Part shown: piece by piece, positions 1 through 64,000 of the stretch | Layout: every line of letters starts with the position of its first letter | Position numbering within the stretch: position 1 is the first letter of the stretch | IMG/VR virus record: IMGVR_UViG_2541047913_000007 | Direction: 5' to 3' (one strand) | Length of the DNA stretch: 64,000 nucleotides | Source: a virus | Taxonomy: Duplodnaviria > Heunggongvirae > Uroviricota > Caudoviricetes | Notes under the pieces: generated by a model | Databases searched by the model: none | What the model was told of the DNA's origin: nothing | Seen by the model: the letters and a program-made list of their open reading frames with translations, nothing else | Position numbers and translations under genes: made by a program

Positions 1-9500: not shown

Positions 9501-12500
9501 GGATCACCATTTTTATCCACAGCATCAAGCAGCATCACAACCGCATTTCTTTCTGTCGCGGAACGGTAAATTGCATCCGGATTGTGCATCAGTTCCGGAA
9601 GTCTCTCGATAACATCCATTGGCACCACATGTTTCACGCCATTGGTAGCCTTCCGCACAGTGTCGCGGGAGATAACCAGCGGCAAATCTGGTGCGCCAAG
9701 GTGGCGCAATACCGGCGGCGTACGCCCGATGTTTGCAGTCATTGCACCAGAACGTAACGACTTCATCATTCTGGCAAGGTCATCACGATAACGCTCGCCC
9801 TCACCTTCCGGCACTTTGAACGGATCAGGCTTACCGCTACGGGAGTACTGAGACGATGCGCCAGCGCCATCCTCACGCGGCGTGTAACCTTCCCGCACAC
9901 GCTGGCCTAACGTGCGAATAGTTTCGCGAACAAGTCTGATATCGTTCAGCTCTGTCGGCTTCAGTAACCCCGTGCGACGCAGTACCCCTTTGACCAGGGC
10001 AACAACACGCTCCCACGCCGCCACAAATTTATTCGGCTGTTTCTCCGCCATATGTGCCAGAAATTCACCTGCCTGCACTTCCGGTGATTCCTTACCATAA
10101 GACGCATCAACCTTACGCCAGGCGTCACGGATGGTGGCGTTATCACTGTCACGGGTTTTCAGTACGGTCTTAATAATCGTCTGATATTCCGCTGGCGTGA
10201 CTACATGCTCCATTGCATGGTGAATAATCTCGTGACGTAACTTCTCGCGAACGGTCCGCCCGTCAGGGATGTTATCCGCCACCAGGACAATTTCACGTTT
10301 ATCCGGACGATAGAACGCATGCACCCTGCCGTAACCGTCGAACGATTCACCCGCCAGCGCTTCAGCCTCTTTCTGTGACTTCACCACGCGGACCTTCAGG
10401 TCACTGTCCTTAATGCCACTCATCACGCCACGGGCAACCGCTTCAACCTGCGGGACCGGGCTGCCTTTGGCTTCCGCACTGCGGTTAACATCCGAAATGA
10501 GATTGCCTTCAGGTGTGCGGGTCACGCCCTTACGGGAATAAAACGCAACGCCCTTGTCCGTCTCACGGGTTTTCAGCGTACTGAACAGGTGATCGAATGC
10601 ATCACGAATACCGCCATCCAGTTCCGCATTCGTCGGATAAGCCCAGGTGTTATCTGTGTTGTGCTCAGGTGCCTTACGGATATTGACCAGATAATCATTC
10701 TCCACGCCAGCCGTACGCGCTTTATCCTGAACATAACGCTCAAAGGCACGCGCCGCCATTTCAACATCCGTTGACCAGTACGGTTTTGAGCGCACCTCAT
10801 CGAGAAGCGCTGAACGACGCGGCATGTCACTGCTGTTGATCGCTTTCATCACGCCTTTAAACGCGTCGTAAACCTCCTGACGTACCGGATATTCCGCATC
10901 AACATATCTGCCGTCTTTAAATACGCGCCCGGCACGCTGTGCTTCCGTCATATAGTCGCCACCTGACGTGATCTTCCCGTCAGTGGAAACATCATAACGA
11001 CCAAAATAATTATCCAGTGAATGGAACCATTCGTGGGCCAGCGCCCCCGGTCCGTTACCTTTTGTCAGGTTGATTGCCACCTCACCCGGCTCATAGTGTG
11101 CCGCCGCCTTACCCTTACCACGGGCACCAAAAGCAAGCCCAAGACGACCGTTCAGAGAAAGCGCTTTTGTCGGCACGTTCAGCACATCAGCCAGGTCATG
11201 CAGCGAGTCATAAGCCCGGTTCAAATCAGCCTGACGACGCGGACCTTCCACATAATTACCAAACTGCACACCACGAAAACCAAACGCATCACTGAACTGC
11301 TCCGGCGAAACATCCCCCTTGCGGCGTTCTGGTCCGGTACGATCGCGGTTGGTGGCGTTACGCTGCTCCTCACGCGAAATCTCCCGCATCTCCTTCACAT
11401 GACGAACAAGCTCATCACGATGTGAATCAATGTACTTACGCGCATCACTGGCTGACTTAAAGCCACCTCTCACCCGCATTTTGTTTTTGCCGTAAGCGAT
11501 AAAAATATCGCCACTACGGGTATTCCGGTAAACGTCAAAGCTGATTTTGTCATCTGGTGACGGTGCTGTTTTTTCATCACCTTTCGCCCGTGACTTTTCC
11601 TCCTGCTCTGCAAACCAGGCTTTCGCCTTTGTCAGTAATTCATCCCTGCTTTCCGAGAAAAAGAGGTTACTCCCCTTATTGTCCTTATTGCGCAGTGAAT
11701 AAAGTTTCTGTGGCGGATCGTAACGCTTCCCTCCGGCCGCCTGATACACACCGGATACCACCCGATAAGCAGAAGCCTTGTCCATCTGTGAAGGTGGCAG
11801 CGTGCGTAACAGTTGCCAGGTATCCGCATAACGGGAAGGCATTCTTCCCTCCATCCACTCAGCAAGCCGTCCGGCAGTCACTTTTCCTTCCAGCATTCCC
11901 GCCACGCTTGTGCGGATGCTCTTTACACTCTCCACCCACTTCACCGCATTGAGTTTCGTTTTCGCGGGAATATCACTGCGGTACAGCGCAATCATTGCCA
12001 GTGTGTCAGCGTCGGCCCCTTCGTTCGCCAGTTTTGCATAGTCCGGTTTCGGGAACACTTTGCTCAGCGGCTGCGTGAAATAATCCCTGTCTTCCAGCGT
12101 TTTACCCAGTGTTTCGGCAAGCTGTGCATAACGGTGTTTTGCCGCGCCCTTAATCTCCTCACCAAAGTCTTCAATTTTTGCACCACGCGCCTGCTGGTGA
12201 GTGCTCGGTTTATCTACCGGCACCGGCACCGGCACCGGCACCGGCACCTCAGTATCCGGAACATCGGTTATGGTCTGGCGATTATCCCCGGTCTGTCTGC
12301 GCGCTTCTGCCTGCTGTGCCAGTTCCGGAAGGGAGTCACGAACCATACGAGGGAGTGATTCAGGATGTGGCATATCAACCCCACGCTGTTCAGGTGCAGG
12401 AAGTCCTTCACGCACTGGTGCTGTGGCGTTCTGCTCATCCGGTGATGGCAGACCACGACGAACCGGTTCGCCCTCCAGTATTTCCCCCTGGCGACCAGCG

Positions 12501-14884
12501 GCATTTTCCGGTGCCTGCGCACGTCCTTTCTGGAAACTCTGGCCCTTCACCTCACCGGTTGTGGTAAAACGACCACCACGTCCGGCCTGATTTTCATCCG
12601 GCGTACGCGCCACTTCTCCTGGTAACGGATATCCCTGTCCGGGATGAATATCGCCGGGAGCGGGAAGGCGTGGACGCTCAGTTAACTCCTGTGCTGTCGG
12701 ACCGGCATCACCTTCAGCCATCTGTGAACGTACAAGCTCCTCTGCCGTCGGCGCGTTGCCACGGGCAAGGCGGGCCTGCACTTCTGTATCATCCCCCGTG
12801 AAACCACGGAATCGCGGGTCACGCATGAACGCGGGCTGCTCCATCGGTTCAGCATCAGCAATACGCTCTCCGTCAGCCAGGGTGTTAATGGTCTCCGTTG
12901 CCACATCTTCAGAGAACGCAGGATTATCCATTTCAACGGCATACTGATTCTCGCCTTTCTTCACTACGGACGGTTTCAGGCCGGTGGCGCTGGCATTGCG
13001 GAAAACGTCGCTCCCCAGAGCACTTTTTTCATCCGTGAAATAACGGTTGTCCGGACGCACCTTTTCAATGCGTTCTGCTGGTCTGGACGCACCACTCCCG
13101 TTAATTTCAATACGAACTTCATCCGGATCGCGGAACCGCACCGTCGGGTAAATACTCCCGTCGCCATCATCCGCATTTTCCGGCTGTGGCTGTGCCTCCG
13201 GTCTGGCCTCCTGCTGAGGGCGAAGCACATCACGGATAGCCTGTAACTGCTGCTCTTCAGTATCAGTACGCCCTTCCTTCAGGCTGAGTTTTCGGTATTC
13301 CTCAAGCAGTTCAGGGCGCGGCTTCGCCTTCAGCTCATCCATCACCGCCTGTCGCTTCGCCTGTTCATCCAGTTCATTTAACAGCTGGCTGGCGGCTTCC
13401 CGGCGATGAACGGCAGACGTGTCTCCCTCAGGTGCCATATCCGCATCAGCATACTGTTCCAGAAGTTGCTCGCGATTCATGCCCTGCATGGATTCGCGAT
13501 GCTGTGCCACCGGATCAGCCGGTTCGGGTTGCGGGGCTGCTTCACCCTGCTGTACGACTTCAGCCTCACGCATGGCGGTTTCTTCTGCGGCCTGACGTTT
13601 TCCACGATATCCGGCAACCGCACCGAACGGTGCGCCCATCGCTGCACCAAGAGCGGCTCCTTCGATCGTTGCGTCAGCTACCCCCTCCCATGGTGATATA
13701 TCCATTCCGGCAGTCTCACGCAACGTCATATTTTCCTGGTAACGCGAATAGCCGCCCTGCGCCGCATTAATCGTCCCCTGTTCCGTGGCATTTCTGACAA
13801 TGCCGCTTTTAACGGTCTTCGCCGTGCCCCGCATCGCCAGATTAAACAACTGAGCATCGCCCAGTTTTGCCGCCATGGCATTCACAGCCAGCAATTCAGG
13901 ATCGGTTGCCAGCTGCGCGCGCACCTCATCGGCAACACGCTCTTTTGCCAGATCCATTTTCTGGCGATCAGTAAGCTGTGCGTGCTGCGGATCTGCATCA
14001 ATTGACAAAAACGTCTGCTGAAATTTCGGGGACTTCGCCAGCTCAGAGTAATCCGCGTTAAGAACAGAGTCTGCTGCTGCCATTGCACTCTGCCCCTGTG
14101 CGCTGGCTGAGGAATGGGTGATCAGGCCTGCCTGGAATAAATCCGGCATTTTTTTATCGACAGCTTCTGCTGCCAGTGCGGTAGCTCTTTCCGGCTGCAT
14201 CCCTGCCGCAATGTATTTTTTCTCCAGCCCGGCGGTCAGCACTTTTCGCAGAGTGACTTCACCCAGCTTTTTAGTCACACCGCCTGCAACCATATCAGGT
14301 ACAAGGGCACCAATCAGGTTTACGCCCTTCGCCACCCAGACCGCAGAATCATCATATCCTTCAGTCATCGGTGTATTCAGCGCCCGCTGCGCCCCCGGCG
14401 ACATCTTGCCAGTCAGCCATTCATCCGAGGCTTTAGCGCCGCCACTGACTGCCTTGCCTGTGACCTTCAGACCTTTACCGACAGTATCAGTAACCGCATT
14501 TTTTCCATCAGGCAGAGTGTCGATGACCTCATCCGCCCCCTTGCTGCCACCGACAAAAATATCCTGAACAGTTGCGACTCCCGGCAGCCCCATACGGCTG
14601 AACTCATTTAAAATACGCGCCCCTGTTTTTACCGGGTTCTGAATCATCGCATCACCGAGTCCACGGGCCATTTCCCCTGCCCCCCGGACGGACTGGGCGA
14701 CACCTTTCCCCATAGTTGGCAATACATCGCCCAGGCTGAACGACGTGCTGTTGTCCTTCCAGCGATTGGGATCGGAGAAAAACGCATCATAGCTGTCAGT
14801 CTCGCCCGGCTGCTGAATGTTCAGGCTGTTGCGGTTCTGGTTGCCAAATTGCGCTTCAGGGCGCTGTTCATCGGAATAAGCCAT
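6503..14884 (-). CDS. Giant (2793 aa) multidomain virion-associated protein with zincin-like HExxH motifs; candidate polyvalent injected protein
   Basis: Single uninterrupted ORF of 8.4 kb at the distal end of the structural module; contains ALAHEWFHSL and HEIIHHAMEH motifs, Pro/Glu-rich linkers and a (VP)n linker; all internal opposite-strand ORFs are short. Confidence 0.8.
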   Translation of the reverse strand: MAYSDEQRPEAQFGNQNRNSLNIQQPGETDSYDAFFSDPNRWKDNSTSFSLGDVLPTMGKGVAQSVRGAGEMARGLGDAMIQNPVKTGARILNEFSRMGLPGVATVQDIFVGGSKGADEVIDTLPDGKNAVTDTVGKGLKVTGKAVSGGAKASDEWLTGKMSPGAQRALNTPMTEGYDDSAVWVAKGVNLIGALVPDMVAGGVTKKLGEVTLRKVLTAGLEKKYIAAGMQPERATALAAEAVDKKMPDLFQAGLITHSSASAQGQSAMAAADSVLNADYSELAKSPKFQQTFLSIDADPQHAQLTDRQKMDLAKERVADEVRAQLATDPELLAVNAMAAKLGDAQLFNLAMRGTAKTVKSGIVRNATEQGTINAAQGGYSRYQENMTLRETAGMDISPWEGVADATIEGAALGAAMGAPFGAVAGYRGKRQAAEETAMREAEVVQQGEAAPQPEPADPVAQHRESMQGMNREQLLEQYADADMAPEGDTSAVHRREAASQLLNELDEQAKRQAVMDELKAKPRPELLEEYRKLSLKEGRTDTEEQQLQAIRDVLRPQQEARPEAQPQPENADDGDGSIYPTVRFRDPDEVRIEINGSGASRPAERIEKVRPDNRYFTDEKSALGSDVFRNASATGLKPSVVKKGENQYAVEMDNPAFSEDVATETINTLADGERIADAEPMEQPAFMRDPRFRGFTGDDTEVQARLARGNAPTAEELVRSQMAEGDAGPTAQELTERPRLPAPGDIHPGQGYPLPGEVARTPDENQAGRGGRFTTTGEVKGQSFQKGRAQAPENAAGRQGEILEGEPVRRGLPSPDEQNATAPVREGLPAPEQRGVDMPHPESLPRMVRDSLPELAQQAEARRQTGDNRQTITDVPDTEVPVPVPVPVPVDKPSTHQQARGAKIEDFGEEIKGAAKHRYAQLAETLGKTLEDRDYFTQPLSKVFPKPDYAKLANEGADADTLAMIALYRSDIPAKTKLNAVKWVESVKSIRTSVAGMLEGKVTAGRLAEWMEGRMPSRYADTWQLLRTLPPSQMDKASAYRVVSGVYQAAGGKRYDPPQKLYSLRNKDNKGSNLFFSESRDELLTKAKAWFAEQEEKSRAKGDEKTAPSPDDKISFDVYRNTRSGDIFIAYGKNKMRVRGGFKSASDARKYIDSHRDELVRHVKEMREISREEQRNATNRDRTGPERRKGDVSPEQFSDAFGFRGVQFGNYVEGPRRQADLNRAYDSLHDLADVLNVPTKALSLNGRLGLAFGARGKGKAAAHYEPGEVAINLTKGNGPGALAHEWFHSLDNYFGRYDVSTDGKITSGGDYMTEAQRAGRVFKDGRYVDAEYPVRQEVYDAFKGVMKAINSSDMPRRSALLDEVRSKPYWSTDVEMAARAFERYVQDKARTAGVENDYLVNIRKAPEHNTDNTWAYPTNAELDGGIRDAFDHLFSTLKTRETDKGVAFYSRKGVTRTPEGNLISDVNRSAEAKGSPVPQVEAVARGVMSGIKDSDLKVRVVKSQKEAEALAGESFDGYGRVHAFYRPDKREIVLVADNIPDGRTVREKLRHEIIHHAMEHVVTPAEYQTIIKTVLKTRDSDNATIRDAWRKVDASYGKESPEVQAGEFLAHMAEKQPNKFVAAWERVVALVKGVLRRTGLLKPTELNDIRLVRETIRTLGQRVREGYTPREDGAGASSQYSRSGKPDPFKVPEGEGERYRDDLARMMKSLRSGAMTANIGRTPPVLRHLGAPDLPLVISRDTVRKATNGVKHVVPMDVIERLPELMHNPDAIYRSATERNAVVMLLDAVDKNGDPVVSAVHMKATDKRLEINKVASVYGTENGKKLKSMEMAGLTLYRKEKLSRDNPQYSGLQLPKEERSYRGSVDKILYPEDIRKGPYYSRTSSLTPEETIASRFVRQMQDKFQVLKAVQENIRKTGGKIDDSNNAYMAEELFHGKAENDLNVMKERYVQPLAKLLADYKIAQADLDEYLYARHAPERNAHIAKINPKMPDGGSGMTNAEAAEIMQRVRNSGKQAQYDRLAGIVDDMLARRRELIREAGLEESGVVDAWQNAYRYYVPLKGQDVDGVVSLPRTGKGFTIGGRESRQAMGRASRAQSPSTQAIQDLSESLIRNRKNEVGNAFLKLVQDNPDKDYWQVFTDDKPDTMRAIAERVDPETGETRREVVERPVPMAMMADRYFTTKKDGKTYYIKLHDPRLMRAMKNMGPETSNAVIRTLGKVNRFLATVNTSYNPEFLVSNFIRDVQTAVMNLKAEQGRSDGKLKGLDNLSALAVVKDSRSAMSAVYASLRGKTLTGNGAQWQKVWKEFVEDGGKTGWFNMGDLEGQQKEMDRLVSLAKGGWKGQSIGAWHSFLNLVEDANGAVENALRLSAYKHARDAGLSRQQAASLAKNMTVNFNRRGEQGALMNSLYMFANASIQGTANLVRTLGHLNGDGPLPERLRWKNLNVPQKIALAAVGAGYLLGSLNRSVAGEDDDGVNWYDKVPSHVKERNLVIMKSVFGGKAGEYWSIPLPYGYNVFFLLGHTAEGVAAGDLTASRAAGNVVGGILGAFSPVGSETSETLSGALLKNAAPTILRPFANLAMNENFMGAQIYQENMPFGTPKPDSQLGRRSTPEAYKAFASWLNAFSGGSQYRPGAVDITPESLKFWIDYISGGTGRFISKTTDAAVKSLNGIDIPEQQVPFLGKISGEVMPYADQQKMYDRMTEVAQYHAELKSLTGAERTAFIDENNGKLLMNGLMQDTRKRLKDLRKQRDAIYADSSLSLAQQAAMVKSVERDMKVAVDRFNREYNKKVGVD
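12213..12246. repeat. Hexanucleotide tandem repeat (CGGCAC)x5-6 inside the giant ORF, encoding the PVPVPVPVPV linker
   Basis: Direct reading of caccggcaccggcaccggcaccggcacc. Confidence 0.85.
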
Positions 14885-14895
14885 ACAGACTCCAT

Positions 14896-14920
14896 AAAAA
14901 AACCCGGCACAATGACCGGG
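14896..14920 (-). terminator. Intrinsic terminator between internal-protein gene and giant gene
   Basis: Minus-strand hairpin CCCGGTCATTGTGCCGGG followed by TTTTTTT. Confidence 0.55.
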
Positions 14921-14952
14921 TATCAGGAAATAGTATTAACGGGAATGGTGAA

Positions 14953-16218
14953 TTACTGCGCGTAATTCTGTTTCAGACCACGGATAAACTCAGATGCAGA
15001 GGCCGCACTATCATCTCTGGCCTGTTCCCCCCTGGCCTTTTGAATACGGAGAAAATTCGCATACCCGTTCTCCAGCAATTTCTGATTCTGAGGCTCCAGC
15101 ATTTCTGGCTGACGGGAAGCAACTTCTCTGGCGAATGCCTGCTTATCCGGATCATCACCCGCCCAACTGGTAATCCCTTGTTGAATTTTTTGCTGCTGAA
15201 TTTTCTGCTGATGTTGCGGTGAACCAGTTGCAGCGTAATACTCATCCACCGCCGCCTGAGCATTCCCGCCGTTCTTGATCGCTTCCGCCGCTACACTGCT
15301 GGCTCCTTCCTGAAGTTTCGCCAGAGAAAGTCCCTGCTGCTTCGGCGTGAAATAGCCGAAATTTTTCGAAATTTCCGCGAATTTACTGCGATCCCTGACA
15401 AGCTCAACAGCCTTATCAACAGGCACCGCCAGCACGGTTTGATCATCAGGATGTGCACTGCCGTATTCTGTTACAGGTTTATGCGCGGTGGAGCCATCGC
15501 TGTATGTGAGATCAAGGCCAATAAGTACGTACCCTTCCTGCTGCGCCGGTACGATACTGCCAATCCTGGCCTCTTTTATCGTCTTTTTCCCGGTTGAATC
15601 GGGCATGCCAATACGCTGTTGCAGTTCCGGGCCAAACACCCCGGAAAGGACATCAAGATTCTCCGGCGTATTAAGTGAAGCGATAGCCCTGTCTGGCTTG
15701 TCATCAAAGATTTTTTGCAGGTTGTTCACGGCCTGACCCGCTTTCGCTACATAGCCATCATTCGCCATCAGCCTCAGCGGATTACCCTCTGACAACTGGC
15801 CGTAAAGACGCATTGCTGCATCCCGATCGCCAGCATCCACAGCCTTTCCAAGCGCCGCCATCACAGGCTGATCGCGCGCCAGCATATCGTTATACTCAAG
15901 CCGTCGCTGGTTGTATTTCTGCATCCGGAGTCGCTGCTGCTCCATACCCAGCGACGCATTCCGGTAATTCTGGTTGGCGTTAAACTCCCTTTCCTGCAGT
16001 GCATAATTACGGTCGTCGACTTTGGCTCTGTAATCAAAGTTCCGCTGATCAACGTCTTTATTATGTTCAAACTGCGACTGTGCAAATTCAAAATCGCGCT
16101 CGTTATTTTTCTGTTGTTGAGCAAGCTGTGCTTCTCGCAAACCAAGTTCCTTACGACGGGTCATTGCCTGGTCAACCGTGCTGAATCCGGCAAGTAAACC
16201 CTGTGCAAATCCGCTCAT
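14953..16218 (-). CDS. Putative internal virion / ejection protein
   Basis: 421-aa Gln/Ala-rich ORF within structural gene array; no recognisable enzymatic motif. Confidence 0.5.
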   Translation of the reverse strand: MSGFAQGLLAGFSTVDQAMTRRKELGLREAQLAQQQKNNERDFEFAQSQFEHNKDVDQRNFDYRAKVDDRNYALQEREFNANQNYRNASLGMEQQRLRMQKYNQRRLEYNDMLARDQPVMAALGKAVDAGDRDAAMRLYGQLSEGNPLRLMANDGYVAKAGQAVNNLQKIFDDKPDRAIASLNTPENLDVLSGVFGPELQQRIGMPDSTGKKTIKEARIGSIVPAQQEGYVLIGLDLTYSDGSTAHKPVTEYGSAHPDDQTVLAVPVDKAVELVRDRSKFAEISKNFGYFTPKQQGLSLAKLQEGASSVAAEAIKNGGNAQAAVDEYYAATGSPQHQQKIQQQKIQQGITSWAGDDPDKQAFAREVASRQPEMLEPQNQKLLENGYANFLRIQKARGEQARDDSAASASEFIRGLKQNYAQ

Positions 16219-16228
16219 TCACCACTCC

Positions 16229-16480
16229 TTAAAACAAAGAACCAGCAATACCACCTATGACAGCACCAATAGCCGCACCGGGGAGACCACCAACAGCAGC
16301 GCCCATAGCTGCACCCGTACCAATTCCCGTGCCGATATTCTGTTTGTTCTGCGCTTTCTGTTGCGCCGCCATCTGTTTGTTCGCGGCCTCAATTTCTTCA
16401 CGTCGTCTGTCGGCATCACTTATTCCCTGTAATGCCTCACGCCGCGACTGATTCGCAATATCCAGTAAACCGTATCCCAT
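16229..16480 (-). CDS. Small glycine-zipper membrane protein (virion internal protein-like)
   Basis: 83 aa ending GTGIGTGAAMGAAVGGLPGAAIGAVIGGIAGSLF. Confidence 0.45.
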   Translation of the reverse strand: MGYGLLDIANQSRREALQGISDADRRREEIEAANKQMAAQQKAQNKQNIGTGIGTGAAMGAAVGGLPGAAIGAVIGGIAGSLF

Positions 16481-16489
16481 ATTGCCCCC

Positions 16490-16936
16490 TTACGCTGACA
16501 CCAGTTTTCCGCCAACACTCAGTTGTTGTCTTGCAGGTGCAGAAGCCCCCGTCAGTATGTTCATCTGGCGATCCTGCTCTGCTTCACGGATACCATTTTT
16601 CGCGCCAGCAATTGCCAGAGCATTACGCAAACCCAGTGTGTTACTGTTGGGATTATCCGGGCGGCTTACCCCGTATCTCGCCATCTGGTTATCCTGCGCC
16701 ATCTGCGCTGTACGGAGACTGGAAGTGGCAAGGCCGCCCACCCGGGCAAGCTGTGCATTCATCAGGCTGTTGTTCTCACCAAGGTCAGCCAGCCTTGCCA
16801 CGCGGGGCAAATATCTGGTTCGCCAGTCGTCGTATTGCTGGCGTGTCAGCGCGGCGGATGTCTGCCAGTCACCCTGTGGGCGGGCTGCGCCTGAATAACC
16901 AGCCCTTGCGAGAGTTTCGTATTTGCCATACTCCAT
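16490..16936 (-). CDS. Putative internal virion protein
   Basis: 148-aa ORF tightly packed in the array (ends 3 bp before next gene). Confidence 0.45.
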   Translation of the reverse strand: MEYGKYETLARAGYSGAARPQGDWQTSAALTRQQYDDWRTRYLPRVARLADLGENNSLMNAQLARVGGLATSSLRTAQMAQDNQMARYGVSRPDNPNSNTLGLRNALAIAGAKNGIREAEQDRQMNILTGASAPARQQLSVGGKLVSA

Positions 16937-16938
16937 AA

Positions 16939-17595
16939 TTACAGTCTCCAGTTCTGAGCCTGATGCTGAATAGCATTAGCGCCGGTGCCTGGCGTTTTAG
17001 CGCCGCCACCACCTCCGTTACCGCCAGCCTTATGCATCGCGTACGCACCTACAGCTCCCAGACCAGCGCCAACAAGAGAAGCTCGCCCCTGTTGTTTCGT
17101 AAACGCAGCCTGTGCGTCCGATTTAGCTTTTGCCAGACTGCTGTCTGCCAGCGAGTTAAAACTCTGTAACGCATCTGCCTTCTGACCGGAACCGAGAGCC
17201 GCAACATCCTGTAGCCCGGCAATATATTTATCTGCCTGCGATACCTGCCCCCGTGTGGTCGTGTCAATCTGCCCGATCACCTGGTCGCTTTGATTTGCAT
17301 CCATTACTGCATTAAAACGACCACTGGATGGGTCAACGCCGGACTGAGCAAGATTACCCGCCAGCTCCCTTCGCGCTTCACCAAACTGTTTCTGATACCC
17401 AAGATTTGTTGTGCCTGCGATATTTTCGTACTGCTGCTCACTGTTAAGGTCATCGACCTTTTTCATGAAGTTATCTTCTGCCGGACGGAGAATATTTTTG
17501 TAATCCTGCCACCCTTTCCAGGCCACCTCTTCCTGTGCTATTTGCGCTGCTGTTGGTTTTACTTTGGTATCACCACCACCTTTACTTCCGCCCAT
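16939..17595 (-). CDS. Putative internal virion protein (Gly-rich C-terminus)
   Basis: 218-aa ORF, operon packing. Confidence 0.45.
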   Translation of the reverse strand: MGGSKGGGDTKVKPTAAQIAQEEVAWKGWQDYKNILRPAEDNFMKKVDDLNSEQQYENIAGTTNLGYQKQFGEARRELAGNLAQSGVDPSSGRFNAVMDANQSDQVIGQIDTTTRGQVSQADKYIAGLQDVAALGSGQKADALQSFNSLADSSLAKAKSDAQAAFTKQQGRASLVGAGLGAVGAYAMHKAGGNGGGGGAKTPGTGANAIQHQAQNWRL

Positions 17596-17612
17596 AATGG
17601 CTCCTCAGATAA

Positions 17613-17636
17613 CAAAAAACCCTGCCGGAGCAGGGT
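17613..17636 (-). terminator. Intrinsic terminator within structural operon
   Basis: Minus-strand hairpin CCCTGCTCCGGCAGGG followed by TTTTTTG. Confidence 0.5.
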
Positions 17637-17688
17637 CAGAATGTGAATTGCAATGTGGGTTTACGCTCGATGATGAATACAGTGGCAG

Positions 17689-18090
17689 TCAGACTGCTAT
17701 CCTGAACACCATGAAGCCATCCTCATCATCCGGCATTCGCTCAAAGCCCAGACGTTTTCCCAGCCGGATAAATCCTCGTCTTGCCGTATGAAATTCGGCC
17801 CAGCGTCCGCCAGCCAGGCGGGTTAATGTCTTCACCTCCGGCAGATAACGCTCAACACTCTTACTCCCCGTACACACGCCCAGTAACACCAGAACATAAG
17901 GGATACCATCGTCACTGAGCACAGAACGCAGCACCAGAAAACCATCCGGCGCTTCAAAGCAAAACGCCTGCTTTTTAAGGCAGGCGTCTTTAACTTCATT
18001 CATAAATTCAGGGTTGCGGGAATTTCTCACAACACGCTGCATATACCGGAGAATTCTGTCGTCCATTCTCTCACCTGAAACGGGTGCCAT
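17689..18090 (-). CDS. Hypothetical phage protein
   Basis: 133-aa ORF; start uncertain. Confidence 0.35.
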   Translation of the reverse strand: MAPVSGERMDDRILRYMQRVVRNSRNPEFMNEVKDACLKKQAFCFEAPDGFLVLRSVLSDDGIPYVLVLLGVCTGSKSVERYLPEVKTLTRLAGGRWAEFHTARRGFIRLGKRLGFERMPDDEDGFMVFRIAV

Positions 18091-18519
18091 ATCGGCTGAA
18101 CCTCAGCAACCAGTTGACGGGGACTTTCGTCCCCGTCGCGGTTTTCCTACTGCTTACACTGTAAGAACGCCGCAAACTCCGCTCCCCACAAATTCAGCCG
18201 GAACTCACACAACGAGCCGTGTAACATCCAGATGGTGAAGATTACCGTCATACAAATTGTGACGGTGATGAGCGATTTTTGCGACATAGCGCTTGCCTCC
18301 TGAGTGGAGAGGCGCTAACCTTCTACTTGCTTAAGGTATGATGGTTAGGGCCTCGGGTTAAACAAAATGTTTGACTCGGGGCCTTTCCACATCAGGCCTT
18401 CAGGTTCTCCCTCCAGCCATCAGCCGAAAGGCACCCGCGCATAATCTACGATTTTTGCCCTGCACGGGCAACAAAAAACCCGCCATCACAGCGGGTTATG
18501 ACATGTTGTCGGGTATTAC

Positions 18520-19254
18520 TCAGAATTTCAGGCCAATGCCTGCAAATAAACCATCAGTTTTCCAGTCGCCAGAGCCTGAGCTTTCATAAGTGACGTCCAT
18601 AGTAACACTTTCATTGAAGTTAAATTGCGCGCCGACAGACCATGCAATAGACGTTTTTTTGGTGCTGTTACTTTCAGAAAAACTACCGGCACCATGATTA
18701 AGATTGTCGTTAATTTTCAAGTCAGTGGTGACTTTTGCACCCCCCATACCAGCCATTGCATACACACTGAGGTATTCGTTAAACCGCCACGAAGGACCGG
18801 ATAGTAGACTCCAGTAATTAGCCCTGATATCAGTTCTCGCTGAAGCTGCCGGATTTTTAACCTCTCTGGATTCATCTCCTGGGTTAATATCAATAAATGC
18901 CTGCGCATTAGTCATAGAACGCGCCCATGTAAAAGATGTTATAACACCAATCTCATCCGTTATCTCATAACGATACCTGATGCTCATCCCCTGAGGAGAT
19001 TTGCCTTTGCCATCATGCCCCCGGACAGAAGCATCTGCATATTCGCCTGAATTGAAGTAGTGTCTGTTTGTAAAACGGTTAAAAGTATCAAGATTATAAA
19101 GACTTAAATCCTTAACAAAATTGTTCAGTCCAGAGAGCTGAAGATGAGCGTATCCGAAAGAAACTGTACTGTCACCTTGTGCTGCACAGGCAGGGGCTGC
19201 TACAAAACTCATCACAAAAGTTGTGCACGCAAAAATAATTCTGGTATGTTTCAT
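18520..19254 (-). CDS. Outer membrane beta-barrel protein of the Ail/Lom/OmpX family
   Basis: Signal peptide (MKHTRIIFACTTFVMSFVAAPACA), alternating beta-strand pattern, C-terminal ...GIGLKF. Confidence 0.75.
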   Translation of the reverse strand: MKHTRIIFACTTFVMSFVAAPACAAQGDSTVSFGYAHLQLSGLNNFVKDLSLYNLDTFNRFTNRHYFNSGEYADASVRGHDGKGKSPQGMSIRYRYEITDEIGVITSFTWARSMTNAQAFIDINPGDESREVKNPAASARTDIRANYWSLLSGPSWRFNEYLSVYAMAGMGGAKVTTDLKINDNLNHGAGSFSESNSTKKTSIAWSVGAQFNFNESVTMDVTYESSGSGDWKTDGLFAGIGLKF

Positions 19255-19340
19255 TTTTAGACTTTTCCTATAATAAAATAACCCCGTATTATCTAAGATG
19301 AATTTAGTTTTATTACTTAATATTCATACTGACAGGCATA

Positions 19341-19967
19341 TCAGTCATACATTGATGAATTAATGACCAACACTTTATCTATATACGGCTTCCGAATATC
19401 CCATGTTGCACGACCGGAATAATGCTCACAGGAATATATTTTATTTCCTGTAGCACCAGTAGATGTGGTGTAAATCGGTCGGTCATAAGGTGTTCGTTTC
19501 CAGTTATAATATCCAACCAGTGCAGGCATAATTGCGCATGGATATCCAAGATCCTTCTCAAACTTGATATCAACTGGTATTAACTTCGCGTCAAGCAGCA
19601 TCATTTCGCCATGGTAAATCATCTCACCCGACGGGTTATACATGGCGATACCATACTCAGAAGGTTGAGTAACCATATTCGCAAAAGCATAAACAGTCGT
19701 AACACCGGGATTCGTTCCCCTGACAATTTGATGAAGCCTTAAGGCATGATATCCATCAATCTGTTCATGCGTGTACATGACATCGGCCTTCTTCTCTGTT
19801 CTGATAAAGAAAAAACAACTTTTTCCTGACGGAATTGACGTTTTAAAAAAAGCCTTCTCAGTCGCCGGAATAGTTCCCTTATTGATCAGACACTGAGGCG
19901 TAAACCCCGGGCTTATCCACAAGCTGCCATCTGGTTTCGTAATGCTTAAACCATACATACAACTCAC
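19341..19967 (-). CDS. Hypothetical protein in AT-rich moron
   Basis: 208-aa ORF in markedly AT-rich segment; overlaps upstream ORF by 4 bp. Confidence 0.45.
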   Translation of the reverse strand: MSCMYGLSITKPDGSLWISPGFTPQCLINKGTIPATEKAFFKTSIPSGKSCFFFIRTEKKADVMYTHEQIDGYHALRLHQIVRGTNPGVTTVYAFANMVTQPSEYGIAMYNPSGEMIYHGEMMLLDAKLIPVDIKFEKDLGYPCAIMPALVGYYNWKRTPYDRPIYTTSTGATGNKIYSCEHYSGRATWDIRKPYIDKVLVINSSMYD

Positions 19968-20242
19968 CCCCAGAATGTATAAATATATGACCCCATCCCC
20001 TGCTCAAGATTTGACCACGTCACCGTATTGCCATTAATGGTTATCTTCGGTACTTTCCGGTCCTTAAATACATTATTCCACGGAAATAATGAACAGACTG
20101 CCTGCAATGTTTTCCCTTCTGGTTTATTCGTATACGTTTTTGATCCCGACTCCGCCGTAAACCTGTCCAGGAAAAATATGGGAGTAAGCACGCCCGTAAC
20201 ATTAACGTTATTTCTGTTATAAATGGCAAAACCGTATTCCAA
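19964..20242 (-). CDS. Hypothetical protein in AT-rich moron
   Basis: 92-aa ORF co-oriented and overlapping with 19341-19967. Confidence 0.4.
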   Translation of the reverse strand: MEYGFAIYNRNNVNVTGVLTPIFFLDRFTAESGSKTYTNKPEGKTLQAVCSLFPWNNVFKDRKVPKITINGNTVTWSNLEQGMGSYIYTFWG

Positions 20243-20256
20243 TACTCACCTCCTGA

Positions 20257-21525
20257 TCAGCGTAATCTGCCTATGCGAACAGCCAGTCGTCCATTCTGAT
20301 CATAAACCTCAATTTTATCATTGCGGATCACCAGTCCTACATTCTGATTAGAGTAACGAATTGTCAGTTGCCCTTGTGACGTAACACTGAAAAGGCCTCC
20401 AATATTCAGGTTACCCTGAGAATCAACCTGAAAGTTTCCGTTCTGAATAACGGCACTCCGGATAACTGGCGAAGTGATACTTACCCCGGCTTTTACCTCA
20501 TCCGCCACAACCTTCCGCGACACCAGTGTTTCAATCACCGCGTCATAAATCATCGCTTTGGGGATGACAACTTTTCCACCAGAGACCGCAAACGGATAGG
20601 CGGTGTTATCCGGATTATTCGGGTCAAAGACAAACAGCTGTGACGCAGAAATTGCAACCTGACTTACAGGCCTGCCTTCACTGTCTTTTCCGGCGACAAT
20701 CCCGATCCCCGCAGTGATGCCATCAACTCCCGCTTTTTTTGACCACATCGCAAGGAAGGCCTCACCGCCTTCTTTATCCAGTTTAGTGATGCGCTCATTT
20801 ACCTTATTAAGCTCTTCACTGGTTGACTTATTCATCCCCGTAATACGGGTATCAATACCACCGATAGTTTTCAGTGTTTCTTCCCTGAGATTACCCACAA
20901 CTTCCGTCGTCTCGATTGCCGCGTCCTTTACTGCCTGCCCCTGAGCATTCTTTATTTCCTTACGCAGCTCTTCCACCACCGGTGACTTTGCAGCCTCCTC
21001 CTTGATCTGGTCAATAATGGCCTGAACGCTTATCTGGGTTTGTGCGGGAGTGCCTTTTACCGCGTTCCATGGCCCTTTCACTCCCGCTGCATTAACAAAG
21101 CGTATCCAGTAGAATCCCGACCAGCCCGGATCAACCGGATCACCGTAAACCTGCCCCGGCGTCGTGGCAACCAGCACGGCATCAGCAAGGTCATCCTCCG
21201 TACCCCGCCAGATTTCAGTCAGTGAATGACCGCGATAATTCGGCATATCCCATTCAAGCAGTACCGAGCCAAATCCCCCTGTCGCCTTAAAATTCTGAGG
21301 TTTCGATGGGAAATCAACGACCATTACAGAGCTGTCCATCTCAATCCCCGGATTAAGGGCATATGCGGCACCACCTGAAGTCCGGCGACGGGCCAGCTTC
21401 AGACCGACCAGTTCTTCACGGGTTACAAAAGCATGACGACCATCGCCACGTTGTCCTGTCCCTATCTCCATATTTTCCACAACCGCAGATAAATCCTTTC
21501 CTGCGCGCCACGGTTTTTTTGTCAT
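20257..21525 (-). CDS. Tail / host-specificity protein with fibronectin type III-like region
   Basis: 422 aa with FN3-like segment (GFGSVLLEWDMPNYRGH...), placed among tail genes. Confidence 0.55.
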   Translation of the reverse strand: MTKKPWRAGKDLSAVVENMEIGTGQRGDGRHAFVTREELVGLKLARRRTSGGAAYALNPGIEMDSSVMVVDFPSKPQNFKATGGFGSVLLEWDMPNYRGHSLTEIWRGTEDDLADAVLVATTPGQVYGDPVDPGWSGFYWIRFVNAAGVKGPWNAVKGTPAQTQISVQAIIDQIKEEAAKSPVVEELRKEIKNAQGQAVKDAAIETTEVVGNLREETLKTIGGIDTRITGMNKSTSEELNKVNERITKLDKEGGEAFLAMWSKKAGVDGITAGIGIVAGKDSEGRPVSQVAISASQLFVFDPNNPDNTAYPFAVSGGKVVIPKAMIYDAVIETLVSRKVVADEVKAGVSITSPVIRSAVIQNGNFQVDSQGNLNIGGLFSVTSQGQLTIRYSNQNVGLVIRNDKIEVYDQNGRLAVRIGRLR

Positions 21526-23225
21526 ACCGGCAGCTCCGACATCGATGTACTGAGTGTAATACGTTCAACCTGACCAAAACCGGAAACCAGTATCTGCCAG
21601 TTTTGCCCGGTTGCAGCAGGTAATCTCACAACGCTTCCCGAAAAGCTTCCAGGTGCAAGGTGAATCACCGGAACATCATCTGCCAGCACAGTAATTCCCA
21701 CCCGCTCTGGCGTCGGAGACTTCACCCTGAGACAGGAGAAAGAGGTTCTTTCCGGAAGGGAAAATACCTTTGAATGCCATCTGATTGTCGACGGCAAACT
21801 CCCTCCGGCGATCGCAGACATGTTTTGTCCTGATACCACCCGCATAACATCGTTAACCAGGTCAACACATGCGCAGTCAAAAGGTGTACTGAGGTAGCGG
21901 ATATCCATACCTGCCGGGTTGAAGACAAACACATCCTGCTTACCATCCGGTTTCGTGTAACAGGCAATGTATTCACCACGCCAGGGATAAGCCACAATGG
22001 AGGCCGGATTAAACTGACTCTGCCACTGTTCCGGCGAAATAATCTGCTCCGTCGCCAGAGCGGCATTACCGTTTGCATCAACAGACACCAGGCCATTTGT
22101 TCCTGCATACAGCACAAAGCCCTCCATCGCGACCATACTCCGCCTGCTCAGACACGCCTGCATTGAAGGAATTCTGGAGCCAGAAATTGTGGAAGGCGAT
22201 ACACCACTGAACAGATAAGGCTCACCCTTTGTCGCCACCACCAGTGATGTTCCGAGCGGACAGATAGCCACAATATCTTCTGCCGTCGTGTGACGATTCA
22301 CTTCCGGCCATGCATACGGCAGATACGCTTCCGAAAACATCACTTCATTACCGGCAAATCCGGCGGCAATACCATTCGCCATCAGGCAAAGGCCTGTCAT
22401 ATTCTCCGGCGGCGGCAGGTAATCCCATGTCGCCAGCGAAGGTCCAAGATTTTTCGCCGGTATTTTATCCGTGTAACTGAGCACGGATGCATCCAGTTCA
22501 GCCACGAGTAAAAAATCGGCTTCTCCTCCCCCTGAGGCAGAACGATAAATACGACGACGTTTAATACTGGCATTCTGCAATGGCACCGGAGCCAGCGTCA
22601 GTTGTACCGCAGTTCCCGGAGTACGGAGTGTTACCTCCAGAGACGCCGGACCTGGCGGACCTTCTTCACCATAATCTGAGACAAAGGTTTCCGTATAAAA
22701 CCGGGTTTCATCATCATTCGGGTTATCGTCAGAAACATCACCGCCCTGCTGGACAGTACAGACAGGAGCTGTCGTCGGCGCGGGGATCCCAAGACGATAC
22801 GATGATGTCGGGTGATTCCCGTCCCCTTTTGTGGCAATGGTCGCATCCGTCACTTTAGGAAAACGCCCGTCAGTGTAGTAAATACGCCCGTGGGGGTCCT
22901 GAGCGATCGGACTGCGGATCACATCCACCACATCCGGCCATGCAAACCAGAAATCGTCACGGTAATGAAAAATTGTTTTTGGCTTAATTGTGAATGTTTT
23001 CTCAACCCCGGATATCTGACGTTCTGGTGTAATAACACCAAACCGGAAATGGCAGTCCTCCGCCAGTACAGCGGAATGCTCGGGCAGCATGGATGTCACA
23101 ACGCGCGGCATCATCCCACGCATCGTGGTGATATCGATATAGGGCATAGAAATTCCTTTGACTGCTTCAGGCTTAAAAATCAGGGGATTTATGATGGAAT
23201 TCGCTAAAATCGCGATCGGTATCAC
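21522..23225 (-). CDS. Tail protein (start may be internal Met at about 23147)
   Basis: 567-aa ORF overlapping next gene by 4 bp. Confidence 0.5.
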   Translation of the reverse strand: MIPIAILANSIINPLIFKPEAVKGISMPYIDITTMRGMMPRVVTSMLPEHSAVLAEDCHFRFGVITPERQISGVEKTFTIKPKTIFHYRDDFWFAWPDVVDVIRSPIAQDPHGRIYYTDGRFPKVTDATIATKGDGNHPTSSYRLGIPAPTTAPVCTVQQGGDVSDDNPNDDETRFYTETFVSDYGEEGPPGPASLEVTLRTPGTAVQLTLAPVPLQNASIKRRRIYRSASGGGEADFLLVAELDASVLSYTDKIPAKNLGPSLATWDYLPPPENMTGLCLMANGIAAGFAGNEVMFSEAYLPYAWPEVNRHTTAEDIVAICPLGTSLVVATKGEPYLFSGVSPSTISGSRIPSMQACLSRRSMVAMEGFVLYAGTNGLVSVDANGNAALATEQIISPEQWQSQFNPASIVAYPWRGEYIACYTKPDGKQDVFVFNPAGMDIRYLSTPFDCACVDLVNDVMRVVSGQNMSAIAGGSLPSTIRWHSKVFSLPERTSFSCLRVKSPTPERVGITVLADDVPVIHLAPGSFSGSVVRLPAATGQNWQILVSGFGQVERITLSTSMSELPV

Positions 23226-23509
23226 TGCAACAGAGTGTTGCTATGATATTCTGGACAAGACGTAACAACTCACTAATTGTTATCAAACGTCTTTCTTCTG
23301 GTCGGGGAGCATGTTGCTCCCCTTTTTTTACTGCATTACCACCGCAGCTGTAGCAACAAGAGCCAGCACACCACCAAGCCACACAAACAGCATGAAGCAC
23401 ATTGCGCCTGTGGTGTAACGTTTTCTTCCGATTGTCCGGCATCTCTCTTTATTCATCATCTGCACCTTCTGAACTATCAGAAGATTCTGCGCATCCGGCA
23501 GGACCGCCA

Positions 23510-23980
23510 TCAGGCACCAACAAGCCGTCTGACGCTCACACCATACAGCCCGTTTTTCGCCATTCCCGTATACAGAAAGGTATTCACCGTCTTCGTGTGG
23601 ATACCCATTTCACTGGCAAGGCGACAGGGTCTCGACTGGCGGTAGACATAACCGAACATCACCACCATCTCTGACATCGTCAGCGGGCGGGCAGCACTGT
23701 TATACGTCCACACACCATCGTGTATGGCATCACTTATCTGCTCACCATCACGGAGCAACTCCGCATCCAGTTGCAGAAAATGACGCCCCTGGAACATACA
23801 CCGCATCAGCCTGCCCAGCAGGCCATCACTGATTATCAGCCAGGATTCGTCAAAGTCCGGGATATAACGGCGGTTCTCCGGCATGAAAAACTCCCTCGCC
23901 AGTATCACACTGTGTTCCTTCAGTAACGCCTGCAGACCGTACTCCAGATAGCGATTCCTGGTAGCCAGAATCACCTTCAT
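23510..23980 (-). CDS. LuxR/GerE-type HTH transcriptional regulator
   Basis: C-terminal LTMSEMVVMFGYVYRQSRPCRLASEMGIHTKTVNTFLYTGMAKNGL fits LuxR-family HTH; start taken at MKVILATRN. Confidence 0.45.
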   Translation of the reverse strand: MKVILATRNRYLEYGLQALLKEHSVILAREFFMPENRRYIPDFDESWLIISDGLLGRLMRCMFQGRHFLQLDAELLRDGEQISDAIHDGVWTYNSAARPLTMSEMVVMFGYVYRQSRPCRLASEMGIHTKTVNTFLYTGMAKNGLYGVSVRRLVGA

Positions 23981-24068
23981 CGCAGCACCTTCCTGTTTTT
24001 TATGCCCCATGAAAAACGGCAGACCAGAGTCCTGCGCCTGCCGTCATACTTCATGTCACCTTCAGCAA

Positions 24069-25184
24069 TTAAAACTCGAAGTTCACACCTACGTTGTAGG
24101 AAACATCACCGTCGCTGGCCGCAATACCTGCTTTGGCTGCGGTCTGCTCGTTGAAGCGGTAACCCACACCAACAGCCACAGCCTGTTTGTCACTGTAACC
24201 ACCCAGGGCTGCCGTGGCGTTGAATTTACCCACACTGTACGGCTGGAACAGACCGGACAGCGCCGCACTCTGTGCTGCCGCACGTTTCATTTCTTCGTGG
24301 TTTTCACGAATCTGGCGCTGCTGGCTGTTCAGGCGTGCGTTATGCTCCTGCAGCTGGCGGGAGTGATTCTGGATAGCCTGGGTGTTACTGCGGGTTCTGT
24401 TGTCGAGGCTGACAACAGCATCATTCACACGAACGTTGCCCGGTGCGCTCTGGTCAAGTGTATAGCTGCCATCTTTATTCTGATAAATTGTTGTATCTGC
24501 CTGAATGGCTGCAACTACATTTTTTACAGACTCTCGCTCCACTGAGCCTGTTTCATCAAGGGTAATGTTACCGTTAGCATCGATAGCAAAAGTGGTGTCT
24601 TTATTCAGTTGGTCGATATTTCCGGAAATACGTGCATATTCCTTAGTTACATCAGGATCAATTTTAGCTAAAGCAGCCACAGTCTGCGCATCCCCACCAC
24701 TATTTATTGCAGAAAGGTATGCATCTTTTGTTTCTAAAGAAACACTAGATTTAACTTTATCAACTAAAGACTTAACTCTTAATATATCATTTTCTTGAAG
24801 AGATGCGGAGGTTAAACTATCTAACTTAAGAGTCGGTGAATATACAGGGTATGATATTTTCTCCGATAAGTATTGGACAACCATATTCAATTCTTCTTTA
24901 TTCGCTTTAGGATAAGCCTGTTTATATTTCTCGAGGCCCTTTTCCATGAACGCTTTATCCTTATCATTGTACACATAAGAACTTCCTGTTGTTGTATCAA
25001 TTAAACTTATTACTTGACCATTTTTGTCAGAAATTGTTGCTTGCTCACCATTTTCTCCAAAAAATTTAATTGTATACTTTCCTACAACTCTGTCGGTAGG
25101 TTTTGCAGACAACGAACTAAAACTAACAAACATCAATCCGGCAACAGCAGAAGAAAGAATAGTCTTTGTAAATTTCTTGCTCAT
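24069..25184 (-). CDS. eib: Eib-type immunoglobulin-binding trimeric autotransporter adhesin (YadA-like anchor)
   Basis: 371 aa with signal peptide, coiled-coil stalk and C-terminal anchor ending ...[12 protein letters not shown]-rich; in a prophage that also carries ibrAB. Confidence 0.8.
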
Positions 25185-25666
25185 GTGGTATACCCTATAA
25201 AATTATCTGTATACAAATAAAACAGTTCAACATCGGATATATAAAGAAAATCTGATGTCTCGCCGCTCTCATGAGCTTACTCCTGAAGAAATTCCGAATT
25301 TTAATATGAAGTTTTTCGGAATTTCCTTACTATAACGTCGGTGATATCACGTTCGCGAAGGGATATCCGCATTACGACTGGCCTGCCACTTATGCTGTCT
25401 CTTTATTCATCAACAATTTGTATACGGTTACATCTTTAATTGTGAAGTTAGTCACAAAAAGAAGAAAGTCAAATAATCAAATTGTGCTTAACTGTTTACA
25501 TCAGCACAATCTGATGACCATTGAATGACCATTGAAGGACGCACTAAATTATTTTCAGCAATCCCTCAGCCTACGAAAATTCTGTATCCCCTGAATGTTT
25601 AATTTACACTCTTTTTATGCAATTATTCTTTCGACTATAAAAACACCACTATCTCATGTATGACCT

Positions 25667-25693
25667 TGGGGAGCGTGCCGTCTCCCCGTTTTT
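25667..25693 (+). terminator. Intrinsic terminator-like hairpin (plus strand)
   Basis: GGGGAGCGTGCCGTCTCCCC + TTTTTT. Confidence 0.55.
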
Positions 25694-25837
25694 TCGCTTA
25701 CAGTTTCATGACGACTTTCAGTTTCAGGAATCAGCAGTTACCATGCAATACGAAAATTCTGTATTGCATCCGCGCCCTCATCTCAATATCTTTGTCGCCG
25801 GATAAAAATAACTATCAACCACAAGTATCATGCTCTC

Positions 25838-25864
25838 GGGGAGCACGCACTCCCCAGTTTTTTA
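25838..25864 (+). terminator. Intrinsic terminator-like hairpin (plus strand)
   Basis: GGGGAGCACGCACTCCCC + TTTTTT. Confidence 0.55.
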
Positions 25865-25967
25865 TCTTTGACAGGGGTGAAGGAGGCCGTTGCATCTCCT
25901 TTAATTATCATTGCCAGATTATTTCCTCGACCTGAGTATTCTTTATTTAGCCATAGCTTTGTAGCAA

Positions 25968-25992
25968 GGGGCTGGAGCGCCCCTCTTTTTTT
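25968..25992 (+). terminator. Intrinsic terminator-like hairpin (plus strand)
   Basis: GGGGCTGGAGCGCCCC + TCTTTTTTT. Confidence 0.55.
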
Positions 25993-26570
25993 CACCTGTC
26001 AGCCATGCCGACCTTATACGCCAGTATAGCTTCCGCATCATCCAGCGCTTCAATCTCTTTTTTCATCGTGCGCTGTCTGACATGAATTTCCAGACCTTTG
26101 GTAAACATCGCCTGCTCTGCAGCAGCACTCAGAGCAATCAGTGTTTCAGCGTCCATCGGTACGTCATTATTGTCCGCATCCGTCCAGAAAAACGCCTCCG
26201 GCAGTTTCCCCGCTTTCGCTGCCGCCACCGACGGCTCAAGACGCGCCTGCGTTGACTTCCCGTAGTCCCATTTACGCCCATTGTGCTCAAACGTGTAGTT
26301 CGCCGCTTCCATCGCATTACGCCAGGCGTTGATCCCGGCGGTTTTGAGTTCTCTGGCTTTTTCCGGGCTGATGGATGGCTGTACATATTCTGCAATTTCA
26401 CCGGCCTCTCCTCTCAGACAAGCGGCATAAATATCCCGCCCGTATGCTTCGGTATCGCTGGCTGTTGCAGTGAAAGGAACCGCCTGCTCAATGTGCTCAA
26501 ACTTCACCATGCAATTGACAGCAGTGTGATCTTTATCTGCCCATTGCGGATTGCTTATTTTTTTCCACAT
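25992..26570 (-). CDS. Tail fiber assembly-like protein
   Basis: 192 aa immediately downstream of the fibre gene; position and size typical of Tfa chaperones. Confidence 0.45.
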   Translation of the reverse strand: MWKKISNPQWADKDHTAVNCMVKFEHIEQAVPFTATASDTEAYGRDIYAACLRGEAGEIAEYVQPSISPEKARELKTAGINAWRNAMEAANYTFEHNGRKWDYGKSTQARLEPSVAAAKAGKLPEAFFWTDADNNDVPMDAETLIALSAAAEQAMFTKGLEIHVRQRTMKKEIEALDDAEAILAYKVGMADR

Positions 26571-26589
26571 TCATGTCATCTCCTGTCTG

Positions 26590-28653
26590 TCAGTATGCGC
26601 GCTGGAACAGCCCGATGCCTTCATTGTCATTTGTCGACGTAATTTCATTACACACCATCCATGAGCCCGGAACTGAGGATAGGTTGCCGTCAATGCCATC
26701 GGTGTTAGCTTTCATATAGTTCCCGCTTGCATCTTTGATTATGGCGCATCGCTTAAGGCGTGAACCCTGTACAGTTTCTCCTGGCTGATAGGTTCTGCCG
26801 ATGTCGGTTGTATACGGGGCTAGTGCGGCAATAATGTATGTTCCGATGCTGTAAATTTCCCCGGGTACCAGCCTTCCGGTTGGCCCTTGTGGTCCCTGTG
26901 GTCCGGTTTTACCATCCAACCCGGGCAGTCCCATCGGCCCTCGCCCTCCGGCAGGGCCCTGTGGCCCCGTTTTACCCGCAGGACCTGCCGGACCAACCGG
27001 CCCCGGAACACCCTGTGCCCCCGCTGGTCCCCTTTCACCTCGTGGCCCTGCCGGGCCTGCATCACCTTTGGGACCAGCTGCACCAGTCGGTCCCTGTGGG
27101 CCTGCGGGCCCCACTGCTCCCGCAGGTCCTGTCGCCCCCTGCAGCCCACGGAGGCCCTGCTCACCTTTCTGTCCTGCAGGCCCCTGAGGTCCGGGTTCAC
27201 CGCGCTCACCTTTCGGACCTGTGGGACCTGCCGGTCCTTGCTCGCCCCTGTCACCTTTCGGTCCAGGTATGCTTTCTCCCGACGGGCGGGTTGTCGCAAC
27301 CTCTTCTGCCTTCTGTTTCGCTGCCCTGGCCTCATCCATTGCCGCCTTCACAGCTTTCGGTGTGGCTGCCTTCGTTTCATCATCACTGTCCGTTGCGCTG
27401 CTTAACTGCACAATTCCCTTCTGTGCCGTCGTCGCATCTGCCACATTTGCTGCGCTGCCCGCCGGGCCTGGCTCCCCACGAGGTCCCTGAGGTCCAGCTT
27501 CGCCTCGTTCACCTTTCGGACCTGCCGGACCCGGTTCACCTCTCTCTCCGGCGGGGCCCTGTAATCCTTGCGGACCACGTTCCCCGGGTTCCCCTTTCGG
27601 CCCCGCAGGTCCGGTCTCACCGCGCTCTCCCTTTGCTCCTGCCGGCCCCGGCTCACCTCTCGGACCAGTATCCCCCTTTGGTCCCTGAGGCCCCCCCGGG
27701 TCTCCTTTTTCGCCTCTGGCCCCGGTTTCACCACGCGGCCCCATTGCTCCCTGTGGCCCGGTCGCACCACGTGGGCCAGATGGCCCTGTTGCGCCAGCTG
27801 GCCCCTGCACTCCCTGAGGTCCCCGTTCTCCTGTATCACCTTTCTGGCCCGGTATGCCCTGAGGTCCGCGCTCTCCCTGCTCACCTTTCTCCCCACGCGG
27901 ACCCGCCGGACCTGTTTCACCACGAGGACCAGCATCACCTTTCGGCCCTGTATCGCCTTTAGGTCCTCGTGCATTCTCAGCCATACGTCTGGCTTCTTCA
28001 GCACTAACTGTAGCAGCCTCAGCACGTTTAAGAACGTCTCCGGCGGCCTCCTGAGCCACTCTGGCGGTTTCAGCATGTCGTCTGGCCTCTTTAGCGTCAG
28101 CTGCCGCTGCCTTTTCAGACTCACCTGCCCGGGTCGCCGCCTCTGCAGCCTCACTGGCTTTTTGTGCAGACTCCGTCGCTTTGCTGGTCGCAGCCTTCGC
28201 GCTTTCTGATGCAGTCTTCGCACTGGCAGCAGCGCTTTCCTTCGACTGTGAAGCCTGATTATTTTTCACCGCCGTGTCTTCGTTCAGACGACGAATCGTG
28301 GCAAGGTCATCCGCCACATTGTTCTGTATCTGCCGGAAATCTGTCAGCAGTTCTCCGGGTATGCTCACCTCAACAAGACTGCGGCGTAACAGCATATTGA
28401 GCGTCACCGTACTTTCAGTCCCCTCAATACGCACACGTCCGTAGACAGCAGTCTTCCCTCTCACCGTCACTGAAACCGCATACTCCCCCGGCTCCATCGT
28501 CATGCCGTAATAGCCTGTTGACGTGGTGACTGCCGACGCGCTGGTGCCACTGAGTGCATCCGGTGAAACAGTCAGCGCCGTCAGCGTAATGTTCGCATCT
28601 GATACAACCTGACCATCAGGCGATTTCAGCGTCCCCGAAACAACAACACTCAC
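26590..28653 (-). CDS. Tail fiber protein with long collagen-like Gly-X-Y repeats
   Basis: 687 aa; several hundred residues of G-x-x triplets ([11 protein letters not shown]...), GC-rich low-complexity DNA that generates spurious overlapping ORFs on both strands. Confidence 0.8.
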
Positions 28654-29300
28654 ATTTCACCTCCGTTAAACACCTTCTTGCGGGCCGACAATGTACTGTC
28701 AGCCCCCTGTTTAATCCCGAGCTGCTCAACAAAACTCTGATAATGTTGTGCTGCCAGTCCTGACTCTGCACCACCGGCAGCATCCTTACTGAATGCGCGG
28801 AACAACATCCAGTCAACCAGCGGGTTAACATAAGCCTCTTCCAGCGGTACAGGCGTGTCATCATCCTGCGTCAGAACATACACCGCCTCCGGAATGCGGC
28901 TGACCACAGCATCAACACTCACAGCCTCCTCCGGTGCCGGAAACAGCCAGAACACGCGCGGGGCAAGGTCACTGCTGATAAAGCATTCCGGTTTCCCCCT
29001 CAGCATGTGCCAGTCGGGATACTGTGCATCAAGCACCTCACGGGATTGCGGTTTTACAGCACTGCCATCGCTGAGGCATATCACGTCAAGAAGCTGTATT
29101 GCGCCATCAGGCAAAGTCTGACGTGCACCAGGAACACAATTCAGCGTCTCCAGACTTGCGCCTGCATCCGGCCTTGCCAGAATCACCGCCCGCACAGCAT
29201 CATTGTAATAATCACACAGCTCAGCCAGAGGCCAGCGCACCATCATCGGGTCAACCAGTTGCGTGTTCACTCGTCCGATGATTTCAGTAATCGTCGTCAT
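28650..29300 (-). CDS. Hypothetical virion/neck protein
   Basis: 216-aa ORF, 4-bp overlap with the fibre gene. Confidence 0.45.
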
Positions 29301-29863
29301 CAGTAAAACCTTTGTCTGCGGACAGGATTGCGGTATGAGGAGTACGGACTTGTCGCCAGTGTGTCGCGATATGCCCGACGGATACCCTCAGAAAACAGCA
29401 CAGAGAAATACTGTGCGCGCGACGGGTCTGACCATGAAACCCCGGTCTGCATGAACAACCGTTCAAGCGCCCCTGCAGCCACTTCTTCAGACCATGCCCG
29501 CAGTTCATCCTGCACCTGACGGCTCCCTGCTTTCGGAGCAACGGCATAAAGCACACTCACCTCTCCGGGCGAACAGGCAAAATGCATTACCCGCCCCGGG
29601 CGGATTTCCACATCATGACCGGCAAAAAGCTCACGCCCGTCAGCGAGGATACGAATAATATGTACGCACTCTTCATTCTCCGCGTCATATGGCAGCACAC
29701 AGTCCTCTCCGGCTGACGGTGACAGCGTGGCTTCACGGCGGCACAACAGGGACTGACGGCAGAATGCCACTGCCGACATGGATAACGCATCCGTCATCAT
29801 AATGTTCAGCGGACCACTGATATGGCGACGGACATACGGTAAAAAATCAGTCAGTTCCGCCAT
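29300..29863 (-). CDS. Hypothetical virion protein (start taken at internal Met MAELTDF)
   Basis: ORF packed in structural array. Confidence 0.4.
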   Translation of the reverse strand: MAELTDFLPYVRRHISGPLNIMMTDALSMSAVAFCRQSLLCRREATLSPSAGEDCVLPYDAENEECVHIIRILADGRELFAGHDVEIRPGRVMHFACSPGEVSVLYAVAPKAGSRQVQDELRAWSEEVAAGALERLFMQTGVSWSDPSRAQYFSVLFSEGIRRAYRDTLATSPYSSYRNPVRRQRFY

Positions 29864-30308
29864 GCTGTTCAGTCTCCGCAACACGACGGCGAAATGCCTC
29901 ACGCACACGGACACGAAATGCATCAGCCGTTTCTTTCGGGTCTTTGTGAATATTCAGCTCTTCTGCCTCACACAACGTTGCCAGCCGTGCGGACGTGAGT
30001 TTGCTCAAATCCACATCCTGACCACCAACGCTAACCACAAAACAGTTCTCCGCTTCTGCAAGAGCAACCTGTTCTCTTTCCTGCGCCTGCTGTGCCTGCC
30101 GCAACTGCTCATCCTGTTGTTGCTTTTTGAGCACACCATCAAGCTCTTCATGACGAACCCAGACATCCGGAAAGGCCAGCAACTGCCAGGCAAGCGCGCT
30201 GTCAACATGCACCGGCTCAAGACGCGGGAACAGTGTACGACTCCCGGTAAGGGTATCCTTTTTCACGGGTTTGGGGCCGATATAGACAACGGCAATTTTC
30301 TCGCTCAT
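29847..30308 (-). CDS. Hypothetical virion protein
   Basis: 153-aa ORF in array. Confidence 0.4.
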   Translation of the reverse strand: MSEKIAVVYIGPKPVKKDTLTGSRTLFPRLEPVHVDSALAWQLLAFPDVWVRHEELDGVLKKQQQDEQLRQAQQAQEREQVALAEAENCFVVSVGGQDVDLSKLTSARLATLCEAEELNIHKDPKETADAFRVRVREAFRRRVAETEQHGGTD

Positions 30309-30358
30309 ATAATTCCCCGGATAAAAAAGCCCGCATGACGCGGGCCGGAAGGTTTATA

Positions 30359-30751
30359 TCAGTATCCCACCACGGTATAACGCAGCAGAACATTCAGGGT
30401 ACCGGTCGCAGCAGCTGTCTTAATGGTGACCGTAACCAGCTCTCCATCACTCTGTGTGGTGTACAGCTCCACTGGCACATATTTAGCAAAGCTGGCAGTT
30501 ACTGCACCACTGTCACCAATGAGCTCATGCTTGCCAGATTTAACGCTGACGGTCGCCGTACCACCAAGACCACCTTTTGAAATCAGTTGGATCCCATTAA
30601 TGCGAACGCCAGTCGGCAGTGAGAGAAGATTAATAACGGTTTCCTGTTCGGCAGCATTCACTGTAAACACACCTTCTGCCACCGACTCATTACCATGCGT
30701 ACCTGAATAAACCCGCTCACTCAGTGACGGAGCAAGGATAGTCTTTGCCAT
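30359..30751 (-). CDS. Putative capsid decoration / accessory protein
   Basis: 130-aa beta-rich ORF directly downstream of major capsid gene. Confidence 0.4.
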   Translation of the reverse strand: MAKTILAPSLSERVYSGTHGNESVAEGVFTVNAAEQETVINLLSLPTGVRINGIQLISKGGLGGTATVSVKSGKHELIGDSGAVTASFAKYVPVELYTTQSDGELVTVTIKTAAATGTLNVLLRYTVVGY

Positions 30752-30805
30752 AATTAATGACTCCTGAAAAAGCCGGGCGATAACCCGGCATGGGGAAAGG
30801 AAAAA

Positions 30806-32020
30806 TCACAGCTTCACTGCGGTATCAACGGCAATAACACCGTGATCCTGCATCTTGCCGCTCTTCTCGGGGAAACGGATTTTTTTCAGACCGTTGATCC
30901 AGCTGATTGCTATCTCAGTACGGTTATCCATATCCGTTTTCTTCTCAACCATGTTGAAGTGACCGCCGCCCTTCTGACCGTACGCATTCGCCAGCGCCTG
31001 AGCCCCCAGCAGCATGGCACGGTCGATGTTGGTTGCAGCAGCCTTTTCTGCCATCGTTGCCGTAAGGTCATTGTTCGACACCATAACCTTTGACCCCTGA
31101 TAGAAACGGATCGGCATCCCCGCATACTTACGGACCAGAATATTGCGCCACATCGCACATTCGCCTTTAAACAGCGGATGGTTAAAACCTTTTGAGCGGT
31201 TTACGGCACGCGTCATCATCTGGTTCCAGTCCTTGCCGGACGTGGAGGTGTACCAGTCATTCCACTGACGCGGCGTGACGTAGAGGACGTAATACGGATC
31301 TTCGCCATACAGCTCATCACCGGACAGGCGTACCGGTTGTAACGGATGAGCCATCTCGTCAATAAACAGTGAGAGATTATCGACCAGCGCAAGAGTGAAC
31401 AGGTCAGACTGGTCAATACTCTCAAAACTCGTCGCATCCCCACCGAAAAAATGACGATCATGCGTCGGCGGCAGTACGTCGTTGATCATGATTTTTTTGA
31501 ATTCAGGGTGATCTGCCGTTGGCAGAATGGTGTCATCAGCAACAAAATCACCGCGGGCACCGGCAAGATGCACTATCGCACACTGGTCCTGCAGGTCGTT
31601 AAAGTACGTACCCAGCAGCGTTCTGGCAGAGGATGCCAGGTTGAACTTCGTACGCTGCTGGCTCATACGTCCGCCCGCATCCACCAGGTGACGGCCCTGA
31701 TTAATTTTCAGGGAAAAATCAGCATGGCTGAGGTCTTCACCACGGCCTTCAACGCGCTCATCCCCCATCGTCGGACGTTTAGAGAGTTTGTGCATGATGC
31801 TGAACGTCACTTCATCACCGGCCTGTTTGTTGAGGTCCGTGATTCGCACAACCGGTGCACCGGCACTGGTCTGCTTCGTGCTTTTCTTGTCAGGCGAAAC
31901 TGCTTTTGGTGCATCCTGCTGTTCAGTGAGTATATTCACCATTGAGCGGTTGCGGTTGGCAGCCGTGAAAAGCGCCACCTGATACAGCTTATTCGCCTGG
32001 GCTGTTGTTACTGTGGTCAT
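30806..32020 (-). CDS. Major capsid protein
   Basis: 404-aa ORF following scaffold-like gene; position between portal/scaffold and tail genes. Confidence 0.65.
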   Translation of the reverse strand: MTTVTTAQANKLYQVALFTAANRNRSMVNILTEQQDAPKAVSPDKKSTKQTSAGAPVVRITDLNKQAGDEVTFSIMHKLSKRPTMGDERVEGRGEDLSHADFSLKINQGRHLVDAGGRMSQQRTKFNLASSARTLLGTYFNDLQDQCAIVHLAGARGDFVADDTILPTADHPEFKKIMINDVLPPTHDRHFFGGDATSFESIDQSDLFTLALVDNLSLFIDEMAHPLQPVRLSGDELYGEDPYYVLYVTPRQWNDWYTSTSGKDWNQMMTRAVNRSKGFNHPLFKGECAMWRNILVRKYAGMPIRFYQGSKVMVSNNDLTATMAEKAAATNIDRAMLLGAQALANAYGQKGGGHFNMVEKKTDMDNRTEIAISWINGLKKIRFPEKSGKMQDHGVIAVDTAVKL

Positions 32021-32042
32021 TACGTCAGTACTCCTTCAGTGG

Positions 32043-33050
32043 TTACCCGAGTTTTTCCAGAATCGCGTCAATTTCAGCGTCCGTCATGCCTCGCATGGCT
32101 GCTTCAATTTCGGTATGGGAAGCACCAAGTAACCGTTCAAAATTATCACCGGTTCCGACGGAAGCCGTGTTGCCAAGCTCTGACGGGGAAGCAGGCACAG
32201 CCATCTCCCGTTCAGCGGCTTTCACTTTTTCTTCCGCCGTTTTCCGGATATCCGTGTTGTCTGCCTTGTCATCAGAAGGCGGCTCACTGGCTTCACCGAA
32301 AGCGAGCTGCGTACGGCGGGCCACTTCGGCGAAACGTTCAGTGAGCGGTTTGTCTTTCCATGCGGGGTCATTCTGGAGCTTCCCGTCGATGGATACGGCA
32401 ACCGAGAAGCGATCCGGATCGGAGTTCTGCCACGTTTTCAGCACCGGCACGGCATTCATCGCATCAAGAACCGGTGATAAATCCTCACCACCATGACCTT
32501 CTGCCTGCTGTGCTGATTGCTGAACACGGGACTGGAGATAGTTATTTTTACGGATGAGCGAAGCCACCGCGTCACCAATTTCCGGATACATATCCCTGAT
32601 ACGGGCAATCTTCTCATCAGAGATTTTTTCGTTTTCCGGTAACGGTGCGGGTTTCATACCGGCCTGGTGGATCTGAGACGTCAGCAGTTCAACCAGGCGT
32701 TTTTCTTCGGCTATCTGTCCCCGAAGAAGTGCGGCTTCCTGTTCGGCCCGCTGCTTACCGGAACGTTCAGCCTCAAGGACTTCATAGGGAATGACGTGTT
32801 TACCATCGCGGGTGAGCACACCCTTCGCCTCCGGCTCCTTCACGTCCTGCGTCTGCTCAGCACTGGCATCCGGCGTCGGTGCCGCAGTGTTATCGCCCGT
32901 CTGTGTCTGTGCTGCCTCATCCGCATGATTTTCTGTGGCGGCCTCTGTCACGCAGTCCTGTTCGTGACCGTCAATATCCACATCTCCAAGCCCTTCCAGC
33001 ATTTTTTCCAGTTGTTCCGGGGTTTCTTCACCCGTAAATTCAAAATCCAT
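32043..33050 (-). CDS. Scaffolding protein
   Basis: 335-aa acidic, helix-prone ORF between portal and capsid genes. Confidence 0.55.
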   Translation of the reverse strand: MDFEFTGEETPEQLEKMLEGLGDVDIDGHEQDCVTEAATENHADEAAQTQTGDNTAAPTPDASAEQTQDVKEPEAKGVLTRDGKHVIPYEVLEAERSGKQRAEQEAALLRGQIAEEKRLVELLTSQIHQAGMKPAPLPENEKISDEKIARIRDMYPEIGDAVASLIRKNNYLQSRVQQSAQQAEGHGGEDLSPVLDAMNAVPVLKTWQNSDPDRFSVAVSIDGKLQNDPAWKDKPLTERFAEVARRTQLAFGEASEPPSDDKADNTDIRKTAEEKVKAAEREMAVPASPSELGNTASVGTGDNFERLLGASHTEIEAAMRGMTDAEIDAILEKLG

Positions 33051-33159
33051 AAATAACTCCGCATGGTCTGTTTATCGGACAGATCCGAATGGTTGAGTAA
33101 ATAAGGCTTATCGCTGCCCCCGCGAATAAGCGCACCGCTCCCGGAACGCTTATCTCCGG

Positions 33160-33187
33160 AAACAAAAAACCCCGTACGATGACGGGG
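33160..33187 (-). terminator. Intrinsic terminator between portal and scaffold genes
   Basis: Minus-strand hairpin CCCCGTCATCGTACGGGG followed by TTTTTTG. Confidence 0.55.
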
Positions 33188-33207
33188 TTCCGTTAAGTTC
33201 AGGATTT

Positions 33208-35352
33208 TCAGAGCGGCATTTCATGCATCCGCTGTTGTAGTGTATGCAGCATCTGTTGCTGAAGAACTTCCTGCTCCTGTTCCATATTCTGTATGCCGGT
33301 AATGATTTCTGCCGTATGTGCCTGGTTAAGCGCATCCACATAACGCTGTCCCTGTGCCGCGGCGACATCCCGTTGTGCGCCAGCATTATCCCGTTGCGCA
33401 GCCGCGCGTGCCCTGGCAGCTTCTGCTTCCAGTTTAGCCACCCGGCCTGTCATTTCGCGCATCTGAAGTTCTGCCTGCTGTTGCTCCAGCGCCTGCTGTT
33501 GTGCTGCCGCTTCCTGCTCTTCCGGAGTCATCTCATCCGGTGATTTTGGCGTCCCCAGCGCCGCACGAATACGTTCGACAAATTCCTGTTTCTGCGGCAC
33601 ATCCAGAAGATTAACCCACAGATCGAGCACAACAGCCTGCACCTGAGGCGGCAGCCCCTGAATAACCTCTGACATTCTCTGTGCAAGCTGTGCCTTAAAC
33701 GCCGGTGTCTGCTGAACAGGAGCCAGCGCAATATGTGTATTTAACCTTGAAATATCATTGGTCAGTTCACCATTATCACCTTCAGCATTGAGGACAATGG
33801 TCTGGCGACGCTGACGATCATCGCGATTAATCACCACCGCATGATTGCGCCGCTTTTTCAGGTCATCAAGAAGATAAGCGAGCAACAGCCTTCCCACCTG
33901 CTGGCAGGCAAACTGGTAGTTATCGTTGATTTCGGCAAGGGTTGTGGCTCCCTGCTCCACCAGGTTGCTGATCGCCACACCGGACGATGCATTTGAATCC
34001 TGCCCGAGAAATGCGGAATAAACCCCCATCGTGTCCTGGATAAGTTTTTCCGACTCCTGCATGACCTGAAACTGCTGGCTGGCAACCTGAAAATCCTGTT
34101 CAACCCGGAAAACATCAGCAACGCTTTTCTGATTTTTTCGGGCCGGATTCAGTTTAATAATGCCATCCGGACGCTCGATCTGCTCCATCAGCTCGTTGTC
34201 TGACAACTGGGTGGCATCCTCGTCCATAATCACGCGTTTGGCCTGAAGCAACCACGTCAGTTTTATACGACGAAAATTCACCTCATCCTGTGCCGGAATG
34301 GCCCGGGAAATCAGCCCGTAAGGCTCCCCGGTTTTATCCTTCCGGTATCCCCAGAAGGGAACCAGCGGGAACATCCCCTGCGGCGCACTGCAGGGGCGAT
34401 CCACAATAAAGTGCGGTCCCACAAACCAGGCTTCACGAATACGACTTACCCGCCCGACTCTCACCTGCACCCGCCCGGATGCCACAGCCACCGCATGCAT
34501 CAGATTATTTTTATCAAAGGCCACCACCCGTCCATTACTGAGTTCAATCACCGGAAGACGCTCGAATGTACGGTAATAAACCACCTGAAGCAGCACACGA
34601 CGGCGTTCACGCTGAAGCCATTCGTTCTGCTGTCGATCCCATGACTGATACTCTTCCCATGCACTCATCAACGGACTGGGCTGGCCTTCAGTAACCGTGG
34701 TATCGACAAAACCACGCCAGTCATCAATGGCATAATCGATAACCTGAGCCATTCCCGGAAATGTGGCTTTTGCCTCATCGGTATCCATCCAGCGGCGGCG
34801 CATCAGCCAGCGGCAGTCACTTAAATCAGCCTCCCGGCTGAGCCAGTCCCAGAACACTTCATTCCGGCTGACAGTAGACACCTTAAACTCAGGCCCGAAC
34901 GGATCGCTGTTCCGTCTGACCTCCACCCAGCTGAGCCCCGCTTTGATTTGTTCCGCATAGGCATCAGAACGGGCTTTATTCATATTTCCAAGGCGGCAAG
35001 CATCGGCAAATTCAGCATTAATAGCTTCAGCCAGTTTTTCTGTTTCATCATCAGGATCATCTGATATCACCAACAGATCAGTCCGCGTTTTGGCCTCCAT
35101 ACCCAGAACACCATCAACGGTAGGCGCGATGAGGTTATGGATGGTCATCGGCTGACCGCGATCTTTCAACACCTGGAGAACTTCCAGTGGCAACTGGTCA
35201 CCATCGTAATACGCACAGGCCTTGTTTGCGGCATCGCGCCATTTAGGCTGACTGTCAATATCAGAACAAAGCGCCTGTAACTGGCGCTGAGAAAAACGCG
35301 GCGTGGCTCCGTTGTCGTTTTTCGTCGCCATGGTATTAGTTTCATTTTTCAT
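33208..35352 (-). CDS. Portal protein
   Basis: 714-aa ORF immediately downstream of terminase large subunit (1-bp overlap). Confidence 0.7.
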   Translation of the reverse strand: MKNETNTMATKNDNGATPRFSQRQLQALCSDIDSQPKWRDAANKACAYYDGDQLPLEVLQVLKDRGQPMTIHNLIAPTVDGVLGMEAKTRTDLLVISDDPDDETEKLAEAINAEFADACRLGNMNKARSDAYAEQIKAGLSWVEVRRNSDPFGPEFKVSTVSRNEVFWDWLSREADLSDCRWLMRRRWMDTDEAKATFPGMAQVIDYAIDDWRGFVDTTVTEGQPSPLMSAWEEYQSWDRQQNEWLQRERRRVLLQVVYYRTFERLPVIELSNGRVVAFDKNNLMHAVAVASGRVQVRVGRVSRIREAWFVGPHFIVDRPCSAPQGMFPLVPFWGYRKDKTGEPYGLISRAIPAQDEVNFRRIKLTWLLQAKRVIMDEDATQLSDNELMEQIERPDGIIKLNPARKNQKSVADVFRVEQDFQVASQQFQVMQESEKLIQDTMGVYSAFLGQDSNASSGVAISNLVEQGATTLAEINDNYQFACQQVGRLLLAYLLDDLKKRRNHAVVINRDDRQRRQTIVLNAEGDNGELTNDISRLNTHIALAPVQQTPAFKAQLAQRMSEVIQGLPPQVQAVVLDLWVNLLDVPQKQEFVERIRAALGTPKSPDEMTPEEQEAAAQQQALEQQQAELQMREMTGRVAKLEAEAARARAAAQRDNAGAQRDVAAAQGQRYVDALNQAHTAEIITGIQNMEQEQEVLQQQMLHTLQQRMHEMPL

Positions 35353-37058
35353 CAGTGAGCCATCCAGTGTGTGGTTCTGCGTTTATCCGTTTTCTGTTTT
35401 ACCCTCACCAGCATTCTGGCGCGCATCTCCTGGGCAATCATGTAGCTCATAAGCTGATCATCAAAACAGCCTTCCTGTGCATTCATGGAGCCTTTCGCGT
35501 CATAAACGTAGGTGTTCATTTCTGATAATGTGCCCGACCAGCGGATCCCCGACAGGCCGTTATTCAGCAGCGTTTTCATTCCCTCTGTCAGGACCGGTTT
35601 ACTCTGGCGGGTTGTCAGCCAGCCAAGACGGGGCGTATCGTCGTCATATGCCTGGTCAAGGTGCTGTTCGTTGTAGATATAACGCGTCGGATAGAGTTCC
35701 CTGAGTTTCAGGATAACGGCATGTCCGTGATTGTTACGCTCCGGCCCCACAAACGCATTGTTGTACATACGGCAGACCTGCGCAATGAGATGAGCGAAAA
35801 GCTCCGCATCGAGATGACCAAACCAGTGAGCCACCTGCTCACCATTACTGCATCTGATGATATCCAGCGATGAGCGGTCTCCGTGCTCCAGCCCCTCAGC
35901 GGTATCCGCTCCGCATACATACTCTTCATCCGGATCCGGCAGCTCCCAGACCAGCAGATAATTCATCAGCGTCCGGTGCTGTTCGGCTTTATTCCCGTCA
36001 CGCAGAGACTGCGCTTTGGTCTTCGTTCCTGTAACCGGTTCAATGTCATAAACAATCAGCGGTGGCGAACAGAATGACTCTGCCTGCAGCGTGCTTTCCG
36101 CACTGAACACCCGTCGTCCTGACGTCAGAAACGCCTCCTGTGGCGTTGAGGGAAATTCCTGCTTCATTTCCTCACGCTGTTCAGTTTCCTTGCAGATGTA
36201 CCAGTGTTTCTGCTCATCGGTAAGCGTGATGTTCATTGCTTTTTCAACCGCAGAAAAATACGCTGTTTTTTCCCGTGACAGCTTAAGTCCGCTTTCCGGC
36301 ACTCTGGCGCTGTATTTGAGATCCTGCCACCAGGCGTAAAAATGGAATTTATAATCCTGTGGCGTCAGCGCCAGCCCTGATGCAGTGATTTCCTGTGCCC
36401 GGTTACTCATCTCGTAAAAATCGCCACCCACACCTTCAGCAGTGGATTCATCAAAAATAATGCATTCATCAGAGACGGCATTAAGCGTACCGGTTCGCAG
36501 CTCTTTCGCCTTAGCCGGATATTTCGCGCAAATTTTGCCGTGTTCTGAGATATGCAGGCGCTGCACCGTACCTGAGCGAAATGAGGTTGCCACCTGAATA
36601 CTCGAGCCGTGACCAAACAGGATATAGCCACCGCTGGCACCGCTACGACGTTCAACGATGGTGAATGAGGCTCTCAGCCAGTCAGGGAGATGATCAAACG
36701 GTACAGCAATTTTTGTGCGGAAAATTTCACTGGCAGCCTGTTTATCCTGAGCGACGATCCCGCATTTGAGATGCGGAATGAATAATGCCTGGTCGAGAAG
36801 ATAAATATCAATGGCTGTGGAAAATCCCAGCTGGCGCGCTTTCAGGATAATGTTTTTATTATGCATGTTACGAAACAACTGACGTTGCGCCGGTCGCATT
36901 CTGAAGGTGACCAGTTCACCTTTTTCGTTCTGTATTTTGTAGAGATGATTGAGGCGCCACCAGGGATTGCTCAGTTTTGTCATAATGAACAGACGTTGTT
37001 CGGTCTCAGTCATTTCTGCAGATTCATCACATCGCGGTTTATTCTTCCGGAATGTCAT
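35352..37058 (-). CDS. Terminase large subunit
   Basis: 568-aa ORF with ATPase and nuclease-type regions; follows small subunit gene with 20-bp overlap. Confidence 0.75.
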   Translation of the reverse strand: MTFRKNKPRCDESAEMTETEQRLFIMTKLSNPWWRLNHLYKIQNEKGELVTFRMRPAQRQLFRNMHNKNIILKARQLGFSTAIDIYLLDQALFIPHLKCGIVAQDKQAASEIFRTKIAVPFDHLPDWLRASFTIVERRSGASGGYILFGHGSSIQVATSFRSGTVQRLHISEHGKICAKYPAKAKELRTGTLNAVSDECIIFDESTAEGVGGDFYEMSNRAQEITASGLALTPQDYKFHFYAWWQDLKYSARVPESGLKLSREKTAYFSAVEKAMNITLTDEQKHWYICKETEQREEMKQEFPSTPQEAFLTSGRRVFSAESTLQAESFCSPPLIVYDIEPVTGTKTKAQSLRDGNKAEQHRTLMNYLLVWELPDPDEEYVCGADTAEGLEHGDRSSLDIIRCSNGEQVAHWFGHLDAELFAHLIAQVCRMYNNAFVGPERNNHGHAVILKLRELYPTRYIYNEQHLDQAYDDDTPRLGWLTTRQSKPVLTEGMKTLLNNGLSGIRWSGTLSEMNTYVYDAKGSMNAQEGCFDDQLMSYMIAQEMRARMLVRVKQKTDKRRTTHWMAH

Positions 37059-37869
37059 CCAGTCTCCCCGAATTACTCATTTCATGCAGCGATGACACGA
37101 TGTCACTGACAGGCGTAACAACGCCCCGACGCTGGCTGGTCAGAATATCGGTTTCCGCTCTGAGTTTATCTCTGGCAGCGTTGATTCTTTCCCGGTCAGC
37201 ACGAAGTTTTGGTGCTGTTTCCGCCAGAACGTCCAGCGTCAGCAATGAGCGTTCAATTGACTCGATACGGGCAATATTCCGGTCAAGAGCCTGTTCGGCT
37301 TTAAGTATTTTGTCGTACAGGGCAACACGGGTTTCCACGTCAGCCGCCTCTTTCAGGTCGGCGAACATTTTTTTCAGTGTTCCTGTTACTGAAAGTGCGC
37401 GGGCACGGGTGAACACCAGTTCATCGAACAGCACCATATCGGACGCATCATCCATGAGGTTATCTGCCTCAAGATACTTCGCATATCCACGGTGTCTCAC
37501 GGCGTGGGTGTTACGGTCGCTAAACCGGGCAACGGGGTGAGGATTGCCCGATCTGCTGTTGCGTTTCGTTTCTGCCGAATTTGCGCAGTTTTTTTCAGAA
37601 TTTTTTGCGCATTTTTCATCGTCGGAACCCGCGTCATTGCTGGGTTCTTCATCTGAGATGTCATGATCGATTTCATGATCGGTTTTATGATCGATTTCAT
37701 GATCGGTTTTATGATCGATTTCATGATCGATTTTGCCCATTTTTATACGGGTTCTGGCGGTGTTGTAATTAATCTTTTTCTTACGGCACCACTCCAGTAA
37801 TGTTATTCCCGTTTCGGCATGTTCGCGTCGGAATGCCTGCTCCAGTTTTTTCCAGTCCAGCTTTGCCAT
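37039..37869 (-). CDS. Terminase small subunit (N-terminal HTH) with internal His/Asp-rich tandem repeat
   Basis: 276 aa; N-terminal GITLLEWCRKKKINYNTARTRIKMG HTH; position directly upstream of TerL. Confidence 0.6.
   Translation of the reverse strand: MAKLDWKKLEQAFRREHAETGITLLEWCRKKKINYNTARTRIKMGKIDHEIDHKTDHEIDHKTDHEIDHDISDEEPSNDAGSDDEKCAKNSEKNCANSAETKRNSRSGNPHPVARFSDRNTHAVRHRGYAKYLEADNLMDDASDMVLFDELVFTRARALSVTGTLKKMFADLKEAADVETRVALYDKILKAEQALDRNIARIESIERSLLTLDVLAETAPKLRADRERINAARDKLRAETDILTSQRRGVVTPVSDIVSSLHEMSNSGRLDDIPEE
37661..37737. repeat. 24-bp tandem repeat (about 3 copies) inside terS encoding (HEIDHKTD)n
   Basis: atgatcgatttcatgatcggtttt repeated. Confidence 0.85.
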
Positions 37870-38170
37870 GTCACTTTCTGACGTCCTCTGTTAAAAACTG
37901 ACGCATAATGACCGCTGTGATTTTTCAGAATTCACACAGCAGCGTCTTGTTTGATTGATATTTACACAATATGGTTGTTTTATCCGGTTTCTTCCACCAC
38001 CGCACCGGACAGGCGGTCATGCGGGAAAACGCTCACGTTACCTGAAAACGTGGAAAGCCCGGTGTGCATCGTTTTTGATTATCCCCACACACTCGCGCAG
38101 GAGGTCCAGTGTCTGGCTGAGGTCTCTGTTAATGCGGGAATACTGCGACGATACGGCGCATCAGCAAAAC

Positions 38171-38638
38171 TTATTTCAGGCACTGAGTGCGGATATATTC
38201 CTGTGCCCCTTCCAGCTGCTTCTGCATCATCATCAACCGCTCTCTGAGGGTGAAATAATCCCGTTCAGCGGTGTCTGCCAGTCGGGGGCCGGTTGCATTA
38301 TCCATGCCGGAGGTGCCGGTGGCTTCACGCACGGTACCGGAGCAGGTGGCGTTGATCCGCAGGCGCTTACGACCAGCAGCAACATCAGCACGCAGAGTTT
38401 CATTTTCAGCTCTCGCATCGGCTAATTCCCTCGAGTATTTTGCATCGAGCGCAGCAACATCGCGCTGGCGCACCTGCATATCAGTAATGGTGGCGTTTGC
38501 CAGCTCCAGCTCTCTGGCTTTTTTATCGCGCTGCGCTTTGTAGGTGATGGCGTTATCGCGGTAATGGTCTGTTGCCAGCCACAGCGCACCACAGCCACCC
38601 GCCAGGACAATAATCACCACACACAGAACACGGCTCAT
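38171..38638 (-). CDS. Rz: Rz i-spanin (lambda-like)
   Basis: 155 aa; ..[33 protein letters not shown].. closely matches lambda Rz as recalled. Confidence 0.85.
38233..38418 (-). CDS. Rz1: Rz1 o-spanin lipoprotein embedded in Rz in +1 frame
   Basis: Lipobox (LVVSAC) and proline-rich [30 protein letters not shown] matching lambda Rz1. Confidence 0.8.
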
Positions 38639-38645
38639 CTCTCTT

Positions 38646-38867
38646 TCACCCCACCAGTCCCGATAACGTCAGGACTCGCCAGGCGGTGGAAAAGAAAATG
38701 GCAACCAGCATTAGTGAAAATGAAATGCCGACAATTACACAGAGGATCTTCGCCAGCGTTATGAGTTTGTCTGACATGCTTAATCCTCCCTTCACGATTT
38801 CAACGCAATGACCAGTTTTGCCAGCCCATACAGCATCGGGGACACAGCAACACCGACCGCCACCCAC
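38646..38867 (-). CDS. Possible small membrane protein between endolysin and Rz
   Basis: Hydrophobic segment; overlaps neighbouring ORF; weak support. Confidence 0.25.
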
Positions 38868-39007
38868 TTAATGGCAAAAGCCAGTGCTCTGCTGATGTCA
38901 TCAGTTACAGGCGCTTTCAGTTCAAGGCCGTTTTTCATAGTCAACCTCAACAGAATTCGTTTATACTTCTCCATGTTCTCCCTTGCCTTATCCAAGGTCA
39001 GAAACAC
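38792..39007 (-). CDS. Possible small membrane protein
   Basis: 71-aa ORF with C-terminal hydrophobic segment; weak support. Confidence 0.25.
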   Translation of the reverse strand: MFLTLDKARENMEKYKRILLRLTMKNGLELKAPVTDDISRALAFAIKWVAVGVAVSPMLYGLAKLVIALKS

Positions 39008-39130
39008 AAAACCCCGCTTGCAGCCAACAAACGGGGTTTTTACTTTTATTCACTTAGTTTTTGTCAGTTCGCAGGATTTCGTGTTATCCGTCCGTGTGAG
39101 CAAACCGCATTTTTCAGCAAAATATTCTGC

Positions 39131-39664
39131 TTATCTGTCAATTCCCCAGCACGCCAGCGCGCTCTCCTGGTCACGCCGCGATACCTGCCCGTAACAGTTA
39201 TTTGAGCGATTCCGACAGTCCCTGCCGCCGTCATATATCCATCGGCGGATTTCAGCACATGCACCTTTCCGGTCTCCGGCGTTCAGTTTCCGGTAAAACG
39301 TTGAGGTGAAGCATTTCGAAGGCCCGATGTTGTACGGACAGAATGACGCGATGCCCGCTTTCTGCGGTTCAGTCAGTGGCACTCTGATGTTTTTCTCCAC
39401 CCATGCCAGCGCCTTATCACGCTCAATGGCGTTAACCTGGTCGCATTTTTCCTTCGACAACTTCATGCCCGGGACGACAGGTTTGCCATCCACCATGATG
39501 GCACCACGGCAGATGGTCCAGATCCCCGCACCATCACGGTATGCCGTGGTGTGGTTACCTTCTTTTTCGTCAAGAAACTGGTCGATGATTTCAGGCGCAG
39601 AAGCACCTGCCGCAATCAGCGCCAGAACGGCTACCGATAAACCATAGTGGAGTTTCTGAGTCAC
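39131..39664 (-). CDS. R: Endolysin, T4-lysozyme-type muramidase with N-terminal SAR-like signal-anchor
   Basis: EGNHTTAYRDGAGIWTICRG catalytic Glu/Asp/Thr motif; hydrophobic N-terminus LSVAVLALIAAGASA. Confidence 0.8.
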   Translation of the reverse strand: MTQKLHYGLSVAVLALIAAGASAPEIIDQFLDEKEGNHTTAYRDGAGIWTICRGAIMVDGKPVVPGMKLSKEKCDQVNAIERDKALAWVEKNIRVPLTEPQKAGIASFCPYNIGPSKCFTSTFYRKLNAGDRKGACAEIRRWIYDGGRDCRNRSNNCYGQVSRRDQESALACWGIDR

Positions 39665-39668
39665 CTAA

Positions 39669-39884
39669 TCACTCTCCCCGGGCAGCCTTGCGACGGTCCT
39701 CTTTAATTTTGAAATACAGATTCGTCAGGTATGTCAGGAACCCCAGACACAGGCTCCCCAAAACCCCGATAGCAGCCCACTGTGACGGAGTAACCTGATC
39801 CAACCACTGTAGAAACCAGTAACCCGCACTGCCCGCAGAAGTACCATAGGCTATGCCCGTTGATATTTTTTCCATCTGATACAT
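39669..39884 (-). CDS. S: Holin, phage 21 S21 pinholin-like
   Basis: 71 aa, ..[63 protein letters not shown] near-identical to S21 as recalled; 4 bp upstream of endolysin. Confidence 0.85.
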
Positions 39885-39960
39885 ATCCCCGCCCCGACAG
39901 ACCTGTGCTACCGGAAATAAAAAAGGCCATCAGTGTTTTACTGATGGCCCTGCCCCGCCG

Positions 39961-40251
39961 TTACAGCATTGTGCCCGGTTCGGGTTGTGTGTCTGTCATA
40001 TCCGTCACCGGTGACTCCGGCTGAATATCACCATTTTCCGTGGTGACATCTTCCGCCTGTGGTTCCGGAAGCAGTTCCGGGGATGGTTCCGGCTGTGCAC
40101 CAAGCAATTCATCCAGAATTGAATCCACTTCTGCATCAAGACGCTCTTCCAGATTCTGGCGGAGTTTTTGTTTCAGGACGCTTCTGACTTCTTCAGAGCG
40201 AATGACTTCCTTCACTGCCTCAGCAGTGACCAGTTGTTTTATATCTGTCAT
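39961..40251 (-). CDS. Hypothetical late protein (start at internal Met MTDIKQLV)
   Basis: Acidic ORF between esterase and holin. Confidence 0.35.
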   Translation of the reverse strand: MTDIKQLVTAEAVKEVIRSEEVRSVLKQKLRQNLEERLDAEVDSILDELLGAQPEPSPELLPEPQAEDVTTENGDIQPESPVTDMTDTQPEPGTML

Positions 40252-40276
40252 GAGATTTTCTCGTTGAAAGGGGTTA

Positions 40277-40471
40277 TTAAGAAGGTTGTTCCGGAATGAG
40301 TGGGGCTTCTGTTTTTGCTCCGGCTGACTGAGTGGCGCTGATTTTCTCAGCGGCCCTTTTGTCAATCTGTCTGCGCCAGAAGTCGCGTACTGCCCTGTAT
40401 CCACCCGAAAGCAGATACAACACACAGACCACCGTACAGAAGTACAGCATTAACTGGTTGATGAATGTCAT
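40277..40471 (-). CDS. Possible small membrane protein
   Basis: 64-aa ORF with N-terminal TM segment. Confidence 0.3.
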   Translation of the reverse strand: MTFINQLMLYFCTVVCVLYLLSGGYRAVRDFWRRQIDKRAAEKISATQSAGAKTEAPLIPEQPS

Positions 40472-40611
40472 GGTTTATTACCGTTACTGTTGACAATGAG
40501 AACTGTTTTCATTTAGAAATGATTGATGTCGAAAGCATCCTTTCGTTAGATTCTCCATTGGGATTACCTCCGCCAGTCTCCATTCCTGTTGCTGGCGGTT
40601 TTTTTCGTCTG

Positions 40612-42585
40612 TTATGCTGCTACGGCATTCACACCAACAGTAAGACTTTCAATCAGCACAGGGTAAGTTGCCGCATTTCCGGTAATATCCGTAATTGCCA
40701 GCGCGTTGGCCTCAAAGGCTGCATTCGTCCATCTGGTCAGCGTAAACGGTTTTCCTGCTGCATTATCAAGCACCGGCGTGACGTTCAGCGAGCCACCACC
40801 CGGGAAGCGGAAAGTCAGCGTGTGCCAGTCGTGATCGAACGGACCATAACTACCAAGCCGCTGTGATGTGGTGTTTGCATGATACATCACATTGATGTTT
40901 GTTTTATCAGTCTGCAGATAGAAGGCCGCAATATAACCCTCCTCTGATTCCGCTCCCGGCCATCCACTACCGCGCCAGTAAATACCCGCAGAATATTGAT
41001 TTGCAGAAGCATTGAGAGATACATCATCGGGGATTTTAAAGCGCAGCGTGATTTCACCGCCGTTATCGAACAGCTCCTTCCCCTTACCGGCATCAATTGC
41101 GTGCGATACTTTCCAGGTCTTTTTCTGTGCAAGACCATTTTCTGGTTTTTCAAGACGAAGGGCTTTTTTACCTGAACCACTGTCACTGACCAGCGTGTTT
41201 TTGACATCTGTCAGCGTCCAGCCCTGCGAAGCCAGATCGGCATTTTCCGCATTCGCATCATAAGCCAGCACTGACTGTATCTTTGTCGGGACAACGGATT
41301 CAGGCTGAGTATCGCCACTCTCCTGTGCTGGTTGCGATACGCCTCCGCCTGAAGAAACCGCGGCTTTTGTCACTTTCCCGGAAACAAAATCTGCCACTCT
41401 GCCCACATGCAGAAGAATGGCTGTTGCCAGACGGTCGGAAATAATTCCGCGACGCGCCCATGAACCAAAGTGGGTTTTACGATCGGATGTTGTCCAGCTC
41501 TTCGCATCCGTTCGTCCACCGGAACCATAATACCCGATAGCCGGAATATCCGGGTCTTCTGACGGTTCATTGGTCCCGACTTTCTGACCATTGTCATCCA
41601 TCATAAACGGCACAAAGAAGATATTTTTACCGGCTTTGGTTTTGTATGCGCCATAGACGGCATCGTATTGCGCTGAATACGTCTCCTTCCAGTAGTACGT
41701 CGTGTCACCACAAATCCAGGGCACCAGAGAAGGAGAAGCACCAGCGCACTGACCGGATACTCCCGCCAGGTCAGAACGGTATTTTTCCACCATGGCATCA
41801 AACATGGCGGGCTGACTGGCGTACGCTCCCTGTTTTAAATCAAACTCGCCCTGCATCCAGACAACACAAAGCAGTATGTTTTTGGGGTTTGCCTTCAGCG
41901 CGGCCTGAGTGCGTGTCAGCAGGTCTTTATACAACGGCTTATCAACGCCCCATCGTTCAGATTTATCCGACGCTCCTGAACTTTCACTGAACGTTCCGTC
42001 AGCACCGGCTGTAAACGCAGAGCCACCACGACAGCACGGCACTAACAAAATACCCGCATTTTCCGGCATAAAGGGCAACAGCTTTTTGGCAATATGCAAT
42101 CCCTGTCCGACACACCCATACTGCTCTGCGCTGGCTTTCGGATGAGAAAAACGGCTCAAATCCTGCACATCATGCAGGCAGTGGTCCGCCGGAATGATGT
42201 CGTTATATGCACAGGCCGCACCACCCGGTGTCACCGTACTGCGACGCGCCAGCTGTTTAATACGCGGGTCCGGACGGTCATATGTCTCCGGCAGCGGCAG
42301 GCCTTCACCATACGCCATGCCGTTTGACTGTCCGGCCAGCGCAATGACAAAGTAATATTCTGGTTCAACAACAACAGTCCGGGTACCATCTCCCCCCGGT
42401 GAAACTACCGGAGAGGTCATATCCCCTTCAGCGACTATAGCCTGGATAAATTCAGCACCATAACCCGCGTTTGAGATAATCGGACTACCATAGGGTTGCC
42501 AGCCTTCCTTCAGTTTTTGCGTCAGTTTTCCTGCGAGGTCTGACGGCGATGATGCCCTGACCACGTCATAGTGTTTAAATGCCAT
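40612..42585 (-). CDS. nanS-p: Prophage-encoded sialate O-acetylesterase-like protein (NanS-p type)
   Basis: Start at MAFKHYDVV with GGGAGGAA RBS; SGNH/SASA-like esterase region (ALAGQSNGMAYGEG); located between Q and lysis genes as in Stx phages. Confidence 0.65.
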   Translation of the reverse strand: MAFKHYDVVRASSPSDLAGKLTQKLKEGWQPYGSPIISNAGYGAEFIQAIVAEGDMTSPVVSPGGDGTRTVVVEPEYYFVIALAGQSNGMAYGEGLPLPETYDRPDPRIKQLARRSTVTPGGAACAYNDIIPADHCLHDVQDLSRFSHPKASAEQYGCVGQGLHIAKKLLPFMPENAGILLVPCCRGGSAFTAGADGTFSESSGASDKSERWGVDKPLYKDLLTRTQAALKANPKNILLCVVWMQGEFDLKQGAYASQPAMFDAMVEKYRSDLAGVSGQCAGASPSLVPWICGDTTYYWKETYSAQYDAVYGAYKTKAGKNIFFVPFMMDDNGQKVGTNEPSEDPDIPAIGYYGSGGRTDAKSWTTSDRKTHFGSWARRGIISDRLATAILLHVGRVADFVSGKVTKAAVSSGGGVSQPAQESGDTQPESVVPTKIQSVLAYDANAENADLASQGWTLTDVKNTLVSDSGSGKKALRLEKPENGLAQKKTWKVSHAIDAGKGKELFDNGGEITLRFKIPDDVSLNASANQYSAGIYWRGSGWPGAESEEGYIAAFYLQTDKTNINVMYHANTTSQRLGSYGPFDHDWHTLTFRFPGGGSLNVTPVLDNAAGKPFTLTRWTNAAFEANALAITDITGNAATYPVLIESLTVGVNAVAA

Positions 42586-42786
42586 TATTCCTCCCGGCAG
42601 GGATAGTGTATGCAATCAAGATAAGGTGCGGGCTGACGTCAGTCATGGACAAGGGTTCAGAAACAGGAGGATGACTACAGCCCGCAATACGAAAAAGACC
42701 ATACAGTTGCGCAGAGTGATTACTATCAGGTATTATTCGCCAGCTGAAAATTGATCACTTCACGTTTTGTTGTTTATTCCTTGCCA

Positions 42787-42817
42787 CCCGCGCTTCCCGG
42801 CGCGGGCTTTTTTTTAT
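42787..42817 (+). terminator. Intrinsic terminator (plus strand) upstream of nanS-p
   Basis: CCCGCGCTTCCCGGCGCGGG + TTTTTTTTAT. Confidence 0.6.
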
Positions 42818-42819
42818 CC

Positions 42820-43540
42820 AACAAGAAAGCCCCTCCGGAGAGGGGCTGGAGAGTAGCGCTATGTACCGTTCATGCATGGTGCAGGGTGCCTCCCGGTGAG
42901 TTCAGTATCAGCACCTGAACCCGCACCAGAAAGGATAAGGGGTGTGACCAAACACCTGTCGCTGATATGCCCCTCCGCACAGGGGGATTCACCATGCCAT
43001 ATTTTTTTAACAAACTTCCCGCTGGCCAGACAATAATCGCCAGCCTGAATTGTGAGTAACGTGGCATTTTACGGGAAAACTGTTTTCTGCAGTAAAAAGG
43101 CCCGCCGGAGCGAGCCTGGAAGGATAGCGGTCATGTGATGCCGGTTTCCCGGTAACTCAGCATCGGTATCTGAGTCAACGTTTTCTCTACTGGGTCATTT
43201 CCGATACGTTCCGCCTTCCGGCAGACTTTCATCACGTCAGAAAATATAGCACCCTGAGTAACAGGACAGTACTCAGAATTCAGGAAACTGTGACACATCC
43301 TGCACAGAAAAGCCCCTCCGGAGAGGGGCTGAAGTATAGCCTAATTTCTGTCTGTCGCATGGTGCCAGGTGCCTCCCGGTAAATTCAGCCTGGCTACTGA
43401 ATTTGCATGTTCGCTGGATCATACACTTTGCCAGATGCCCCGCCGCTGAGGGGGATTCACCACGCGATGCAATTTTTAACAAATTCTCCGGCAGCCAGAC
43501 AATCATCAAGCTGTGGAATTGTGAGGTATTTAAAAATTTC
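42820..43540. repeat. Three tandem copies (two complete, one partial) of a ~200-bp structured element in the Q-nanS intergenic space
   Basis: Shared blocks AAGCCCCTCCGGAGAGGGGCT, GCATGGTGC.GGGTGCCTCCCGGT, a second hairpin with covarying stem (GTTCAG/CTGAAC vs AAATTCAG/CTGAATTT vs ACTCAG/CTGAGT), GGGGGATTCACCA, ..GCCAGACAAT..TGAATTGTGAG. Confidence 0.7.
42828..42860 (-). terminator. Intrinsic terminator on late-transcript strand
   Basis: Minus-strand hairpin AGCCCCTCTCCGGAGGGGCT followed by TTCTTGTTGG. Confidence 0.5.
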
Positions 43541-44035
43541 GCAGCCTCTTGCCACCCGCTTTTCACAAAAATCGTATGTAGAAGGCCGCAGCGTAACTAT
43601 CACTGATGAATTCAGGACACCCAGAGGCTACGGCTCAGTTTGGATTGTGGCGGCCGGAATCGAACCAGCTCCCATCGGTGCGCTGCCGATTACAATACGC
43701 GCGGCGATCCGCTACATGACTAGTATTTTCACAGTCGCCTGTCTGCTAGCTCGCCATTGAGCTTCACCACAACGATAAGAGCACTGCGCACACCTTTCAC
43801 CAATTCCACGAGGTCTGCGGGTTCAATGCTCTTACCTGTTGTGCAAACAAAAAGCCCCGACATTTCTGCCGAGGCCTTTACCTAATCTAGCCAGTATGCC
43901 GATCCTAAATATTATCGACGACCGAGGTAAATCAGGATTTCTCTTTCGCTTCTCAGTGCGCTTTTGCTCCGAGCATACACAAAACATACTACTTTCATTT
44001 CTCGAAAGCAACGCATTTACAAAAAATATTTTGCA

Positions 44036-44650
44036 TCATCCAGCAATCACTAGAAGTTCTTTCTCCAATTCTCGCTTCATTGCATAAAACATTTCTGAAT
44101 CAAGGACCCTCTCGCACCACACGACCCGCCTCCGGCAATACTGAATATCAACTCCTGTTATCTGAGAAATCATCCTGGCGATATCTTGCGTGCTGTCGCG
44201 ATTGCAATATCGCCTAATAGCTACATCACGGACAGGGCTTTCACGATGAAAGGTCTCAACCATCACACGTTCAACGAAAGCAGCATCATCGGATTCTTTG
44301 GCGAGAGCAATGATATTACCTGCCGATGACTGAGGGATGACCAGTTCTCGGGCTTTCTGATGGAGTTCATCTCCACGTAGTCCGTCTTCTTCATACAGAC
44401 GCATGACAACAGACTCAATCTGCTTAGCTTTGTCATCGCTCCACTGACTGCGAATCATCAGTCGCCCAATAACGTTAATTGCACCACAAGGAGAATCATC
44501 ACCAGCGTTAACATTTCCCCATACCTGTAGCATGTAGTGAACCCATGCTTTCTGACGAGAGTTAATGATTTTCTTCGGATGCCTCCATATGCGGCGGAAA
44601 TGAGCATCATTAATAAAGTTAACCATGCCGAATACTGGGGTTAGCCGCAT
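44036..44650 (-). CDS. Q: Late-gene antiterminator Q-like protein
   Basis: Position directly after ninH and before the late region; Cys-rich C-terminus; start set at MRLTPVF (ATGA coupling with upstream ORF). Confidence 0.6.
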   Translation of the reverse strand: MRLTPVFGMVNFINDAHFRRIWRHPKKIINSRQKAWVHYMLQVWGNVNAGDDSPCGAINVIGRLMIRSQWSDDKAKQIESVVMRLYEEDGLRGDELHQKARELVIPQSSAGNIIALAKESDDAAFVERVMVETFHRESPVRDVAIRRYCNRDSTQDIARMISQITGVDIQYCRRRVVWCERVLDSEMFYAMKRELEKELLVIAG

Positions 44651-44892
44651 CACAGCCCCCATCCTTTACAATGACACCACACTTCAAACATTCGTTTCAC
44701 AACTTCACGGCAGTAGAAGCCGTCAGCATCACATGTCAGGTCATAGCGATCTCCGTGCTTCAGTCTCATATAGCATTCGAATAATCTGTTCATATACTCT
44801 TCGCCATGAACTCCGCTATTACGCTGCTCATGCGCTTTTCCAGACGACCTGAATAAAGCCATGCGTTCAGGCACCTGCTGAATATCACGCAT
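44650..44892 (-). CDS. Hypothetical nin-region protein
   Basis: Small Cys/His-containing ORF between ninH and Q. Confidence 0.35.
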   Translation of the reverse strand: MRDIQQVPERMALFRSSGKAHEQRNSGVHGEEYMNRLFECYMRLKHGDRYDLTCDADGFYCREVVKRMFEVWCHCKGWGL

Positions 44893-45085
44893 CAGTAGCT
44901 TTCCCCTTATCCCATCCACGGTGAACCATAAGGACACCGTTGACGACGGCGTGCCGTTTGCCTTCTTTATCACCGACATATTTTCTGACCGTAGCACGAT
45001 TACAGTTCAGTTTTCGTGAAACTTCAGTCATATTGCCTCGTGCCTGGATAAGCAATTCCGGTATTGTTTGAATTGTGGCGTTCAT
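44885..45085 (-). CDS. ninH: NinH
   Basis: 66 aa; ..IPELLIQARGNMTEVSRKLNCNRATVRKYVGDKEGKRHAVVNGVLMVHRGW matches lambda NinH as recalled. Confidence 0.8.
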   Translation of the reverse strand: MNATIQTIPELLIQARGNMTEVSRKLNCNRATVRKYVGDKEGKRHAVVNGVLMVHRGWDKGKATDA

Positions 45086-45444
45086 ATGTTCTCCAGTTCG
45101 GTGATTTTTATCCCCACTCTACCGCCAGGCACTTTCACGCCGCGAATTACGCGAATGTCATCGAATTGCACGTCGTCTTCCGCAAATCCGGCGTGGATAA
45201 GAGAGTCGAGTAAACCTTTCAGGATGTTATCGAGGTCGCGACGGCGGGAATCTGGTGGTTCAGCAATAATTGTGATGCGAAGTCGTGATTTAGTGAAAAT
45301 GTCTAATCTGAGTTGCCGGATGATTTGCTGTACGTCTTTTCGGTATTTCTGGCCTTTATCGCTGATGTAGTACTGGCTTCCCCGTCTTCGCCAGTAGGTA
45401 TTCACCGTCGGCGGCCAGGGAAGCACAAACTCATATTCATTCAT
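45082..45444 (-). CDS. rusA: Holliday junction resolvase RusA
   Basis: 120 aa with LPWPPTVN..RRRDLDN.. motifs. Confidence 0.85.
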   Translation of the reverse strand: MNEYEFVLPWPPTVNTYWRRRGSQYYISDKGQKYRKDVQQIIRQLRLDIFTKSRLRITIIAEPPDSRRRDLDNILKGLLDSLIHAGFAEDDVQFDDIRVIRGVKVPGGRVGIKITELENI

Positions 45445-45770
45445 GACTTAATCTTCCCCTCCTTCAGCAATATCGCCAGCGTCCTGATCACGCCTTCCAG
45501 GTGGTAAAGTCTGGCGTCGTTGTTGTCGAGAATGCGAGTACGGCGATCGATTTCATTATGGCAGTCACTACAGGCCCATGCAGCCAACAGATCATCTGGC
45601 TTTGTTCCCGTTCCGCAAATTCCAGCCATTCGGTAATGCGCCAGAACTGTAGTTTCAGGGTTGCCATTGCATACGCCATAAATCCGTACCTGGCATTCTC
45701 TGCCGCGCGCTTCTTTGCGTAGGTTTGTCATCATCTTATTCCTCATGCAGTAGGCTATCCGGAGTGACAA
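45441..45770 (-). CDS. DUF1364/YbcO-like Cys-rich nin-region protein
   Basis: Cys cluster ([16 protein letters not shown]); start possibly at internal Met. Confidence 0.5.
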
Positions 45771-45946
45771 TTAAATCTTGCTCGACGCCTTAGCCACCGG
45801 ATATCCCACAGGTGAGCCGTATAGTTGAAGGTTTTAACATCAGATTCTTTGGGGACTGGCCTGGGTTTATTTCGGGAGCGTTTGGTTGGAAGGTAATTGC
45901 AGTTTTCACAGACGATATCGGTGATGCTTCGTCGCTGTCGTCTCAT
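45755..45946 (-). CDS. ninE: NinE
   Basis: 63 aa [28 protein letters not shown]...[19 protein letters not shown] matches lambda NinE as recalled. Confidence 0.8.
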
Positions 45947-46353
45947 TCATACCTCCTGTCGGTAAATCTGACACCCTGATCCACAGCCCAGGAAGTTGTG
46001 TACTCAATCAGGCTTGCCATACGCTTCACGCTCATCTGCGCACTGCTTTCGCGGATATTGACGTATTCACCTTCAAGACCTGGCAAAACATCAGCTTCCT
46101 GTTTTGTCGCCACGGCATGACCGCTGATTAACAAAACTTTCCACTGTTCTGGTTTTAGCCACCTGCCGCACCACTTAACCTGGCGGGATATATCAGCGAC
46201 CATCGCGTGAAATTTTGCATTTTGAGCGAGATTACGCTTGTAATCGGTGATACGGATCGTAACGGGTTTGTCTTTATCGAGAGTTGTTGCAAGGATGGCG
46301 TTAATGGCGAATTGTTGCTGCTGCTTACTTCGGAGGAAGATAGTCTGGTTCAT
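45943..46353 (-). CDS. ninB: NinB recombination protein
   Basis: 136 aa, aligns with lambda NinB pattern (..NAI..I......KP.......R..R.L.QN.K..A...D.SRQV.W.GRWL..E.WK..). Confidence 0.8.
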
Positions 46354-46380
46354 TATTCCCTCTCACTGGATTTTCCCAAC

Positions 46381-46404
46381 AAAAAAGGAGCCGAAGCTCC
46401 TTTA
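46381..46404 (-). terminator. Intrinsic terminator after roi/ant-like gene
   Basis: Same hairpin as at 3692-3716 in inverted orientation. Confidence 0.55.
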
Positions 46405-46407
46405 GTT

Positions 46408-47079
46408 TCAGAATTCAAATTGTCTTGCCCGCAGGCTTTTCAGCATTGGCATGGCCCGCTGGATAACGGAACTTGACATGTCGAGACGTGTTACCTCCCT
46501 TAGTAGCGCGTCTCTGTTCTTCGTCACCATGTAGATAGTCTCAAACGCAATGTCATACAGCTTGTTCGTGTATGAGGAGTTCAGCTCTTTCATTATGGGG
46601 TACAGCTGCTTGCTAAGGTCCTGGGCTTTTTCCATCCAGAGTTGCATGTAGCAAAGGAGGATGATTTCCTCGGCTGTGAATTGTGGCTGAATCTGCGGCT
46701 GCTGTTCGGTTGGTGCTGTTTTTCCCTGGCTGAAATAGCAGTCTTCCAGTTTTTCGAACACCTCCCACGCCCGATCGGTTTCGAGCATTTTTGCATGACG
46801 GGCAGCGCCGCGTTCAGTCCAGAGGATGAGGGAACGAACGTTACGGGCAATTTTCACAGAGTAGTTAAAAGCTACTCTGTGCTTGAACTCACGTAAAGTT
46901 TCACCTTCAAGTTTGAAGAAGTGTTTTTCCTCAATGAAACGACCTTTGTTTTCGTGGTGATTCTGGCGAATACGAATAGCTTCTGTGCCGTAAAGGTGCG
47001 CCAAAAGTTCAGTAGTGATAACGGGGATCTGCTTGTAAGTAATCGTGGAGAGTGTTTCAACAGAAACTTGAGTTGTCAT
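46408..47079 (-). CDS. ORF6N/KilA-N-type antirepressor-like protein (Roi-like) sharing its C-terminal domain with the ant-like gene at 3058-3687
   Basis: N-terminal ..YGTEAIRIRQNHHENKGRFIEEKHFFKLEGETLREFK; C-terminal ~100 aa near-identical to ORF 3058-3687. Confidence 0.65.
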   Translation of the reverse strand: MTTQVSVETLSTITYKQIPVITTELLAHLYGTEAIRIRQNHHENKGRFIEEKHFFKLEGETLREFKHRVAFNYSVKIARNVRSLILWTERGAARHAKMLETDRAWEVFEKLEDCYFSQGKTAPTEQQPQIQPQFTAEEIILLCYMQLWMEKAQDLSKQLYPIMKELNSSYTNKLYDIAFETIYMVTKNRDALLREVTRLDMSSSVIQRAMPMLKSLRARQFEF

Positions 47080-47242
47080 AGTGACGCCTCCGGTTGATGA
47101 GTTTTTCATTCACCACCGTCAGGTTCCTAATCATCGGGTGGCGAGACGTACAGGGTTAGGAACTACCGGATCAACCAACCGGCCAGCCTTTCGGCTGCCC
47201 CATACGCCCCACCATAATTCAGATGTGCGTGTGCATACGACA

Positions 47243-47266
47243 ATAAAAAACACGCTCGCGGCGTGT
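47243..47266 (-). terminator. tR2-like intrinsic terminator between replication/cargo region and nin region
   Basis: Minus-strand hairpin ACACGCCGCGAGCGTGT followed by TTTTTTATT. Confidence 0.55.
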
Positions 47267-47366
47267 GTCTGTCGCGGTTGAATATCCGGGGTTCCTAATC
47301 CCGACGCCAGATTTTGCTGGCGTGCGGTGAATATAATCCCGGATACCTATTTTTGTCAAACAACCG

Positions 47367-47394
47367 TTGCGCATTACACAACAGTCGCTATAAT
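47367..47394 (+). promoter_or_regulatory. Putative sigma70 promoter of higBA (-35 TTGCGC, 16-bp spacer, -10 TATAAT)
   Basis: Direct reading, about 30 bp upstream of higB start. Confidence 0.45.
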
Positions 47395-47422
47395 GATTCG
47401 CGTAACGCAACAGGAAACAAGC

Positions 47423-47701
47423 ATGATAAAAAGCTGGAAACACAAAGGACTTCAACGTTTCTTTGAAACAGGAAATGCATCAGGCATAAATCCCAATCAC
47501 GTTAAACGCCTGAGAACGCGCCTTCAGGTAATAGATCAAGCTGAAATCATTGATGATATTAACCTTGCCGGGTACAGGCTGCACCAGTTGCAGGGGGACA
47601 GATCCGATACATGGTCTGTCACCGTCTCCGGTAACTGGAGAATCACATTCGAGTTTCGGAACGGCGATGCTTATATTCTTAACTACGAGGATTACCACTA
47701 A
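47423..47701 (+). CDS. higB: HigB-type toxin (RelE/ParE superfamily)
   Basis: MIKSWKHKGLQRFFETG...GNWRITFEFRNGDAYILNYEDYH strongly resembles plasmid Rts1-type HigB as recalled; toxin-first order with overlapping antitoxin gene. Confidence 0.85.
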   Translation: MIKSWKHKGLQRFFETGNASGINPNHVKRLRTRLQVIDQAEIIDDINLAGYRLHQLQGDRSDTWSVTVSGNWRITFEFRNGDAYILNYEDYH

Positions 47702-48006
47702 TGGCGATGTTTAACCCCCCTCATCCCGGAGAAATTATTGCTGATATTCTGGAAGATCAGAATATTGGAATCAGGGAACTGGCAAGAGCGCTTGATGTCG
47801 CGCCTTCCACTGTTCAGCGACTGGTTTCAGGTAATGCGACAATATCTCCTGAAATGGCTGTTCGTCTCGCTGCTGTCCTGGGTGGAACTCCGTCTTCATG
47901 GATTCGTCTCCAGACGGCATGGAGCCTCGAAAAAGCGGAAAGAGAAGTTGACGTATCTCATCTCTCAACAAAATACCGCCCGGCAGAAATTTCGCCTCAT
48001 GCTTAA
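47701..48006 (+). CDS. higA: HigA antitoxin (XRE-type HTH)
   Basis: HTH IRELARALDVAPSTVQRLVSG; 1-bp overlap with higB. Confidence 0.85.
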   Translation: MAMFNPPHPGEIIADILEDQNIGIRELARALDVAPSTVQRLVSGNATISPEMAVRLAAVLGGTPSSWIRLQTAWSLEKAEREVDVSHLSTKYRPAEISPHA

Positions 48007-48297
48007 CCACCGCGCCGTCATTCTGGCGGCGCTTTACCCCAGAGAAATATCAATCACCGGATTACCACATCCCACTCCGGCTCCTGCCATCTCAAATCCG
48101 GTGAATCATTTCTCTCAGGAATAACCATTACGTCCTTTTCCCTTCGCTCCCTTTCTATCGCCATCACAGCCAATGCTGCAACCATGATGTATTTTTGTTC
48201 GTCGGTTCCTGTTTCATAACGACGCATGAGGGTAAACTCGGGGCGATCAGTAACCTCAATGATTTCGTTAATTTCTTTAATTTCGCGAGGAATATCC

Positions 48298-48972
48298 ATG
48301 GGTTTAGTCTCCTTTGATATCACATGCCCGCACTGTTTAAAAGAGCGAGCTGTTATTGAGGCATTTGCCGAAAAACAAATTGAAAAAACACCTTTTTTTA
48401 ACGTCGCTTTTGTATGCAGAAGTTGTCATCGAGGAGGTGTTGCTATTGTTGAAATCCCATCAGACCACTATCACGGTCCCATGGCGGAAAGCCAGAAAAA
48501 AGACCTCGATATTCTGATTTCAGGAAATAGCCAGTACCGTTTCCGCAAGATCTATCCTGTGGTCAAAAAAATTACCGCACCAGAATATACGCCCCCGGTT
48601 GCAGACCGTACTTTTGTTGAGGCAAAAGAGGATTTACAGAGGAGGCGGTACGACACAGTGGTTATTCTTTGTCGCAGAGTCCTCGATATCTCCACGAAAA
48701 AACTGCTCGGCGATGAAGCAGGAAAAGAATCGCTGTCGCAACGTATTCAGATGATTTACAAAAAAGGCCTGATCACTGAACAGATGAAGGAATGGGCTCA
48801 TATTGTACGAATTGATGCCAATAAAGCAGTTCATACAGATGAAGTTTTCACACCAATTGAGGCAAGCCAGATCCTGAGTTTTACCGAAATGTTTTTAGTC
48901 TACGCCTTCACTCTGCCTGCAATGGTGGAAGCCAGACGTGAACAAAAAAGATCAGATTCAGCCTCTATATGA
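48298..48972 (+). CDS. Zinc-ribbon plus DUF4145-like domain protein (defence-associated domain family)
   Basis: Start at MGLVSFDITCPHC with AGGAA RBS; CPHC..(16)..CRSCH zinc ribbon; C-terminal region with R..AN.A.H pattern (IVRIDANKAVH) recalled as DUF4145-like. Confidence 0.5.
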   Translation: MGLVSFDITCPHCLKERAVIEAFAEKQIEKTPFFNVAFVCRSCHRGGVAIVEIPSDHYHGPMAESQKKDLDILISGNSQYRFRKIYPVVKKITAPEYTPPVADRTFVEAKEDLQRRRYDTVVILCRRVLDISTKKLLGDEAGKESLSQRIQMIYKKGLITEQMKEWAHIVRIDANKAVHTDEVFTPIEASQILSFTEMFLVYAFTLPAMVEARREQKRSDSASI

Positions 48973-49004
48973 ATCACTTTTCTGAACACGTAAGCCCCCG
49001 TCAT

Positions 49005-49436
49005 TCACGACGGGGAGAACATCAATCCCTCTGCACTCCCTCGCCAGAATGCCAGCACACGCTGCATCGTTTCGCTGTTACGGCACTCGCGACAAATTGT
49101 GTTGTAGCGTCTGTCGTAGCGCCGTATTTCCCCATCTGGTAATGCCCGGATAAGGTCTGGATCAACGACAACCGGTTTCTTCGACTTTGCCCTTGAGAGT
49201 TTTTTGCGGGCATTTTGCCAGTCCTTACGAGCCTGTTCAGACGGGAATACTCCGTAACCGGAATTGTAAACATCACCACTGGCGGCCAGCTCCATGCATA
49301 AACGACCGACAGACGCATGACTGACACCAATTTCATCCGATAACTGCCGAATCGTGCCTCGTCCGTTAAGGCGTACGAATTCCACGATCAGCCCCTTAAT
49401 TTTTTCCCGCTCTTCTGGTGTAAATGCTCTTGTCAT
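49005..49436 (-). CDS. HTH domain protein of early region
   Basis: GTIRQLSDEIGVSHASVGRLCMELAASGDVY helix-turn-helix. Confidence 0.45.
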   Translation of the reverse strand: MTRAFTPEEREKIKGLIVEFVRLNGRGTIRQLSDEIGVSHASVGRLCMELAASGDVYNSGYGVFPSEQARKDWQNARKKLSRAKSKKPVVVDPDLIRALPDGEIRRYDRRYNTICRECRNSETMQRVLAFWRGSAEGLMFSPS

Positions 49437-49451
49437 AAGCACCTCCGGAGA

Positions 49452-64000: not shown

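Follow-up and report, generated by a model that had tools for sequence, protein, structure and literature searches.

What does the long, repeat-bearing non-coding region upstream of the eib-like gene do in the 64-kb stretch of viral DNA analysed here (64,000 nucleotides, referred to as the window), and does it control eib? Eib proteins contribute to serum resistance and adherence in commensal and Shiga-toxigenic E. coli, and their expression is strongly affected by growth conditions (PMC4352079); ibrAB has been reported as an activator of eib genes (Sandt et al. 2002, as cited in PMC8065619). A preliminary description of the locus had suggested that the upstream repeats and hairpins are small RNAs or regulator-binding sites controlling eib, with an IbrB-like protein as a candidate binder.

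Present in the window is the eib cassette already published from lambdoid prophages of E. coli. Its genes, all on the minus strand, are tfa/orf-191, an eib-like gene with a YadA anchor, orf-156 and orf-60, in that order, and an 807-bp gap separates the first two. The initial recognition of an eib locus is supported, and the gene order matches GenBank AF151091. The final late gene ahead of the cassette is the tail fibre assembly gene tfa (25992..26570, minus strand; orf-191 homologue, DUF4376, PF14301, E 6e-20), which RefSeq labels a DUF4376 protein and AF151091 labels orf-191A. The eib-like gene (24069..25184, minus strand) encodes a trimeric autotransporter of 371 aa, with a YadA-like membrane anchor at residues 313-371 (YadA_anchor PF03895, E 4e-16) and an additional partial match to NF033478 (YadA_autotrans). 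Its 59% identity to EibA is confined to the C-terminal 166 aa, and its passenger domain (the N-terminal 226 aa) is unrelated to that of EibA. The gene ends at a strong intrinsic terminator on its own strand (24009..24044, minus strand, dG -20.4 kcal/mol), which is carried as a stem_loop in AF151091, AF151674 and AF151675, and is followed by the orf-156 homologue (23510..23980, minus strand) and by the orf-60 homologue, which encodes a small hydrophobic protein (23328..23510, minus strand; phrog_9340, E 1e-29). An ibrA/ibrB-like pair (3884-5739, plus strand) is located in the same prophage, approximately 18 kb from eib. It consists of a gene for a PAPS-reductase/DUF3440 protein (3884-5110, plus strand; PF01507, PAPS_reduct, and PF11922, DUF3440) and one for a putative ParB-like protein (5095-5739, plus strand), the latter being a weak assignment (ParB_N E 0.0016, below the cut-off; Noc E 5e-5).

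The gene downstream of eib had been described as encoding a LuxR-type HTH protein, a designation to which standard profiles are blind, as ORF-156 had no Pfam or NCBIfam match at E<=10, GerE PF00196 included, and which stands on fold and transitive homology instead. The product is 97% identical to ORF-156A of AF151091 and belongs to a tiny family of 37 proteins among 1.84 billion representatives, found almost only in prophages of E. coli. An AlphaFold model of ORF-156, together with distant family members, points to a degenerate receiver-like domain followed by a LuxR/GerE-type HTH, with a predicted four-helix GerE-type DNA-binding fold at the C-terminus. The family profile reached E 0.07 against the LuxR-type HTH proteins 6ugl/6kju/6ide of the PDB and E 0.36 against GerE, one distant relative (P0078) scored 28.4 bits with GerE at a cut-off of 23.5, and two others (P0055 and P0069) exceeded the cut-off of Sigma70_r4_2. 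The combination of a phospho-acceptor Asp and an acidic pocket that defines two-component receivers was not found in ORF-156, where strand 1 ends with T7 and R8 in place of the acidic pair. Fold and transitive homology thus support ORF-156 as a probable orphan receiver-like regulator of the LuxR type that travels with eib, which provides a concrete assignment for a protein listed as 'hypothetical' since 2000.

The upstream region, previously given as approximately 800 bp of non-coding DNA, is the 807-bp gap between the eib-like gene and tfa (25185-25991); the exact 34-mer GGATAAAAATAACTATCAACCACAAGTATCATGC belongs to it, and the segment 24600-25700 has a GC content of 30-40%. The gap divides into two parts, a proximal one of ~290 bp on the eib side and a distal one of ~480 bp. 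Only the proximal part is common to four otherwise unrelated eib upstream regions. It contains a promoter-like site for eib (TTGAAC-17-GATAAT, 25202..25230, minus strand), recognised by consensus match only, which overlaps the first of two TTTGTATACA boxes (25204-25218 and 25416-25430), and a perfect 11-bp inverted repeat, GAAATTCCGAA-N16-TTCGGAATTTC (25288..25325), centred 123 nt upstream of the eib ATG. This inverted repeat was missing from the features listed in the preliminary description and is already carried as a stem_loop in AF151091. Its TTCC(G/T)AAA..TTT(C/A)GGAA architecture recurs in the four unrelated upstream regions and, judged from this comparison, it is this element, not the distal repeats, that the types of eib locus have kept in common. 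The regulation of eib would then be placed in the ~290 bp that all eib locus types have in common.

The distal ~480 bp consist of two diverged 177-bp units, each with a 16-mer and a plus-strand terminator, followed by an extra hairpin and a third terminator. Unit 1 (25572..25694, plus strand) comprises the 16-mer (25572-25587), a body and terminator 1 (T1; stem 25667-25688, T-run to 25694), and unit 2 (25749..25864, plus strand) the 16-mer (25749-25764), a body and terminator 2 (T2; stem 25838-25855, T-run to 25864). The exact 16-mer TACGAAAATTCTGTAT has only these two matches in the 64-kb window at <=3 mismatches (0.37 expected). Two tandem units starting at 25572 had been noticed before, with a period of ~172 bp and a second copy at 25745; the period is in fact 177 bp and the second 16-mer starts at 25749. 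The units are real yet diverged duplicates, since their alignment from motif to T-run reaches z = 10.5 against shuffles, while the body between motif and hairpin reaches merely z = 2.5. Terminator 3 (T3; 25967..25992, plus strand, dG -11.6 kcal/mol) consists of AGGGGCTGGAGCGCCCCT followed by CTTTTTTT, and the T-run and the tfa stop codon have 1 nt in common. The extra hairpin, AAGGAG..CTCCTT (25878..25903, plus strand), has an 8-bp stem followed by AAATTTTT in a second haplotype, the changes being from G.U to G-C and from a mismatch to C-G on one side only. On the eib side of the units, a direct repeat that had been placed near 25517-25539 is an 11-bp tandem duplication, TGACCATTGAA x2, at 25515..25536, and is polymorphic in copy number. 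It is preceded by a candidate plus-strand promoter (TAGTCA-17-AATAAT, 25449-25477) and a 13-bp inverted repeat (25476-25488 / 25503-25515; the whole element spans 25449..25515) that would form a 5' hairpin. At the opposite edge of the cassette, a fourth plus-strand terminator (GGGGAGCATGTTGCTCCCC followed by T7, 23304..23330) is common to Stx phages and GER2.

The three hairpin and T-run structures antisense to eib that had been reported earlier were thus recovered at 25667-25694, 25838-25864 and 25967-25992, with dG values of -11.6 to -12.5 kcal/mol. Taken overall, the plus-strand hairpins range from -11.6 to -15.4 kcal/mol and are followed by 6-7 T, the T-runs being on the plus strand only; the GC-rich stem-loop plus U-run of predicted Rho-independent terminators was accordingly found on that strand alone, at 23304, T1, T2 and T3. 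Three terminators and one weaker hairpin are packed into 330 bp amid minus-strand genes. A terminator scan of 3.2 kb returned 11 sites against 2.2 +/- 1.6 expected, and four of the seven strong plus-strand sites in the whole 64 kb fall within 23304-25984.

Variation was counted over 52 distinct copies of the gap. The distal block is specific to the EibA-type locus (32/5426 complete E. coli genomes) and was absent from 185,579 species-representative genomes in exact-pattern scans, which left no more distant homologues for a covariation analysis. The 11-bp repeat is present once in 33/52 copies, twice in 18/52 and three times in 1/52. T1 is intact in 24/52, degenerate in 10/52 and deleted in 18/52, the second 16-mer being lost together with it in those 18. 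None of the 52 copies lacks T2 or T3; T2 has an uncompensated G>T stem change in seven of them, and T3 keeps its GGGGC/GCCCC stem in 51 despite a variable loop. The body of unit 1 forms two very different haplotypes (diversity 0.155) and that of unit 2 is near-invariant (0.008); the AATAAT element and the hairpin after it (25449-25515) are unchanged in 52/52 copies and the -35 of the same candidate promoter varies (T>C) in several. T2, T3, the unit-2 body and both 16-mers are conserved to the same degree as the proximal control region. The structural turnover of the gap includes the 11-bp copy-number changes, a 117-bp deletion at an ATC microhomology, 2-bp indels and the two deep haplotypes. 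Among other locus types, the units and terminators are absent from EibC/D-, GER2-, L041- and L047-type loci, which have only the proximal ~290 bp in common with the window.

These distributions bear directly on the proposal that the repeats control eib. If the 16-mers and/or the 11-bp repeats were operators for IbrB or ORF-156 acting at a distance on the eib promoter, this would fit with an invariant 16-mer that is a near-palindrome (TAC-N9-GTA, 5/7 symmetric pairs), with the recurrence of CTGTAT in the conserved promoter-proximal box at 25206, with the presence of a LuxR-type regulator gene in the cassette and of ibrAB-like genes in the same prophage, and with the reported activation of eib genes by ibrAB. 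However, the locus types devoid of the distal repeats still keep orf-156, the 11-bp repeat varies from one to three copies, the second 16-mer is missing from 18 of the 52 copies, and the element conserved across types appears to be the inverted repeat at 25288-25325 instead. A repeated operator or iteron array would be expected to keep its number and spacing among homologous loci, which is not what the distal repeats show. We therefore regard the operator explanation as quite improbable, and no sign of eib control by the repeats emerged: the block that contains them is absent from the other eib types, variable in its repeat numbers, and without T1 and the second 16-mer in about a third of the copies. 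Separating the common ~290 bp (the inverted repeat and the TTTGTATACA box) from a strain-variable add-on narrows the search for the site of IbrAB or ORF-156 action, and also marks which repeats are probably irrelevant to eib control. Two other kinds of protein-binding site were considered. RcsB-type boxes follow the consensus TN(G/A)GAN4TC(T/C)NA; by eye, the 16-mer and the inverted-repeat half-sites match 6/8 and 7/8 of the specified positions, which is too weak for an assignment. An invertase or resolvase crossover site was rejected, as the repeats are in direct orientation and have no recombinase gene beside them, and as the 117-bp deletion does not run from motif to motif.

Since the hairpins are terminator-like, on the plus strand and antisense to the surrounding genes, a small or medium-sized plus-strand RNA is their most natural reading. 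In one version, the units would be independent genes for two paralogous, Hfq-type trans-acting sRNAs of ~45-120 nt, with the 16-nt seed UACGAAAAUUCUGUAU in common and their ends at T1 and T2. In its favour, the 16-mer is exact in both units and, despite differing flanking bodies, near-invariant across the 52 copies. Each unit closes with a stem-loop and U6 tail of the kind usual for Hfq-binding 3' modules, antisense prophage sRNAs with conserved 3' and variable 5' parts are documented beside morons (PMC4104026), and strains differ in how many copies of prophage sRNA families they carry (Zhu et al. 2026, bioRxiv). Against this, no sigma-70-like promoter was found upstream of either 16-mer or within either unit, the site at 25449-25477 being the sole plus-strand one in the gap. 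No relevant Rfam match was obtained for 23100-26100 at E<=10 (AgvB RF02702, AsxR RF02703, STnc100, IsrK and C4 included), and a gathering-level search of the whole window returned matches only outside the eib region. Folding of the unit RNAs showed no excess of structure over shuffles past the terminator hairpins (z -1.2, -0.8, +0.1), and RNAalifold on seven distinct T2-T3 variants gave no covariation (term -0.18) and a consensus that omits the terminators. The window contains no site complementary to the 16-mer at <=3 mismatches, and duplexes of the unit RNAs with the translation starts of eib, orf-156, ibrA and ibrB yielded no outliers (z >= -1.1). Together with the joint loss of T1 and the second 16-mer, these results make it unlikely that the units are genes of an undescribed prophage sRNA family, transcribed away from eib, with a UACGAAAAUUCUGUAU seed and Hfq-type terminators and present once or twice per strain; if they were, EibA-type lysogens would gain a strain-variable riboregulator of host or phage targets.

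It is hardly credible that the units encode small hydrophobic type I toxin-like peptides with a terminator after each. ORFs of 22 aa (MFNLHSFYAIILSTIKTPLSHV, in the window) and 24 aa (MIVLFALFLCSHSVAYKKAPLSHV, in the second haplotype) do stop just ahead of T1, but they have no Shine-Dalgarno sequence and no homologues, the two haplotypes are in different frames over most of the peptide, deletion variants have the ORF in a fused or extended form, and unit 2 has no comparable ORF. No conserved ORF was found in the gap. Strain 2018-166 has a plus-strand ORF of 70 aa that most copies carry in a disrupted or changed form, among them the window, where the 11-bp duplication frameshifts it; as a plus-strand protein gene it was rejected, with only five matches, all locus-internal, among 5.8 billion proteins, no PHROG family, and ATA in place of its ATG in many copies. 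The broken ORF and the rapid structural turnover would nevertheless be expected if the distal block were neutral debris, the remains of one or more decayed opposite-strand cargo genes between tfa and eib whose terminators survived. A relative (L049) has an intact opposite-strand gene at the equivalent place, and the GGGGAGC..GCTCCCC hairpin at the 23304 edge has a counterpart with the same stem in L041, GGGGAGCTGGCAGCTCCCC, which serves as the terminator of the opposite-strand dinI. A search for a dinI relic, with tblastn and blastn of the L041 dinI locus against both gaps, matched hairpin stems only, and no dinI remnant was found. As the five matches to the broken ORF are all from E. coli, as T2, T3, the unit-2 body and both 16-mers equal the proximal control region in conservation, and as unrelated eib locus types also bear antisense terminators, decay to debris is conceivable, if doubtful.

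The explanation we tentatively prefer, at somewhat short of even chances, is that the distal ~480 bp are a non-coding unit transcribed divergently from eib on the plus strand, with a redundant set of terminators that would block antisense entry into tfa. RNA polymerase starting in the AT-rich eib control region, most plausibly at the promoter-like site at 25449-25477 with its 5' hairpin, would leave eib behind and run in antisense to the late operon. It would be halted at T1 (RNA of ~210 nt), T2 (~380 nt) or T3 (~510 nt), before entering the tail fibre assembly gene. The two 177-bp units may represent a local duplication of a 3' module (16-mer, short body and terminator), which would explain why copy number varies between strains and the locus is kept. 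The placement of the stop finds parallels in unrelated eib upstream regions, in which antisense-oriented terminators adjoin the tfa stop in P-EibC/D (L039 644->627) and in GER2 (L098 5084-5103), the latter also with a visible AATAAT-like element, a recurrence which suggests that plus-strand transcription has to be stopped there. At this position the terminator of the L041-type locus faces in the sense direction and the L047-type locus has no terminator, so the antisense stop is not universal. A plus-strand RNA from the distal block may be functional in its own right.

Several observations weaken the case for a terminator-capped unit: the promoter matches at 9/12 positions, T1 is lost or degenerate in 28/52 copies, T2 carries its mismatch in 7/52, and folding is no better than in shuffles and without covariation. 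A pure terminator role also leaves the exact conservation of the 16-mer within diverged units unexplained. We conclude that the distal block is a variable add-on of one eib subtype, which most likely stops backward transcription into the tail genes. If its terminators cap real RNAs, it would represent another moron-associated prophage RNA locus, of modest general interest.

The closest known relative of the window cassette is P-EibA (ECOR-9, AF151091; Sandt & Hill), which has the same order of orf-191/tfa, gap, eib, terminator, orf-156 and orf-60 and a gap that is 94% identical to that of the window over 86% of its length. Unlike the window, P-EibA has the single-unit form of the gap produced by the 117-bp deletion, and its record carries no annotation of plus-strand terminators or repeat units; the window cassette also differs in its surroundings, a tail region like that of GER2 and Stx phages, where it lies upstream of an L0124-like gene. 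The structural neighbours of ORF-156 are RcsB, EvgA, StyR, VraR and DosR, regulators of the NarL/FixJ type with atypical receivers, from which it differs in its length of just 156 aa, in the replaced acidic pair and in the lack of a direct Pfam match. For the distal block, the closest precedent is provided by AgvB, AsxR and EcOnc01-03 (Tree et al. 2014, PMC4104026), which are likewise moron-adjacent, terminator-bearing and directed against the late operon. These moron-site sRNAs of 51-60 nt are located downstream of PR' beside stx-type morons and were demonstrated by Hfq crosslinking, northern blots and 5' RACE (PMC4104026), whereas the window units are predictions from sequence and match neither RF02702 nor RF02703 in sequence or structure. 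As in AgvB/AsxR-type sRNAs, related copies of the units share their 3' parts, differ in their 5' parts and vary between prophages. Morons of lambdoid phages have been described as insertions into the late operon that consist of a promoter, a gene and a terminator (Juhala et al. 2000, as cited in PMC4104026). The eib gene resembles such a classical moron in its own promoter-like site, its strong sense terminator and an AT-richness that sets it apart from its flanks, and the cassette departs from that description in having backward-facing terminators at both edges.

Between 20 and 29 kb of the window every real gene lies on the minus strand: a collagen-repeat tail fibre gene (26590-28653), a DUF4376 tail fibre assembly gene (tfa; 25992-26570), a non-coding gap of 807 bp (25185-25991), an eib-like gene for a YadA membrane anchor protein of 371 aa (24069-25184), a strong minus-strand terminator downstream of it (24009-24044), orf-156 (156 aa; 23510-23980), orf-60 (60 aa; 23328-23510) and, next after this, an L0124-like gene. 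The long collagen-like Gly-X-Y repeats of the tail fibre gene give rise to numerous overlapping, spurious ORFs on both strands. This layout is the published arrangement for eib prophages in E. coli ECOR-9, and the eib locus of the window is already known: P-EibA (GenBank AF151091), 92–94% identical to the window, is annotated with orf-191A, eibA, orf-156A, orf-60A and two stem-loops, while the wider prophage resembles Stx phage GER2, whose genes around an 'adhesin' are arranged in the same order. EibA and the Eib-like protein of the window share only the C-terminal 166 residues (59% identity) and differ in their passenger domain. In another eib-type prophage (GCA_002761605.1, locus L049), the tail spike gene is separated from the eib-like gene by a gene on the opposite strand (2670-3074, minus strand) that encodes a CxxCxxCC (PF03692) domain; in L047 this gene is shortened to 56 aa.

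The product of orf-156 had no match in Pfam or NCBIfam even at E ≤ 10. A search of 5.8 billion proteins retrieved 45 relatives, the named ones all from E. coli and none annotated, and a profile search of 1.84 billion cluster representatives gave only 37 matches. The family profile (21 members) weakly matched LuxR-type HTH proteins of the PDB (E 0.07), distant family members reached the Pfam GerE or Sigma70_r4_2 cut-offs, and the Foldseek neighbours of a confident AlphaFold model (pLDDT 85) were exclusively NarL/FixJ-type response regulators (StyR, VraR, RcsB, FixJ, EvgA, DosR). ORF-156 has T7/R8 in place of the acidic pair that binds Mg2+ in true receivers, and is therefore best regarded as an orphan regulator of the LuxR type, probably independent of phosphorylation; this LuxR-like assignment is a new detail of modest interest. 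Its relatives in other prophages also lie directly downstream of a YadA-anchor gene, and the pair therefore travels as a cassette. The most divergent relatives (~55% identity; 4501-4995 in L044-L046) adjoin hpa genes, with no YadA-anchor gene called there; a 1.15-kb uncalled gap upstream of them may be a decayed eib.

Four otherwise unalignable eib upstream regions were compared, i.e., the EibA-type (window, 25185-25480), GER2 (L098, 4635-5000), L041-type (L041, 2930-3262) and P-EibC (L039, 640-969). Their common blocks, confined to ~290 bp from the start codon, are a box TTTGTATACAAA beside the ribosome-binding site, TAAAGAAAATCTGATG, an AT-rich inverted repeat TTCC(G/T)AAA..TTT(C/A)GGAA (window 25288-25325, the annotated stem_loop of AF151091), in which a G/T change in one arm is matched by C/A in the opposite arm, and TTAC..TAATTGTGA..TCACAA. 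Judged by this conservation, the proximal region (25185-25480) is likely the core eib control region. The distal 480 bp, which hold two repeat units, occur in the EibA-type only, and eib loci devoid of them still have orf-156; the units therefore cannot serve eib control in general. The preliminary description had suggested small RNAs or regulator-binding sites that control eib, with IbrB as a candidate binder. An ibrA-like gene (PAPS reductase and DUF3440) and an adjacent ibrB-like gene with weak ParB N-terminal similarity are found at 3884-5739 (plus strand), near the prophage end and convergent with the late operon, and ibrAB is reported to activate eib genes, according to a title cited in PMC8065619. 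No finding connected IbrB with the repeat units; if IbrB binds near eib, the proximal inverted repeat is the better candidate.

The repeats and hairpins themselves were all recovered, with slight corrections to the position of the second 16-mer and the unit length. The 16-mer TACGAAAATTCTGTAT has two exact copies, at 25572 and 25749 (not 25745), which gives a period of 177 bp instead of ~172, and no further copy exists in the 64-kb window with up to 3 mismatches. Aligned from the 16-mer to the T-run, the two units score z = 10.5 against shuffles, mostly owing to the 16-mer, an ATAAAAA..ACTATC block and the hairpin (body alone, z = 2.5). An 11-bp direct repeat is present at 25515-25536. The three plus-strand stem-loops with T-runs, T1 (25667-25694) and T2 (25838-25864) closing units 1 and 2 and T3 (25967-25992) abutting the tfa stop codon, together with a fourth just past orf-60 (23304-23330), carry the T-run on the plus strand only (−11.6 to −15.4 kcal/mol) and make up four of the seven such plus-strand sites in the full 64 kb. 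Backward-facing terminators of unrelated sequence also abut the tfa stop in P-EibC/D and GER2; the one in the L041-type is sense-oriented, and the L047-type has none. The backward-facing terminator array of the window with its polymorphic duplication is likewise a new detail of modest interest.

The gap region is rare (32 of 5426 complete E. coli genomes) and had no match in 185,579 species-representative genomes. Complete E. coli genomes, IMG/VR and 46 gut-metagenome contigs together yielded 52 distinct full-length copies. Diversity among these was 0.010–0.012 at 25185-25513, 0.002 and 0.007 in the two 16-mers, 0.008 in the unit 2 body, and 0.155 in the unit 1 body, which forms two deep haplotypes. 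The 11-bp repeat is single in 33 copies, double in 18 and triple in one. T1 is intact in 24, degenerate in 10 and deleted in 18; it was lost, along with the second 16-mer, through a deletion of 117 bp at an ATC microhomology. T2 and T3 are present in every copy; the T2 stem bears an uncompensated G>T change in 7/52, and the T3 loop varies with its GGGGC/GCCCC stem kept. An extra hairpin lies at 25878-25903; in the second haplotype its stem is a perfect 8 bp, with TTTTT after it.

No Rfam family matched in the eib region, folding z-scores of the units were unremarkable, no covariation was found among seven distinct variants of the T2-T3 region, and pairing of unit RNAs to local targets gave no outliers. 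A plus-strand protein gene was rejected: the 70-aa ORF of one strain is frameshifted in the window by the 11-bp duplication, its internal ATG is ATA in many copies, and it has no homologues beyond the eib locus. Hydrophobic ORFs of 22–24 aa before T1 differ in frame between the two haplotypes. A dinI relic was also discarded, as comparison with a dinI locus matched the hairpins only; in the L041-type prophage, the dinI terminator hairpin has the same GGGGAGC..GCTCCCC stem as the hairpin at 23304.

Outside the gap, the plus strand at 23239-23330 is a candidate antisense prophage sRNA, with an extended -10-like TGCTATGAT (23239-23247) followed by a stem-loop and terminator GGGGAGCATGTTGCTCCCC-T7 (to 23330). 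Folding of an 81-nt stretch within it is much stronger than that of shuffles (z −4.9); this intergenic region has no Rfam match, is common to Stx phages of O157:H7, O104:H4 and GER2 (351/5426 genomes), and shows one compensatory change (C-G to U-A) in O157. Gathering-level Rfam hits comprised two STnc100 copies (42817-43026 and 43302-43495, minus), a C4 antisense RNA beside isrK (47134-47323, minus), two sRNA-Xcc1-like elements at the prophage end (2395-2483 and 2932-3017, plus) and an ALIL frameshift pseudoknot (52933-53049, plus). A 2793-aa ORF (6503-14884, minus) ends the late-strand gene block and adjoins a SocA/Panacea antitoxin-domain ORF (5828-6352, minus).

Since the hairpins are strong, clustered and recurrent and all face the same way, the most likely explanation is plus-strand transcription that would leave the AT-rich eib control region (30–40% GC) and need a stop before running antisense into the tail genes. 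A consensus promoter scan of the gap predicted a single plus-strand site (25449-25477). The 13-bp inverted repeat that comes after it is invariant and would fold into a 5' hairpin; no acceptable -35/-10 pair was found before either 16-mer or within either unit. The simplest model is a single divergent non-coding unit that would start near 25484 and end at T1, T2 or T3, and the 177-bp units would be duplicates of its 3' module. It fits the loss or degradation of units without loss of the locus, the universal presence of T2 and T3, and the different terminators of other eib types. Its sole unexplained feature is the invariant 16-mer, which keeps alive two alternatives, a seed sequence of independent sRNAs and a candidate protein-binding site. 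For the single divergent unit, the closest documented analogue is the group of short sRNAs described by Tree et al. 2014 (PMC4104026), which end in Rho-independent terminators and are encoded convergent or antisense at the moron sites of lambdoid prophages; the gap sequence did not match these sRNA families.

Follow-up and report, generated by a model that had tools for sequence, protein, structure and literature searches.

Three STnc100-family sRNA genes and an apparently undescribed tRNA-like RNA in a probable prophage late-operon leader

The minus strand carries all genes in the part of the window described here, the window being the whole 64,000-nucleotide stretch of phage DNA that was analysed. 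A Q-like late antiterminator gene (44662-44036) is followed by a 1.4-kb interval, an esterase gene (42585-40612) and the lysis genes. PhiR5_2 is 100% identical to window positions 42560-44100, and its annotation gives holin, lysozyme and Rz after the esterase. The 208-aa Q protein belongs with PHROG 753, 'anti-termination protein Q-like' (E=3.5e-68), and its homologues in Cronobacter phage ENT47670 and Salmonella phage UPF_BP1 are annotated as Q-like; a Pfam search with the protein matched no family. The esterase gene encodes a nanS-p-like sialate O-acetylesterase with Pfam matches to DUF1737, SASA and DUF6645, and at the DNA level it is about 73% identical to the yjhS/nanS-p gene that an Stx2a phage carries.

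What fills the interval between Q and the esterase? The part next to Q (43890-44035, minus strand) is kept alongside it in ENT47670 and UPF_BP1, with homology running to about 43889-43944, and is presumed to contain both pR', from which late transcription starts, and the Q-binding/pause region. Within this Q-linked leader the sequence most like a promoter, TTGCTT-17-TATGTT at 44011-43983, was read by eye and does not appear on the list of a consensus promoter scan, so we place pR' there only as a candidate. A tR'-like intrinsic terminator follows (43845-43879, minus strand), with a 13-pair stem AAAGGCCUCGGCA/UGUCGGGGCUUU, a GAAA loop and then UUUUUGUUUG. It folds at -20.2 kcal/mol (z=-3.3) and occupies HK75's annotated tR' position, directly before the stretch common to HK75. 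Window positions 43853-43540 belong to the HK75/P22-like late-leader lineage at about 92% identity. They include a conserved lambda-type late-leader segment, ACUGAGCCGUAGCC...GAAAGCGGGUGGCA (43540-43644, minus strand), which we aligned with lambda, HK75 and Sf6; its phage BLAST matches have 90-94% identity, and in lambda, HK75, Sf6 and HK629 it is normally found before the holin gene. The esterase-proximal leader (42620-42810, assigned to neither strand) has two hairpins, a G+C-rich one at 42787-42806 with its U-run on the plus strand and a 15-pair one at 42627-42686, immediately upstream of the esterase ribosome-binding site.

An earlier note on this DNA, made from the sequence alone, had described three tandem copies of an element of about 200 bp here, one hairpin of which showed compensatory stem substitutions. 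Both observations were borne out, and the Rfam comparison that the note proposed assigned the repeats to STnc100. The three RF02076 matches, all on the minus strand, are copy A (43302-43495; 138.7 bits, E=1.6e-31), copy B (43091-43266; 30.0 bits) and copy C (42817-43026; 129.9 bits); with a gathering score of 47 bits, copies A and C lie above the threshold and copy B below it. The matches of copies A and C extend over model positions 1-206. A terminator scan found one intrinsic terminator per copy, three in all (43330-43311, 43117-43098 and 42847-42828). Shared blocks in a repeat search are spaced 270 and 213 nt apart, while Tandem Repeats Finder reported no repeats in 42.4-44.3 kb because the copies are too diverged. 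RNAalifold predicts 44 pairs for the three copies, 12 of which are maintained by two-sided changes; three of the compensatory pairs fall in the 'UUCAG' hairpin (GGG/CUC versus AAA/UUU versus GAC/GUU).

Copy B is a divergent subtype that retains the family helices through compensatory changes despite its sub-threshold score. It has about 92% identity to the middle copy of an array in E. coli 042, where the same strong-weak-strong RF02076 pattern is seen and the whole array is about 79% identical to ours, and this subtype is better conserved between the two loci than its neighbours. Each copy is accompanied by an AT-rich promoter-like box, and these boxes fail the consensus promoter scan. Judged by homology, the three repeats are tandem genes of the known Hfq-binding sRNA family STnc100. 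The family and its genomic position are already known, and the sRNA part of the interval is ordinary. We carry expression, Hfq binding and 5' ends over from published relatives, as properties that the array would share.

A second structured RNA lies between the tR'-like terminator and the lambda-type segment. The earlier note had seen a canonical T arm and an acceptor-like 3' end in a segment for which it could find no complete cloverleaf. Both are present at 43669-43646 on the minus strand, the T arm as GCTGG-TTCGATT-CCGGC and the end as CGCCACA, and the segment proves to be the 3' two-thirds of a 127-128-nt element (43645-43772, minus strand) that we delimited by alignment to the Rfam tRNA model, by homologues and their covariation, and by a model of our own. 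The 5' side of the acceptor stem (TGTGGTG) and the D arm are found some 50 nt farther upstream, at 43771-43749, so the cloverleaf is incomplete only within the span first examined. The minus-strand element consists of an acceptor stem (43772-43765 / 43652-43645), a D arm (43762-43749), a 57-nt extra arm inserted after the D arm (43746-43692), a tRNA-Arg-like anticodon arm, AUCGG-CAGCGCA-CCGAU (43690-43674), and a T arm (43669-43653). The extra arm has a closing helix (43746-43743 / 43695-43692), an internal loop of its own that is conserved (AUAG / GCGCGUA), and a variable hairpin (43739-43703) capped by a palindromic loop, ACUAGU (43724-43719). No compact 17-nt anticodon arm follows right on position 26, the 57-nt arm intervening past the D stem.

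The Rfam tRNA model aligns end to end with 43771-43645, placing a 74-nt insertion where the anticodon arm should be, and scores 26.5 bits against RF00005, under the gathering score of 29. ARAGORN finds no tRNA in the interval at its defaults; the relaxed-score option, the intron option and the tmRNA search, each used alone, also gave no call there. Combining the intron and relaxed-score options produced a tRNA-Lys with a 77-nt intron, which we rejected as implausible. At an 80% threshold the 3' 72 nt are called as tRNA-Arg(GCG), with a broken D arm. The single-sequence fold of the region is uninformative (z=-0.97). Across homologues the elbow does not vary at G18 G19 and T54-T55-C56-A58. Positions 8 (8-9 being A-A), 33 and 37 hold the non-canonical A8, A33 and C37, and the encoded CCA end stands in a different register in different clades.

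Homologues of the element occur in more than 120 phage contigs of IMG/VR. In their alignment 90.9% of cells are paired, versus 29-46% in slid controls, and 18 pairs are changed on both sides, although the homologues form few clades and independent compensatory events are far fewer than the cell counts suggest. RNAalifold independently yields the same helices; the acceptor, T arm, closing helix and variable hairpin covary, and the many G-U pairs occur only on the element's strand. The palindromic loop covaries as well, appearing as ACUAGU, UCUAGA, UCGCGA, ACCGGU or GCUAGC, with UCUGGA as a wobble form. Invariance of the anticodon-like hairpin in the 43-sequence alignment says little, because the search pattern imposed it, and three loop variants were seen outside that alignment. 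A covariance model built here (R1), comprising the acceptor, D arm, extra arm with palindromic loop, AUCGG-NNNCGCA-CCGAU hairpin and T arm, gives the window element 155 bits and the family 138-172 bits, compared with 15-23 bits for real phage tRNAs. Seven members outside model building score 143-172 bits, and the unrelated N-leader interiors of lambda, HK629 and this window, considered as possible decayed copies of the element, score only 16-22 bits. The tRNA-like element is thus a conserved second RNA family of the interval and is structurally constrained. It appears undescribed: no Rfam family contains it, and we found no published description in a literature search that was thin on subscription journals.

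Where does this RNA occur? Its contexts are late-operon leaders, N-gene leaders, stand-alone units and one tRNA cluster. Among 120 sampled contigs, 27 have the stand-alone type of downstream flank (between terminators in three examples read through) and 24 have the N-leader location. In the window it takes the slot of tRNA-Asn and tRNA-Thr in Sf6, and in a Skate-type phage it stands at the head of a tRNA-Ile/tRNA-Arg cluster. The element heads both antiterminated operons: in the N leader it lies within the stem, in the late leader downstream of tR'. In E. coli it has 175 carriers, about 3% of complete genomes, and it is annotated in one of the 40 carrier genomes inspected. A one-genome-per-species scan, which says little on the full range, gave four matches, in Klebsiella, Enterobacter, Superficieibacter and a contamination-like Cellvibrionaceae MAG contig. 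No constant protein partner lies beside the element; HNH endonuclease genes are frequent but inconstant neighbours.

Could the interval be an empty or decayed Stx locus, one that formerly carried ileZ-argN-argO tRNAs and stxAB and of which the tRNA-like piece is the remnant of one tRNA? The earlier note offered this beside a second reading, a family of late-transcript RNA elements, having seen that the order Q, non-coding interval, esterase, S, R, Rz parallels that of Stx phages and that toxin genes are absent. The parallel is a true sequence relationship from window position 43014 onward: homology to an Stx2a phage begins inside copy C and continues through the esterase and lysis genes at about 73% identity, with a range of about 72-84% from 43014 downstream. 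That phage has a single STnc100 copy (159 bits), 75 nt past stx2B, and copy C occupies the position of this sole copy, between stx2B and the esterase. Moreover, the stx-less relative in E. coli 042 has tRNAs of the ileZ-argN-argO type directly upstream of the same three-copy array, which sits where stxAB would be. However, tblastn of the whole window with Stx2A and Stx2B gives nothing better than E=2.2, at a place outside the interval; the Stx-phage tRNAs (Met/Ile, Arg-UCG, Arg-UCU), as well as those of Sf6, show no similarity to 43.6-43.8 kb; and the interval contains no stx or tRNA remnants. Positions 43853-43540 derive from another lineage, that of the HK75 and P22-like leaders, and the tRNA-like element is maintained with compensatory changes across many phages. 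Decay would not give such conservation, so the element is not a decaying remnant. Comparison of the sequences largely refutes a decayed Stx locus, which we regard as highly improbable; the second reading of the earlier note is the one that stands. That the interval encodes small proteins is likewise highly improbable. The interval has ORFs of 55-117 aa on both strands, two of which (about 43428-43760, plus strand, and 43131-43298, minus strand) are annotated in PhiR5_2 as hypothetical proteins, and hypothetical proteins are annotated there in some E. coli records too. Yet these ORFs overlap the RNA elements, some of them antisense, and the substitutions track base-pairing and not codon structure. 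Every occurrence of the tRNA-like RNA comes with the ORF antisense to it, as expected if the RNA itself is conserved. A PHROG search, which covered the minus-strand ORFs 43273-43566 and 42870-43067, gave no match for one and a weak partial match (E=0.004) for the other.

The repeats might also act purely in cis, as a stack of terminators or attenuators that silences the esterase and lysis genes until Q acts, and make no trans-acting sRNAs. Four intrinsic terminators do stand in series from Q to the esterase, the array lies within the late transcription unit, and the promoter-like boxes are weak in the consensus scan. We nevertheless consider this quite unlikely: about 130 nt of covarying structure precede each terminator, far beyond what termination needs, cis and trans roles are compatible, and the relatives are detected as separate, abundant RNAs that are bound by Hfq and have many partners in RIL-seq (PMC8550237; PMC12711010). 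Is the second RNA simply a working tRNA-Arg that would supplement arginine decoding, as other phage tRNAs do, with the 57-nt insertion either cut out or borne as an additional arm? In E. coli Eco_70239 a copy with 93.6% identity was annotated by the NCBI pipeline as a tRNA-Arg of 127 nt, and ARAGORN's reduced-threshold call points the same way. The loops CAGCGCA and CAUCGCA would each present an Arg anticodon (GCG and UCG, respectively), the elbow has the canonical nucleotides, and the element occurs in tRNA slots, once as the first member of a tRNA cluster. Still, such a tRNA is unlikely. Both detectors, ARAGORN at its defaults and the Rfam tRNA model, leave it below threshold; A33 replaces the near-universal U33, C37 a purine and A8 the usual U8; and the CCA end is in an inconsistent register. 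The insertion falls between the D stem and position 26, where we know of no bacterial splicing system that acts. The extra arm, with its conserved internal loop and covarying palindromic loop, indicates a function beyond decoding. It is nearly as likely as not that the tRNA-like element is derived from tRNA-Arg, no longer decodes, and represents a functional, undescribed family of structured RNAs in temperate enterobacterial phages.

The interval as a whole is probably the 5' leader of a prophage late operon, a mosaic of non-coding RNA modules and not a decayed toxin locus. Read 5' to 3' on the minus strand, this leader would comprise the Q-linked promoter region, the tR'-type terminator, the tRNA-shaped RNA, the lambda-type segment and the three sRNA genes. 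In the lysogen, the three sRNAs would be made as separate transcripts of about 170-200 nt. Copies A, B and C would be Hfq-bound and would use the unstructured linker just before the terminator to pair with mRNAs of the host or of prophages; since this linker differs among the copies, each would have its own set of targets. After induction, Q-modified RNA polymerase would pass tR' and the three sRNA terminators, and the esterase and lysis genes would be expressed. The tRNA-shaped RNA would most likely be excised from the leader by tRNA-processing enzymes, with RNase P acting at the 5' end. We model this on the ordinary tRNAs at the same position in Sf6, L and Stx phages, which are thought to be so processed. 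Once excised, it would persist as a stable non-decoding RNA. The covarying 6-nt palindrome in its extra-arm loop suggests loop-loop homodimers, so the stable RNA may be dimeric. The element could be a module for processing or insulation, or it could act on host tRNA-directed enzymes as a mimic or decoy; its processing, dimerisation and role are what we infer.

What does the locus add? Stx-less relatives of Stx phages carry three diverged STnc100-family genes in and around the slot that holds stxAB and one copy in Stx2 phages. The array refines existing knowledge, and helps annotation and thinking on the diversification of sRNA repertoires in prophages. The interesting part of the interval is the tRNA-like RNA, a strongly structured, mobile and mostly unannotated module that recurs at the heads of the lambdoid N and late operons, which are among the most thoroughly studied regulatory regions known. 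Should it be processed, dimerise or mimic tRNA-Arg, it would be an unrecognised RNA player in phage gene expression or in phage-host conflict over tRNA.

Among known sRNAs, EcOnc27 of E. coli O157 Sakai (sRNA103 in EDL933) binds Hfq, is encoded just downstream of stx2B and overlaps STnc100 (PMC12711010). Copies A and C resemble these RNAs in fitting the full model, the consensus structure and the 3' terminator, and the array lies upstream of a nanS-p-type esterase, as STnc100 does in Stx2 phages. Those phages have one copy, whereas three stand in tandem here with no stx in front, and the middle copy of the window belongs to a divergent subtype (30 bits), which other genomes keep as well. In EPEC E2348/69, PasD1 and PasD2 are Hfq-dependent sRNAs of 172-173 nt (PMC8550237). 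They are structurally related to STnc100, with pasD2 between Q and the sialate esterase gene and pasD1 before the holin gene (PMC8550237; bioRxiv 10.64898/2026.05.13.724894); the association of STnc100 with the prophage late region and its esterase and lysis neighbours is also reported there (bioRxiv 10.64898/2026.05.13.724894). PasD2 (NC_011601 741157-741328) shares with the window copies the slot between Q and sialate esterase, the overall fold and the 5' boundary: its mapped 5' end aligns with GCAUGGUGAAUCC, a point just past the AT-rich box in copies A and C. Its match to RF02076 is weak (41 bits), and the PasD 3' half, with the seed CCUUGUGAG and the terminator, is unrelated in sequence to copies A, B and C. 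Copy B was considered as a PasD orthologue and rejected, only the 5' domain being common; by alignment, no window copy is one.

The tRNA-like element is closest in position to the tRNAs of late-operon leaders, with which we compared it using PMC8022706. The tRNAs of Sf6 (Asn/Thr), phage L (Asn/Leu) and Stx phages (ileZ-argN-argO) likewise come right after tR' and before lysis or moron genes, and share the acceptor, D and T architecture and the canonical elbow. The window element differs in the 57-nt arm between its D stem and anticodon-like arm, in A8, A33 and C37, and in scoring below the detection thresholds. A tRNA elbow, formed by a T loop and a GG-containing D loop, is also joined to a non-tRNA module in the tRNA-like domain of tmRNA and in the Y-RNA-like YrlA, and in this the element is similar. 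Nothing rose above noise for the tmRNA or YrlA families in an Rfam search of the element, the weak partial tmRNA matches being located on its T arm. It is much shorter than tmRNA and has no tag reading frame. It differs from YrlA, whose layout is permuted, in that its acceptor stem brings the 5' and 3' ends together, and no rsr/Ro gene lies near it. The last comparison is with the stem-loop that separates nutL from the start codon of N in the lambda N leader, the RNase III processing site. The interiors of this stem in lambda and in the window's own N leader (56790-56928) are unrelated to the tRNA-like element, and the window element, located in the late leader, has a stem of just 8 pairs there. 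In the inspected N-leader examples, by contrast, the element sits inside the stem, with the closing helix CUUUGGGGUGUG(G)UG / CACCACACCACCAAAG that is common to lambda.

What occupies the 1.4-kb interval between Q and the esterase gene? The prophage has its late-region genes on the minus strand. In Pfam, the 208-aa ORF at 44662-44036 (minus strand) has no match; among the PHROGs it matches PHROG 753, 'anti-termination protein Q-like' (E=3.5e-68). The ORF at 42585-40612 (minus strand) matches DUF1737, SASA (sialate acetylesterase) and DUF6645 in Pfam, with its ATG at 42585 and the ribosome-binding site GGGAGG. Escherichia phage PhiR5_2 and prophages of five complete E. coli genomes carry 42560-44100 with 100% identity, and twelve further E. 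coli genomes carry it at 99.7-99.9%. Because the PhiR5_2 annotation places holin S, lysozyme R and Rz 3' of the esterase, these matches confirm the order claimed in an earlier note: Q, 1.4-kb interval, esterase, S, R, Rz. A 15-pair hairpin (42627-42686) lies immediately 5' of the esterase ribosome-binding site, and a strong terminator-like hairpin at 42787-42806 (plus strand) has its U-run on the plus strand and so faces the late operon.

The esterase-proximal half of the interval carries an array of STnc100 (RF02076), a family first defined in Salmonella. The three tandem repeats of about 200 bp reported in the earlier note correspond to three minus-strand matches in Rfam 15: copy A at 43495-43302 (138.7 bits), copy B at 43266-43091 (30.0 bits versus a gathering score of 47) and copy C at 43026-42817 (129.9 bits). 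Tandem Repeats Finder reported no repeat because the copies are too diverged. Each is closed by a G+C-rich hairpin and a U-run (43330-43311 in A, 43117-43098 in B, 42847-42828 in C). RNAalifold places 44 pairs across the copies, 12 of them maintained by two-sided changes, and the compensatory substitutions noticed earlier in one repeat hairpin are real: GGGUUCAG/CUGAACUC in C, AAAUUCAG/CUGAAUUU in A and GACUCAG/CUGAGUU in B. Read by eye, copies A and C have an AT-rich box, UUAAAAA, about 18 nt 3' of TTGTCT, and the corresponding place in copy B reads TGCTATATT; a consensus promoter scan did not list these boxes. The linker joining structured domain to terminator is unlike among the three copies, which suggests that they may have distinct target sets.

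STnc100 overlaps an Hfq-binding sRNA of E. coli O157 that lies directly 3' of stx2B and is named EcOnc27 in Sakai and sRNA103 in EDL933 (PMC12711010). PasD1 and PasD2 of EPEC E2348/69 are Hfq-dependent sRNAs of 172-173 nt, structurally related to STnc100, with pasD2 between Q and the sialate esterase and pasD1 immediately 5' of the holin gene (PMC8550237; bioRxiv 10.64898/2026.05.13.724894). PasD2 matches the STnc100 model weakly (41 bits), and its mapped 5' end lines up with GCAUGGUGAAUCC, just 3' of the UUAAAAA box. Alignment shows the 5' domain alone in common between PasD2 and copies A, B and C, so we reject the idea that any copy is a PasD orthologue; the PasD seed is located where the copies have their variable linker.

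Is the interval an empty or decayed stx/tRNA locus, as the earlier note proposed? The observation behind that proposal is confirmed and its interpretation is supported in part. The parallel to the late region of Stx phages holds, with homology to an Stx2a phage beginning at 43014, within copy C, and, at 72-84% identity, covering the esterase and the lysis genes as well. The order in that phage is Q, methylase, three tRNAs (Met/Ile, Arg-UCG, Arg-UCU), stx2A, stx2B, STnc100 and esterase, with a single STnc100 copy (159 bits) 75 nt 3' of stx2B. Decay is rejected, since no stx remnant was detected in the whole window (tblastn, best E=2.2) and the tRNAs of Stx phages and Sf6 show no similarity to 43.6-43.8 kb. 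A stx-less relative in E. coli 042 (comparison locus L138, NC_017626 1417231-1420597) has methylase, tRNA-Ile, two tRNA-Arg genes, three STnc100 copies and esterase; its array occupies the place of stxAB and the one STnc100 copy of Stx phages. The 042 copies score 136, 30 and 165 bits, the same strong-weak-strong pattern as in the window. That the middle copies are more alike (about 92% identical) than the whole arrays (about 79%) argues for copy B as a conserved subtype rather than one in decay. The sRNA family and its place are both known; its arrangement in this array is new.

The upstream half of the interval derives from lineages other than the Stx phages. Q and about 100-150 nt 3' of it are common to Cronobacter phage ENT47670 and Salmonella phage UPF_BP1. 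A strong hairpin with a U-run at 43879-43845 (minus strand; -20.2 kcal/mol, z=-3.3) coincides with the annotated tR' of HK75, and 43853-43540 is about 92% identical to the tR'-to-holin-gene stretch of HK75 and P22-like phages.

Within this half lies a tRNA-like element (43772-43645, minus strand). The T arm and 3' strand seen earlier are present at 43669-43646, and the accompanying statement that no full cloverleaf could be folded applies to the span considered there alone, as the 5' acceptor partner and D arm were found further upstream: TGTGGTG (43771-43765) forms 7/7 pairs with CGCCACA, and the D arm GCTC-AATGGC-GAGC follows 3'. ARAGORN found no tRNA at default settings and, at an 80% threshold, a 72-nt 'tRNA-Arg(GCG)' that has A33 and whose D arm is broken. 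Over its whole length, the Rfam tRNA model aligns to 43771-43645 with a 74-nt insertion replacing the anticodon arm, scoring 26.5 bits versus a gathering score of 29 (E=0.001 in a small search space). The proposed structure comprises an acceptor stem of 8-9 pairs, the D arm and an extra arm, after which come AUCGG-CAGCGCA-CCGAU, the 4-nt variable region and a T arm of canonical form. The extra arm has a closing helix that differs by clade (GCAG/CUGC, GGG/CCC, GUGU/ACAC or GAG/CUC), a conserved internal loop (AUAG / GCGCGUA) and a variable hairpin, quite different in sequence by clade, with a 19-20-nt loop.

An exact-pattern scan, in which the AUCGG...CCGAU hairpin was fixed in advance, found the element in at least 120 IMG/VR contigs. 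In all, three variants of that hairpin's loop were seen (CAGCGCA, CAUCGCA, UAGCGCA). Across 54 distinct sequences, the roughly 127 nt are 75-95% identical and the flanks unrelated from clade to clade. Among 43 distinct sequences, standard pairs fill 90.9% of cells versus 29-46% with partners slid by 1-3 columns, and 18 pairs show two-sided changes, although the sequences fall in a few clades, so that the cell counts overstate the number of independent compensatory events. The covariation score is 0.293 versus 0.13 in shuffles (0/500 reach 0.293) and at most 0.087 with slid partners. RNAalifold, supplied with no structure, returned the same helices (34 pairs, 12 compensatory). Many U-G/G-U pairs on the late-operon strand would be mismatches on the opposite strand, so the RNA is read in the late-operon direction. 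Family members, seven of them outside the training set, reach 138-172 bits with R1, our covariance model built from the alignment, and real phage tRNAs 15-23 bits. No Rfam family matched the element, and a literature search, with most subscription journals outside its coverage, found no paper describing it. It occurs in 175/5426 complete E. coli genomes and is unannotated in 39 of the 40 inspected; in the other, the NCBI pipeline calls a 127-nt tRNA-Arg. Two 'hypothetical proteins' of PhiR5_2 (4341-4673 and 4803-4970) and a 'polyubiquitin-A' of phage vB_EcoP-683R2, the latter over the tRNA-like element, are likely mis-annotations of RNA elements. A 9.7-kb Cellvibrionaceae MAG contig (JAUVQU010000080, our L130) also carries the element; about 175 nt, flanks included, are identical to the HK75-type prophage copy in E. 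coli Eco_70239, and the contig is probably a wrongly binned enterobacterial phage.

Could the element decode arginine? Its elbow nucleotides are canonical (G18 G19, T54-T55-C56-A58), as that reading would have it, but A8, A33 and C37 are present, as is a 57-nt arm in a place at which bacterial splicing is not known, so a decoding tRNA-Arg seems quite unlikely. We favor a tRNA-derived, non-decoding RNA, which tRNA-processing enzymes would free from operon leaders. A covarying 6-nt palindrome (ACUAGU, UCUAGA, UCGCGA, ACCGGU, GCUAGC; wobble form UCUGGA) lies in the loop of the variable hairpin; as a loopless palindrome cannot pair within one molecule, loop-loop dimerization would be the simplest reading. 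This RNA merits experiments.

Other RNA elements lie elsewhere in the window. In the nin/antirepressor region, isrK (68.9 bits) adjoins C4 antisense RNA (67.5 bits) at 47134-47323 (minus strand), a pair that constitutes a P1/P7-type antirepressor control module. An ALIL pseudoknot, which is the IS3-family frameshift element, scores 120 bits at 52933-53049 (plus strand) and probably marks an IS inside the prophage immunity/replication region. Two sRNA-Xcc1 matches (2395-2483 and 2932-3017, plus strand; 69 and 73 bits) lie about 540 nt apart.

Among the 120 contigs listed, the tRNA-like element occupies a late leader, as in the window, in 60, an N leader in 24 and a Klebsiella-type context near a portal gene in 9; 27 are of a stand-alone type, assigned by downstream flank. 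In the three stand-alone examples read through, the element lies between a terminator upstream and one of its own. A Skate-type Salmonella siphovirus has the element at the head of a cluster with tRNA-Ile and tRNA-Arg(UCU). HNH homing-endonuclease genes often adjoin its slot (HK629 gp62, BIS08P22 and comparison loci L014 and L040) and may be related to its mobility between leaders.

How does this arrangement compare with known phages? In Sf6, tRNA-Asn and tRNA-Thr fill exactly the slot that the element has in the window. The N-leader copies inspected lie between nutL and the N start codon, enclosed by a stem, CUUUGGGGUGUGGUG / CACCACACCACCAAAG, that the lambda N leader shares around an unrelated interior; in lambda, we take this stem to be the RNase III site. 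The window's own N leader (56790-56928, plus strand), between a nutL boxB (56763-56777) and an N-like gene (56943-57326), has the same closing stem, GGGGUGUGGUG.../...CACCACACCACC, near-identical in lambda, around a different interior of about 100 nt (16 bits with R1). The stem looks like a frame with swapped interiors. The outer acceptor-stem halves persist in the late leaders of lambda (44.9 kb) and HK629 (GUUGUG...CACAAC and UUGUGGUGAA...UCGCCACAA), and unrelated interiors of 72 nt and about 100 nt replace the tRNA-like body.

Follow-up and report, generated by a model that had tools for sequence, protein, structure and literature searches.

What is a two-gene toxin–antitoxin (TA) pair doing within the early right operon of a lambdoid prophage, pointing against the direction of its transcription? 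The pair lies in a stretch of 64,000 nucleotides that we analysed as a whole (referred to below as the window). An initial annotation had read it as a HigB/HigA module carried as prophage cargo. Our analysis suggests that it is very probably a functional Rts1-type HigBA type II operon, inserted as an oppositely oriented moron in the nin region of a prophage with lambda/HK97-type immunity. What such an operon does for the prophage is considered below.

Identification of the higBA pair

Both reading frames are intact, adjacent and co-oriented, and they occupy exactly the interval first given for them (47423-48006). The described order, with the toxin gene first and an overlap of 1 bp, is correct: the TAA of higB (47699-47701) and the ATG of higA (47701-47703) share base 47701 within the sequence TAATG. 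Each gene is preceded by a Shine-Dalgarno sequence, AGGA at 47412-15 for higB and GAGGA at 47687-91 for higA.

HigB matched the Pfam model PF05015 over its full length (E 4e-22, 78.9 bits, the cut-off being 27 bits) and, among PHROGs, phrog_3066, described as 'toxin of TA system' (E 2e-37). The best of the solved structures were the HigB chains of Rts1 (Proteus vulgaris), which aligned without gaps at E 5e-32. The close match to the Rts1-type killer protein that had been claimed amounts to 55 of 92 identical residues (60%). [quoted passage not shown]

The antitoxin matched HTH_3 (E 5e-10) and scored 88.4 bits against TIGR02607, the NCBIfam equivalog model for HigA, above its cut-off of 47.7 bits. 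Its match to the solved HigA of strain CFT073 (2ICP) covered residues 1-89 at E 8e-28. Family models and layout together support the initial identification of the pair as a toxin-first HigB/HigA type II module. Compared with a diverged copy in locus L088 (dS ~0.35), dN/dS was 0.08 for higB and 0.11 for higA; ratios near 0.1 in both genes show that strong purifying selection maintains the toxin as well as the antitoxin.

Some public records give HigB as a protein of 124 aa with a longer start. We rejected the longer starts at GTG 47327 and ATG 47393, since both the PF05015 model and Rts1 HigB begin at MIKS; a start at ATG 47393 would also overlap the -10 hexamer of the putative promoter. The coordinates of all features are collected in Table 1.

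Table 1. Features of the higBA locus and of a comparable nin-region module
Feature	Position	Strand	Description
ant (antirepressor gene)	46408-47109	-	ORF6N and P22_AR_C domains: PF10543 E 1e-19, PF10548 E 2e-7
C4-type antisense RNA (P1/P7 immI type)	47134-47219	-	Rfam RF01695, 67.5 bits (gathering score 45)
isrK-family RNA	47245-47323	-	Rfam RF01394, 68.9 bits (gathering score 50)
isrK promoter	47330-47359	-	TTGACA-18-TATATT, 11/12 consensus; promoter scan
O1, candidate HigA operator	47366-47382		palindrome GTTGCG-N5-CACAAC overlapping the -35
Putative hig promoter	47367-47394	+	TTGCGC 47367-72, 16-nt spacer, TATAAT 47389-94; inferred start ~47401
Candidate second operator	47395-47411		conserved 17-nt block GATTCGCGTAACGCAAC over the inferred start site
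higB	47423-47701	+	92 aa; by family, predicted RelE/ParE-superfamily ribosome-dependent mRNA endonuclease toxin
higA	47701-48006	+	101 aa; by family, predicted XRE-type HTH antitoxin
Hairpin	48012-48032	+	GC-rich, 9-bp stem, 3-nt loop, then CUUUA; inverted repeat I5
Intact ParD-ParE	3047-3609 of L125 and L126 (E. coli chromosomes)		opposite to PR-direction genes

The higBA module is already known and publicly annotated, and within its well-studied family it is nothing unusual. Proteins identical to those of the window are found in public databases on 129 contigs (HigB) and on at least 1000 (HigA), under the names RelE/ParE family toxin or 'killer protein' and HigA family antitoxin, respectively. 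RefSeq annotates the pair in an E. coli locus that is 98.8% identical, and the record of phage GER2 calls the toxin 'plasmid maintenance system killer HigB'. In the literature on Stx or lambdoid phages we found no paper or experiment on this particular module.

Promoter, candidate operators and 3′ hairpin

The pair had also been credited with a promoter of its own. Its hexamers do lie at the places named, and the -10 is perfect and conserved in relatives; the -35 is weak. It matches the consensus at only three of six positions, which is why a consensus scan does not list this promoter. We aligned six diverged loci, two of which have a heavily substituted spacer; neither the -10 nor the TTGCG of the -35 varies among them, unlike the adjacent bases. 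The Rts1-type promoter Phig of locus L091 (TTGCAC-17-TATAAT) is laid out similarly.

Two conserved elements accompany the putative promoter. The arms of the O1 palindrome are invariant in the alignment and its centre is variable; it is the sole perfect match to this pattern within the 64-kb window. The block GATTCGCGTAACGCAAC is nearly invariant (one substitution in one locus) between flanking positions that vary, and it includes the near-palindrome GCGTAACGC and a CGCAAC half-site. The Rts1 operators O1 and O2 overlap the -35 and the -10, and HigA or HigB-HigA represses through them (PMC12266136). By likeness to these, O1 of the window is a candidate HigA operator, and autoregulation of the pair by HigA would be a reasonable inference; it rests on analogy because the candidate operators differ from those of Rts1 in sequence and spacing. 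Operator sequences of the Rts1 type were rejected for the window: the ATTACAC present in its promoter varies among relatives, and GTTGCG-N5-CACAAC is what stays.

The hairpin behind higA has a folding energy of -16.5 kcal/mol (z = -2.8). With its short U tract, it is a weak terminator candidate.

A divergent isrK/C4/antirepressor operon

The initial annotation overlooked the neighbour of higB. On the minus strand, diverging from the toxin gene via a promoter region common to both in the 100 bp before higB, lies an isrK/C4 antirepressor operon. Both hexamers of the strong, near-consensus isrK promoter are invariant in the alignment of the six diverged loci, and its -35 is 7 bp from the O1 palindrome. 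The isrK model begins at 47323, 7 nt past the promoter -10; the same RNA scored 44.5 bits against RF03163, slightly below the gathering score of 46.7. It carries the a1/b1 target sites of the C4 RNA and ends in an intrinsic terminator (47266-47250, followed by a U run), which was found by the terminator scan.

The C4 RNA has the loops GGUUGAU and GUUCCUAA, whose complements UCAACC and UUAGGAAC are both present in isrK and again just 5′ of the GGAGG ribosome-binding site of ant. These complementarities were read from the sequences; duplexes predicted by RNAduplex for the whole RNAs were over-extended and uninformative. The true start of ant is likely the ATG at 47079, behind GGAGG, and not position 47109; in locus L003, which is 98% identical, RefSeq places the start of ant at the equivalent of 47079. 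A further terminator (46403-46384) lies past ant.

The host prophage and the antisense geometry

The window holds a lambdoid E. coli prophage with immunity of the lambda/HK97 type, marked by cI (+), cro (54279-54079, -) and N (+). On the minus strand follow cro, a remnant of cII, DnaD-like and DnaC-like replication genes, DUF1627 and DUF977 genes, ant, ninB and Q, a Q-like antiterminator gene; the gene content also includes a large terminase subunit, an endolysin and a YbcO-type putative nuclease gene. A foreign-DNA signature was not found in base composition.

The higBA pair has the DUF977 gene on one side and the antirepressor/ninB genes on the other. Since the genes from cro to Q are on the minus strand, the PR operon runs in that direction and higBA, on the plus strand, is opposed to it. 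Both the status of prophage cargo and the convergence with the early-right transcript are thus as originally described. The scan found no minus-strand terminator-like site between 48054 and the isrK terminator, so an antiterminated PR transcript would cross higA and higB in antisense. By geometry only, induction would be expected to yield antisense RNA across the pair. Minus-strand terminator-like sites were found upstream of the pair, at 48743-48703.

Within cII, at about codon 10, sits an IS3-family element of 1.3 kb (52601-53907) that separates cro from the replication genes. It carries transposase genes orfA/orfB and an ALIL frameshift pseudoknot (52933-53049). Owing to this insertion, the prophage may be regulatorily impaired or defective.

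Several other elements of the window were observed. A DUF4145 gene (48226-48972, +) is also oriented against the PR operon and runs antisense over two minus-strand terminator-like sites; it belongs to a PHROG named 'DNA binding protein', has a weak PADLOC match to PD-T7-4 (E 0.003) and may be a second accessory cassette. Two tandem matches to the STnc100 sRNA family (42817-43026 and 43302-43495, -; 130-139 bits) lie between the Q gene and a large ORF (40612-42615), in the slot where Stx phages carry stx; no long minus-strand ORF is listed in this gap (the minimum listed being 110 aa), and no tRNA genes were found. An ORF of 2793 aa (6503-14884, -) with LPD1, LPD5, LPD38 and MuF_C domains represents a 'large polyvalent protein' within the prophage. 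Near the left end, by a host molybdopterin oxidoreductase gene, are two matches to the sRNA-Xcc1 family (2395-2483 and 2932-3017, +; 69-73 bits), a family also seen in several unrelated viral contigs that bear HigB.

Spread of higBA and the antirepressor operon

In phage GER2, the segment 46766-48031 of the window is present at 99.8% identity. All five viral contigs with a HigB 93-99% identical to ours have isrK and C4 directly upstream, in divergent orientation. The block consisting of higBA, isrK, C4 and ant was found before ninB in the window and also in L003, behind ninE in L088 and L127 (E. coli FDAARGOS_944), and near int in GER2. At every prophage position seen (three positions), higBA is opposed to the neighbouring genes. 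Homology to GER2 and to PA2-type Stx2a phages stops at 48031, that is, at the hairpin, which marks the right-hand border of the block. These comparisons indicate that higBA and the divergent isrK-C4-ant operon travel between phages as one mosaic unit.

The linkage of HigB to isrK/C4 was seen only in loci of the E. coli type (L084-L088, L003, L127 and GER2). A general linkage is ruled out: isrK and C4 are absent from the 20 nearest HigB loci of other species, which come from species-representative genomes and share 53-78% identity. In the Rts1-like higBA viral contigs L091-L093, a C4-type match lies at ~1820-1905 on the same strand, ~1.1 kb upstream of the pair, and is followed by a small HTH ORF; this match is probably an unrelated neighbour.

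The toxin gene is rare in E. coli. Among 5426 complete E. coli genomes, higB was present in 22 and higA in 68, and of the 218 phage records matched only that of GER2 contained one location at which 80% or more of the query, which spans higB, was covered. The pair therefore shows the marks of a moron, namely a flanking promoter and hairpin (weak as a terminator), an independent orientation and variable presence.

Toxin loss in PA2-type Stx2a phages

PA2-type Stx2a phages (e.g., VT2phi_272) share two stretches of the window, 46727-47359 and 47679-48031. Between them, 703 bp of other DNA replaces higB and its promoter, so that only the last 22 nt of higB are left ahead of an intact higA. Two genes lie in the insert, one for a small lipoprotein and the other for an orphan antitoxin of the ParD family (TIGR02606). 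In VT2phi_272 (L002, 4154-5184), as in ~42 E. coli genomes, two toxin-less antitoxins therefore stand side by side, adjoining the isrK promoter.

The orphan higA is intact in ~46 complete genomes and many Stx phages, and it differs from the window copy by four substitutions, three synonymous and one non-synonymous. Loss of the toxin with retention of the antitoxin is the pattern that an active toxin predicts. The O1 palindrome is missing from the Stx2a-phage locus: its 9 kb yielded no copy, even with two mismatches allowed. As these phages keep the isrK promoter, isrK, C4, ant and higA without O1, the ant operon does not need this palindrome, which speaks against HigA as a necessary regulator of the antirepressor promoter.

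The PA2-type Stx2a phages of E. coli O157:H7 carry this locus in a decayed state, and the higBA of the window is its intact ancestral form. With its orphan higA and orphan parD, the PA2-type locus is a clean natural example of toxin-first loss.

A nin-region slot for TA modules

In ~300 complete E. coli genomes, the same nin-region slot, between the replication genes and RusA/Q, is occupied by ParD-ParE modules ~88% identical to the parD of Stx2a phages. They too are oriented against PR, and isrK and ant are not adjacent to them. The presence of an unrelated ParDE in the same slot and in the same orientation suggests that this is a general slot for morons. TA modules that point against the PR transcript are thus common in the nin region of lambdoid prophages, and the higBA pair adds to this pattern.

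Proposed function and alternative explanations

From what is established for the family, we propose that the sigma-70 promoter gives rise to a bicistronic higB-higA mRNA, in which the TAATG overlap would couple the synthesis of toxin and antitoxin at translation. A HigA dimer would bind and neutralise HigB, and its HTH would repress the promoter at the -35 palindrome and probably also at the conserved start-site block. Should the supply of HigA fail, either because the DNA segment is lost or because transcription is shut off, HigB would be freed, enter the ribosomal A site and cleave mRNA by means of His54, Asp90, Tyr91 and His92, and growth would stop. That HigB is toxic, that HigA neutralises it and binds the operators, and where transcription starts are all predictions.

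The effect is most likely addiction, in which higBA would stabilise the mosaic unit that it forms with isrK-C4-ant, and hence the prophage. The addictive paaR2-paaA2-parE2 system, which is embedded in the regulation of a lambdoid prophage, is a precedent that supports this reading. Exclusion of other phages may be a by-product. It could also be the primary role of the pair: shut-off of host transcription by an infecting phage would deplete labile HigA, and HigB would abort the infection, with the orphan higA of PA2-type Stx2a phages acting as a counter-defence against HigB. This anti-phage defence by abortive infection or superinfection exclusion is consistent with the PHROGs class of the pair ('moron, auxiliary metabolic gene and host takeover'), with the position of higBA next to the oppositely oriented DUF4145 gene and an immunity-related antirepressor module, with HigB relatives on 41 viral contigs, and with an orphan higA that has stayed intact and in which silent changes prevail. 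We regard it as a serious alternative but as rather unlikely, because PADLOC defence models gave no match to HigB and only weak HTH matches for HigA, the orphan higA has diverged too little from that of the window to reveal selection, and plain addiction fits equally well. Addiction and defence would be indistinguishable from sequence alone.

The divergent arrangement raises the question of whether the pair takes part in the prophage switch. Occupancy of O1 by HigA or HigB-HigA might tune the antirepressor, or N-antiterminated PR transcription on induction, with the antisense RNA that the initial annotation had foreseen, might lower HigA and release HigB as a host shut-off factor. The promoters stand back to back with inferred starts ~78 bp apart, they are conserved together with the O1 palindrome, and lineages that are dS ~0.35 apart have inherited the unit whole; the scan also left the path of a PR transcript clear of minus-strand terminators as far as the one in isrK. 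In P22, the repressor gene is divergent from the ant promoter, which offers a geometric precedent. Yet the centre of O1 lies ~51 bp upstream of the isrK start, beyond the core promoter, and the PA2-type phages retain the antirepressor operon and higA in its absence. The nearest HigB loci of other species are without isrK or C4, the ParDE modules, with equal position and orientation in the nin region, have no ant beside them, and the IS3-family element breaks the PR operon upstream in the window. We therefore consider this explanation very unlikely. We see no support for a regulatory link of higBA with induction or with the antirepressor switch, though one may exist. We would likewise give very little credence to the still broader idea that higBA and isrK-C4-ant form one functional unit, with the TA state feeding antirepressor expression and the orphan higA of PA2-type phages conferring immunity against rivals that carry HigB. 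If it were true, the state of the TA pair would reach decisions between lysis and lysogeny or on exclusion. Finally, the intact reading frames could be an inert relic that is no longer expressed or toxic, given that the IS in cII may have left the prophage defective, the -35 is weak and higB is rare in E. coli. This is highly improbable: all catalytic residues are kept, dN/dS is ~0.1 in both genes, the promoter is conserved, and where decay did happen, the toxin was removed and the antitoxin kept, as expected if the toxin was active.

Taken alone, the pair matters little, as a further annotated example of HigBA on a mobile element. Its fixed back-to-back linkage provides a testable case of a TA module that stabilises, or talks to, a phage regulatory module.

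Comparison with known systems

The antirepressor side of the unit resembles immI of P1/P7 (c4 RNA-icd-ant) and the isrK-orf45-anrP locus of Gifsy-1, in which RNAs of the isrK/C4 families also lie 5′ of an antirepressor gene. The layout of complementarity is shared as well, the C4 loops being complementary to stretches of the leader and of the ribosome-binding region of ant (PMC4825925). No equivalent of icd or orf45 was identified at the antirepressor operon of the window. At the Gifsy-1 locus, antQ is situated 5′ of isrK, and no TA partner is described there (PMC4825925).

Among TA modules of lambdoid prophages, the nin-region ParD-ParE differs from higBA in belonging to another TA family, in its antitoxin-first order and in not adjoining isrK/C4/ant. 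For the paaR2-paaA2-parE2 system of the cryptic prophage CP-933P in E. coli O157:H7, addiction was demonstrated and a role in limiting rearrangements at that place was suggested (PMC8630535). Like higBA, it is a TA system of the RelE/ParE superfamily that has regulatory genes as neighbours within a lambdoid prophage; unlike higBA, it consists of three genes, among them a separate regulator, is located in the immunity region, encodes a ParE-type toxin and has the antitoxin first.

The best solved match to the antitoxin is CFT073 HigA (2ICP/2ICT), the product of a chromosomal gene of a uropathogenic strain, to which the HigA of the window is nearer than to Rts1 HigA (E 1e-19). As a module, the pair most resembles HigB-HigA of Rts1 (4MCT/4MCX, 4YPB, 9CHL). 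Both are toxin-first with a 1-bp overlap, as is the Rts1-type locus L091, and both have a HigB of 92 aa, a HigA with a complete HTH, and a TTGC-type -35 with a perfect TATAAT under palindromes. They differ in their half-sites (GTTGCG/CACAAC in the window versus TTACA-type in Rts1) and in the spacing of the centres, which is ~29 bp between the candidate operators as read from the sequence of the window and ~22 bp in Rts1 as implied by contact positions (PMC12266136). They also differ in their carrier: Rts1 hig resides on a plasmid, whereas the higBA described here resides in a lambdoid prophage.

Follow-up and report, generated by a model that had tools for sequence, protein, structure and literature searches.

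A RAZR-like zinc-ribbon HEPN protein in a two-gene prophage cassette: a probable divergent anti-phage RNase

The locus and its two divergent genes

The stretch of DNA analyzed here (the window) comprises 64,000 nt of viral DNA (Caudoviricetes; IMG/VR record IMGVR_UViG_2541047913_000007), and the element it represents is a lambdoid, Stx-phage-like prophage. Located at 48298..48972 on the plus strand is a gene encoding 224 aa (ATG at 48298, stop at 48970-48972), whose product we refer to as the RAZR-like protein. A GAGGA Shine-Dalgarno sequence lies 7 nt 5' of this ATG, and a Met-Gly start is common to all 30 aligned homologues, which supports initiation at 48298. The same 675-nt coding sequence appears in RefSeq as WP_032144013.1, described as a "DUF4145 domain-containing protein"; genes of the family currently carry either this label or "DNA binding protein". 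Compared with its near relatives, the gene displayed dN/dS values of 0.16-0.18, which mark it as a coding gene under selection rather than a spurious ORF. It is carried by 37 of 5426 complete E. coli genomes.

Lying between the replication and nin genes, the RAZR-like gene runs in the direction opposite to the pR early operon. Encoded on the minus strand, this operon includes cro (54079-54279), an IS-interrupted cII, an O-like gene (50995-52077), a DnaC-like (P-like) gene (50248-50988), a DUF1627 gene (49452-50222), and a DUF977 or "Ren-like" gene (49005-49442), beyond which are found an ORF6N/antirepressor gene and then ninB onwards. The cI (54380-55093) and N (56943-57326) genes are on the plus strand. 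Phage genes surround every locus of the RAZR-like family whose flanks were inspected, and in most of the inspected loci shown the family gene is antisense to them.

Divergent from the RAZR-like gene is a small partner gene encoding 81 aa (48054..48299, minus strand; PHROG 8371, E 1e-55), which is co-oriented with the pR early operon. The ATG codons of the two genes overlap by 2 nt (CATG, 48297-48300), and the Shine-Dalgarno sequence of each falls within the first codons of the other. An AlphaFold2 (AF2) model of the 81-aa protein consists of three helices and a disordered tail. Pfam, profile, and structure searches with this protein returned no family or fold match, antitoxin and MNT proteins included. 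In ten pairwise comparisons the dN/dS of the small gene ranged from 0.04 to 0.39, which shows purifying selection on the sequence of the small protein itself.

On the far side of the small gene lie higB (47423-47701; HigB-like toxin, E 4e-22) and higA (47701-48006; HTH_3), both on the plus strand. A GC-rich hairpin (48012..48032, plus strand; -16.5 kcal/mol, z -3.6) occupies the interval separating the stop codons of higA and the small gene, at the left edge of the two-gene cassette described below, and is terminator-like on the plus strand (tail UUUA). A second hairpin (48996..49015; -14.5 kcal/mol on the plus strand and -16.5 on the minus strand, z about -2) is found between the convergent 3' ends of the RAZR-like and DUF977 (Ren-like) genes, with no U tract on either strand. 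An Rfam search inside the two-gene cassette detected no RNA family. Upstream of the RAZR-like gene, a scan for consensus sigma-70 promoters found no site, and inspection by hand disclosed only poor -10/-35 candidates.

Domain architecture and relation to RAZR

The RAZR-like protein, read on the plus strand, can be divided into a zinc-ribbon domain (ZFD; aa 1-55, 48298..48462), a linker (aa 56-98, 48463..48591) that contains the invariant residues P87 and P95 and is directly followed by P99, and a predicted HEPN (DUF4145) RNase domain (aa 99-212, 48592..48933). The ribbon contains the motifs C10-P-H-C13 and C40-R-S-C43, and the HEPN domain contains the candidate catalytic residues R171 (48808-48810), N175, and H179 (48832-48834). 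The four Cys residues (C10, C13, C40, and C43) and R171, N175, and H179 are invariant in an alignment of 31 sequences, and in a set of 45 representatives clustered at 50% identity each of them is either invariant or conserved in at least 90%. Pfam assigned DUF4145 (PF13643) to aa 118-197 with an E value of 3.9e-9 and a score of 36.9 bits, above the curated cut-off of 23.1.

The alignment-based AF2 model (pLDDT 89.4, pTM 0.77) predicted a beta-ribbon at aa 4-52 (strands 4-6, 20-27, 33-40, and 46-52), followed by a short helix plus strand and by a bundle of helices (aa 100-222). Profile searches gave weak matches of the ribbon to the zinc ribbons of RPB9, TFIIS, and RPA12, including PDB 1qyp; the ribbon is presumed to be the sensor or specificity domain. 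DUF4145 was placed in the HEPN superfamily (Pfam clan CL0291) in 2013, tied to restriction-modification and Abi systems, and among its reported architectures are fusions to a restriction endonuclease, an SF-II helicase, AbiJ-NTD1, TM segments, and a zinc ribbon (Anantharaman et al. 2013, PMC3710099). Those architectures were defined computationally and many are unrelated to one another, the RAZR-like protein representing the short, stand-alone form in which a zinc ribbon precedes HEPN.

The closest characterized relative is RAZR. A functional selection in E. coli first yielded it as PD-T7-4 (Vassallo et al. 2022, PMC9519451), and it has since been renamed ring-activated zinc-finger RNase, with the protein of E. 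coli UMB1727 solved as PDB 9y9c (Zhang et al., Nature 2026, PMC13017515). RAZR consists of an N-terminal Cys4 zinc ribbon, compared by its authors with PDB 1QYP, and a C-terminal DUF4145 domain of the HEPN type, and its residues 66-79 form a linker packed against the HEPN helices. Its mode of action is abortive infection with non-specific cleavage of ssRNA, and defense needs R146 and H154. Activation involves assembly into a 24-mer around ring-shaped phage proteins, either an Erf-like recombinase or the portal. [quoted passage not shown] No second gene is needed for RAZR to function, and its overproduction by itself causes no toxicity (all PMC13017515).

For comparison we used a sequence of E. 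coli RAZR rebuilt from database fragments, in which R146 and H154 are invariant across a 20-member alignment of the RAZR family. BLASTP of the RAZR-like protein against this sequence gave about 24% identity over 141 aa (E 3e-5). When the two families were compared as profiles with hhalign, the alignment of our family matched the RAZR family at 91% (E 1e-6), and a broader family alignment did so at 97.1% (E 6.3e-11) over 110 columns covering the linker and HEPN. Searched against PDB, the broader profile returned RAZR (9y9c) as its best match (E 5e-6), followed by RPB9, TFIIS, and RPA12 zinc ribbons, again including 1qyp. A phmmer search of PDB with the RAZR-like protein as a single sequence gave no match, so that in PDB only family profiles reach RAZR. 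The PADLOC model for PD-T7-4 (PDLC04109) matches 18 of the 31 family members, with a best E value of 2.8e-7, and hits the RAZR-like protein itself weakly (E 0.0022, 15.5 bits). Defense finders based on PD-T7-4 consequently score this gene as marginal.

Several features are common to both proteins. Each is about 210-225 aa long and starts with an RPB9/TFIIS-type Cys4 ribbon, which a Pro-containing linker connects to a DUF4145 HEPN domain at the C terminus, and in each the variable part is the N-terminal sensor. The R-x3-N-x3-H spacing is preserved, with R146/N150/H154 in RAZR corresponding to R171/N175/H179 in the RAZR-like protein. Further invariant residues correspond as well: P66, P79, E88-A89, and R105 of RAZR are equivalent to P87, P99, E108-A109, and R126, respectively. 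Two of these, P87 within the linker and P99 just behind it, align with RAZR P66 and P79, and the pairwise and profile alignments start inside the linker, yet no other part of the protein varies as much within the family (mean identity 0.28).

The two families also differ. Their zinc ribbons can barely be aligned, though the CPHC...C-x2-C layout is common to both, and this marginal alignment means that the trigger and the ring-assembly mechanism of RAZR are not confidently transferable. Members of the RAZR-like family are found in the genomes of temperate phages, where they run opposite to the lytic operons and are mostly accompanied by the small divergent partner, whereas the one RAZR homologue examined adjoins an integrase gene and has no small partner. 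Taken together, the profile and motif comparisons argue that the RAZR-like protein is a genuine but distant homologue of RAZR that shares its architecture and falls outside the core PD-T7-4 family.

The initial annotation had read the N-terminal CPHC...CRSCH segment as a zinc ribbon and the C-terminal region as DUF4145-like, both of them correctly as judged by the invariant cysteines (31 sequences) and the Pfam match. Its guess of a defense or abortive-infection gene gains support from the homology to RAZR, the same architecture, and the same catalytic motif, a DUF4145 domain and defense-associated relatives having both been found.

Other known proteins resemble the RAZR-like protein in part. 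HEPN toxins of HepT-MNT systems (PDB 5yep, 7ae2/7ae6/7ae8) differ from it in having the canonical Rx4-6H motif and no zinc ribbon, and in those systems a co-transcribed MNT antitoxin AMPylates the toxin; no such gene occurs at the RAZR-like locus. DS-38 ("HEP2", WP_001313577.1) is a validated E. coli defense protein with a zinc finger and HEPN (DefensePredictor, PMC13092281; bioRxiv 10.1101/2025.01.08.631726) that, according to its authors, aligns with PD-T7-4 in the HEPN part only (PMC13092281). We considered whether the RAZR-like protein could be DS-38 and rejected this identity; the DS-38 gene is 1101 nt long and encodes about 366 aa, and peptides of the RAZR-like protein are absent from the sequence tables of that paper. 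Experiments on the RAZR-like subfamily were not found in the literature searched.

An exhaustive profile search with the family recovered 3385 representative clusters when E<=1e-3 was allowed; a threshold of E<=1e-10 left 1421 and one of E<=1e-30 left 212, the representatives being clusters at 50% identity that consist mostly of full-length proteins of 205-230 aa.

A mobile cassette with a variable sensor

To compare the locus with phages and bacterial genomes, we used the 1.7-kb segment 47300-49000 of the window as a nucleotide query. Matches in PhiR5_2, 75/02 Stx, POCJ13, and PhiR12_3 start at query positions 703-710, right after the higA stop, which places the left edge at about 48002-48009 of the window. 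On the right, the PhiR12_3 match stops at query 1694, that is, at window position 48993. The edges of the phage matches therefore delimit a segment of about 48009..48993 that contains the small gene and the DUF4145 gene, and in PhiR12_3 it occupies a different part of the genome. For other pairs of loci as well, homology is confined to these two genes.

Within the segment, conservation is uneven. The mean pairwise identity in the family is 0.67 for HEPN and 0.43 for the ZFD, the linker being lower still. Distances between small proteins correlate with those between HEPN domains (Spearman 0.79) better than with those between ZFDs (0.49) or linkers (0.44), and in many pairs the small protein differs by <=3% and HEPN by 4-15%, as against 42-64% for the ZFD and 67-74% for the linker. 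Sliding-window nucleotide identity for two pairs of loci, L056/L052 and L092/L082, illustrates the pattern: values are 0.9-0.98 in the small gene and mostly 0.8-0.95 in HEPN, with a trough of 0.35-0.6 over the ZFD and linker. Immediately outside the gene pair, on both sides, identity is at background (0.35-0.5), with high identity resuming about 100 nt past the 3' end in L056/L052. Between swapped cassettes the synonymous sites of the ZFD are saturated, leaving dS undefined for such pairs.

Homology that is confined to the pair, combined with a low-identity ZFD and linker at its core, indicates a mobile cassette with an exchanged sensor. The two genes travel between phage backbones as one unit, in which the N-terminal sensor part is exchanged or diversified while the surrounding frame is conserved. 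Such variability is the pattern that should be expected of a specificity domain under an arms race, and it parallels the ZFD swaps that change the defense range of RAZR.

The partner gene is widespread. An HMM of the small protein was applied to 68 distinct full-length loci, drawn from genomes and IMG/VR, and in 43 of them it located the partner immediately upstream in divergent orientation; among partner-bearing loci the 2-nt ATG overlap is usual. In this the cassette departs from the single-gene state of RAZR. The reverse search in viral contigs, for which a closer sub-alignment of the small protein was used in place of the diverse one, found a full DUF4145 gene adjacent and divergent at all 36 of 36 loci. 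In a neighbor-joining tree the partner is present in deep branches that include Alcaligenes, Zoogloeaceae, Photorhabdus, Gilliamella, and Citrobacter, the Citrobacter locus being in a prophage of quite a different type with a DNA polymerase A gene. At the Photorhabdus locus, ParE and HTH genes are located downstream.

The partner is lost in one monophyletic clade of 210-211 aa proteins, whose genes are situated between terS and the lysis genes and antisense to both. Sporadic losses are also seen, one of which leaves a decayed remnant. Conversely, the small gene occurs alone, without the RNase gene, in phiSTEC1589-Stx1c and in some Salmonella prophages. Single-gene RAZR, the partner-less clade, and these solo small genes indicate that the partner is not obligatory.

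Earlier work had already established the domain family, its architecture, and a role in defense (RAZR, 2026), and the gene was annotated as DUF4145. What is new is that this prophage family belongs with RAZR, together with its conserved divergent partner, the mobility of the cassette, and the swapped sensor module. The family is a large sister of RAZR inside temperate phages (212 representatives at the strictest threshold and 1421 at the intermediate one); its sensors are exchanged among cassettes that are otherwise identical, and it has a conserved partner that is missing from RAZR.

Proposed function and alternative explanations

We propose that the RAZR-like protein is probably a divergent anti-phage RNase of the RAZR kind, carried in a two-gene cassette with the small gene as a moron expressed in the lysogen. 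The protein would be made in the lysogen, its orientation matching that of cI, and would remain inert until the zinc ribbon recognizes a protein encoded by a superinfecting phage. Recognition would place the HEPN domains in an active configuration, in which R171 and H179 would cleave RNA indiscriminately and thereby abort the infection. The triggers may perhaps be ring-shaped as they are for RAZR (portals, Erf-like recombinases), though the ribbons of the two families differ.

The small gene could be a switch or safety device that operates during the lytic growth of the prophage itself. Two routes are conceivable: the product of the small gene may restrain the RNase, or transcription through the small gene may silence the RNase gene, which it would meet head-on and antisense. 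A role of this kind is favored by the geometry of the locus, since a polymerase from pR must read antisense through the whole RNase gene to reach the small gene. It is likewise favored by the fact that the resident phage type encodes a portal and Bet. The observation that fits best is that the partner co-varies with HEPN and not with the hypervariable ribbon that lies between them. We therefore regard it as possible, if still doubtful, that the small gene is a safety switch of the lytic operon, through which the portal and Bet/Erf of the phage would trigger no self-abortion.

A comparable arrangement exists in phage lambda. Its RexAB system is a prophage-encoded abortive infection system that the lysogen expresses and whose genes run counter to pR, and ren, a small gene of the pR operon between replication and nin, reportedly lets the phage escape its own exclusion. 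The cassette described here adjoins the DUF977 "Ren-like" gene at exactly the position of ren, but it shows no sequence or fold kinship to RexA, RexB, or Ren. Were the small gene a safety device, this would account for the ability of a prophage to harbor a ring-sensing suicide nuclease without killing itself on induction. The small gene would then be a modern analogue of Ren against RexAB and the first natural inhibitor, pointing to a general solution of self-immunity for Abi systems borne by prophages.

The small ORF could instead be conserved as a by-product, either because it holds the promoter or ribosome-binding site of the RNase gene or because it is an ordinary early gene that marks the insertion site. 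The position of each Shine-Dalgarno sequence inside the other gene would be explained in this way, as would the solo small genes of phiSTEC1589-Stx1c and the Salmonella prophages. We consider this rather unlikely, however, in view of the low dN/dS, which reflects selection on the protein. The pair moreover moves together across lambdoid phages, the DNA polymerase A-bearing Citrobacter phage, Alcaligenes, and Zoogloeaceae, and the small gene stays near-identical while the adjoining ZFD and linker DNA is replaced.

The conserved pairing could also suggest a toxin-antitoxin-like addiction pair, in which a constitutive RNase toxin would be held by the 81-aa protein as its antitoxin and the prophage would be stabilized. 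This appears improbable on four counts. The genes are divergent with overlapping start codons and are thus not co-transcribed as in type II toxin-antitoxin (TA) systems, and a whole clade plus sporadic members keep an intact RNase gene without the partner. The homologue RAZR can be overproduced alone without toxicity, and the partner resembles no antitoxin or MNT protein in family or fold.

According to a further explanation, the RAZR-like protein would be a regulatory or replication accessory of the phage, a "DNA binding protein" that serves host shut-off or RNA processing in lytic growth. PHROG 1305 carries that label, as do records NC_029120 and NC_025434; the gene adjoins replication genes, and RPB9/TFIIS-type zinc ribbons make contact with nucleic acids. 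Lytic transcription opposes the gene, however, which is antisense to the lytic operons of the inspected backbones, and the catalytic residues of HEPN are invariant. Since, in addition, the closest characterized relative is a defense RNase, and the low frequency among E. coli genomes and a position that varies between phages mark the gene as accessory and not core, we consider a lytic role very unlikely and retain the anti-phage RNase as the preferred reading.

The neighboring TA genes raise the question of whether HigB, HigA, and the DUF4145 protein form one three-gene defense island. Phages and genomes with a DUF4145 gene of high identity carry different pairs at this site. In 75/02 Stx and E. 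coli G1/2, whose DUF4145 gene is 100% identical, the upstream pair is a Gp49/RelE-like protein with an HTH protein, and in PhiR12_3 it is another toxin-like ORF with an HTH protein. The corresponding slot of phiSTEC1589-Stx1c holds TumE and a wHTH protein of the Pfam HVO_A0114 family. Of the 37 E. coli genomes with the RAZR-like gene, just 14 have HigBA beside it, PA2 has HigA without the cassette, and the HigA/HigBA segment matches other Stx phages than the cassette segment does. A homologue of any of five tested TA pairs was located within 2 kb of only 5 of 43 distinct cassette loci, a count that covers these five pairs and would miss other TA families.

A jointly acquired and jointly working island, to which the adjacency of the three plus-strand genes in the window, several E. 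coli and Shigella relatives with a TA pair on the same side, and the ParE and HTH genes of Photorhabdus might point, is thus largely refuted and extremely improbable, as the TA pair varies (HigBA, Gp49+HTH, unknown+HTH, TumE+HVO_A0114 wHTH) beside DUF4145 genes that are 97-100% identical, tested TA homologues are rare near cassettes, HigA or HigBA occurs without the RAZR-like gene in PA2 and about 55 E. coli genomes, and a minus-strand gene and a terminator-like hairpin intervene. HigBA is an unrelated neighbor in a separate, exchangeable TA slot.

The initial annotation had rightly recognized that the gene runs antisense between the nin region and the replication genes, a "moron" position borne out by the strands of the flanking genes, and that higB and higA are close by, both confirmed as real by their domain matches. 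Its plus-strand island of higB, higA, and the RAZR-like gene holds for the strands of those three genes; the 81-aa gene on the minus strand (48054-48299) interrupts it. Insertion together with HigBA is contradicted by the break in phage homology after the higA stop and by identical gene copies beside other TA pairs or beside none, and the idea of a lone single-gene module gives way to the conserved divergent gene next to it.

Some part of the 47300-49000 query is matched by 92 of the 5426 E. coli genomes, and since about 55 of these are without the DUF4145 gene, their match must be in the higBA or small-gene part.

Family members in other genomic settings

A comparison with the Stx1c phage phiSTEC1589-Stx1c (L023) revealed that the small partner gene is kept and a 166-aa gene (2186–2686) stands in place of the RAZR-like gene. 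This replacement gene lies on the strand opposite to that of the RAZR-like gene, in the same direction as the early operon, and a search of its product for Pfam and PADLOC matches found none. Five further copies occur in Symbiopectobacterium sp. RP (loci L018–L022), each consisting of the small partner gene followed by a RAZR-like gene reduced to its first 19–27 codons. This arrangement suggests either that the RNase gene was truncated repeatedly in decaying insect-symbiont prophages, or that an already truncated copy spread.

A clade of 210–211 aa proteins from the same family (L024, L008, L017, and L084–L105) is encoded without the small partner in other prophages, where the small terminase subunit lies on one side and the lysis genes on the other. 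The clade's genes are antisense to both neighbours; the antisense-to-lytic-operon placement therefore recurs in a different genomic slot.

Amongst the close homologues of RAZR itself (P0084–P0203), the majority of database entries are 146–170 aa long, and the short entries begin within or past the zinc ribbon. They represent either systematic start-codon miscalls or genuine forms lacking the zinc-finger domain, and could skew family models such as PD-T7-4.

The slot and RNA module beside the cassette

The slot between the antirepressor and the small partner gene holds a plus-strand toxin-antitoxin pair that is different in each related phage (window 47423–48006; L001, 4430–4991; L002, 4290–4973; L023, 3297–3945). 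The occupants are HigBA, Gp49 with an HTH protein, an unknown protein with an HTH protein, and TumE with a wHTH protein of the HVO_A0114 family; the slot behaves as an exchangeable toxin-antitoxin hotspot.

Upstream of the minus-strand ORF6N/antirepressor gene (46408–47109), an Rfam search disclosed a P1/P7-type immunity RNA module (47134–47359, minus strand). It comprises C4 antisense RNA (47134–47219, 67.5 bits), and isrK (47245–47323, 68.9 bits), together with the c4 a1/b1 target (47283–47336, 44.5 bits, slightly below the gathering score), all on the minus strand and preceded by a near-consensus promoter, TTGACA-18-TATATT (47359–47330, minus strand). The module with its promoter is divergent from higB.

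The pR operon and the region downstream of cI

An IS3-family insertion sequence of 1312 bp, presumably resembling IS629, lies between cro and O (52597–53908), with orfA at 52652–52978, orfB at 52975–53865, and terminal inverted repeats of 26 nt. The element breaks the 5' end of a cII-like gene and is absent from a closely related prophage of strain JNEC-KY204; therefore, the pR operon of the window's prophage may be impaired.

Immediately 3' of cI, which we take to be lambda-like, are two overlapping plus-strand genes (55140–56446), one DUF6978-like (55140–55682) and one DUF1828 (55670–56446). In lambda, rexA-rexB are located directly downstream of cI, the same relative position. The two genes gave weak matches (E 4e-4 and 5e-7) to PDC-M24A/B, a candidate system of two genes in PADLOC, and are a second candidate lysogen-expressed defence pair of the same prophage.
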